A DNA stretch of 64,000 nt from positions 58,900,001 through 58,964,000 of the forward strand of contig OZ024745.1 of the NCBI GenBank assembly GCA_964016885.1. Reading direction: 5' to 3'. Below are positions 1 to 64,000 of the stretch, piece after piece. The notes below the pieces were generated by a model, which worked only from the letters and a program-made list of their open reading frames with translations, was not told the origin of the DNA and made no database searches. Source of the DNA: Eledone cirrhosa (taxonomy: Eukaryota). Both the position numbers and the translations under genes were made by a program. How positions within the stretch are numbered: the stretch's first letter is position 1; every line of letters begins with the position of its first letter.

Positions 1-624
1 CAACGAAAATTTTTTGCCCCAAACCTTAACACACGAAAAATAACTATCAGGAAAGCATTTCCTAATTTACAGCTTGGTGCTTTGATCTCCAACAAATAAG
101 GAACTCTAATGACCTTGCACCAACACCCTATAAATCGCTCATCAACCAAGATAGCTCCGTAATGAACATAAAACCTATATCCACCCTGTCTTTCCCTGAC
201 TAAGCCACAAAACAAGCAAAATTAAATTTTTTGTACTCAGCAGTTTAACTATATAACTTCTTAAAGAATCATCTACATAATCTGCCTAAGCAAAGCAAGG
301 TGTATTGCTTATGCAACACATGGTGTAAATGATGCAGCGAATTCTATACCGCAAGTTGCTGTTCCTTCTTCACCAGCCTCAATCTTAACACCACAGAATT
401 ATCATAAAATTCACACTGAATGCATCAAAGCACTTTCTTTTACGTAAGAAGCTTTCAATTCCTTTTTTTTTACTTTTTTTTTTTTTTTTACTCAAAATAA
501 AGTAGAAGCAATTATTGAAATAATAAGATTTTTGTGAAAGCTGTTTTATTTTTCATTATTTTTCATTGATCATTGATGGCAATATATATATATATATATA
601 CATATATACATTTAGAGGTATATG

Positions 625-703
<79 letters not shown>

Positions 704-1074
704 CCATCGATTTTCGATTGCCTTCTATAAATCCTCGTCGAGCAAAATGTTTGCAGAGTTTATTAGGTTCCAGTTTCGTGCTATAAATTTGAGAAATGAA
801 TATCGCTTTTTGTAGTTATGTATAACTTCGAACCAAATGTGTATATCTGCCTATTCAACTTGCCTCCTCTTTTTCTACTCCTCCTTCTTTCAATGTAGAT
901 ATTTATATATATACTCAAACATAACGGATAGTAAATAAATAAATCATAATCCATTAGTAGTGTATACGCATGCAATAGATGGTGGGGTCTTCCATCGATT
1001 ACCCACATATTTAATTGCCTCCACATATCAGGAACCACGACTCGCTGCATTTGGCATTCGTAATCCCATCTACA

Positions 1075-1161
<87 letters not shown>

Positions 1162-1204
1162 TAGATAGATAGATAGATAGATATATAAGTTGAAATAAAA
1201 TGAA

Positions 1205-1301
1205 AACGAAATTTCATTTCTCACTCTTAGTACGGCACTTACTTAAATGTAAGTATGTGTGTATACGTACATACATATATGTATACAGACGTACAGTAGC
1301 A

Positions 1302-1367
<66 letters not shown>

Positions 1368-1686
1368 CAGGTACACATACATATATGCACGTATCAGTAT
1401 GGGTATACGGTGCTGATGATAGCTAACAAGCTTGAAACTAGTACATCGTTCCTGTGTCAGTGTTGAACAAAAAGGTGACGTGGTTGCCTTAACACCGTAC
1501 GGCTAAAAATTCATGCTGTTCAGTTTGTTTACAAACGAACAAAGCGGCGTTATAATAAGCGTCCGCTAAACTGATACGTGCATATATGTATGTGTACCTG
1601 TATGTATATATATATATATATATATGCATGCTACTGTACGTCTGTATACATATATGTATGTACGTATACACACATACTTACATTTA

Positions 1687-1688
<2 letters not shown>
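1205..1688 (+). mobile_element. Non-autonomous PLE/pLTR-type element: inverted arms (about 1242-1398 and 1570-1688) around a hammerhead
   Basis: The arms are reverse complements and the element is flanked by microsatellites. The same family occurs at 50012-50412 (-) and at 58622-58945 plus 59595-59712 (+). Confidence 0.7.
1407..1449 (+). ncRNA. Type I hammerhead ribozyme (minimal, palindromic helix III)
   Basis: acggtg-CTGATGA-tagctaacaagctt-GAAA-ctag-TA-catcgt: all core bases present, helices I-III pair, GUA triplet. Confidence 0.85.
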
Positions 1689-1744
<56 letters not shown>

Positions 1745-1904
1745 CAATGATATCAATTCAAAACACATTAGTTTCATGTGTTTGCACTAGTATATATATA
1801 TCTGTGTGTGTGTGTGTGTGTAGTAGTGTGTATGTGTGTAGTGAAAAAACGGGAGGTTATAACCAAAGTTGGTAGAGCATTCAGTCCAAAGGATGATGTT
1901 GGGT

Positions 1905-2023
1905 AGAGAGTTAGTTCCACAACTATTTAACAAACTATACTTGAGGACACGTGTTTCACCCAAATCCTTTTGGTGAGACACGTGTCCTCAAGTATGATAA
2001 ATTTGTTGTGGAACTAACTCTCT
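1905..2023. repeat. Short pLTR-derived hairpin containing the 3' half of a hammerhead
   Basis: Inverted arms gagagttagttccacaac...cttgaggacacgtg / cacgtgtcctcaag...gttgtggaactaactctc. The minus strand reads GAAA-cacgtg-TC, but no CTGANGA is present. Confidence 0.55.
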
Positions 2024-2041
2024 CTTTCTTTCTATATACAT

Positions 2042-2107
<66 letters not shown>

Positions 2108-2113
<6 letters not shown>

Positions 2114-2368
2114 TGTAATAAACAACATAATGCAATTATTCCATTTACCAGTGGTTTCTTAAAAGCAAAAAATGTTGCTTTCAATCCTCAGAATGAAAAA
2201 AATCCAGGATTTTTTCATTCTGAGGATTGAAAGCAAAATTTTTTGCATTTAAGAAACCACTGGTAAATGGAATAATTGCATTATGTTGTTTATTACATAA
2301 CTATTAAGCTCTGTTACCTACATAGAGCACTCTTTTTTCCTGGACTTTTCCGACGGAATTACTTCATT
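2108..2368 (+). mobile_element. ORF-less inverted pLTR palindrome (2108-2304) plus a 3' tail
   Basis: Near-perfect palindrome centred near 2205, a hammerhead in each arm, and (TA)n/(CA)n flanks. Confidence 0.8.
2213..2272 (+). ncRNA. Type I hammerhead ribozyme (mirror copy on - at about 2138-2198)
   Basis: tttcatt-CTGAGGA-ttgaaagcaaaattttttgcatttaa-GAAA-ccactgg-TA-aatggaa. Confidence 0.85.
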
Positions 2369-2369
2369 T

Positions 2370-2438
<69 letters not shown>

Positions 2439-2544
2439 GAATTCCAACTTTGTCTGATTTACTCGTTTTATTTACAATCCTTTAACATTTATAATGGTAT
2501 TAGAATGAAATAGTATGGTAGAATATTAAATGTTAAGTGTTAAT

Positions 2545-2584
2545 TGAACAAGTACTTTCATGCTTTCGCAATCTTCAGGTTCAT
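2545..2584 (-). ncRNA. Type I hammerhead ribozyme in the 3' pLTR
   Basis: Minus strand: tgaac-CTGAAGA-ttgcgaaagcat-GAAA-gtac-TT-gttca. Confidence 0.8.
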
Positions 2585-2947
2585 AATGTGTGGTGACAGT
2601 CAAGTTTGCAATTTTCAACTGTAATGAGATGGGTAAATTTTGTGTCTTATATACAGTGAAAAGTGGCTCCCGAATGCTAAATCGTGCAAACTGTATTTCG
2701 ACCAATCGGTATGTAGTTTCACTAGATTACTAAAGCTGATTGGTTTAGGCGTCACGGTTGGTTGAGCATGTCTAACGACTACTAATTGACCCTATCCAAA
2801 GCATCAATTGTTTTGCTATTTTTAGAAATGATGAAAATAGCCTTTTCTAGTAATCATCACCATTAACATCACTTTTATTATTATTATTATTATTGTTGTT
2901 GTTGTTGTTAGTGGTCGTAGTCATAGTCATAGTAGGAGACCCCATTA

Positions 2948-3983
2948 TTATTGTTCATTTAGCTTGGGTTTGAATTTATCAATAAAATTCTTTTCTTTGA
3001 TTTTTCTCTTGATTTCAATTTGTAGAATGGGAATATTATAAATATTCCCTGACCACATGTTGCTAGATGGTTACTTAGGGGTATCTGACGGACATTTGGG
3101 TCTCTGAGTATTTAACCGCTTTTATTCCTAAATCATGTGTAATGTTGGTGTAAAGGCTTACCACATCAAAACTAAGTAGAAGTGAATTCGTTTCCATGGT
3201 TTTGGGAAGATGGGACAGGAAGTCGATATCATCCTGGATGAAACTGGGTATGTGAATACATAGTGGTTTCAAAATAATGTCAACAAAATTGCTTAGACGG
3301 TGGGTGGGGCATGTTGGACCAGCTATAATAGGTCTAAGTTTTAAGCCTTTTGGGTGTAGTACTTTAATGTACTCACTGTTTTGTTCTCTTACTGCCAGTT
3401 GGATTTCTTTTGACTTATGAACTTTCGGTAGGTCATACAGGTTGCTGGGTTTCGGCTCAAAATTGGTGATGTAGTCTCTTTCCTTATCAGTAAGTGAGTT
3501 GTGGTATTTTGAAGCCAGGTTGTTGATCTTCTTCATGATGTTGTGGTCTATATTTGACGGTATTTCATGATAGAATGTTGTGTCTTTCAGTTGTTCCTCA
3601 ACCAAATCCTTGTAGTATTCAGCATCCATTATAACAACTGCACCTCCTTTATCTGCTTGTTTAATTATTATTTTTTTTATCATTTTGTATACGTTTAAGT
3701 GCAGACATTTCTGATTTGTTAATGTTTGGCCTAACATTAGTAATATGTCTAAGAGGAAATTTAGACAGGATTTCAATGTATTGGTCGAGATAGATATTTC
3801 TTCCTTTGGCGGAGTGAAATTTGATTTATTCTTTACTAGTGATTCATCACTCTCATTACTTTTATCAGCGAAGAATTCTACAAGACATAATTTTTGACAG
3901 AATTCTTGGGTATCCTCCTTCAGTTCTTGGTGGTTGACTGTTGAAGTCGGTGTGAATTTCAGTCCTTTTGACAGAATTTGCAT
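2948..3983 (-). pseudogene. PLE reverse transcriptase remnant (frameshifted; RT core and most of GIY-YIG deleted)
   Basis: LSKGLKFTPT, IIIKQADKGGAVVIMD, LPKVHK, LRPII and SFDVVSLYTNI motifs. The sequence jumps from RT motif A to the protein C-terminus. Confidence 0.85.
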
Positions 3984-4480
3984 TTCATCATTGTCAACAT
4001 CTCTTTTGGATAAATTAATTATTTTAGGATCTACGTGTACAGTTGTTTTGGGTATGTTTCCTCCTGGAGTTTTTCTTTTTTCGGTTTTTGTTGTCCTGAC
4101 GTTAAAAAAGGGATTTTTCTCTGTTCAGGATTTATATTCCTGTTGGTGTTTGCTTGATGAACTTTTGGTCGTGATATTATATTTGGTTTCGTTATGTATT
4201 TTGTCCTATTTTTGGTATTATGTATATTATTTTTCCATTTCTTGTTAGCATTATTTTTAACAATCTGGGGAAATGACCTAGGTTTGCTTTCAGGTTTAGA
4301 TCGTTTTTTCGCCCAAAGTACTTGTTCAATTAACACTTAACATTTAATATTCTACCATACTATTTCATTATAATACCATTATAAATTATAAAGGATTGTA
4401 AATAAAACGAGTAAATCAGACAAAGTTGGAATTCCTTTTATTTATATAATCTTCTATACACAATCATACACACACGTGTA

Positions 4481-4590
<110 letters not shown>

Positions 4591-4978
4591 CAGTGGGGGC
4601 GGGGGCACCTACATGTAGAATGCTATCATTTAATTTTTGTAATGAATAAATAATTTTTTTTTAAAATACATAAGTGGAAACAAAACAGTGCAATCAAATT
4701 TTTGCAGGAAAATATCTTACCTTCTCCAATAAAAAATATGTATTTTGCGAAATCCAGAGACTTTCAATAATGACCTTTGGTCTTTTACTCTCATGGGAGT
4801 GCGTGTATATGTGTGGATGTACATGTGTATATATAGATTTATATATATATAAACATATGTTTTCAACTTGTACAAAAATCCCTAAGGATCTAATTGACAT
4901 TGTATATATATATATGTGTGTGTGTGTACGCGTGTGTGTGAGTATGTGTGTATACATATATGTATGAATATGTATGTT

Positions 4979-5033
<55 letters not shown>

Positions 5034-5116
5034 TTAACATAATTAAATTCAATTAATTCAACAGTTAAACACACATAGGAATACTAAGGTTTTTACCAAA
5101 GAGCCAGACGATAGAC

Positions 5117-5551
5117 AAGTCGACCCTAAATATGACTACTAGCTCTAGGAAAGCCATGAACGACACCATCTCTTTATAACTTTGATTTTGAAAGTGGGAT
5201 TATAATTATTAATTTTCATTATACTTTTGTGGCTGTCTCAGCGGCCTAGTTGGAGGATTCATAGACGGTGGTGATCCTGGTCCGAAGTTCGATCCTGGTC
5301 GGGAGTAGGTTTCCAGGTAAGCCTTTTATTTTTTTTTCTATAGGATGTAAAATAAAAACTGAAAAAGATTACATGCACCTCTCGACCAGGATCTTCACCG
5401 TTTCTAGTACCTACTGCTAGTCCACTGAGACAGCTACGAAAATCTACTGAAAATTCATACTTATAAACCTACTTTCAAAATTTTCAAAACAAAATGATGT
5501 GATGTCGTTCATGTCTTTCTTAATGTTATTGCTCCTACTTAAGGTCGACTT
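5117..5551. mobile_element. Old foldback/MITE-like element with long imperfect inverted arms
   Basis: Paired segments aagtcgacc/ggtcgactt, atgaacgaca/tgtcgttcat, ttttgaaagtgg/ctactttcaaaa and gctgtctcag/ctgagacagc; B-box-like GTTCGATCC at about 5287. Confidence 0.6.
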
Positions 5552-5719
5552 CTAAATCATTTGGGTGTTCCATAAACTACATCCTTGTTTTGTTTCTCAT
5601 CTATCTAGACTACATTTTAACCTGTAATATATGTTTCATTTCCGTTGCAACTCATTTCTCCCTCCCCTCCCTCTCTCCCTCTATCTATCTCTCTGTGATA
5701 TTTGAATCTACTATGATTC

Positions 5720-5820
<101 letters not shown>

Positions 5821-5882
5821 TTTGCATGTCAGATTCAAACTTATAATGATTGGCATTGTATATATATATATACAATACATAC

Positions 5883-5934
<52 letters not shown>

Positions 5935-5938
5935 GTAT

Positions 5939-8002
5939 GTTTATTGATATTTTTTATCTGTTTGTCCCGAATCTTCCTTTATCGATTTTATATCGTATGG
6001 TTGATTGTAGACTTGTTCTATATGTGACGGTATTTTAACGATAGTTATAGCTCTGATTCATCTGAATTATTGAGCCCTCTGCCGCTCATGTCGAATCTCG
6101 TTTATCGTGAACTCGTGCGCCGATTTTTCGATACTCGATCTTTCTAATATATTTAGCTCTGGACATAGCTATCCACCAGTTAATTTTATTGCTCATTTTT
6201 TGTCGATTCTATTGAGTGATGAATAGCTTTTGTTTTATTTTAACATGTCTATTGAGCACTCTAATTCGATATGTGTATTTCCACATTCACTCGAATTGTT
6301 TTCGCGGATATAGGGGTTATCTCCCTTGTCTAATGCCATGTGCGTTTTTCACTGGTAGTTGGCTCCTCTACCGCCAGGAAAAAAGCTCGTTGAGAAAGTA
6401 AAACTCCGTTCCGCTTGCTCTAGTAGGCTTTTATATTTATATGTGAGCTGATAGAGTACAGTCTAAGGATTTACAGAAACCCATGAAGCTAGATTTAACA
6501 CCTGTCTAGTGGGTCCGGGTATGATTTTACATTCATTTAAATTATTGACGTATTGTTTTATTGATATTTTTTATCTGTTTGTCCCGAATCTTCCTTTATC
6601 GATTTTATATCGTATGGTTGATTGTAGAATTGTTCTATATGTGACGGTATTTTAACGATAGTTATAGCTCTGATTCATCTGAATTATTGAGCCCTCTGCC
6701 GCTCATGTCGAATCTCGTTTATCGTGAACTCGTGCGCCGATTTTTCGATACTCGATCTTTCTAATATATTTAGCTCTGGACATAGCTATCCACCAGTTAA
6801 TTTTATTGCTCATTTTTTGTCGATTCTATTGAGTGATGAATAGCTTTTGTTTTATTTTAACATGTCTATTGAGCACTCTAATTCGATATGTGTATTTCCA
6901 CATTCACTCGAATTGTTTTCGCGGATATAGGGGTTATCTCCCTTGTCTAATGCCATGTGCGTTTTTCACTGGTAGTTGGCTCCTCTACCGCCAGAAAAAA
7001 GCTCGTTGAGAAAGTAAAACTCCGTTCCGCTTACTCTAGTAGGCTTTTATATTTATATGTGAGCTGATAGAGTACAGTCTAAGGATTTACAGAAACCCAT
7101 GAAGCTAGATTTAACACCTGTCTAGTGGGTCCGGGTATGATTTTACATTCATTTAAATTATTGACGTATTGTTTTATTGATATTTTTTATCTGTTTGTCC
7201 CGAATCTTCCTTTATCGATTTTATATCGTATGGTTGATTGTAGACTTGTTCTATATGTGACGGTATTTTAACGATAGTTATAGCTCTGATTCATCTGAAT
7301 TATTGAGCCCTCTGCCGCTCATGTCGAATCTCGTTTATCGTGAACTCGTGCGCCGATTTTTCGATACTCGATCTTTCTAATATATTTAGCTCTGGACATA
7401 GCTATCCACCAGTTAATTTTATTGCTCATTTTTTGTCGATTCTATTGAGTGATGAATAGCTTTTGTTTTATTTTAACATGTCTATTGAGCACTCTAATTC
7501 GATATGTGTATTTCCACATTCACTCGAATTGTTTTCGCGGATATAGGGGTTATCTCCCTTGTCTAATGCCATGTGCGTTTTTCACTGGTAGTTGGCTCCT
7601 CTACCGCCAGGAAAAAAGCTCGTTGAGAAAGTAAAACTCCGTTCCGCTTGCTCTAGTAGGCTTTTATATTTATATGTGAGCTGATAGAGTACAGTCTAAG
7701 GATTTACAGAAACCCATGAAGCTAGATTTAACACCTGTCTAGTGGGTCCGGGTATGATTTTACATTCATTTAAATTATTGACGTATTGTTTTATTGATAT
7801 TTTTTATCTGTTTGTCCCGAATCTTCCTTTATCGATTTTATATCGTATGGTTGATTGTAGACTTGTTCTATATGTGACGGTATTTTAACGATAGTTATAG
7901 CTCTGATTCATCTGAATTATTGAGCCCTCTGCCGCTCATGTCGAATCTCGTTTATCGTGAACTCGTGCGCCGATTTTTCGATACTCGATCTTTCTAATAT
8001 AT
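5939..8002 (+). repeat. Tandem array of a 616-617 bp unit (about 3.3 near-identical copies), retrozyme-like
   Basis: Unit registers at 5941, 6558, 7174 and 7791. (TA)n lies on both sides. The unit has a hammerhead-like motif and many local hairpins. Confidence 0.95.
6441..6532 (+). ncRNA. Variant hammerhead-like motif (repeated at about 7057-7148 and 7674-7765)
   Basis: CTGATAGA-gtacagtctaaggatttac-aGAAA-ccca(tgaag)ctagat...gtctag-tggg-TC. Helix III is strong with a GUC triplet, but the core spacing is non-canonical and helix I is poor. Confidence 0.45.
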
Positions 8003-8460
8003 ATATATATATATAAATGTATGTATTGTATATATATATATATGGGTTGAGGAAGGCCAAGCTGTGTGCTTACTGTTAGAAGGTAAGGCGACACAAACAA
8101 GAGATGGAAAGGTTCCCTTCGTCAGCTGTTTACTACGGATCATGGATGTTTCGGCGCATTATAAACATAACATCAATCCATAGCGCGCCCATAGCCTTTT
8201 ATCTATCAAAAAGCCATGAGGAAAAGAAGTGATAGCGAAGAGAGAGAAAGAAAGAAAAAAAGGGAAGAATAAAAAAAAAAGGAAAAAACGAAGTAAACAT
8301 ACCGATAGAAGGGGGAACACAGGATAATGGCACATGTAAGCGAGTAACCGGTCTATATTTCTTTATGCTCTCGGATTAAGGTGCCTGTAACGTACAAAGC
8401 CGGGCAGATTTATATGCCAATAACTTTTTTATATGGTGCACCCTTGACTTTGTTCCTGTT

Positions 8461-8536
<76 letters not shown>

Positions 8537-8538
<2 letters not shown>

Positions 8539-8922
8539 CTAGTTGAGAGATAGAGTCCTATCGGTTGCCAGTTAATCGCTTTATCGTGTTGGTTGTCACA
8601 AACAGTCATGACCGGCACGGGCCGGTGTTTGGATTATGTCGATCGATTGGTTATTGATTGGACGATACCCGCTGATGAAGCCGCATAAGTCGATTGTGCA
8701 TTGTTGCATAATATATGCAGACAGATGGTGCAGTACACCTTACTGCTGCATTAGTGCGGCAGAAACTCGAGTCCGGGAACCTTATAGGCACCCGTTTTAC
8801 GTGTGTTGCGTTGAGGCAAATAACTATGTGTATACCCTGGTAATGTATCTTACATTGCCCATTGAGTGCGCTGATATACAACCGGTACTAGCATTGATAA
8901 ATATGGTGGGTCCGTCAACCCT

Positions 8923-8928
<6 letters not shown>
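8537..8928 (+). mobile_element. pLTR-type non-autonomous element with hammerhead and 3' tail
   Basis: Hammerhead at 8668-8777. The tail 8848-8928 recurs at about 58536-58621 (-). Microsatellite flanks. Confidence 0.7.
8668..8777 (+). ncRNA. Type I hammerhead with an extended helix II (about 83 nt)
   Basis: cccg-CTGATGA-a-gccgca...tgcggc-a-GAAA-ctcgag-TC-cggg. Confidence 0.85.
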
Positions 8929-8995
<67 letters not shown>

Positions 8996-9020
8996 TGGTT
9001 ACACAACAGTTAGTTCACCA

Positions 9021-9063
9021 TACCGAGACAAATTGTTTCACCTTACCGGATCCTCAGCTCGTA
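9021..9063 (-). ncRNA. Hammerhead ribozyme with helix I slightly out of register
   Basis: Minus strand: tacgag-CTGAGGA-tccggtaaggt-GAAA-caatttg-TC-tcggta. Confidence 0.6.
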
Positions 9064-9151
9064 ATGGACATGGTTATACGGAACAGCCTAACTCGTCCCA
9101 TGCATGGACTGAGTGCTCTACCACTACAGATATTACCTTTCGGTGTTCTAC

Positions 9152-9199
<48 letters not shown>

Positions 9200-9229
9200 A
9201 TATAGGAAAAGGTTCAGGACTCCGATGAC

Positions 9230-9610
9230 AGAACTCAAATGCATTTCTCGATAACGAGAACATTAATCGTATAGGGAAAGCCATGAGTGTATTTGGCAAT
9301 CTCTGTCTTCGCCTTTGGAGGGGGGGGGGTGCATAAACCTGGACACTAAGATACAGGTTTATAAAGTTGTACTGACCACGCTCTTATATGGATCAGAATC
9401 TTGGACTCCATTTAGGTCACACATCAACCAACTGACGTCTTTCATAAAGGTTGTCTTCGCTCAATCTGTGGGTTCACACTCGAAGACAAAATATCTAACG
9501 CTGACCTCTGCACTGAAACCTTTATTATGAAATCACAACTACGCTGGGCCGGTCATGTCATCAGAATAATTGATAAAGAATATCCCAAGTTCTCATATAC
9601 CGCCAGCTTC
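9230..9610 (+). pseudogene. RTE (BovB-like) LINE RT C-terminal fragment
   Basis: RIGKA..FG.L, TKIQVYKVVLTTLLYGSESWT and QLRWAGHVIR motifs, with frameshifts. Confidence 0.8.
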
Positions 9611-9974
9611 ATGCTCTTTTTTTTTTCTGTCAGTCTGTTTAATATTCTCCACTACAGGTTTCTGATAGAACAAATATAATACCGAATTCAATATACCATT
9701 TTTTTTTTAAAATTCAATGTATTTACTTCATATTTTAAAACTTCTCTATTTCTGTTCTTGATTTATTCATATTTAATATACGTATCACATTAATATCTTC
9801 CTATCTAATGGACATTATATAAACATTCACATCGTGTTTGGTTATTTCTTCTGATCAATAATCACTGAGTAGTGTTAATGAATAATATGGAGATTCCAGG
9901 AATACATACATGTATGCATACATACACACACACACACACATACATATATACATACATATATACATACATACATG

Positions 9975-10510
9975 ATGGCTGCCCCGTCGTTATCGAGTAT
10001 GGCCATTGCATGATATACCATTATTAATAATTATTAATTAATTCTATCGTGCAATGCCTGTGCGTGAAGATATTTTTTAAAGTGAGGAAAGACTGTGCAC
10101 TGAGCCAATCCCACTCTCTGAGCGACAGTAGCTATAACCCGAAAAGAAGAAAAGATCAACATCATCGGTAACTACAGAGCCGCAGGTTTTATATCGGAGT
10201 TATCCCAGTTTCCTGAGTTGCCTTCTCCTAGAAGCATGCCCTGGCAAAGGTTAGGAGTCCTTCACTCCCAGTGGTTTAACCGCGCGGTACATGTCTATAT
10301 ACATATTCACACACTTTTGGATGGCCGTTGACTCTTATGAGGTCTTCCGCCCTTTGTCAGGTTTTGTTTTTTGTCCTCCAGGGTGTCCAAAATCACCCTC
10401 CTCACCAAGTAAACTTGGTGGGGTTTCAGGATTAGTCGCCCACGACCCAACCATGCGACAGGTTGTACTGGGTTACATGTTACCAGTAGCACTCAAGAGT
10501 GACCCGACAT
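9975..10510 (+). mobile_element. Diverged copy plus a 3' partial copy of the ~600-bp (ACAT)n-associated element
   Basis: Similar to 10611-11218 (tgcctgtgcgtgaag, agccaatcccactctct, ccttctcctag, ttaccagtagcac). Confidence 0.65.
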
Positions 10511-10610
10511 ACATACATACATACATACATACATACATACATACATACATACATACATACATACATACATACATACATACATACATACATACATACATAC
10601 ATACATACAT

Positions 10611-11218
10611 GGCGGCTGCCAACTCGTTTTCGAGTACGGCCACTACTTTATATCCATGTAGGAGAACCCCTACCGATGTGCTGAACAAGTGTGACTTTTT
10701 AGTCCAGCCAGCGACTTGAAAACTCTGGTACAAACACTACACTTGTGACAATTATTGGCACATAGTGCTGGGCCCATGGTACCATGTGACGACAAGTGCA
10801 GAGAGATCTCCAGATATAAAGCAATGCCTGTGCCGTGAAGCTTTTATAGTGAGCAAAGGCACTGCACAAAGCCAGTCCCACTCTCTTAACCAAGATGATA
10901 TTTACCAAAAAGAAGAACAAGTCAACATCATTGGATACCATCAGGGTTGCAGGTGTTATATCAGAGTTTTCCTTCTCCTAGAATTCTGCCTTGACAAAGG
11001 CTAAGGGGTCATCTCTCCCGGTGATTTTGGATGGCCATTGACTCTTAAGAGCTCCTTTGCCCTTTGACAGGTTTTGTTTTTAGTCCTGCAGGATGTCCAA
11101 AGTCACCCTCCTCACCAAGAAACCTTGGTGGGGTTGCCAGTTTAGTCGCCAACGACCCGACCATGGGACAAGTTGTACTGGGATACATGTTACCAGTAGC
11201 ACCAACTGGTGACCTGAC
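10611..11218 (+). mobile_element. ~600-bp non-coding retroposon, probably an RTE-derived non-autonomous element
   Basis: Near-identical copies at 58986-59594 (-) and 61868-62477 (+). It sits in (ACAT)n. The RTE link is inferred from UTR-like sequence. Confidence 0.75.
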
Positions 11219-11287
11219 ATACATACATACAAACATACATACATACATACATACATACATACATACATACATACATACATACATACA

Positions 11288-11319
<32 letters not shown>

Positions 11320-11334
11320 CTGTTTTCACGCTAA

Positions 11335-11505
11335 GTAAGGCAGCGAATTGTCAGAGTCATTAGAACCTCTGATAGAATCCTTAGTGTTAGGTATTCATTA
11401 AGGGTCTCAGTGATCTGAGTTCAAATCCCAGCGAGCTCAATGATGCTTTTAATCATTTCGATGGCGATAAATAAAGTACCAGCCCAGCATTGGAGTTGAT
11501 TCATC
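11335..11505 (+). mobile_element. tRNA-derived SINE (diverged)
   Basis: B-box gagttcaaatcc and core gcttttaatcatttcg...gataaataaagtaccag. Confidence 0.65.
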
Positions 11506-11507
11506 CG

Positions 11508-11561
<54 letters not shown>

Positions 11562-12731
11562 ATAATTGACTGGTGAGGGATGGGCTATGCCAGGTTTAAA
11601 TACTCAAGCAATCAGGAGTTAAAGAACCATTCCATGGACCACACTAATTCTATCTAAAGCAATCATCAGCAACCAGCCCTCAACACAATCAAATTCTTCA
11701 ACGGTAATCCTTGCTATGATTTAAAGTTCAGTTCTTCTGCTGTTGTTGTGGTGGTTGTAGTGGTGGTGGTCGTGGTGATGGTGGTGGTGGTCGTGGTGGT
11801 GGCAGTCGTCGTCGTAGTGTGTGTGTGGGGGGGGGACGTCATGGTGGTAACTTGGGAAATCCACGTATTTTCTCGTCATCCCATTAAAACGTAATTGTGT
11901 TGATATTTAACAGATTTTGAAGAAAAATATGTATTAAAGGGCATTGTATTTTAAAATAAGAGCTCAAGAGGCTGTCAACAATGCAGTGGTGATTAATTGT
12001 AATCGGTTGATAGTACGTGCCAACGACGCCCAGATGTGACAAACTGGAACTAACTCTTCCGTGACGATATTTCTAATAAAACATTATTTCAATCAATGTT
12101 GAAAATAATTAGGAATTTAGAAGGATTTAGCAAAATAACTTTTTCATTAAGTTGGTATTTAGAACATGATTTAAAAAAAGTATTTTTATAAAATCATAAT
12201 ACACCAAAATAGATAGTATCTTTCGAAACACTCTGTATAAAGACAAGCATATATGTAGATGGCCTAACTCACCGATTTAGTTCACTTCGCACCCCAGACT
12301 TCTAGCCCTCAGCTCATTTCTTATCACTTTCAGATAATACATCCTTCCTTCATAACTAGTCACTTTCATTTATTTTTTTTCCTTTGCTTTACTTTACTCT
12401 GTAACGAGGGACAAAACTTGAAACGTTAGATTATACCATTTTTACGATGATTGAACTGATACATGTATAATAAGGACGAATTATTAAAAACGTAAACTAT
12501 CATCAGTTGGTTAAGATACCGAATTGTACTCTACATTAATTATTTCACTTACACAGTTCATTTTCACTGTAGAAACTACGTTCTGGCCAACTGACTGACA
12601 AAGATTCACTAACAAATACCAACCTCTAACAAACAGGTATACTTATTCTACCTATGGAACCACTATTTCAACGGCCTCACATTCTCTCAACTAGATGCAA
12701 CTACTATTGAGTATTAGATCTATTATCTTAA

Positions 12732-13005
12732 CCCTTCAGCATTTAAACCGGCCCCGTATCCGACTAGAATTCTCTCACCTCTTTCTGTTCAAATCAGCTG
12801 TAACTGGCTGCTCATACTGATGTTAATGTGTTGTTCTCAAAATAAATAATATCAAAATCTCATAGATTTGATATTATGTGATATAAAGCCTTTACTTGAA
12901 AAATATTATGTGATATAAAGCCTTTACTTGAAAAATATTATGTGATATAAAGCCTTTACTGTGAAAATACAATAGTAAATATAGAGTAAGGTAAATGCTA
13001 AAGGG
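12732..13005. mobile_element. piggyBac-type MITE
   Basis: TTAA on both sides (12728-12731 and 13006-13009), TIRs CCCTTCAGCATTT / AAATGCTAAAGGG, internal 32-bp repeat x3 at 12871-12961. Confidence 0.8.
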
Positions 13006-13316
13006 TTAACACAGAACAGAGCACAGCAATCATGAATGGAATAAAGGAACCCAACACCTCAGTTAGTTACCCAACACTACTGATTCGGTTAGTTAGAATT
13101 TTCAATCTAACCAATATTTATAGATTACAATTTTACAGAGGAATTTTCAACTAAAGCAACTAGCTGATTTATCATGTGAGCATAATTATATTCACTAAAC
13201 TTTGCTAAAGTTTGGCATTCAGCCAGAATATGGTGATATGTTTATTTCTGTCTGCCCCATGTGTGATAATATGGATCTATATTCTATTTACATGCGCTTC
13301 TATTTTGCATAAATGT

Positions 13317-13353
<37 letters not shown>

Positions 13354-13375
13354 CACATACACATATACATACATG

Positions 13376-13459
<84 letters not shown>

Positions 13460-13649
13460 ATCAAATCAATATCACTGATTCAGTCATTACATTCTTTCAT
13501 TAGAATAAATTTATTGTTATTGATACTATATATGATTTCTTTATAATAAACAATAGATATAGTTTCTCTTATTGGCTACTAAGACCACCCAAGACGTATG
13601 GAACAGTGCAAGATCGAAATAAAAGATACAGTTCAGGCTTACCTCAAGT

Positions 13650-14830
13650 AAAAAGGAGAGGAAATCAACTAAAACTATATACAAAATATCCTTAACGGGA
13701 AACAATACAACTCTTGTAATCGGGGCGAAATTTGACTAAAGTGGCGTATCAAAAGCAAAAATTGTATTCTCCCTGTGTCTTTCAGCCTGTTAACAATCGC
13801 CTAATCAGGTTAAACCTATTTACTTTTGCCAATTTCGCTGCTCAGACGTTCCTTTCCTTTCGCAAATCATACTGGAAGATGAAGTTTCCTCCCACAATTT
13901 CCGCATTATTTTCTAGTGGTGGTTGAAGAAATCGATAAGAGCTTGGTCAGAGAGGAAAAAGCCTCTTCTAAAACTTTTAACCACGTCCACCGTCGAACCT
14001 CCTTTGACATGACCACCAGACAGAGATAAAACTAGCCGCACTTAAACTTGTCTGGTAGCTAATTCCGTTCTTCACGAGAGATCAGCTGCTCAACACAGTG
14101 CACAAATTGGCAATGCACGAACATTGAACAAGTGCATACAGGACAGTTTCATGTCTCTGCATGCATATCAGAATGGCTCCATTGTTGGCACCTTCAAGCC
14201 TGAAAAAGATGTCTGGAAGAGACAATATATCTATGTCTTCCTGTAACACTGCCAGGACAAAGACAATGTTGCTTATAAATTTGTCTTGAACGGTTCTGCC
14301 GTCGTTGAACCCCAGAATCGTTCACAGTTCGTCATTGATACCATTTACTAAACATCGAGAGAATTCAAAAGTTGATTTTCTTCTTATCACATTTTTCAGC
14401 AGTAAACGTCTAGTTATATTCCAAATACCAAGTGCCTAACCATTGTCTGCATTTGACCCCCGACAAAATACAAGCGAAATGAAAGATGATATCCTTGATA
14501 ATTCGAGTGCGTTTATACGAACGGGTTCCGAGAGGTAGCGATTAATTTCACAATCAAACAATGCCGCTGCACATTATATCAATCTAGCCTCTAATGGCCA
14601 TAACAGAAACAAGCTGTTCTTAGAACAGCCGCCAGGTAGCGATGGTTGACTTTGTTAAAATCTTTCGACAAATTTATGTTGATCAGTGCCCCACTGAAAC
14701 CATATCTATTCTTGGTTCGATCTACAACATATCACATGAGGTGGGGATATTCGTGTGCAGCTCTGCTGTGAATCACACAAGTGTGCATGCCTCCAACTAC
14801 AATACCTCTAGGTAAGCAACTCAACCAAAA
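13650..14830 (-). pseudogene. Highly degenerate Tx1/L1-like RT fragment
   Basis: Minus-strand HL..YVVDR....GFSGALIN matches HLLRYFIERVGCRPGFGGALIN of the 46-49 kb element. Boundaries are approximate. Confidence 0.65.
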
Positions 14831-14984
14831 TCTTCAACAATGGGCTGTTCTCGGAGTATGTTGCGACTCTGCCTATGTAACCTGCCATTTATTCCTAGTC
14901 TTGTTTTTGGTAGGTTCACATATTCATGAGAAACCTTTTCGATCGTTCAATATGTTGTTGTTGGTGTTTTGTCGCTGTAGTTAT

Positions 14985-15172
14985 ATTAATTGTTTCTACT
15001 TTAGGCACAAGGCCAGCAATTTGAAGAGGAAAGGAAAGTCGATTAAGTCGATTAAATCATTACTGGTGCTTTATTTTATCGACTAACCTCGGCGAGATTT
15101 GAACTCAGAACGTAAAGGGCTGTAACTATATGCGGCAAAGCAGGATGTCCGATACTGCCAATCCACTGCCCT
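14985..15172 (-). mobile_element. tRNA-derived SINE
   Basis: Reverse complement of the family consensus ending ggccttgtgcctaaagtagaaacaatt. Confidence 0.8.
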
Positions 15173-15727
15173 TGCTGTAGCTATAATAATAGCAATGATA
15201 ATATTGATTCATCATGATCTTTATCATCTTTATCCATATTAATGCAATTGTCAGCATTGTCGCTATTATAAACAAATATTTTTCCTACTAATTTATGTAT
15301 TTCCATTTATAACTACACACACACATATATATATATATATATGAGTAGGATGAGACAGATTTACAGATTGCTGGGGAAAGAAATGAAGATTGAAAGAATG
15401 GAAAAGAAGATGTAGCGGAAAGAATCTCTATTGATAGATTAGTTCATTTGACAGCTGAAGAGCTAAAAAGTCTAGAGTAAAGCAGTTTTATAACTGAACA
15501 AGAAATAATGAACGTTTACATGCTGCAGGATAAACTAATCAAATATATGAAATATATGAAACAGCTTCGCTTGAAAGAAATGCTTTAAAAATATCTACAA
15601 GTCGTGTAACAGAGGAGTCAACGTTTGTAAACACACTGCCATTAACATCTGCTCACTTAGATGTGCTCCCACTGTCGTCACTCTTTCCTGGGAAATATAT
15701 TGTACCAGTTTCAATATTAAATCACCA

Positions 15728-15955
15728 GGGCAGTGGATTATCACTATTAGTAGAGTGTCGGACACCATACTTAGCGGTATAGGGTTACGGCCCTTTACGT
15801 TCTGAGTTTAAATCCCGCCAAGGTTAGCGTTGCCTTTCATCCGTACGGGATAGATAAAATAAAGCACCAGTCATGGATTGAGGTCGATTTAATCGACTTT
15901 CCCCCCTCCTCCCTTTCAAATTGCTGGCCTTGTGCCTAAAGTACAAACAATTATT
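15728..15955 (+). mobile_element. tRNA-derived SINE
   Basis: tRNA-like head, ctgagtttaaatcccgcc, core gcctttcatccgtacggg..gataaaataaag.accagt, and tail. Confidence 0.8.
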
Positions 15956-16454
15956 AAATCACCAGATGGTGTCCACTTTCTCATATTTAACTCTGGTTTG
16001 TTTTAAATTCCATCTCGCTTTCATGAAATTTCTTATTTAAGTCAACAGAATTACTGTACCTCTACTCTTTATTCATACATGTTTATCATTTATGAAGGTG
16101 AACTGAATGGTTCATAGGCTGACTATCGTAAAATTATAAGAATTACTTTTCTAAAGGTTGTTATCTCTTAATGATCAAATGTTTTATAAAGTGTAGTAAC
16201 TCTTTAGTGATCAAGCGTATAGTTTCTTGTTTCAGAACATTTATCAAACAGGTCATTCTCTTATAATAGTTACGGTACATATTAAAGGGTGGTGCGCGAT
16301 CGAGAGGAGAATGTATATGTACAAAAAGCATGCTAATCAAATAAAATCAATTGATGACAAGAAATAAGCATCTCTATATCATTTATTATTGGTTTAAAAA
16401 AGGGGGTGAGGTGAGGATATGGGGTGAGGTGATCATATCAAACCAATTGAAGAT

Positions 16455-16672
16455 AATAATTGTTTCTGCTATAGACACAAGGCCAGCAATTTTGGAGGAG
16501 AAAGTCAATTAAATCTACCCCAGTGCATTACTGGTATTTTATTTTTATCGACCTCATAAGGATTAAAGGCAAAGTTAACCTCGGCGGGATTTGAACTCAA
16601 AACGTAAAAGGCCGTAACTCTATGCCGCAAAGCATGTTGTCCAACGCTCTACCGATACTGCCAATCACCCGC
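16455..16672 (-). mobile_element. tRNA-derived SINE
   Basis: Same family on the reverse strand. Confidence 0.8.
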
Positions 16673-18589
16673 CCAAGTGGTATATAAGTCAGATGTTAAA
16701 AAGGAGGGGTCAGAAAAGCAAAAACAAACAGGTGTTTGTATGGGGTGTATATGTATATGTTTGTGTGTGTATGTTCTTCTGAACGTGTGTGTATGTACGT
16801 CTGCATGTCTGTGTGTGTGTGTGTGTGTACCCATGTCTATGCGTATGTGGATGTACGTGAATGTATGTGGATGTACGCGTCACATACTTTTATAACAAAA
16901 ACAAATCCACATAACACTCCGTGTATCAGTACTCCGTCCCTACAACTCAGTTAGGAGTTAAAGGATCATTACACGATTCCTTGGGTATATTGTACGTATC
17001 ACATAAACAATCTTTCGAGAAGTCATACTACGTTTGTTTTGTAGAGCTTTCCTCAAATTGGAGAGCTGCCTCTGTTTGCTTGCAACAGAGTGGTGAGAGC
17101 TAAAAGCAACCAAGTTGCACTTAATCTAACACTCGTGTAAGCCATGATAGATCTTCAATTCAGAATGCAAAGAACCGGAACAACTAGCGCAATATATTTT
17201 CATTCCGATGCTCTTACGAGCCTATCAGTCCAATTCCCTAGACTAGCCCTTTATTTATCAACCCGGGATTGTTGAAAGGCCAAAATGACTTCAGAACGAT
17301 TTGAATACTGAACAGGAGCCATAATAAAGACCGCAAGACATTTTGTCTGTTGCTATAGCAATTCTGCAAGTTTGTTGTTGTTTAGCCTCGGAACAGCCCA
17401 AATGGCATTTCAGCTACGATCATCGCGTATTTTTGTATATAAATTCTATGTATTGTTTTGTTTCTTTTCTAAGATTATAGGTTAGGATTTGAGAGAGTTT
17501 TTACTACAATTTCTAGCAAGTCGAAGGACTGCGTTTAGGCTTTGTCGTTAGCTACATTCTGTGAAACAACCAGATGTTTGCCATAAATATTCCAGGTGTG
17601 CCGTGACAAAATGGTATAATTTCATGAGTTTAATTATTTTATACGTTTGCAAAACTTGTGATTGTTTAGCTTGGAAATTAACTTCATGTTTTAATTAAAC
17701 ATTCTCTCCAGTTGACTTGGAACTGAACTGTATTTTCATAATATACGATTATATAGATAGACAATTAAGTGGTATGTCATTCTAAAAATATATACACAGT
17801 ATTTAGTTTCGTTGTCTGGTCTAAGTTCAAAACTCACTGTTGACTTTAGAAATAAGTACTAGAAATACATTACACAGTAACTTTAGAAAAATTGACTGTC
17901 TGCCAAGTTAAAGGAAATTCTAACTTTCCCTTCAGCTTTGTAATATAATAATGTTTTCAGATCCACAAACATAATAATATTGATATGTGAGTTAGATTTG
18001 TGCTGGTATCTAAAATATATGTTATGATGCATAGGCATCTAATAACATATACTATGCATGGCATATAATCTATACTTAGTATATATTATATGATATCTAG
18101 GTTAGATCGTTAAGTACCCAGGAGAGAATAGTTGGTGTGTCTGATAACTAGACGGAAATAAATGTTAAATTGAATGAAAATAGCAGAAACCGGCCGCAAT
18201 ATAAGATAGAGATGATAGTAACAGAAAAATATATTTCTGTTACTCTATGGAATGCTGGGAAATAGTAGTATTCACATGTATGTGTATCTATATATATCGT
18301 TGCATATTGACATTTTATATGGTTTTGTGTGAGTCGGTCTATGGCTATATATGATTGTGTGTGTTTTTCTTCGATGAAGAGAGTACTTTTCAATGTTACA
18401 TCTTTCTATTGATAGCTCACGAACTAGTAGCCCCCACCCCACCCAGAAATATATATTTGACTGAAATGCATCCTGTAACTGAGGAAGCTGCTTATTATGA
18501 TCATGGATAATGTTATTAACTGATAATTCTTATTAAAAAAACGTCATCGTCACAAAGGGATCTCCCTAAATGGTTTCTACTATATATAT

Positions 18590-18866
18590 ATTTTGCACAA
18601 GCGAATACTGAGAAAGTTCCAGAGCATCTCCTGGAAAGCACACGTAACAAATAATTCGCTCGACGGCTCACATCCTCGCCTTTCAGACACAATGAATCTA
18701 CTAACAGAGTTCTTCTCTGGAAACCAGATATATGCAGACGAGTTGGGAGACCAAACATCACACTGGAGGATGTCCTTGAAGATGACACTGTGTTGGAAGC
18801 AAGATAACTTCACATGGTTATTCTTGACAGGGTAAACTGGAGGAGGAACTTCGTCACAAATGCGTA

Positions 18867-18868
<2 letters not shown>
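18590..18868 (+). pseudogene. Degenerate RTE/RTEX-like LINE 3' fragment
   Basis: RILRKFQSISWKAHVTN resembles the RT C-terminal LR.I..ISW...VTN motif. Confidence 0.5.
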
Positions 18869-18949
<81 letters not shown>

Positions 18950-19006
18950 CTCTCAGTTCAATTCAGTTAATATGGCCGAACTGATGAACTGAGAGGGTCT
19001 TAGATC

Positions 19007-19079
<73 letters not shown>

Positions 19080-19121
19080 AAATATGATAATAATGGAGCT
19101 GCGGCGTTGCAAATGGGTTAC

Positions 19122-19489
19122 ATATGAAAAAGTAGGTCCTTCATCAGTGGCCTTCCAACCGTCCTAGGCATTTCATCACTTTAAAGGCCATATACCTCAG
19201 GTTGGTGCGAACAACGGCTAAAAAAAGTCGTTGGGACACGTAAATAAAGGGGACGCTGGGATGAACAAACAAAATGGTTTAAGCAACAGAAAGTGAGAAG
19301 AAAGAGACAAGTCCCAGATTTCTATGAATATAAACTCGGTGAAATCGTGAACGAGAGACTAAAGACCATCAAACCTGGTTGAAATGTGAGCAAGGAAGGA
19401 ATTTCGCACAGGTCTAACCTGAGATATATGGCCTTTAAAGTGATGAAATGCCTAGGACGGTTGGAAGGCCACTGATGAAGGACTTACTT

Positions 19490-19497
<8 letters not shown>
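19122..19497. repeat. Inverted-repeat element (arms about 19122-19203 and 19417-19497) between microsatellites
   Basis: The arms are near-exact reverse complements and contain CTGATGAagg, but I could not build a complete hammerhead. Confidence 0.7.
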
Positions 19498-19542
<45 letters not shown>

Positions 19543-19919
19543 CAAATTTACTGCAAAACTGCATAATCATAATAAAATGGACATAGCAACAAATAGAGAA
19601 AATGTGAAAGAATAGTACAGAAACTAAGACGGAGACCTACAGAGACGATATATACGAACAGAACTGACGGAAAGACGAAGCAAAGCATTAGAGGAACTTA
19701 CCCAACCATCAGATAACTTTTGTGAACATTTTCACAGTTTCAATGCCTAAGACACAGCACCGCTAAAAGGTCTCGCAGTGTACAAAGAAACTAGTCTTAG
19801 CACAGTCTGGAAAAATAGAAAAGACATAAAAACGAGGAGAAAGTAAGATATATGCTACAGAGGTGTCAAGGACGAAGCGTTGTGAAAACTTTCATGGAAT
19901 TGACAAAATAAATAGCTAT

Positions 19920-20092
19920 ATAATTGTTTCTTCTTTTGTCACAAGGCCAGCAATTATCCAGTGCATTACTGGTACCTTATTTTATCAACGCCGAAAGGCA
20001 AAGTTAACCTCGGCGGGATTTGAACTCAGAATGGCAAGGACCGTAACTCTATGCGTCAAAGCATGGCGTCCGACCCTCTACCGATACTGCCA
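19920..20092 (-). mobile_element. tRNA-derived SINE
   Basis: Same family on the reverse strand. Confidence 0.8.
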
Positions 20093-20310
20093 TAGTAATC
20101 ATACATTCATATCAAGTCTTTTGACTGAATGAAATAGCGCAAGCTGAAGAAAATACGAGTCTTAGAGCAAGAGAGACGGAGAGGGTAAAAAGGTGTATAC
20201 GGTTATTACGATCATCACTACAACAAAGGAAGATATTATTAGCAACTGAAGTGGCAAAACAGGATGAGAATACATGTATACACACACAAACACATTATGC
20301 GTAACCTACA

Positions 20311-20344
<34 letters not shown>

Positions 20345-21493
20345 GCACATATATATAAAGAAAAGAAATTGAAAATGCAACTGGAGTTTTTAAGAGTATT
20401 TATTTATATATATATATATAACGCGCAACCTACAATAAATATATATACATATGTCGGGGTGTAAGCTTATGTTGGAACGTTGTAACAAATGTCGCTGCTG
20501 TTCATCAGTTGAGATATAAAACAAAAATAAATATCGTTATGTAGATAGAAAGCCATTGCTTAGTTTGAAGAGTATATGATACCAGAATACAAATTTTGTT
20601 CATATCAAATAGCTAAATATATTCTGTGCAAACATTTAATTCATATATATGAGTTCTAAACTTATTCCTCAGGCATTACCTCAGCGAGATTTTTAGAATC
20701 TATTTGCCATAACCTGGAGACAGAAAGTTTCCTTTAAAACTAAATGTTTTTAGCAGTTCAACTTACACATTTGTTTTGGATATACGTAAAAATACCATAT
20801 GTACATGTACACAGTACCAAGAAAATATTCTTATATTTAGCCACCTGCCTTCAATTGGTTCTTAATATTTTCAGAGACATAAACGAAACCATACAATCAA
20901 GCAAACTACTTCATACTAATATATGCGCATACATACGTGTGTGTGTGTGTATGCGCATACATATATATGTGGGTGCCTTCGAGTGTGTGAAGGTATGTGT
21001 TCGAGTTGTCAGAATCTGGGTTCCCGGTCGTAATGTCATGGGTTCGATTCCTGGACTGAGTGGTGCATTTTATCTTTGATCAAGTCACTTCCTTTTACCT
21101 TACTTCAGTTCAGTTAGTTGAAAAATAAAATGAGTTCTAAAAACAGCTGGGGTAGGGTTAGCCTTGCGTCAAACTGAGATCCAATATAGGAAGGAATTCT
21201 CGAAAGAAACCAGGATAAGCTTCGGCTGGGGAAAGTCTTTAACATTTATATAAGGTAAATTTTGACTTTTCATCTTGCTGGAATCAATAAATAGCATACC
21301 ACGCTTGGTGGACTGGTGGAGTATAAAATATCTTGACGAGATGTTATATAGTATCTGACCCGGCCGTGCGCGTTCTGAATGCAATTGCCGCCTCCTACCA
21401 GGAGTTGCGACCGGCAAGTGGTATGAGCAATAAAAATATCAATATGATAATAGCTTCCTTGGCCTAATCTAACGATTGATTCTTTATATATAT

Positions 21494-21532
<39 letters not shown>

Positions 21533-21574
21533 CAATATTAAATAAATGGAAAACTATATTTATAAAACCATATT

Positions 21575-21640
21575 TATTTCATTATATATATTTCGGGGAT
21601 ATCATATTAACAATATGCTATGCCTTCATCAGACAAAATA
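21575..21640 (-). ncRNA. Type I hammerhead in the 3' pLTR
   Basis: Minus strand: tattttgt-CTGATGA-aggcatagcatattgttaatatgatatcccc-GAAA-tatata-TA-atgaaata. Confidence 0.8.
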
Positions 21641-23185
21641 CAATATAAACAGTTTTATAGATAAATATATTCGACATACCGTAATAAACATCAACTTCAT
21701 TTGAAGAGGTTCACTCTAGCAGTGAAAATACAGAGAGAAAGAAAGAGAGAGAGAAAAGAGGGAAATAAGAAAGAAAGAAAGACAAAACGAAGAAAAGGAA
21801 GAAAAAGAAGAAAAAAAAGAAGAAATGCATGGGACAAAATAGAGAGATGGAAAAATAGATAAAGCGAAGAGCTTCATGTAAAGAGACCGAAAGAGATATA
21901 TATATATATATAGAGAGAGAGAGGAAATAGAGATAGATACATATATAAATATAGATATAGAAAAATTAGGTAGTGGGAGGTCATTTTGAGTAAGTGTATC
22001 AATGATGCATTTATTTATTTATTTATTTATTTAGCTCAAGTATTAATGTAAGGGAGATATATAGAGAGACATAGAGAGATATAGAGAGAGAAAAATTTAA
22101 AAATAGCCAGACATATTCGAGGCGTAGAAAACCCTATGTTTTAATGTATTAGTATTTATAAAACTTACACTATATTGTAAATATCAGTATTCCTGAATGA
22201 AACAAGTATTCACAATGCGTGAAAATTCATTATCTTATGTTTAGTTTTTTAAAAAAAATTCATATGTCTATGTGAATCCAACTGATTCACTCCGCAAATT
22301 CAAAGTTACCGGAAAACATTCTCAATGTGGTATAAAAATTTGAGCGTATTATTATTCTTGCGATTACTCTACAAGATTATCTATCAAGCAGAAATAGAGA
22401 GCAGATTTCAATATACTAATCGAAAATATATATCATATTATAAGCAGAGATAACAATAATAATGATAATAAGTAAAAATATATAAAAATATAAAAATATA
22501 GAATAGAAAACTAAAAAAAAAGAATATTACGAAAGAATATTACATAATAAAAATATTGCATATTAAAAATACTACGTATTAAAAATATTACGTATTAAAA
22601 CTTTACATATAAAAATATTAAAAATAAAAATTTACATATAAAAATATTAAAAATAAAAAATAAAATAAAATAAAAAATAAAAATATAAAAATATTATAGA
22701 ATACTACAATACTAAAAGAATAAAAATAAAAATAAAAATAAAAATAAAAATAAAAATAAAAATAAAAATAAAAATGAAAATAAAAATAAACCACAAAGAA
22801 CAACCCTTCAAGGTTAATTGACAATATATTGCCAAGTTCACTATAAGACAAAGCCAAAAATTATCTATCAAATCACATCTAGCAAGGAATATCGCAAAAA
22901 AGATTATGATGTCCAATAATGTCTACATATGTTCCTATATTTAATATATAAGTTTATCAAGTGTAAGGTTAATTCAGAAAATTTGGAGCATCGGCTTTTA
23001 GGGTAGCTTAATTTTTCATGAGGAATGTTTAGATAAAAATAAAAATAAAAATAAAAATAAAAATAAAAATAAAAATAAATAAAATAAAATAAACAATAAA
23101 AAGAGTAAAAAGAGGGAATCAAAGATTTAGGAATCAAAAGATTTATCGGCTAGTTCTCATATAAATATAAATCAAACTAAATATA

Positions 23186-25399
23186 CTATATTTTAAATTT
23201 AAATTTATATTTAAACGTTGAGTTTAATCTATGTTTGCAACAACTGAATAAATTTGTCCGTAGGTTAAGGGAATTTTTAGATTTTAGTATAAAGAATATC
23301 TCCTCTGCGCAGAGGTCACATGTCTCAGAGGATGAATTAAAAGGAATCCCTCTTGAGACTATATTCCAAGCCGTCGAATATCTAACGTTATCTAACTTAA
23401 GTTGCCAGAGTACACCTGATAGTGCCGTTGAAGATTTTTTATTTGGATCTGTGAAAGAATTCTTGTGGTTATTATAGCGAAGTTTAAATTCCGTCGATGT
23501 GGAACCGACGTAGTTAAAAGAATTAGAGTCAGTATTAACATTACAATTGTATACTATATTTTTAACTAAGCAGTTGTTATTTAACGGACATTTAGATCTA
23601 TCTCTACAGTTACATTTGTTAACTTGTATATTATTTATGCTATTATCAGTAGGTTTTAAGTTCCTATTATTTATTCTATTAATATTTTGTGCTAAATTTT
23701 TGGTGGATGAGTAGGTTAATTTAATTGTATGCCTATTGAAGATTGAGTGGTACCTATGTGTTCCAGGGAAGCGATTATCAAGAGCTTTGAAAAATAATTT
23801 AGCGATGTGGGTTTTAATGTTTAGTGAGAAAGGGGGGGCAAACCAAATTATGTTCCTAGTTCTATTTCTTTTTTGTCCTTTGGAATTATTGTAATGCTTT
23901 CTATTATAGTTGTTAATGTTGTTGCCATAATTAAAAAAGTTGTTACTTTGTTTAGTTTGTTTATCATTATCTATGTACACAATCTTATCAGCATACCCTG
24001 CCCTAGCTAGTGCATCATTATAGTATTGGGCCTTTTCGTCAAAAATCTTTCTATTCGACGAGATCCTAGAGACACGTTTTTGGACTGAGTTTACTATAGT
24101 GTTTTTGACAGATCTGGGGTGGTTAGAGTTAAAGTTGACATAGTTTAAGTTTTCATTCAACTTGTGAAAAGGATAGTGGAGACATGTGTTGAGATTTAAT
24201 GTTATATCTAGGAAATTGACTATTCTATGGTTGTTCTCAATTTCTATTTTAAGGTTAAAGTAATTAAAAAATTTTGTAATTTGTTTACATTTTCTATTTA
24301 GTTCAGGGTTATTATTATTAATAAGTAAAAGCATGTCATCCCTATATAAACCTCCGGTAGTACCAGGTATTTTCCTATGTAGCGAATTGATTAAAAATAA
24401 GCCCACAAGGTCAGTTACTTGAGCTGAGTCGGAAGATCCCATAGTTATGTCAAAATTGCTATCTCTATCTGCTCTGGTCCATAATTTGTCATCAAATTCT
24501 ATCAAAGTTTTCCTAGCCGATAATATAATATGCATTTCTTTGCTAGTTAGGTCCGTATGTTTGAATGCGTAATTTAGTGCCTTATTTAGTAGACTAGGGG
24601 TAATAGAAGAATAATAGTTAGCTATATCAAGTTGAATAAACCTATTATTATTGTCATATTTAATTTGCCTAAACCACTCAACAACCTCTCCAGTTCCCTT
24701 CCACAAGCTCAGGTTAGATACATAATCCAAGTTCTTAATTTGCAGTATCACCCTGTCAAGAATGTTTTTGCTTAATTTGCCCAGGTCCGATTTTGAAGGT
24801 GCGATCAATCTAACTGGCAGGTCAATCTCAAAATTCCTCTTGTGGTCCTTCATATTGATCTTCGGTTTCCTGGGCACGAAAGGTTGTGTTCTGTTCTCAA
24901 TTTCCAACTCATGCATTATACAAGATGCTTCAACATTCATTTTCACAAGTTCGGTCTTATCTGCTACCTTGTATTTTTTCCTCAGCTCTTTCAGTATGAG
25001 GCCATTATACATGTCTTTCTGCACTCCATAGAGGTTCTTGGTCTTGTCAGATTTCACCAAGATCTTCTCAGTTTTCTCTAAGCTCTCAATGTTATCCTTA
25101 ATGCCTTTCAGATATTCCTGGCCTTTAAAGTTTCTCTTGAATTTGACCCCTTGTATGATAGAAATTATATCGTTTTCAAAGTCAGATAAAAGTTTGTTAG
25201 GGGGTGGATTTCTTTTAGATTTGAAAACTTTGTTTAAGTCCGAGATATTTTCGTCTGCATTAAATTTATCAAAGTGGAATGCACGCCACCTGATTCTCCT
25301 TATAAAAGAGTCAGATTTATCTATTAGTTGTTTTACAAAGTCTTTGTTTCTAGGTAGAGGTATGTCTTTTAGAGAGGAAGTAATCTTAAAGAATTCCAT
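23186..25399 (-). CDS. PLE polyprotein: reverse transcriptase plus C-terminal GIY-YIG endonuclease (737 aa)
   Basis: VKSDKT, QLDIANYYSSI, MGSSDSAQVTDLVG, LYRDD, VNFLDITL, SNHP, Cys-rich linker CNCR..CPL..C, IVY...YVGST, RYNNH, CDLC..E, LN.R. Confidence 0.95.
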   Translation of the reverse strand: MEFFKITSSLKDIPLPRNKDFVKQLIDKSDSFIRRIRWRAFHFDKFNADENISDLNKVFKSKRNPPPNKLLSDFENDIISIIQGVKFKRNFKGQEYLKGIKDNIESLEKTEKILVKSDKTKNLYGVQKDMYNGLILKELRKKYKVADKTELVKMNVEASCIMHELEIENRTQPFVPRKPKINMKDHKRNFEIDLPVRLIAPSKSDLGKLSKNILDRVILQIKNLDYVSNLSLWKGTGEVVEWFRQIKYDNNNRFIQLDIANYYSSITPSLLNKALNYAFKHTDLTSKEMHIILSARKTLIEFDDKLWTRADRDSNFDITMGSSDSAQVTDLVGLFLINSLHRKIPGTTGGLYRDDMLLLINNNNPELNRKCKQITKFFNYFNLKIEIENNHRIVNFLDITLNLNTCLHYPFHKLNENLNYVNFNSNHPRSVKNTIVNSVQKRVSRISSNRKIFDEKAQYYNDALARAGYADKIVYIDNDKQTKQSNNFFNYGNNINNYNRKHYNNSKGQKRNRTRNIIWFAPPFSLNIKTHIAKLFFKALDNRFPGTHRYHSIFNRHTIKLTYSSTKNLAQNINRINNRNLKPTDNSINNIQVNKCNCRDRSKCPLNNNCLVKNIVYNCNVNTDSNSFNYVGSTSTEFKLRYNNHKNSFTDPNKKSSTALSGVLWQLKLDNVRYSTAWNIVSRGIPFNSSSETCDLCAEEIFFILKSKNSLNLRTNLFSCCKHRLNSTFKYKFKFKI

Positions 25400-25578
25400 T
25401 TTTCAGTTATAATATAAAGCGCTCAACAGTATTGGAGCAAGATACATGTAAAGTTATATTTAAAATTGTTGGGTTACAACTAGTAAATATTTATAACTGA
25501 TATAAAAGCACTCGACAAATACTTGGAGTATATTTACAATATTAAATAAATGGAAAACTATATTTATAAAACCATATT

Positions 25579-25644
25579 TATTTCATTATATATATTTCGG
25601 GGATATCATATTAACAATATGCTATGCCTTCATCAGACAAAATA
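25579..25644 (-). ncRNA. Type I hammerhead in the 5' pLTR
   Basis: Identical to 21575-21640 and located about 180 nt upstream of the ORF start. Confidence 0.8.
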
Positions 25645-26332
25645 CAATATAAACAGTTTTATAGATAAATATATTCGACATACCGTAATAAACATCAACT
25701 TCATTTGAAGAGGTTCACTCTAGCAGTGAAAATACAGAGAGAAAGAAAGAGAGAGAGAAAAGAGGGAAATAAGAAAGAAAGAAAGACAAAACGAAGAAAA
25801 GGAAGAAAAAGAAGAAAAAAAAGAAGAAATGCATGGGACAAAATAGAGAGATGGAAAAATAGATAAAGCGAAGAGCTTCATGTAAAGAGACCGAAAGAGA
25901 TATATATATATATAGAGAGAGAGAGGAAATAGAGATAGATACATATATAAATATAGATATAGAAAAATTAGGTAGTGGGAGGTCATTTTGAGTAAGTGTA
26001 TCAATGATGCATTTATTTATTTATTTATTTATTTAGCTCAAGTATTAATGTAAGGGAGATATATAGAGAGACATAGAGAGATATAGAGAGAGAAAAATTT
26101 AAAAATAGCCAGACATATTCGAGGCGTAGAAAACCCTATGTTTTAATGTATTAGTATTTATAAAACTTACACTATATTGTAAATATCAGTATTCCTGAAT
26201 GAAACAAGTATTCACAATGCGTGAAAATTCATTATCTTATGTTTAGTTTTTTAAAAAAAATTCATATGTCTATGTGAATCCAACTGATATATATATTTAT
26301 ATATATATGTGTGTGTGTGTGTGTCTGAATTG

Positions 26333-26790
26333 GTGCTCTGAAATAGCGATGTATACATGAATGTATGTATAGTATATTTGGCAATATACCGTATATTTAA
26401 TTTAAAACATTTAGAAGAGCATACGCTATCAGTTTTAAAGTAGTAACTATGCCACTTACTTCTTTTCGGCGAAAGAAGGGAGAGAAGCTGACAGTCTGTT
26501 TCACGCTGTTTGGCGTTCATCAGCGCCACGTGCTCCTCTTCATTCGCCGAAAATTATAGAAGCTGGATTCTTATAGAATTCCAGTAATAATCAGGAGCTG
26601 ATTATACAGAGCGATTGCCGGTCCAGCAAAAATTAGGTATTAGGATTGGTTCTCTGAAATAGCGATGTATACATGAATGTATGTATAGTATATTTGGCAA
26701 TATACCGTATGTTTAATTAAAAACATTTAGAAGACCATACGCTATCAGTTTTAAAGTAGTGACTATGTCACTTACCTCTTTTCGGCGAAT
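26333..26790 (-). mobile_element. Small partial-tandem pLTR-like element (direct repeats about 26333-26472 and 26648-26789) with a hammerhead at 26485-26528
   Basis: Minus strand CTGATGA-acgccaaacagcgt-GAAA-cagactg-TC; helix I is imperfect. Confidence 0.65.
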
Positions 26791-27100
26791 TAGATATATA
26801 ATTAGATAAAGATTTACACAGATTCACAGTTCACTGTACAAGAGGATTTATTTCAAACATTTACTATTTTGATTAACAGAAAACAATTACTAGTATATAC
26901 ATATATATATATGAAATGTATGCGTCTCAATGTAGAGGTGCTTCTGTCCTCTTTTTGCCGTAGCCAGGAGTACCTTACCAAATTTTCTTAACTGTTATCT
27001 ATAGTGTTCGAAAATTAAGATAGCCATTTGGGATGCGGCGCATACATTTTTTTTTTTCAAATATTTTCCAATGCCTCATCAGTCATCGGCTTTGTTTATA

Positions 27101-27180
<80 letters not shown>

Positions 27181-27284
27181 GATATATATTTGCAACCCTT
27201 CATTTTTTTTATACGTTTTCTAACACGTTTTATATTGTATGTACTGGCCCTTGTGAGCAATAAAGAAAACATTATTATTATTAG

Positions 27285-27745
27285 GGTTGGACGCCATGCT
27301 TTGCAGCAAAGGGTTACAGCCCTTTATGGTCTGAGTTTATATCCCGCCGAGGTTAACTTTGCCTTTCATCCTTACGGGGTTGATAAAATAAAGTACCAGT
27401 AATACACTGGGCTAATTGCTGGCCTTGTGCCAAAAGTAGAAACAATTATTATTATTGGCAGTATCGGTAGATCGGTAAAGCGCCAGACGCCATGCTTCAC
27501 GGCATAGAGTTATGGCCCTTTCTGAGTTCCAATCCCGCCGAAGTTAACCTTGCCTTTCATCCTTACGGAGTCGATAAAATAAAGTACCAGTAACGTACTT
27601 GCGTCGATTTAATCGACTTTCCCCTCCCCACAAATTACTGGCCTTGTGGCTATATTAGAAATCATTCGGGGTCGATAAAATAAAGTACCAGTAATGCACT
27701 GGGTAATTTGCTGGCCTTGTGCCTAAAGTAGAAACAATTATTATT
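27285..27745 (+). mobile_element. Cluster of three head-to-tail SINE copies (truncated, full, and 3' end)
   Basis: The core gataaaataaagtaccagtaa occurs three times, each with its tail. Confidence 0.8.
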
Positions 27746-28135
27746 TTTATTATTAGGTTGAGAAGGAAGGGGGTGGGAGCGGGATGGTAGTAGTGGTGTT
27801 GGATATCAAATTATAGTTGCTTCAGTGGAATCCAGTTTCATGTGTTCAGCTCTTCTCTCTAAATGAGAGAGAGAGAGAGAATTAGAGGAAATGAAAGAGA
27901 GAGAGATTGTGAAAAGAGGACAAAAAATATTGAGAGTGTTAATATAAGTTTAATTGTAATCTCAAAACTTACAAGTTAATCCAACAACCAAGAATATGTG
28001 GGTGTATATAAATATTGACAAGATAATCCTCTTCAAATTCTGACAACTGCCCTAAGTGGGTAATGCTACTATGGTAGTTTCAAAGCTGCTCAAACACACT
28101 CATACACATACACACACACACACACATACATGTAT

Positions 28136-28178
<43 letters not shown>

Positions 28179-28559
28179 CACAAACACTCACATACACTAT
28201 CACGTCACAAACACACAAACAGTTTTTCACACACCCGCGCGCACATATACACGCTAGCACACACGGACACACACGAACACACACACATACACACACACAT
28301 ACACAATCTCAAAAATTACCATTCTTGTCTTTAAAGAAAACAAAAAAAAAATTCTTTTTGTATATACTACTAAGTCTTACTCGATTGCGATTAACGGCTC
28401 TATTTCTTTTAGTAGTCCCAGTTAATGTTGGAGCAGTAGGGGAACCGCCATAACATACAGTGTCTCTCAGTAATTTTAAATCAGGCTAAACCTAGCCCAG
28501 GTCTCACTACAGATTATTTCTTCCAGAGTGAGAAAGACAGAAAGAAAGAGAGAATACCA

Positions 28560-28802
28560 ATTTATCCCAATACTACACAGCTACTTAATTTATTGACTTG
28601 ATGGAAGAGAAAAGCTGATCTCGGTAGGATTTGAACTCAAAACACAGAGAACCAGAGAGAACACTGTGTGGCATTCTATCCGACGCTCTGGTGGTTCTGC
28701 CATATATATATGTAATTATACTGGTGTTAGACGTTGGGGTCGATCAAATAAAGTACCAGTAAAACACTGGGTTATTGTTGGCCTTGTGCCAAGAGTAGAA
28801 AC

Positions 28803-28805
<3 letters not shown>
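28560..28805. mobile_element. Two SINE fragments (minus at about 28560-28700, plus at about 28735-28805)
   Basis: ggatttgaactc B-box on the minus strand; core and tail on the plus strand. Confidence 0.6.
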
Positions 28806-28875
<70 letters not shown>

Positions 28876-28881
<6 letters not shown>

Positions 28882-29268
28882 ATAAGAAACGGAGAATCAG
28901 TGGTACGACGAATAAAATTTATTAGACATATCAATCGTTTCTCTGGCGACCAGCTCGAGGCACGATCGATGTAATGATCGAACCTGACTCTGAAATCGCA
29001 AGATCCTCAGATACTGGACATTTTGAAACTCTGCATCGTAGAATCGAGACGTATCTGAGGATCTTGCGATTTCAGAGTCAGGTTCGATCATTGCATCGAT
29101 CGTGCCTCGAGCTGGTCGCCAGAGAAACGATTGTAATATGTCTAATAAATTTTATTCGTCGCACCACTGATTCTCCGTTTCTTATGTGATATTATACTCT
29201 GCTCTGTAAGAGCATCGAGTGCTCAAACGGCCTACCGCTTACGGACGCTTTAAGCTTCCCACGACAAT
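28876..29268 (+). mobile_element. ORF-less inverted pLTR hairpin (28876-29192) plus a 3' tail
   Basis: Arms of about 138 bp, hammerhead, (TA)n flanks. Confidence 0.85.
29048..29142 (+). ncRNA. Type I hammerhead with an extended helix II (about 62 nt)
   Basis: gacgtat-CTGAGGA-tct...aga-GAAA-cgattg-TA-atatgtc. Confidence 0.85.
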
Positions 29269-29321
29269 TATATATATATTTATATATATATTTATATATA
29301 TATATATGAATATATATATGT

Positions 29322-29376
<55 letters not shown>

Positions 29377-29868
29377 TAAACAAATAATGAACAAACAATT
29401 CCTTATATTAAACAAAAAAAGTTCACTATTTAACGATCGTTTCTAGGGCATATATGTGCTATAATTGGTATGCATATTTAACAGATCTATGTACAAAATT
29501 ATACAAAATTATACAAATTATCAAGATTAAATATACATACCTAACTCATATATACGCCGTCTTCAGAAATAATGAAGTATATTTATTGATAATAACAACA
29601 ATTCAAAATATCAGTTCAAAATTGACCAATGAAAACACAAAGGGTTAAAAAGCAGTTTGGTGTGTGTATATACATGTAAAACCCTACACACATTTTACAA
29701 TAATGTGTGTATAATATGTATGTGCATACTAAAAAGATGGATGCAAATAAAAAATTTCAAGGTTAATATCTCTGTAAGCTTAATGCGCTGATAAGATACG
29801 CAATGATACTTATGTAGTCAAGCATATAAATATATTTTTTTCATACTCACACATATCAGTATAATCAC

Positions 29869-31713
29869 AAATCAGATATTGGAATAATTAGCAAAAAAAT
29901 TTTAGATAGAGTCATCCCACAAATAAGAAAATACGTTATTTTACCACTCTGGGAAAACACCTCCCAGGTAATTAATTGGTTTAAAAATATTAGGTGTAAA
30001 TCTTCTGCTTCTTTCCTACAGTTTGATATAGATAACTATTATTCTTCTATATCACCCATACTCCTGAACAAAGCATTAATATTTGCTAAAAATAGATCTA
30101 TTTTAACTTCGGATGACATTAACATTATTACACATGCTAGACAAACACTTATTGAATTTCAGAATGAATACTGGACCAGAAACACTTATAGTAATCTTTT
30201 TGATATTACTATGGGTTCAAGCGATTCTGCCCAAATTACTGATCTTGTGGGCCTCTTTCTCCTTTTCAACATAAATGCCTCTTTTCCCCACCTCAAAGGT
30301 GGTTTATATCGTGATGACTGTCTTCTTCTTTCTAACAACCTTAGCCTTTCAGAAATCGAAAAAAACAAAAAGCATATTAGAACTTTCCTTAAGGACTATT
30401 ATAATCTTAATATTACTTTTGAAAAAACAAGTAAAGTAGTAAATTTCCTAGATATAACTTTAGATTTAGCTACGGGTATATACCAACCTTACCATAAACC
30501 TAACCAAAACTTACATTACATACACTCACAATCTAATCACCCTAAATCTATCCTTAAAAACCTTGCATATAATATATCACTTAGAATTTCTAACCTTTCT
30601 TCTAACCAAGATGTATTTGATAAAAATGCGACCTTTTATAATGAAGCTCTAGATAGAAGTGGCCACAAAAATAGATTAGAGTATATAACTTCTACTAAAA
30701 ATACTGAAAACATACAGCATAATATTACCAACAAACACCAAATGAAAGGTACACACCTAAATGCCACCCACAGTATACCCCAAAATACTAAATCTTCTAA
30801 TATAAAGTATAGTAACCCTCAAAAAACTACTCATCATAAGACTATAATAAATATTAATAATAAAACTCCTAATAAAAAAGATAAAACACCTAAATCTACA
30901 AATATAACTAAAAATAGTTGTGGTGAGATCATTAACATTATTCCTCCTAGTAAAAATCATGATACAACATATAAAAATAATAAAAATAATAAACAACATA
31001 GAAACCGTAATAGACGAGTTACTTGGTATAATGCTCCTTTTAATTTACAAGTTAAGGATAATATTGCTAAAAAATTTTTTTATATCCTTGAGAAAAACTT
31101 CCCGCCAAACCACAAATACCATCAAATCTTAAATAGGTCTACAGTTAAATTCTCATATTCTACAACAAATAACATAAAACAAAATATAAGTGCATATAAT
31201 GCATATAAATGTAAGAAAACTATAAGTATACCACCAGTACATCAAATTAACAATAATATCTCCTCAAATACAGAATTAACGAAAGGATGTAACTGTAGAA
31301 ACAAAACAAACTGCCCATTAAAAGGGAATTGTCTTGTTAACAACATAGTCTATAAATGTAATGTTAAAACTAAAGATTCTATTTGCTCATATATAGGAGC
31401 TACCTCTAACAATTTTAAGACAAGGTATAATACCCACAAACATAGCTTTAAAAATGCCGCACTGGCTAATACAACATCTCTAGCAGAAAAAATCAATAGT
31501 TATAAAAATAAAAATATAAAATATGATTTGACCTGGAGTGTGCTCAAAAGAGCCACCCCTTATCAAAATAATAGAAAGGAATGTAGATTATGTTCCCAAG
31601 AACTATTTGAAATAATGAAGTCTAGGGATATCTTATTAAATAAAAGACAGGAATTAATTATATCGTGTAATCATAAACTAAAAAAAACATTTAAATATTA
31701 TAAACCTAATTAA
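29869..31713 (+). CDS. PLE RT plus GIY-YIG, 5'-truncated but uninterrupted
   Basis: The frame is open from KSDIGIISKKILDRVI through QFDIDNYYSSI, MGSSDSAQ, LYRDD, CNCR..CPL, IVY..YIG and CRLC. It is homologous to the 737-aa ORF. Confidence 0.9.
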   Translation, partial: KSDIGIISKKILDRVIPQIRKYVILPLWENTSQVINWFKNIRCKSSASFLQFDIDNYYSSISPILLNKALIFAKNRSILTSDDINIITHARQTLIEFQNEYWTRNTYSNLFDITMGSSDSAQITDLVGLFLLFNINASFPHLKGGLYRDDCLLLSNNLSLSEIEKNKKHIRTFLKDYYNLNITFEKTSKVVNFLDITLDLATGIYQPYHKPNQNLHYIHSQSNHPKSILKNLAYNISLRISNLSSNQDVFDKNATFYNEALDRSGHKNRLEYITSTKNTENIQHNITNKHQMKGTHLNATHSIPQNTKSSNIKYSNPQKTTHHKTIININNKTPNKKDKTPKSTNITKNSCGEIINIIPPSKNHDTTYKNNKNNKQHRNRNRRVTWYNAPFNLQVKDNIAKKFFYILEKNFPPNHKYHQILNRSTVKFSYSTTNNIKQNISAYNAYKCKKTISIPPVHQINNNISSNTELTKGCNCRNKTNCPLKGNCLVNNIVYKCNVKTKDSICSYIGATSNNFKTRYNTHKHSFKNAALANTTSLAEKINSYKNKNIKYDLTWSVLKRATPYQNNRKECRLCSQELFEIMKSRDILLNKRQELIISCNHKLKKTFKYYKPN

Positions 31714-33417
31714 TAACATTATTCTAGAATTTAATTTAATTTAAATGTTAGTTAACCTATAAATTTAATTTAATTAATATTTTATTACAGATGAGAAAAT
31801 ATTATGTAATCATTAATTTTGAAAAACCTTTAAATATTACTAATATATATTCAGTAATTTAATTTATAGATTAATTTTAACTTATTTTAACCTTTTATTA
31901 TAATTTTTTAATTTAGTTTAACCTTTTATTATAAAAAAAATTTTTTTTTTTTTATTATAATTCTTTTACAGATAAAATATAACAAAATAATATCATGTAT
32001 CCTATGACGGAGAAAGAATTTTTAGTATTATTGACCTAATTAATATACATTTTGGAAATATATTTATTATTTGGTTTTAGCTTTAATCAACCTAAAACTT
32101 TAATTTTAATTTTAATTTGCTTAAAATTAGTATCCTTGTACAGACGAATTGCAGAATTTCATGTAATCATAGAATGGGAGGTGTTTTTGGATATATACCT
32201 AGTTAATATATTCTGTGCAAATTTTTTGAAAAAGATATGTATATCTATATGTATATGTATATGTGTGTATTGTATGTGTATCTGTATGTATATTTATGTG
32301 ACTATATATGTATGTACGTGTGTATATATATGTATATATATATATATATATGTGTATGTATATGTATATGTATGTGTATGTGTATGTATATGTATGTGTA
32401 TGCGTATTAATTTTGATTTTTATTTGCATATAATTATATTATGCTATTGATGAAATACAATATCTGCTTTATGTATTGTATACCTAATTAACATATACTA
32501 ATTAACATATACTATTGAAATAAATATATAATTTTTAACTTAGTTTACATATAATTTATATGCTACTACCGATGTAATACTTTATTTTATTTTTATTTGG
32601 GTTTCTTTTCCCTATTATTAACTTTAATTTAGTTATAATGTAATTAATAATCTACTACTGTTTGACTTCATAATTCTGCTTCAAATATTATAAACCTAAT
32701 TAATTTACACCTTGGAAATCAATATGTTGACTATCTTTGGTTTAGTTGACATATGATTAATGGTATACTTTTTTATTTTGTGATGCATAGATTTCGTATT
32801 TCCTAGCATTGAAAATATGTAAGAACATACATTGAATTAAGATATGGAAAATATTATAGGTTTCTTGAAACATATATTTACTTTGATCCCCTTCTCCAAA
32901 CCCCCCCCCTTTCCCCCATACTATTATCATCTGTTTTTGTAAGTGTATATGTATGAATATATGGGTAGATGGGTGTCTATATAGTTTTTTTTTGGTATTT
33001 ATTTCTAGATATAAAAATACATATATGAGCATGTAAATATGAATGTAAGATTGAGTGTGTATATATGATTGTATATACATATGTATGTATATGTATGTAT
33101 ATATATGTATTATATATGTACGTGTATGTGAATGTGTGGTATATATATGTGTAGGTATATGTATATATGTGTGCGTATGTGTATGCTTGTATATAGGAAT
33201 ATATATGTGTGTATATATGTATATATGTATATGCGTGTTTGCATGTATGTGTATATGGGTTCTGTATATATTTGTATGTCTCTCTATTTATATGTTTATC
33301 TTCGTATCTATGTGATATATGTGTGTGTGTGTGCATGTATGCATATGTATGTGTTTGTGTGTGTTTGTATGTGTGTGTGTATATATATGTATGTATTTGC
33401 GCACACTCACATACACA

Positions 33418-33448
<31 letters not shown>

Positions 33449-33545
33449 GTGAGTGTGTATGTGTGTCTGTATGTGTGTGCGTGTGTATATATGTGTATAT
33501 ATATATATATATGTGTATGTATGTGTATGTGTGTGTATATAGATA

Positions 33546-33582
<37 letters not shown>

Positions 33583-33721
33583 ATATAGGTGTCTATGTGT
33601 GAATATATGTCTTTATTCGTATGTGTGTATTTATATATGTTTATATTTAGGTGTATGTATGTATGTGTATGTATGTATGTATATGTATGTGTATGTATGT
33701 ATATGTGTATATGTGTGTATA

Positions 33722-33752
<31 letters not shown>

Positions 33753-33978
33753 TATTCTTTATTATTATTATAATATAACTTATGTGTATATGTGTATAAG
33801 TGAGGTTGTGTATGTATATATACTATGTGTATATATAAGGGTAATGAAATGTATATATATATATATATATATATATATGTGCATGTCTGTATTTTATGTG
33901 TGTGTGTGTATATATATATATATGTGTATGTGTGTATATGTGTATGTATATATGCATATATGTTGTACGTGTGTGTAT

Positions 33979-34020
<42 letters not shown>

Positions 34021-34130
34021 GGATGTTTGTATGTGTTTTCATGGTGGTATGAGTGTGGGATATATATGTTTATGTATAAGTATATGTATGTGTATGTATA
34101 TATATATGAGTCTATGTGTGTGTGTGTATA

Positions 34131-34177
<47 letters not shown>

Positions 34178-34950
34178 ATGTGTGTATGTGTTGCGCGTGT
34201 GTGTGTCCGTATTTTTATCTTTTTATATGTGTATGTGTATGTTCGTGTAAATGTATGTGTGTGTAGGACAGTATAGGTATGTGTGTATGTATGTATGTGT
34301 AGATATCTCTATGTGCGCGTACATGTACGTATGTGTATGTATATCTGTATGCGTATGTACATTATATTATGTAATATATTTTATTGTTTTTATTTTTTTA
34401 TTTTTCATAATTTATAGATACATTTATATTAGGCTGTCTGGTCTGACAACCTAATACTGACCCCTCCCCCCCCCCCCCTCCCACCTAATTTCTGTATCTT
34501 GATCTTGAAAATTGTGTGTACCAGTGTGTTTATGTGAGTGACTTAATTTCTATTTGCTTATGATTTTATATCCACATATATAAATGTGAGTGGGGGGTGT
34601 GTGTGTGTTTGTGTGTTCGTGGTTATGTGTATATTTATATATATACGCACATGTATGTGTGATTATACTGATATGTGTGAGTATGAAAAAAATATATTTA
34701 TATGCTTGACTACATAAGTATCATTGCGTATCTTATCAGCGCATTAAGCTTACAGAGATATTAACCTTGAAATTTTTTATTTGCATCCATCTTTTTAGTA
34801 TGCACATACATATTATACACACATTATTGTAAAATGTGTGTAGGGTTTTACATGTATATACACACACCAAACTGCTTTTTAACCCTTTGTGTTTTCATTG
34901 GTCAATTTTGAACTGATATTTTGAATTGTTGTTATTATCAATAAATATAC

Positions 34951-35105
34951 TTCATTATTTCTGAAGACGGCGTATATATGAGTTAGGTATGTATATTTAA
35001 TCTTGATAATTTGTATAATTTTGTATAATTTTGTACATAGATCTGTTAAATATGCATACCAATTATAGCACATATATGCCCTAGAAACGATCGTTAAATA
35101 GTGAA
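34951..35105 (+). ncRNA. Type I hammerhead with a 116-nt helix II (mirror copy on - at 29422-29576)
   Basis: ttcattattt-CTGAAGA-c-ggcgtatat..ggtatgtatatttaa...ttaaatatgcatacc..atatatgcc-cta-GAAA-cgatcg-TT-aaatagtgaa. Confidence 0.85.
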
Positions 35106-35290
35106 CTTTTTTTGTTTAATATAAGGAATTGTTTGTTCATTATTTGTTTAATATTTTATCTTGACTCTGTATACCGTTTATCTTTCACCGAAATTGGATT
35201 TTCATTACATCTCTTCTTTCCATGATATCCGGAATACATTGAGTTCTTCATACGGATTGGACACTACCGTAAACTCTTGGTAGATTTATC

Positions 35291-35329
<39 letters not shown>

Positions 35330-36821
35330 GCATGGATGTATACATACATATATACAATCATACATACATACACACATGCATATATACATACATACATGTA
35401 TGTATGTGTGTGTGTGTGCCTCTGTGTGTGTATCTATAAAAAGCGTTAGAAAAAGTATATGTTTAACAAAAAAACTGCTTATCATTATTCTTAGAAACAT
35501 TATTTTGCCTATCTGATTCACTTCTTTTTTTCCTGAATTTTCAGCTAAATATTTCTCCTTGAATATAAAAAATTCATTACATATTTTTTCATATCTGTTC
35601 GCAACTGTCAGTACTATTCAATTTCATTAGTTTTATTCCTTTTACTTTTTAGATGCCCACTGGATTTCCACGTGCCAGTTGAAGTCTCTGTTTGAAAATT
35701 GTCCATGAAACTTTCTTTGATTAAATAAGATATCAATGAATCTTAGTCGTGGTTTCGTTATATTTGAGCCAACAGCATATACCTGGAAATAAAATACTCG
35801 AACTTTGAAACAAGATGATTAAAAACCAACAGATATTATTGCAATATTATTCCTAAGCTATTTACCATCGAAGAAACTATGTAAAAATCTTTCCTTGTGT
35901 GATACCATAAATTTGTTTTAACTGTAAGTCCATCTTTGCGGTGTCTTCTAAATAACATTGGGAAATACTATACTACGTGACGTTGGAAAGGAGTGAATGA
36001 CAAACACGTATATTAATCCCTTGATACTAACTCATTAAAGACATAAAAGAAAGATCCCATTATTTGTCTAGAGGAGAGAAACTCCATTGTAAACAAGTTT
36101 CCGAAACTGGTAGTCCTAAATAATTGCAAATATAGCGTCTTTAATCTGCCAGCTATATTATTACTGAAAAGAGTCGTAATTTTACAGGAATATCACTAAT
36201 ACTATTACTGTAATAATTTACATCCACATATCTTTATTGATTTCTAAGTACCGATGTTATTTAAATTAGAAAAATTACATAAGATATCTTACAGCCTATG
36301 AATTAATAAGAGCATTACAAGAACAAATGTAAACATAACTAGCTTTACCTACAAGGAATTTTACGCACAAAGCATCATTTAAATTGAGTTGCCATATATG
36401 CTGAATATAACTAATTTCCTATGATATCACTGGAGGGATATTATTGGTAGAAAATTTGGAGGAGAGTATACACGGTTAGATTGAATGTTTTGAGCACCAA
36501 TTTAAGTTGTTATGGTTGAATTCAATACACGTACAGAGAATTTAGATTTACGAAATTTAATTAATCAGCAAGAAGATTTATCACGAGATTCACCATCTAT
36601 TGTTCGATTCATGTATTGTACTGCAACGTATTGTACAGTTACGCAACCACTTTACCAAACACCTAAACTTATTCAAAGAATTCATCTACGTTATATATAT
36701 GTGGGGGGGTATGCGTGGCTGTGTGTGGGGGGGGGGGGGGGGGTATGTATGCGTGGCTGTGTGTGCATGCCTGCTTATGCGCCTCTGTATGTGCATGTAT
36801 ATATGCTCGTGTGTATGTTTA

Positions 36822-36854
<33 letters not shown>

Positions 36855-37000
36855 GTGTGTATGTGTGTGTGTATGTGTGTATGCGTGCGTGTGCGTGCCT
36901 GTTTGGGCGTGTGTGTGCATGTATATACATATGTGTGTACGTGTAAGTGTATCTATATGTATGTGTATGTATGTATTAATGTGACTATGTGTGTGTGCGC

Positions 37001-37060
<60 letters not shown>

Positions 37061-38206
37061 GTGTATGTGGAGTACGTGCATAGGAGTGTGTAAACTCTGT
37101 ATGTCCTATACTACAAACGTATGCATGTAAGTATGTACAGATTGGCCTCGGGCCTAAGATAAAACATGTCTTTAGTATTTTTAGCATTATCCATTATTAC
37201 TTGGTTTACTGCATCCATAAATATACATACCTACCATCTCATTTCACCTTCTCTGTTCATCTCTAGCTAGCGTTATATAAAACCGAAGGTCCTTTAAAAC
37301 ATGTATGAATGTGGAATACACATCAAAGTCCATAAAAGAGAAGAAAGCATATTGCTGAAAATGTTACCATAAAATTAAAAAAAGAAGTAAAATACTACTA
37401 TGCAGTAACAAAATGCATTTGTCATTGTGAAGCAGAGAAAGATGATATTAAAAACGAATGCGAATAAAAAGGTTTATGAATATTTAATGAAAATGTTGCT
37501 CTCCAAATGCTGTTACATCCAGTTATTAGAGAAAGTTTCCCTCTGATAATACATTACTTGAATCAAACATTGATATCTTGTAGAGGTATAGCTGTGTAAT
37601 TAACGGAAACAGACATAGTTTTACAACCGCATGTTTCCAAGTTCTATTCTAATGCGTGGCACCCTGAGCTAGCATCATCTGCCATAAGTGCGAGTTGAGC
37701 AATGTTTTATGGGTGGAAATACTTAAACTGCGTGGAAACCGGTCGTGTGTATGTATGTATGATGCGTTTATGAATGTGTGTATGTATATATGTGTTTATG
37801 AATGTGTGTATGTATATATGTATGCATGTACGTTTGGATGAATGCATGCATGTACATATATTTGTATGGATGGATGAATGGATGGATGTATGCATGTATG
37901 TATATATGTATACAGGAGGAAACCAATAATCTAAGGTACCAAGAAAAATACCTCCTGGTATTATTCCGGCACAGTTTCAGAGACACTCGCTTAGAATCAG
38001 TACTGACGAGTGATTTGTCCATCGTCAAAAATGTATAATCAATGACATACATTTTTATGTAGCATGCCAAGAAATAAAGTTGTTTCATAAAAGCATTCCT
38101 ATAAATTTAATTATATCTCATCGAGTAAAACCAGATTATATTTTCATTTAACGTTTTCACTGCTGGTGGTTTGGCAGAATCGACATGGTATCATTGTTTT
38201 CCTCCA

Positions 38207-38527
38207 TCAACTTCCTTGAAGTCCTTGAGGCAAGCTTGTTTCATTGACTAGCTTGGTTAACTCAGATTTTGATTGTCGTAACTTCTTAGCCTCATCAGCA
38301 GTCAGGTTTAGAATGTCTGCATACTTCAACCATGGATCTCGATATCTTCTGGTTGGTTTGGCAAACAATACTTTCTTTGTGATTGTTGTATTTTCTGCTC
38401 GATATACATGTCCGATATATTTGAAGTGTTGTGCATGAATACAATATATTTCTATGCATTCTGATATTTTAGTACGTTCCTTTATGTTCTGAAGTCGAAT
38501 CGAGTCTAGGTTAAATTTGTCTTTCAT
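38207..38527 (-). pseudogene. Possible LINE RT C-terminal fragment
   Basis: FKYIGHVYRAENTTITKKVL resembles the L.W.GH..R......K..L motif. Confidence 0.45.
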
Positions 38528-40480
38528 CCTTCGACTTTCAACTAAATAAAATGGTTAGTCGAATACTGATGTCGCTATAGTAGACTTTTCTCTTCCTCTT
38601 TAATATGACACCTTATTAGAAATTTATGTTATCAGTGAAGGTATATGAGGAAAACATTATGAGTGAAAGTCGTTAGTTAACCAGTTGTTTTTTTTAAGTA
38701 AAGTCCTATGATTCTGTGGAAAATATAGCTATTGACATACATAATTTTGTACATCCATACAAGTGTTTTCATATCGAGAAATGAAGCACGTTTAAACGTC
38801 AACTAAATCTGACCTCTATCAACAGTAAAAGATATAAATAATGATTTTTTTTTTTACATACATGTGTTAGATATAATACTGTATGATGCTCACATCTTTC
38901 TCAAAGGCCTTAGTGGCATAAAAGAATAGAAATTTACTTCAGCGGGGAATCTAAACGGGTTGCATTGGGCTTACATCATGTCGTACAATGCTCACCACCA
39001 AAAACTAACGTAAACAACATACTGAACGTTAACACCCATGCATACATACATAAAACCAGAAGAACATACATACATACACAACGAAAAACTGTACCAGCGA
39101 CCAATTGGATCCTCCTTTCAAAATGTTGTTAGAACTATGAGTGACGATCGAACTAAGGACCAGGACAATAACAAGACACATCTGCCGCTATTACACGTAT
39201 AAATGAATGAGCAAATGAAAATGATTGAAAATTAAAACAGAGCTCACAGCAACATTTAAGCTAATTTCGCTATTTCCATAGACAAATCGCAGCAGAAAAA
39301 AAAACAACTGTGATGCGAATTGATAACAAATCTACTGTCTCGTTGTTATTGGTGATCGATCGAGAACACGTAGAATAAAACGAAAACCCCAGGTTTTGAA
39401 CGATAAATGTTCTACTATTTTGTTGTAACTATTCTTAAACAGATGGGAATAAGAGATCGATCGCAGTGATAATACAACCGAAATAGATCAAATCCCTTCA
39501 AAGAAAATTAACAGCTTATAGAAAAACACTAAACACCTGTCGCAAAGTGAACAATAGATTGACGAATAACATGTGACTATGCAATTTGTCGATGGGAGGC
39601 AGTGACAAGTAAGTAAATTAATTAACCCTCAAACACGAATTTGGAGCAGTAAGTGAAAAGCGTCGTTGGTGTAAGAAATATTCAAATATTTGAATGTTTG
39701 CCCGAATGTTTGCCCGAAATCCACAAGGCATTATTTTGTGGGTAATTGCTGGCCTTGTGCCAAAAATAGAAACAATTATTTTGTTTTATGGAACACAATA
39801 CTGTCATGGTTGTAAAGACTGCTTTTCAAAATGACTTGGAATCATTTTGGAAGAAGAGAGGAAATCTGGACTGTAAACAAATAACACAACTCTGGTATAA
39901 TATGGTCAAATAAACTAGTGTGAGTATTGTGCAAATGTTTCTTTTAAAACCTGACATCAGTGAAACTCTCCAGACAATTATAGTAAAATTACTGAATGGA
40001 AAAACATATGGGGAAGACTTGATAGTCTGTTGCTTGTATAAGAAGCTTACGTCTTACAGGATAGCTCTCGTCAACAGATGCTTAACTTGATATTGACGTA
40101 TCAAAAACAAAACTATATATTTTTTTTACATCTAAACACCTGTCTGGCGACAACGCATAGGATAATTGTTGCATAACGATGTTTTGATGCTTTTGAAATG
40201 TACATAAGGGGTTTGATGTAATGAAATAAACTGGTGCTGAATAAGTGATACCGTTTCTCTTCCTTCTCTTAATATTGATACTCTGTCTGATATCATACGT
40301 AATACCTGAGTGTACCAACGATGTGTAGTTCTTTCGTCCGATTACACCATAGATGATCGATTGCTTGGATCAACCAACACTGTTTATCGAAATATATCTA
40401 TATTGATAGAAGGCGCGTGGCTGAGTGGTTGTGAGTTCTATTCCCGGACCGAGCGATGCGTTATGTCCTTGAGCAAGACG

Positions 40481-41042
<562 letters not shown>

Positions 41043-41062
41043 CTCTCTATATATATATATAT

Positions 41063-41679
41063 AGTTTTAATATAGATGAGATTCTACAGGACTAGAACTG
41101 TTTCATTCTTTAGAAATCATCAGGAATCTGGGTATCAAAAAATAAATATGGTATTTATAGGTTTCTTCAGGTGGTAGGAGAGGGTAGGGAGTGGGATGGG
41201 TGTAGGTCATTGGTTGATAGAAAAGGGAATTCATTAAAAGCTAATTCTTCAAAGCTATAGTTTATATTTAGAGTAACAAAGGCAGAAAGAATTCTATAAA
41301 CAAGTTCAGAATGGGGTGCCACTCCTTATTATTGAGAAACTTAAAAATAAGGAGTGGCATCCCATTCTGAACTTGTTTATAGAATTCTTTCTGCCTTTGT
41401 TACTCTAAATATAAACTATAGCTTTGAAGAATTAGCTTTTAATGAATTCCCTTTTCTATCAACCAATGACCTACACCCATCCCACTCCCCACCCTCTCCT
41501 ACCACCTGAAGAGACCTATAAATACCATACTTACTTTTTGATACCCAGATTCCTGATGATTTCTAAAGAATGAAACAGTTCTAGTCCTGTAGAATCTCAT
41601 CTATATTAAAACTTTTATACTCTGCAATGTATTGAGTTCCTTACTTACTGTGGTTACCTCCGATTCAACCCGGAATAAC

Positions 41680-41682
<3 letters not shown>
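41063..41682 (+). mobile_element. ORF-less inverted pLTR hairpin (arms of about 268 bp, 41063-41613) plus a tail
   Basis: Near-perfect palindrome centred near 41338, with a hammerhead in each arm. Confidence 0.88.
41547..41597 (+). ncRNA. Type I hammerhead (mirror copy on - at about 41079-41129)
   Basis: agattc-CTGATGA-tttctaaagaat-GAAA-cagttctagtcctg-TA-gaatct. Confidence 0.88.
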
Positions 41683-41739
<57 letters not shown>

Positions 41740-42019
41740 ACTCAACATTAGGATTATTTATCTTGCGTTAGCATAGTTCACCGATCTGACGGAGCTTTAC
41801 CGTTCCAACGAGTCAACGAGTGAGCCACTATGCGGTCAATTTCTCTGCTAAAACTAACAACTAAATTTCCACAAATAACATTTCCTTGGCTTAAAAAGGG
41901 AATGACACAACAGGAAATGTAATTCTAGACGTACTATATCTAGAAACATAAGACAAGATGCTCATGAGTGGAAAGCATTTTGATCATGGGTCTCCTGAAT
42001 CAGGGAAACTATATCGACA

Positions 42020-42195
42020 AGGCGGCGAATTGGCAGAGTCGTTAGAACTTCGGATAGAATGCTTTATGGTATTTGTTCCGGCTCTCTGCTTTCGGAGTTC
42101 AAATCTCGCCGAGATCAACTTTGCCTTTCATTCTTTCGAGGTCAATAAAAAAAAAAGTACGTCTAGTACTGGGGGGTCGATTCTTCCTCTCCCTG
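42020..42195 (+). mobile_element. tRNA-derived SINE
   Basis: ggcggcgaattggcagagtcgttaga head, gagttcaaatc B-box, core. Confidence 0.75.
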
Positions 42196-42643
42196 GAAGA
42201 AATCTGCTGTACTCAGGCTTGGCGAGGGATGGGCTCCGCCAGGCTTAAAATGCCCAAGAAACGCCGTATATCAATACGGCGCTCCTACGACTCTATCAGG
42301 AGTTACGGGACCATATATAGATACATACATAACAACAAAGTAGGTAAACATTATTGATAAAGCAACAGGGAGAACTGTATAAGTGACGAGTATGTTGCCT
42401 TAGGCCGACATAAACCTCTAATAAAGCAGATAGAATCAATTGGTTTGTAGAGCTTGGATGTCCCATATGGATGCATAACTTCAATTCGTATGAGAAGATA
42501 CTTTAATTATTGTTATGTCTCAGTGCCACATCATTTGTTATATCCGTTGTGCAACTAATTCAAATGTTGCAGTAACTATAGAAACTTCATTACCTGATTA
42601 ATAATGCCAACATTATAGAATGTCAGACTTTGTCTCATCTCCC

Positions 42644-42732
<89 letters not shown>

Positions 42733-42801
42733 ATAAGATAGTTCTAATGCTATTCTTTCTCTCTGTCCAGCCTTTCATGCGTTACGTATTTGTTTAACTC
42801 T

Positions 42802-42932
<131 letters not shown>

Positions 42933-42947
42933 TTATTTATTTATATA

Positions 42948-42978
<31 letters not shown>

Positions 42979-43167
42979 TTATTTGTGTCTGTGTCTGTGT
43001 GTCTGTGTGTCTGTGTGTGTGTGTGTGTGTGTGCATTATTGTGCTATGCATATTACTTTATCTCTTCTTTTTTTGTTAATTTTTCCTTCTTTCTCTCGTA
43101 TTCTCAAATAATCACTCATTATTACTTCTAAATTATTTCTACACATACACTCATTCACAGATTTCCA

Positions 43168-43258
<91 letters not shown>

Positions 43259-43789
43259 TATCTCTCTCTCTCTCTCCCTCCATCTCTCTCTCTCTCTCTC
43301 TCTCACATACACAGACATATACACAGTCAACATCATCACCAGTCTCTCTGTCGACAAAAGCTTTCAAAGTATTTCTGTAAGAAATATTTATTGTTTTCCT
43401 ACCGCTACTGCTGTTGCTGCTGTTGTTGTTGTTGTTGTTGTTGGGATCTATTCTTAATGTTCTTATTTAATCAACTTTGTGTTTTTCTTAATAAAATCTG
43501 CACATTTCAGCAGGGATGTATTTGGTAGGGAACAGTCGCTCCCCCTGAATGCATTCTTCCAAAGTGAAACCTGATAAACAATTGTTAACTTATTAACTCT
43601 ATTATGCAATAATTTCGGGTGGTGGTGGTGGTGGGGAGGGGTTATATTTTTATTTATTTTATACCACGGCCTTAAAAGAACTTTCCAGGCTCTTTGTTTT
43701 GAAATGTGTACCCAGTTTCCTGTAACGCTTGACAACATTCTAGGTGTATTTTTTTGTTATATATTTCAACCAGAATTGCAGCCCGCCAA

Positions 43790-44590
43790 ACTCAACTGCA
43801 AAGTACCGCTACCACAGCGCATCTTTGCTCATCAAAAGCTATGGCATGCTGAAGCCCTGGAGCAGAGCTGTTAGCAACAGGTGGCTCACCTAACTAATGA
43901 AGCAAGATCTTTCCACAAGAAGGGTAATCATTTCAATTTGGCCAGATGAAAATCGAAACAAGGATCAACATCAAGGTACTAAATTATGTCAGAGGCAATG
44001 TAGGCGTTCGCCATCTCTTCCCTACCTTTTAGGAATAGCTTTTTCTCCGCCAATTTCTACTCGCTATCCTGCTTGTAACCTCACTCTGTCTACCTAGAAA
44101 TCCGCACCGAAAGAAATCGAAGCAAGTTAATCGGTTTATCGGTCCAGCGCCCTACGATCTTATCCGACTGCATAGACTAACCTCTCTCGGTACCGAGCTT
44201 CAAGCCCACTCACTTGTCAGGGTTTATTTTATCTATCACCACTTTGTATTTCTTTAGAGCGATGCCGTCCATCTCCACTTCCGTACTGTCTGTCCAGTAC
44301 GATTGCGGTGCCGGCATTTTCGGATGCCAATAACCATTTTTCACGTCCCAATTCGAATTGGGAGAGATCGAATCTCAACAGCTCTATCTTTCACAGCAGT
44401 GGTTCGAGTGCCTGTAAATACAGACGAGTTAGGAAAGGACACGCCTGGCAGGCCAAACACTCTGTACGAAACAGTTCCCAGGGGTGACTGTCTAATCTGA
44501 CCACGGAGTAGGTGTCATTGTGTGATTCTGTAATACAGCCTCTGGAAACGAGACTGAAACCGGCCGCTCTAAGTACAGCTGCCATGAAGA
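43790..44590 (-). pseudogene. Degenerate Tx1/L1-like RT fragment; a sub-fragment is duplicated at 50668-50843
   Basis: AVLRAAGF, VGRWTDKP and LKGREEMANAYIAS match the 46-49 kb element. Confidence 0.75.
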
Positions 44591-44905
44591 CAACAACAAC
44601 AACAAAGAAGAAGAAGAAGAAGAAGAAGAAGAAGAAGAAGAAGAAGAAGAAGAAGAAGAAGACCAAAAATATAAAAAAATATAAAAAAATTAAAAGAGAA
44701 AAAAGAATAGAGCCATGGACGGGGAAGGTGGAGGGGGAGACGGAAGAAGAAGAAGAAGAAGAAGAAGAAGAAGAAGAAGAAGAAGAAGAAGAAGAAGAAG
44801 AAGAAGAAGAAGAAGAAGAAGAAAAATAATAAGAAGAAAATGAAGAAGAAGAAGAAGAAGAAGAAGAAGAAGAAGAAGAAGAAGAAGAAGAAGAAGAAGA
44901 AGAAG

Positions 44906-44945
<40 letters not shown>

Positions 44946-45077
44946 GCAACACCAACAACAACAACAACAACGGCAGCAGCAGCAACAACAACAACAACGA
45001 CAGCAGCAACACCAACACCAACAACAACAACAGCAACACCACCACCACCAACAACAACAACAGCAACACCAACAACA
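44590..45077. repeat. Compound trinucleotide microsatellite (AAG)n/(AAC)n/(CAG,CAC)
   Basis: Seen directly. Confidence 0.95.
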
Positions 45078-45419
45078 TGGTGAGGCAGCCAGTGTATATA
45101 ATGATGTTTGATAGGAACATTGTCGTGCAACATCTGTCAATTTAGATTTAATTCAAGTTTAAAAACAACAACAACACGTGTTACCATTCATTATAATGGT
45201 GGTGGGAGGGGGGGGGATTTATTCCCTTTTATTGATGTCATTAATAATCTTTAACGTGGTGAGAAGGGGAAGCAATCAATTCGGTATTAGAATCATTTCA
45301 GAAAAATATTGATTTATCATTTAGGCAAAACATTTCTATTCATTTAAAGGGTTGATGCAAATGTCGGAAATGTGTAAAGTGTACGAGCAATGATGTCGTA
45401 GTTTTTGTTGTTGTTGTGT

Positions 45420-45469
<50 letters not shown>

Positions 45470-45764
45470 TCCCAGGTCAAACTTGATTTTTTTACAACGT
45501 ATTTTGAAGGTGGATGGCATAGCAACTAACTATAGTTGCAGAACCTTTAAAGTTGGTGAGAAGGAGGAAGGAGGAGGAGGAGGAGAAGAAAGATCGAAGA
45601 CATGATGGATAACAAGTGTAAACTCTACTAAATTCATCCAAGGACTAGGTGGTGGAATTCACCAATAGTCAAAGATGTTCTGGCCGTGCCCATCCAGTGC
45701 AGCCACAGACTACATTATCCTATACTTCCTACATTTTGTAAGATATTATGGTGTTTGCGTGGAT

Positions 45765-45942
45765 TGGTAGTATCGGTAGAGGGTCGGACTCCATGCTTTC
45801 CAGCATAGTTACATCCCTTTACGGTCTGAGTTCAAATCCCGCCGAGGTTAACTTTGCCTTTCATCCTTACGGGGTCGATAAAATAAAGTACCAGTAATTT
45901 ACTGAGTAATTGATAGCCTTGTGCCAAAAGTGGAAACAATTA
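45765..45942 (+). mobile_element. tRNA-derived SINE
   Basis: Near-consensus copy, very similar to 55805-55985. Confidence 0.85.
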
Positions 45943-46187
45943 TGGTGTTTGATTTAAGGGAGATTTTATCAACTATTTCTAGTAAATCTAGTGACAACGT
46001 AGAAGAACCCTTACTTAATATGAATACCGATAGGTGTTCAGAAAGAAATGAAGGATATCTATCTGTATGTATATCTATCTATCTATCTATCTATCACGTT
46101 TTCATTGTATGTAAACTTCCCCCTTTGTATTTGTCCCCTTCTTTTGTGCCCATGTGGCTAATAAAGAAACATATCTATCTATCTATC

Positions 46188-50011
<3,824 letters not shown>

Positions 50012-50016
<5 letters not shown>

Positions 50017-50066
50017 AGTATGTGTGTATACGTACATACATATATGTATACAGACGTACAGTAGCA

Positions 50067-50122
<56 letters not shown>

Positions 50123-50412
50123 CAGGTACACATACATATATGCACGTATCAGTTTAGCAGACGCTTATTATAACGCCGCTTTGTTCGTTTGTAAACAAAC
50201 TGAACAGCCTGAATTTTTATGCCGTACGGTGTTAAGGCAACCACGTCACCTTTTTGTTCAACACTGACACAGGAACGATGTACTAGTTTTAAGCTTGTTA
50301 GCTATCATCAGCACCGTATACCCATCTGCCAGATAGTTGAACGTTCGAAAGTATATACTTTCCTTATGAAAATTAACGGCTGAGCAGCCTAATTTGCATA
50401 TTGAGTGAGCTA
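50012..50412 (-). mobile_element. Copy of the 1205-1688 family; its hammerhead at 50275-50317 has GAAA changed to AAAA
   Basis: High similarity to 1399-1688 in reverse orientation. Confidence 0.8.
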
Positions 50413-50581
50413 ATATATATATATATCCAGATCGTGAAGGTCACCTCGTGTTCCTCGATCACGGTACGTTCTGTTGTATTGTGGAGAACCGTTTTGGTGA
50501 GGACTCGACAAGAGGTCATCGACGAAAGAAATGCCAGCTAAACACACACACATGTATATATATATATATACACATATATAT

Positions 50582-50669
<88 letters not shown>

Positions 50670-50841
50670 CCGACTGCATAGACTAACCTCTCTCGGTACC
50701 GAGCTTCAAGCCCACTCACTTGTTAGGGTTTATTTTATCTATCACCACTTTGTATTTCTTTAGAGCGATGCCGTCCATCTCCACTTCCGTACTGTCTGTC
50801 CAGTACGATTGCGGTGCCCTCATTTACGGATGCCAATAACC

Positions 50842-50917
<76 letters not shown>

Positions 50918-50918
<1 letters not shown>

Positions 50919-51284
50919 AGAGGTTCTCAAACTTTTGGGGGCCACAAGCCTCCTTACAGCCACGCAATAGCCTTAGTGCTCCCCACGCCTATTTCCAGAC
51001 AGACCTGCCTGCACGCAAATTGTAAATAATATAAAATAGATAAAATAGTTAATTTATATATAATTTATAAACAATAAATAATATAATATATATTATGTAT
51101 AAATAAATATTATATATTTCTATTTTACTATATTTATACATAATATTTGATATTTAATAAACATTTGATATTTAATATACTATTATATCATCTCTACCAC
51201 CCCATTAGGCCCCAGCGCTCCCCTGGACCACCACCCCTCCAAGCCCGACGTGGGTGGCCGTAGCACCCACTTTCAGAACCTCTG
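50918..51284. mobile_element. hAT (Charlie-like) MITE
   Basis: TIRs CAGAGGTTCTCAAA / TTTCAGAACCTCTG; no 8-bp TSD visible. Confidence 0.65.
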
Positions 51285-51741
51285 TTTTAAACGAATAAAA
51301 CAGTTCTAGACCTACAGAACTGATTTCTAGTTAATGCATTGAGTGATTTAATAATGGTCGCCCTCCGTTGCTCTTCCAAACACCATCACTTATGTATGTA
51401 TGTATGTATGTATGTATGTATGTATGTATGTATGTATGTATGTATGTATGTATGTATGTATGTATGTATGTATGTATGTATGTATGTGTGTATGTATGTA
51501 TGTATGAATGTATGTATGTATGTACGTATGTGTGTATGTATGTATGTATGTATGTATGTACGTATGTGTGTATATGTATGTATATATATATATGTGTGTG
51601 TATATGTATGTATATATGTATGTGTGTATATATAAATATATGTATGTATATATATATAACTATATATATGAGTGTGTGTGTGTGTGTTTGAGTATATATA
51701 TATACGCACACATACTTATACACACATACATATATATATAT

Positions 51742-51834
51742 ATTTTCATTACATCTCTTCTTTCCATGATATCCGGAATACATTGAGTTCTTCATACGGA
51801 TTGGACACTACCGTAAACTCTTGGTAGATTTATC

Positions 51835-51838
<4 letters not shown>
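51742..51838 (+). repeat. Solo copy of the PLE 3' tail, matching about 35199-35295
   Basis: Sequence match of about 97 nt, between (TA)n tracts. Confidence 0.85.
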
Positions 51839-51911
<73 letters not shown>

Positions 51912-51985
51912 CGTAAAATAAGAAAATTATAAAATTAACTTACTTACTAAAATATTGTATATATATGTTACTAGATATATTAGTT

Positions 51986-52042
<57 letters not shown>

Positions 52043-52451
52043 CACATACATATATACATACATATATATATATATATATACACATACATATACACACATA
52101 CATATATACATAAATTTACACACATACATATACACACATGCATATGCACATGCATATATATATATATATACACACATACATATATACATACATATACACA
52201 CACATACATACATACATGCATACATACATGCATACATACATACATACATACATACATACATACATACATACATACATACATACATGCATACATGCATACA
52301 TACATACATACATACATACATACATGCATACATACATGCATACATGCATACATACATACATACATACATACATACATACATACATACATACATACATACA
52401 TACATACATGCATACATACATGCATACATACATACATACATTCATACATAC

Positions 52452-52930
52452 ATGAAGGAATACTGGTGGAACCTGAAAATAAAAACTGCCACCAAATTAA
52501 AGCACAACCGGCCTGATATTGTAGTTTGGGACCACACATTGAAAACGTGTTCTGTTGTGGAGATCAGCTGCCCACTTGATGTAAACGTTGTCAGAAAAAT
52601 ACAGGAGAAGGAGGACATCTACGGACCATTGATGAGGAGCTTACAAATCCAGTATCCAAGATACACCTTTAGCTTCATACCCATCATTATTGGTGCTACG
52701 GGTTATATACCAACCCGCTTGGACCAAAGTATGACCGAACTTGGATTTGCGGACAAAAAGCGCAGCTCCCTAATTCATAGTCTACAAATGGCTGCGATAG
52801 CTGGCACCTTCAAAATATGCAAAACATTCTTGCGATTCAAGGGATGACAATTTCTTTTCTTTTACAACCTTGCCACCAGGAAGGTGGCCGGTCAAAAAAA
52901 TATACTCGAAATTAAGAGAAAGAGAAAACA
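52452..52930 (+). mobile_element. 3' end of an R4-like non-LTR element (restriction-like endonuclease) in (CATA)n
   Basis: [10 protein letters not shown]...VVEISCP...K..K.Y...PIIIGATG, followed by a short 3' UTR. Confidence 0.88.
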
Positions 52931-53186
52931 TGCATACATACATGCATACATGCATACATACATACATACATGCATACATATATACATACATACATGCATA
53001 CATACATGCATACATACATACATACATACATACATACATACATACATACATACATACATACATGCATACATACATACATACATACATACATACATACATA
53101 CATGTATGCATACATACATACATACATACATACATACATACATACATACATACATGCATACATGCATACATACATACATACATACA

Positions 53187-53529
53187 TGTCAGAAAAATAC
53201 AGGAGAAGGAGGACATCTACGGACCATTGATGAGGAGTTTACAAATCCAGTATCCAAGATACACCTTTAGCTTCATACCCATCATTATTGGTGCTACGGG
53301 TTATATACCAACCCGCTTGGACCAAAGTATGACTGAAGTTGGATTTGCGGACAAAAAGCGCAGCTCCCTAATTCATAGTCTACAAATGGCTGCGATAGCT
53401 GGCACCTTCAAAATTTGCAAAACATTCTTGCGATTCAAGGGATGACAATTTCTTTTTTTTTACAACCTGGCCACCAGGAAGGTGGCCGGTCAAAAAAATA
53501 TACGCGAAATTAAGAGAAAGAGAAAACAT
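53187..53529 (+). mobile_element. Second, shorter 3' end of the same R4-like element in (CATA)n
   Basis: Near-identical to 52590-52930. Confidence 0.88.
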
Positions 53530-54013
53530 ACATGCATACATACATGCATACATACATACATACATACATACATACATGCATATATACATACATACATGCA
53601 TACATACATACATACATACATACATACATACATACATACATACATACATACATACATACATACATACATACATACATAATGCTACGCCACCACAAACAGG
53701 TTTATATTTAAATAAATAGATGCGAATGAAGCTTTCTTCCTGCAATTTTTTTTTTGTTTTGATTTTTACACCCATTCAAATCGTAATTTACAGATTTATA
53801 AAATTCTAGAACAAAATCAATTTCACACAACAGAGATCAATCATAAAGAACTGAAATCAATCTCTTTGTAATTTGAAATTCACTAATTTCTATATATCGT
53901 CCAATATTTGGAAAATTATTTAAAACTCTATTACGTATATCTGTAAATATTTGCAAATCTATGTATGTATGTATATATGTATATATATATATATGTATAT
54001 GTATATATATATG

Positions 54014-54108
<95 letters not shown>

Positions 54109-54115
54109 GTATATA

Positions 54116-54233
<118 letters not shown>

Positions 54234-54409
54234 AGTATATATATGTATAAGTATGTATATATATATATAAGTATAAGTATATATATAAGTATATATATAT
54301 AAGTATATATACATGTGTACACATGTATATATATGTAAATGTGTGTATAAGTATATATATATATACACATAATTATATACGTAAGTATATATATATATAT
54401 ATATATATA

Positions 54410-54523
<114 letters not shown>

Positions 54524-54823
54524 ATATATATACGTATATACAGATTAATTTATTTGAATATGTATACTTATAATTATATATATAATTATACACATGTGTG
54601 TGTGTGTGTGTGTGTGTGCGTGTGTGCGTGTGTGTGTGTGTGAGTGTGTGCATGTGTGTGTGTGTATAAACGTTGTTTAACTGATCACTCGACGGTTGTG
54701 TTTATACATATTTTAATAGCATTTTTCAAATACTCTTTTCACAAAAAAGACTATAATTAAACATTTCATACGCTTGTTACATACTTAACAAATAGACTCA
54801 ATACACACACACACATGCGTGCG

Positions 54824-54946
<123 letters not shown>

Positions 54947-55804
54947 GTTTGATATTGACGGACGTAAGTGAAGCTCTAGAGTAACAAGACTCACCACTTA
55001 ACAGTTTTAACTAACTGTTGAAGGAAAATACTTGCTTCTTACTTTCATTTCATAATCAATGAATTTGACGATAGGCTTTTAGACATTTCTACCTATACGC
55101 ATATCTACCTATTTGGACAGTAAAAGTTTACTTATTTTGTTCGCTCATTCCAGAATGTCATTCTAAAGAACCGTCAATAATATAACCTTTAGCTTCTCCC
55201 TTTTATGCTCAACTCTACTGTTCTACATCTTGTATTTCCTCATGATTGTCTATTGCAAGAACATATTCAAAAGCCTCCCATAAAAAGTTGTGACAGTATG
55301 AAAATATGTCGGTCATTTCGTGTTAGCGAGACATTTGATCACTATATAGTTCCTTCATAAGAAAAGGCACACAAAAGTTTGGAATAGCAAATTAACATCT
55401 TGTTAAATACTGGTTTAAATGTTCCTTGAGTTCTATTGCCCGAATGCTACATTAATCTAAGCCATACGCTTCAGATATCAAACTAGAAGTGTTAACAATC
55501 CTCAAAATTACAATTGATAATTTACAACCACCCATCCTCATTCGGTAGGATACACAACTTAGTGGACTTAGATTTCTTGAATAATACTAACGTCATGCAT
55601 ATACTTAGAGTAGCTCTTTCAAATATCTTAGGCCCTAATACTAAAGAAATATCAGTGTATAATTAAGGAAACGCTGCAAACCAACATATCACAGTACCCC
55701 TTCTTAATCTATTAACTATCTAGAGAATACTACCTTTCACTGCAGTACTTAATACAATTTCTAAACTTTCTGGTGCTGTGTAACACATCTTTTTTCATCG
55801 GTGA

Positions 55805-55985
55805 ATTGGCAGTATCGGTAGAGAGTCGGACGCCATGCTTTCCAGCATAGTTACGTTTCTTTACGGTCTGAGTTCAAATCCCGCCGAGGTTAACTTTGCC
55901 TTTCTTCCTTAAGGGGTCGATAAAATAAAGTACCAGTAATGTACTGGGTAATTGCTGGCCTTGTGCCAAAAGTAGAAACAATTAT
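55805..55985 (+). mobile_element. tRNA-derived SINE
   Basis: Near-consensus copy. Confidence 0.85.
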
Positions 55986-56409
55986 AATGAGACATTTAAA
56001 GATGGTTTGGGTTTGGGTTTCGGTTTCGGTGCTGACACTTATACAGACTTTCAAGAAAATTGACATTGAAATTTTGTGCCACAAACTCATAGTTTATATT
56101 TTCAACTTTCTGAAACGTTAGGATCAAAATGGTTGCAGCTAATAACATGCTATCAATTGAATGTCTTGCACGTATCAGGTACTCTTCGCGAAACTCTCAT
56201 AATGCTGACAGGAAGACATTAATAGAATTTAGTTCACTAGAATCATCAGCTACGTAGATGGCGATACCATGTGATTTAAAGAGGGTAGATCATATTCAAA
56301 ATCTGAACTCTATATTCGACTGTACACATTATAATGTGTACAATAAAATTACATTCTAGAAAAAGACAGACAGACAGACAGATAGAAGGATGCAAGCTGA
56401 ACAGCAAGA

Positions 56410-56740
56410 TGTGACAACAGATACAGACTGTGCGGAATTAACATCGAAGATGTCTCCCATATAATAAGCAGCTGTCCAAAAATGTCATCACGGTACTATC
56501 TACCTATGAGGCATGATATATTGGCAAAAACACTATACAATGCAATCCGTAAAAAGAAAAGCCCCGACAATAAATATATAAAAAGTTACAACAATTTGGA
56601 GAACATATCCACACATTATATGAAAGAGTAAATCCAAACATAACAGACCAGACATAGTGATATGGGATAGAGAAAACAAGGCTCAGTAGTTGAAGTCAGC
56701 TATCCAGCAGATGTTAGTATAATGTTAAAGATTAGTAGAA
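56410..56740 (+). pseudogene. Degenerate R4-like fragment (CCHC knuckle, RHD and RLE motifs)
   Basis: RLCGINIEDVSHIISSCPKMSSRYYLPMRHD, then HNRPDIVIWD..VVEVS. Confidence 0.8.
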
Positions 56741-57335
56741 ATGCTATCTCTGACTGCATTCTGAGATATGCATTATGTAACTGTCACTTAATCTCGTGCT
56801 GTGTTAATCCCTAAAGCCCCTCTCCGAGAGAGACTCATCAGCAATGGCTTGGAAAATATTGGTTTTGAGAGGAATAAATGACTCTTCACAGCTCTGGTTT
56901 TCCAACACTTTTAGACATACATATACTTACTACAAGAAAATAAGATTAACTGTGAATCTATATTACTGGAAATGGCTCCAGGAACAATCTATCCACTTTA
57001 GTATGCAGCTGAGAGATTCTTTCTGTCACTGGAAGGTTTTTTATATAAATTTCGGAAAATATTTTCATATAAACTATAGAATATCAAATAAATCAAAGAA
57101 CCGAAAGATACGCTCAACTGCAACAATTCTTATCACTTGGAAATCGGTTGACAATACATTTCAATAATCGTTACTTCAATGATTTACCAAAGAGAATAAA
57201 AATGTGTGTTAATGATGCCTATTGAAGGTCTTAATATCATCTAGATAGTTGACGAATGCTGCTCATTGGGTCAAGCTTAGTAGGCTAAAGAATAGCTGTC
57301 TGTAATAGTCCATCTGTTTATATCATGTCATTGTA

Positions 57336-58337
57336 TACATCTGAAGGACTGAAAAGTTAATAGATTGACGGAGTGATGCTAGAGCTGTGAAATCTTGCAT
57401 GCATTAATTTCAACTTTTCTTATTAATAACTGCATTGTTTCTTTCCAGATAAACTGACATCTGACTGTTCAAAGAAGACTTCAAAATTAACTAGTAGCAA
57501 TTTCTCTTGAAAATGGACAAAATTGACAACGTGGTGTTATCAAGTACCTGCAGAAAAAGGGTTTAACTCCCAAGGACATTCATGCTAACATGGTTACTAC
57601 ATTAGGGGATGACACTCCAGATTTATCAACAGTGCAAAAGTGGGCAGCTGAATATAGGAGGTGAAGGGAGAGTCTTGGAGATGACCCAATGTCTGGACGT
57701 TCTACAACTGCCACCACCGAGGAAAACGTTGATTGTGTTTACCGCATGTTGATGAATGACAGGCGATTGACTATAAATCAAATGGCCAATGCTATTAACA
57801 TATCTCGTGAGAGAGTTTTGTATATTCTGCACAATGAACTTGGCATGGCGAAGGTTTCTGCTCGGTGGGTACCACGTCTTCTGACACCTGATCAAAAGCG
57901 CACCAGGTTAATGACATCACGGAATATTCTGACATTGTTTGAGGCGGATCTAGCTGGTTTCCTTGAACGTTTCTTAACCCAGGATGAGCGTTAGGTTCAT
58001 CACTTTGAGCCAGAGACAAAGAGACGATGCATACAGGGAAAACAAGCCCCTTCGCCTGCTCCAAAGATTTGGCCCCATCTGACTACCATTTGTTGCCCAA
58101 CGTGAAAAGCACTTAGCTGGGAACCAGTATCGCTATGATGATGACGTCATATCTGCTGTTGATGACGTTTTTACGAACAGGATGAAAGCCTCTTCGCCAA
58201 TGGGATTCAAGTACTACAACACCGATGAAAAACGTATGGGGACCTCAAAGGATACTATGTAAAAAATAAACATTATTTGGTGGCACTCCATGAGAGTATC
58301 TTGGTCAACCTATGAACATTTCAGCCGGCACTCTCTA
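57336..58337 (+). mobile_element. Decayed mariner transposon with an internally deleted transposase pseudogene (about 57512-58270)
   Basis: VIKYLQKKG, DDP.SGR, ARWVPRLL, TQDE and LAPSDYHL motifs; degenerate TIRs ctgaaaagtt.atag.ttgac / gtcaacctatgaacatttcag. Confidence 0.88.
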
Positions 58338-58495
58338 TCCTTCTATGTCAACTTTTATTCCTCATTCTATCATCTGATGAAGGACTAGTGAACAAAACAT
58401 AAAATCTCCTTTCCTACTATATTAAACGTTATACTAATATATTTCTTTATTGTACTGTGTTGTTTGACTTGTTTCTGTTTGCTGTTTGTATATAA

Positions 58496-58538
<43 letters not shown>

Positions 58539-58772
58539 ATAATAAGGGTTGACGGACCCAGCATATTTATCAATGCCAGTACCGGTTGTATCTCAGCGCA
58601 CTCAATGGGCAATGTAAGATATATTTATATCTTCGTTTCATTTTTTCCGTTTATCGTTTTCGGTGCACCCGGCCGATTAACCCACTCTATATGCAAATTG
58701 GGCTACTCAGCCGTTAATATGCATAAGGAAAGTATATACTTTCAGACGTTCAACAATCTGGCAGGAAGGTAT

Positions 58773-58817
58773 ACGTTGCTGACGATAGCAAATAAGCTTG
58801 AAACTAGTACATCCGTT
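58773..58817 (+). ncRNA. Hammerhead of the 1205-1688 family (diverged)
   Basis: acgttg-CTGACGA-tagcaaataagctt-GAAA-ctag-TA-catccgt. Confidence 0.7.
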
Positions 58818-58985
58818 CCTTTGTCAGTGTTGAACAAACGAGCAACGATGGTTGCTAGACACTACGGCTTAATACGGGATGTTTGTTTACAAACACACTG
58901 AGCATTATAATAAATGTTCGGTGAATCGATACGTACATATATATATGTGTGCATGTATGTATATATATATATACATACATATGTG

Positions 58986-59594
58986 TGTCAGGTCACCAGT
59001 TGGTGCTACTGGTAACATGTATCCCAGTACAACCTGTCCCATGGTCGGGTCGTTGGCGACTAAACTGGCAACCCCACCAAGGTTTCTTGGTGAGGAGGGT
59101 GACTTTGGACATCCTGCAGGACTAAAAACAAAACCTGTCAAAGGGCAAAGGAGCTCTTAAGAGTCAATGGCCATCCAAAATCACCGGGAGAGATGACCCC
59201 TTAGCCTTTGTCAAGGCAGAATTCTAGGAGAAGGAAAACTCTGATATAACACCTGCAACCCTGATGGTATCCAATGATGTTGACTTGTTCTTCTTTTTGG
59301 TAAATATCATCTTGATTAAGAGAGTGGGACTGGCTTTGTGCAGTGCCTTTGCTCACTATAAAAGCTTCACGGCACAGGCATTGCTTTATATCTGGAGATC
59401 TCTCTGCACTTGTCGTCACATGGTACCATGGGCCCAGCACTATGTGTCAGTAATTGTCACAAGTGTAGTGTTTGTACCAGAGTTTTCATGTCACAGGCTG
59501 GACTAAAAAGTCACACTCGTTCAGCGCATCGGTAGGGGTTCTCCTACATGGATATAAAGTAGTGGCCGTACTCGAAAGCGAGTTGGCAGCCACC
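58986..59594 (-). mobile_element. Copy of the ~600-bp (ACAT)n-associated retroposon, nested in a hammerhead-bearing element
   Basis: Reverse complement of 10611-11218; the host element continues on both sides. Confidence 0.8.
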
Positions 59595-60164
59595 ATATAT
59601 ATACATACTACTGTACGTCTGTATACATATATGTATGTACGTGTACATACTTATATTTAAGTAACAGCCGTACTAAGAGTGGGAAATGAAATTTCGTTTC
59701 ATTTTTTCCGTTTATATATATATATATGCATATGTATTCACACAACCAACCGCCATATATAATGATGTTTACATTTAAACAAGGACATTTGAATGGAGCG
59801 ATATTGTTTGTTGCTCTGAATACTAACGTGTTACTATATCATCTATAACGATGTAAGCATGCGCCAACATGTTTGTGATTAGATGCGCGTTTATTTATTT
59901 TATTACTTTGTTTGCTTTATAATAAACCTACTCAATCACTTTCCACTATCATCACATACACATACAAATATATATGTATGTATGCTTGTGTGTGTATGTA
60001 TATATGTATGTACGTATGAAAGTATGTATCTATATGTAGATATCTCTATGCATGTATTTATGTATGTATGTGTGTATGTATGTGTGTATGTATAAATGCA
60101 TCTTTGGATTTATGGATGGATGGATTGATGGATGGATGGAGGTATATATAGATATATGTTTGGT

Positions 60165-60565
60165 GCCAGAGCAAGCAGTTAGCCCACCGGGAATGAAAAA
60201 CTCCTAGTTTCTTGTAAGGACATCATTCTAGGAAAAAGAAAACTCTGATTTAAAACATGCGACTCGATGACACCCAATGATGCTGACCTGTTCTTCTTTT
60301 TGGATAACTGTGACCAATGTCCAGAGTATGGGAATGGTCCAGTTCAAGGCCTTTCTTCATTGAAAAAAGCTTCAAGCAGAGGCATCACTTGATCTAAACG
60401 ACTTTCACGTGTGTTGCGTGAGCAAGTCCATTTTTTTTTTTAGTTTCACTGCAGCATGTATAGAAAGTAATCTAGGTCCTTGTCAGGACTAAAAAGTTAT
60501 GTTCGTGCCAACCATGTATAAATAAAAGATCAAGCGACGGCAATTCTTGAAACTGTGATTCAGCC
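60165..60565 (-). mobile_element. Old diverged relative of the ~600-bp element
   Basis: ctaggaaaaagaaaactctgat, ccaatgatgctgacctgttcttctttttgg and ggactaaaaagtta segments. Confidence 0.6.
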
Positions 60566-60677
60566 ATTATGAATGCATATATGTTTCTATCTATGCATGC
60601 ATATATTCATGCATATAAGTATGTGTGTGAGAGAGAGAGAGAGAGAGAATGAGTGTGCGCGTGTGGGGGGGGGGGGT

Positions 60678-60715
<38 letters not shown>

Positions 60716-61411
60716 GTAAGTATACACTGTAGATTTGTTGTATATCTTCGTCCACACCAATGCTAAATCTCTATATGTAAAAACTACAGTAAAGTAAGTC
60801 AAAACGTAACTACTCTCTACCTATATTTATTATATTTTCTCGTATTGCAACTCTAATTTACCACAATAAAATGTCAAATATAAAAAAGTATATCAGTGAG
60901 AAATATGTGACAGTGATTAATGTGTTAGCTCATATATGAACGTATCTTTCTTGGAGGGGGAAACTCTTGATAAAGCGTGAACAGGCTAATGAATTCATAT
61001 AACAATGTGGAACAAAACCATTGTAGAATGTGTGATGTGTATATCAACTTCTTTATGTGTGTGAATGAGTGCGTGTGTGCGTGTGTATGTGTGTGAGTGA
61101 GTGTGTGCGCGTGTGTGTGAATGAGTGAGCGTGTGCGTGTGTGTGTGAGTGTGTGTGAGTGCGTGTGTGTGTATGTGTGTGTGTGAGTGTGCGTATGTGT
61201 ATGTGTGTGTGTGAGTGCGTGTGTGTATGTGTGTGTGTGAGTGAGTGTGAGTGTGCGCGTGTGTATGTATGTGCGTGTGTGTGAGTGTGTGTGCGTGTGT
61301 GTGTGTGTATGTGTGTGTGTGTGCGTATTTATACCTATGCATACACACACACAAACATCTCCCATGTGTATGTACGTGTATATGCATATATGTGTATAGA
61401 TATACACACAT

Positions 61412-61451
<40 letters not shown>

Positions 61452-61639
61452 ATATATGTGTGTGTATATATGTGTGTGTGTATATGTATGTGTGTGTATA
61501 TATGTGCGTATATGTGTGTGTATATGTGTGTGTATATACATGATGTTTATCTCTACATATCTGTATACGTTGTTTATTGTATCATACATTAAGGCAACAA
61601 AATATTGATTTTAACTAGCATGACAACATTGTGTAATGT

Positions 61640-62836
61640 ATATACACACCCGATGACATAGAGGCACACATACACACATACACACATATATACATATACA
61701 TACATACACACACACACCCAATGACATAGAGGCACACATACACACATACACACATATATACACACATATACACACATACACACACCCAATGAGATAGAGG
61801 CACACATACACACATATATATACACACATACACACATATACACACCCAATGACATAGAGGCACACATGGTGGCTGCCAACTCGTTTTCGAGTACGGCCAC
61901 TACTTTATATCCATGTAGGAGAACCCCTACCGATGCGCTGAACGAGTGTGACTTTTTAGTCCAGCCAGCGACTTGAAAACTCTGGTACAAACACTACACT
62001 TGTGACAATTATTGACACATAGTGCTGGGCCCATGGTACCATGTGACGACAAGTGCAGAGAGATCTCCAGATATAAAGCAATGCCTGTGCCGTGAAGCTT
62101 TTATACTGAGCAAAGGCACTGCACAAAGCCAGTCCCACTCTCTTAACCAAGATGATATTTACCAAAAAGAAGAACAAGTCAACATCATTGGATACCATCA
62201 GGGTTGCAGGTGTTATATCAGAGTTTTCCTTCTCCTAGAATTCTGCCTTGACAAAGGCTAAGGGGTCATCTCTCCCGGTGATTTTGGATGGCCATTGACT
62301 CTTAAGAGCTCCTTTTCCCTTTGACAGGTTTTGTTTTTAGTCCTGCAGGATGTCCAAAGTCAGCCTCCTCACCAAGAAACCTTGGTGGGGTTGCCAGTTT
62401 AGTCGCCAACGACCCGACCATGGGTCAGGTTGTACTGGGATACATGTTACCAGTAGCACCAACTGGTGACCTGACATAAAGAGGCACACATACACACATA
62501 TATACACACATATACACACACCAAATGACATAGAGGCACACATACACACACATATACACACATATACACACACCCAATGACATAGAGGCACACATACACA
62601 CATATATACACACATATACACACCCAATGACATAGAGGCACACATACACACATATATACACACATATACACACCCAATGACATAGGGGCTCACATACACA
62701 CATATATACACACATATATACACACACCGAATGACATAGAGGCACATATAGACACACACACACACAAACAATGACATAACGGCACGCATAGACACACATA
62801 TACACACACATAGACACACACACATGCTCATGCACA

Positions 62837-62873
<37 letters not shown>

Positions 62874-63110
62874 TCTCATGCACACTCACACACACACACA
62901 CACACGCACACCATATGACATAGAGGCACAGACAGACACACACACACATGCTCATGCACACTCACACACACACACAATGACATAGAGGCACACATAGACA
63001 CCAACATATACCCGTACGCACACACGCAATGACATAGAGGCACAGACATACACACACACACACACACACATGCACACTCACACACACACACACACACCCA
63101 ATGACATACA
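61640..63110 (+). repeat. ~50-bp (CA/TA)-derived minisatellite (tgacatagaggcacacatacacac...cccaa) interrupted by the ~600-bp element at 61868-62477
   Basis: The gacatagaggcac anchor is repeated on both sides of the element. Confidence 0.85.
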
Positions 63111-63136
63111 CACACACACATGCACACACACACACT

Positions 63137-63188
<52 letters not shown>

Positions 63189-63243
63189 TAGATAGATTAA
63201 TATACAAATATTAATAAAATAGATGTTCTTTTGATCAATTACG

Positions 63244-63294
63244 TTTTGTTATACATATTTCGGATGTACAATAGTACGTCCTCATCAGACAAAA
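63244..63294 (-). ncRNA. Type I hammerhead in an inverted pLTR
   Basis: Minus strand: ttttgt-CTGATGA-ggacgtactattgtacatcc-GAAA-tatgta-TA-acaaaa. Confidence 0.88.
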
Positions 63295-63367
63295 TATAAT
63301 GATAGATGACATAGCCTGAGATGTTAAATGGTTATGATTGACATACTCATTGAATACTGTTTAACAC

Positions 63368-63440
<73 letters not shown>

Positions 63441-63476
63441 AAATTAAATTAAGGTTGTCATGACTGAGAGACATGC

Positions 63477-63527
<51 letters not shown>

Positions 63528-63543
63528 TAAAATAACAGATTAA

Positions 63544-64000
63544 AGTTTATGGATTAAAAAATCCAATAGTACCCCATTCGACGTGAGTATGGGCGCCAGT
63601 GACTCTGCAGAGATTACTGATCTTATTGGCCTTTTCCTTCTTTTCTCTATCAAGGACGAATTCCCCAACGTGGGCGGTGGTTTGTACCGTGACGATGGTC
63701 TTTTGATCATGACTAAGTGCGGACCTCGTGCTTGCGACAGGTTCAGAAAAGAACTCACAGCCTTCTTTAAAGGCTTCAACCTCTCTATACAGGTTGAGGC
63801 CAATCTCTCGGTCGTTAATTACCTCGACGTTACCCTCAATTTATTGAATGGGTTGTATTACCCGTATAGAAAGCCGAATGGTACGCTTAATTACATAAGT
63901 AAGCATTCCAACCATCCTGCCAGCATAACCAAGAACCTGGTAAAAAACGTTTCGTTGAGGCTTTCCCGTCTCTCCACCAACGAGCGCATTTTCAGCGACC
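63544..64000 (+). CDS. 5'-truncated PLE RT running off the window (not in the ORF track)
   Basis: Open frame LWIKK...FDVSMGASDSAEITDLIGLFLL...GGGLYRDDGL...VVNYLDVTL...HSNHP. Confidence 0.88.

Follow-up and report, generated by a model that had tools for sequence, protein, structure and literature searches.

The window analysed here, a 64,000-nt stretch of DNA on contig C5 of a 3.0-Gb animal genome, contains an insertion of 3.3 tandem units of 616-617 bp each on the forward strand (5940-7997), truncated at its 5′ end and fixed at its 3′ end. Three full units, namely 5940-6556 (617 bp), 6557-7172 (616 bp) and 7173-7789 (617 bp), are followed by a partial unit of 208-213 nt; the 3′ end falls at unit position 208-213 (7997-8002), where the TA repeat makes the exact boundary ambiguous. 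No difference was found between units 1 and 3, while unit 2 differs at three sites, one of which carries an allele that is common in other subfamilies. The longest ATG frame in the array is 60 aa; there is no long ORF and the array is non-coding. Thus, the original prediction of about 3.3 nearly identical non-coding 617-bp units set in (TA)n describes a real structure. What it lacked is a 27-bp target-site duplication on the forward strand, (TA)9AATGTATGT, whose left copy lies at 5914-5940 and right copy at 7998-8024, with the array embedded in (TA)n. If the ambiguous TATAT is assigned to the element, the array ends 3 nt before GCTC at unit position 217 (6156), as had been proposed.

Tandem non-coding units of a few hundred bases without LTR architecture are the form taken by metazoan non-LTR retrozymes, and the array has this form. 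The remark that retrozymes are usually shorter fits the 170-400 nt of Cervera 2020 (PMC7229834); the unit nevertheless falls within the 51-972 bp given in the available text of Li et al. 2026 (10.64898/2026.07.22.740005), and its size is therefore not new. Self-cleavage at the predicted sites described below would release forward-strand monomer RNAs of 616 nt (6516-7131) and 617 nt (7132-7748), whose circular form is likewise a prediction; the computed fold of the monomer has a z of -1.6 against dinucleotide shuffles. The unit contains no Pol III A or B box.

Several Penelope-like elements lie outside the array. A Hydra-type element on the reverse strand (21525-26290) has 762-bp pLTRs, which carry a CUGAUGA..GAAA hammerhead, and a 738-aa ORF at 23186-25402, and is a candidate source of enzyme. 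It belongs to a young family with many 99%-identical copies in which the 738-aa frame is intact. The Hydra label was assigned by comparing the motifs RWR, DKT and CxCx5C with the description in Craig et al., and Pfam returned nothing informative for the three Penelope ORFs. A second Hydra-type element (29368-35159) has a 627-aa frame on the forward strand, with 42-48% identity to the first element where the two align, and 505-bp inverted ends. A truncated Neptune-like Penelope element with inverted ends lies on the reverse strand at 2435-4437 and includes a hammerhead-like motif at 2578-2550. At 8537-8925 (forward strand) is a TA-flanked non-coding element with a hammerhead that has a large helix II, CUGAUGA at 8672, GUC at 8771-8773 and A-A at 10.1/11.1; the 5′ strand of its helix I happens to complement the conserved CGGGUAU 3′ of the cut in the 617-nt unit. 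Six other places (1413-1443, 2146-2265, 29055-29135, 40715-41591, 49604-49675 and 63250-63288) have hammerhead motifs that belong to other families; several of these are inverted pairs, and many have a U-U, C-A or A-A mismatch at 10.1/11.1. Frameshifted fragments of a non-LTR retrotransposon are found at 46115-49221 on the forward strand, with motifs that we take to be endonuclease- and reverse-transcriptase-like.

Each unit of the array carries a hammerhead-like fold. In the first copy (6441-6532, forward strand), the core CUGAUAGA is at 6448-6455, a weak helix II at 6456-6474, A-GAAA at 6475-6479 and helix III at 6479-6514, while in the further copies the core is at 7064 and 7681. The predicted GUC cleavage triplet is at 6513-6515, with the cut between 6515 and 6516, and its copies are at 7129-7131 and 7746-7748. 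All three elements of the motif as first described (CUGAUAGA, AGAAA and GUC) are where they had been placed, and helix III is real (z -2.6, mononucleotide shuffles), with the correction that its distal part is GCUAGA/UCUAG(U/C) behind a 5-nt bulge. A second possible triplet, GUA at 6519-6521 on the same strand, which had been missed, uses a second GGGU as the 3′ strand of helix III, and this variant has the lower computed fold energy (-9.3 vs. -7.2 kcal/mol for GUC).

Compared with a type I hammerhead, the unit has GAAA, an NUH triplet (two possible ones) and helix III, the last made of 4 bp, the 5-nt bulge and 6 bp, with a common inherited change from G-U to G-C. It departs from the CUGANGA core, as its consensus C-U-G-A-U-[A/G/U]-G-A has two bases between A6 and G8, i.e. 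at N7, the second of them variable. Helix I is also not continuous next to C3 and the cut: it consists of 1 bp, then a bulge of 10 nt (GUC) or 4 nt (GUA), then 6 bp. Searches of the unit against Rfam gave no hammerhead match even at E≤10, the whole window gave no ribozyme match, and a permuted hammerhead arrangement that would repair helix I was sought by eye with none found. Thus, the unit has no canonical or minimal type I hammerhead; each unit has instead a conserved hammerhead-like variant, and for this reason we class the element as a variant that works like a retrozyme.

The conservation is marked. Inherited changes, defined as changes common to at least 4 loci, occur at 149 of the 617 positions of the unit but at 0 of the 22 that make up the core and helix III (P 0.002). 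In helix II, three inherited changes keep the pairs, and two others, T>G at 6457 and A>T at 6460, disrupt pairing. Outside this organism, a related contig carries 6512 G>T, by which a pair of helix III is lost. By computation, the fold that forms the hammerhead is about 10-23 kcal/mol less stable than the minimum-energy structure. The A in front of GAAA is not as unusual as it seems, because 10.1-11.1 mismatches are also frequent in other hammerheads of this genome. Such mismatches, the insertion after A6 and a weak helix II are each known from natural hammerhead variants in the available text of Perreault 2011 (PMC3088659) and Eckert 2023 (PMC10085705), the first of which gives low activity for a tested variant with an insertion after A6. 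The N7 insertion combined with a helix I of 1 bp and a 10-nt bulge was not found in the available parts of these two papers; the supplements of Craig 2021 and Li 2026 may hold similar variants. The other hammerhead types from the DNA examined here all have a one-base N7, in a scan that required a helix I of at least 5 bp. According to the part of the literature at hand, 8 of 9 predicted Xenopus retrozymes gave no cleavage in vitro. Self-cleavage of tandem transcripts after GUC is a prediction that we consider likely to hold, and protein-assisted cutting, by analogy with Poseidon, may reconcile the deviant fold with activity. It should be noted that run X2 gives a summed contig depth of 20,000-95,000 over 6420-6570, with extra variation at 6521-6524; this was not used as RNA evidence.

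Unit copies 98-100% identical to those in the window occur on many contigs of the genome. An exact match to the 3′ junction was found 747 times (0 for the reversed control), and the hammerhead core pattern matched 2625 times, compared to 15 for its control. The tandem joint is also present in contigs from three independent public runs. Among the 40 top-scoring arrays, which were selected by score and excluded from statistics, nearly all have their 3′ end at unit position 208-213, with TA next to it, and their 5′ ends vary; subfamilies only 81-95% identical to the window unit share this 3′ end. The 617-base unit is a young, protein-free mobile element with at least 747 insertions at TA-repeat sites and one fixed end. 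The genome search therefore agrees with the dispersed arrays of fixed 3′ and variable 5′ ends that had been anticipated, as in other retrozymes, and did not yield a single-locus repeat, the outcome named beforehand as counter-evidence. Satellite DNA would be expected as a small number of long arrays whose ends fall in any phase. What we observe is 747 dispersed junctions in one phase, 5′ truncation, a target-site duplication in the window and two-armed copies, in line with the earlier view that the array is not a satellite. Its tandem units are nearly identical, as in a satellite or an assembly artefact; given these junctions and the joint recovered in three independent runs, we attach almost no weight to either explanation. 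Across loci, target-site duplications number 17 of 162, which does not stand out clearly from chance (shuffled mean of 10.3 and maximum of 16).

The ends of the insertions point to the enzyme that made them. The main start of reverse transcription, defined by the 747 exact junctions, is at unit position 208-213, with a hairpin UAGCU-8nt-AGCUA and GCTC just downstream (6147-6171, forward strand). A second end, at unit position ~104, was found at 15 sites, and 5 of the 6 examined are head-to-head two-armed insertions; two two-armed insertions have both inner ends at 591-598. This minor, second-arm start is about 6 nt upstream of a bulged hairpin, GCTC..TT-GAGC (6050-6075, forward strand). The two ends thus lie 3-6 nt before GCTC hairpins and are ~105 nt apart, and the pattern RCTC..TTGAGY occurs twice per unit (P 0.002, 2000 mononucleotide shuffles). 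Of the bulged hairpins proposed earlier, the one at 6050-6075 is stable by itself (z -3.8), while those at 6191-6217, 6226-6260 and 6156-6180 are weak (z -1.0, -0.3 and -0.3, respectively). The signature of Penelope elements, as described in the available text of PMC8557442 and PMC11167929, combines a start at a fixed internal position with 5′ truncation, a second start and inverted arms. The insertions here have a fixed internal 3′ start, 5′ truncation, an inverted second arm and a microsatellite target, and because their ends match this signature we read the element as likely mobilized by a Penelope-type enzyme.

The 5′ ends were analyzed in two samples, neither of which was selected by length: 83 consecutive junctions on contig C1 (sample 1) and 40 consecutive junctions of the youngest subfamily (sample 2). 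After 7 of these 123 insertions were dropped because fetch limits or gaps censored their 5′ ends, 116 uncensored insertions remained. Counting all passes, 19 of them have a 5′ end at unit position 577-600, the 24 nt directly behind the predicted GUC cut, compared to 4.5 expected (P 1e-7). The excess is seen in sample 1 (14/79 vs. 3.1 expected, P 2e-6) and again in sample 2 (5/37 vs. 1.4 expected, P 0.014), with 3/116 in the 24 nt before this interval and 0/116 in the 17 nt after it. Weighting by TA microhomology gives an expectation of 2.5 against 14 of 69 observed, and microhomology thus leaves the pile-up unexplained. Copying from the 3′ start back to the GUC cut would span 249 nt, and the 83 insertions of sample 1 include 11 with lengths of 226-245 nt, 0 of 202-225 nt and 1 of 250-273 nt. 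A second cluster of 5′ ends, at unit positions 88-120 (6027-6059), lies beside the minor start hairpin (14/116 vs. 6.2 expected); it was found in sample 1 (12/79) and was not replicated in sample 2 (2/37).

Junctions at base resolution bear on which triplet would be cut. Our count of distinct sites genome-wide gave 32 TA-flanked junctions in unit positions 575-584: 2 are exactly at C577 and 0 at 575, 576, 578 or 579; the first TAT (581-583) accounts for 25, position 584 for 3 and position 580 possibly for 2. One further locus (L073) also starts at 577, making three junctions exactly there. If the RNA is cut after GUC and the end is trimmed to the nearest TA, all of these ends are accounted for. 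The GUA cut is matched by one exact junction at unit position 583 (L260) and does not account for the 577 ends, and we consider GUC the more likely of the two. The position of these ends, as recorded in genomic DNA, supports a 5′ end of the element RNA at the predicted GUC site.

How the template is read was examined in 27 long young arrays with 298 monomers, up to 20 or more in each; when long arrays were looked for with a query of several units, 2 candidates scored. Fourteen arrays are wholly identical internally and there are 13 distinct consensuses. The units of one array have the same subfamily variants and the same variants specific to that array, and divergence between arrays reaches 4-5%. 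Substitutions confined to single units amount to 6.5e-5 per base, in keeping with the published measurements of reverse transcriptases copying circles (5.7e-5 to 2.2e-4; PMC11331410). The cut junction shows no untemplated or lost bases in any of the 298 monomers. Stops at the cut are much more common in the first pass (14/111) than in later passes (5/375; P 2e-6), and the contrast holds in the first sample without the youngest subfamily (P 0.008), which rejects one uniform, partly cut linear template. An earlier reading, in which stops at the cut were absent from the youngest subfamily (0/14), was dropped as the second sample gave 5/37. The homogeneity of the arrays and the scarcity of later stops fit rolling-circle reverse transcription of one RNA circle, and judged by these genomic patterns a circular RNA was quite probably the copying template.

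Two of the 27 arrays show a further pattern. L138 has 13 units that are otherwise near-identical, yet a single site shows four different readings among them; in L077, a single G appears as T in 5 of 13 units. These variants are neither clustered nor present in the other 25 arrays. Miscoding by 8-oxoG would be one possible source of such misreading. The two patterns are suggestive of one damaged base in an RNA template being read repeatedly, and assembly error may also account for them; none of the 14 arrays added to test the pattern has it, and both lesion-like arrays hint at three-unit blocks. Scars of A-to-I editing were not seen, with A>G at 0.132 and T>C at 0.138 per base.

The main alternative does without a circle: a Penelope enzyme would copy cut monomers and uncut multimers, and arrays would lengthen later in DNA by unequal exchange or slippage. 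In its favour, the main in vitro substrate of Poseidon is unprocessed RNA, according to the available text of PMC11167929, the youngest subfamily combines the longest arrays with a change that weakens helix II, and adjacent units in two arrays (L055 and L043) share variants, which fits copying at the DNA level. Later growth in DNA is at odds with the age of the arrays, however, as array length is greatest in the youngest, and none of the 22 loci of older subfamilies that were examined (short flanks fetched, both ends visible) exceeds 3.3 units. Moreover, arrays cannot gain length by the copying of linear templates, yet each of 13 different haplotypes is uniform throughout long arrays, and the three different mutant readings of one L138 site are hard to obtain by duplication. 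We therefore regard this alternative as unlikely. Multimers could also arise by template jumping between cut linear monomers. A chimera in which a unit is joined directly to a Neptune-like 3′ end (L063/L067) and the foreign allele in unit 2 of the window, one of its three differences, are the kind of trace that jumping would leave, whereas one haplotype running throughout each array, with arrays 4-5% apart at most, and a cut junction intact in 298 monomers are not; this route is very improbable.

The ribozyme may instead be dead or incidental, the 5′ end at ~577-583 being a transcription start or a host-nuclease cut of a SINE-like Penelope parasite. The exact C577 junctions lack an extra G, which the cap is expected to leave at such junctions by LINE biology. 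There is no Pol III A or B box to go with a SINE-like origin, the core is free of inherited change, and long arrays rarely end at the cut. The non-canonical core and helix I and the unfavourable computed fold do speak for such an explanation, as do the promoters carried by Penelope pLTRs (cited in PMC8557442, as far as its available text goes). On balance, we consider a dead ribozyme decidedly unlikely.

A partner for the element was sought by similarity and by position. The window's Hydra-type element at 21525-26290 resembles it in that each of its two fixed ends is closely followed by an RCTC hairpin, at a distance of 1-3 nt in one case and 4-9 nt in the other, with the hairpins ~90 nt apart. 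A start hairpin in common, as proposed earlier, was checked in this one Hydra family. The second end is heavily used in that family (807 forward-strand matches). The unit has no similarity to 44 Hydra and Neptune loci or to the window's three Penelope elements (best match 22 nt, E 0.03), and thus does not resemble a partner pLTR among those loci, as a non-autonomous derivative would. The 22-nt match, to the Neptune ORF at 3544-3565, was treated as chance. Adjacency does not single out a partner, since many TA-targeting families flank both sides (after 7 loci without a matched junction were dropped); Neptune-like family X, for example, is 5′ of the unit in 4 loci and 3′ in 1. The chimera (L063:4245-4497, also in L162, with L063 and L067 counted as one event) has the unit joined, with no TA spacer in between, to the 3′ terminus of a Neptune-like family that is young and has 282 candidates; it may be a template switch, seen in one event. 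Our best guess for the partner, with a slight preference, is a Hydra-clade enzyme.

In support of the interpretation first proposed, we think it probable that this is a retrozyme-like element with a predicted GUC self-cut and likely circles that borrows a Penelope-type reverse transcriptase, likely of the Hydra clade. Its cycle would begin with tandem transcripts, from a presumed promoter, that cut themselves after GUC. Part of the monomers would be ligated into circles, presumably by a host ligase as in Cervera 2020. After nicking (TA)n, the enzyme would begin copying at an internal position of the RNA, a few bases before the small GCTC hairpin (unit 208-213). With a linear cut monomer, the template would be exhausted within 249 nt, which would produce the insertions of 226-245 bp, and a circle could be copied for up to 20 or more turns, giving long homogeneous arrays. 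A rare second start 105 nt upstream (15 sites) would add a mirror-image second arm. A bolder and doubtful extension is that this hammerhead is active in vivo even though it lacks a continuous helix I, probably requiring the parasitised Penelope protein to bind it, and that the arrays are natural rolling-circle reads that record germ-line reverse transcription errors (~6e-5 per base) as well as damaged template bases. If the protein-dependent reading is true, cutting, circle formation and copying would be coupled.

The closest known systems are the metazoan non-LTR retrozymes (Cervera 2020, PMC7229834; Li 2026, 10.64898/2026.07.22.740005), which, as far as the available text of these papers goes, are alike in their dispersed tandem non-coding units, low GC and type-I-like hammerhead. 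The class itself has already been published. The element appears to work like these retrozymes with a deviant hammerhead: it differs in that the hammerhead fails canonical and minimal patterns, so that descriptor searches would miss it, and in the lack of similarity to the pLTRs tested. Copying of circles by Penelope enzymes was proposed for retrozymes in both papers, whose available parts state it as a hypothesis, and our literature search found no demonstration of it; here, the genome provides evidence for both the cut and rolling-circle copying, in the ends of the insertions and in the variation inside arrays. Hydra-clade elements (Craig 2021, PMC8557442, available text) share the (TA)n target, fixed 3′ end, 5′ truncation and inverted second arm, and the one in the window also has two starts, each just before an RCTC hairpin. 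In contrast, the present element has no ORF and is nearly always one-armed (15 second-end sites vs. 747), and Hydra hammerheads are reported there as canonical. Poseidon of Anolis (Frangieh 2024, PMC11167929), again from the available text, similarly has two internal RNA starts that define the genomic tail and an AT-rich target, and its hammerhead cuts only with protein help. However, Poseidon is autonomous and uses uncut RNA in vitro with no reads ending at the cut, whereas cut ends appear to be recorded in the insertions of the element described here.

The element family thus offers quantitative genomic footprints of the cut site, of the start site and of the repeated reading of one molecule. 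With an intact, young candidate enzyme in the same window, the cycle could be rebuilt in vitro. If the deviant hammerhead does cut, current ribozyme descriptors would be too narrow and retrozyme counts too low.
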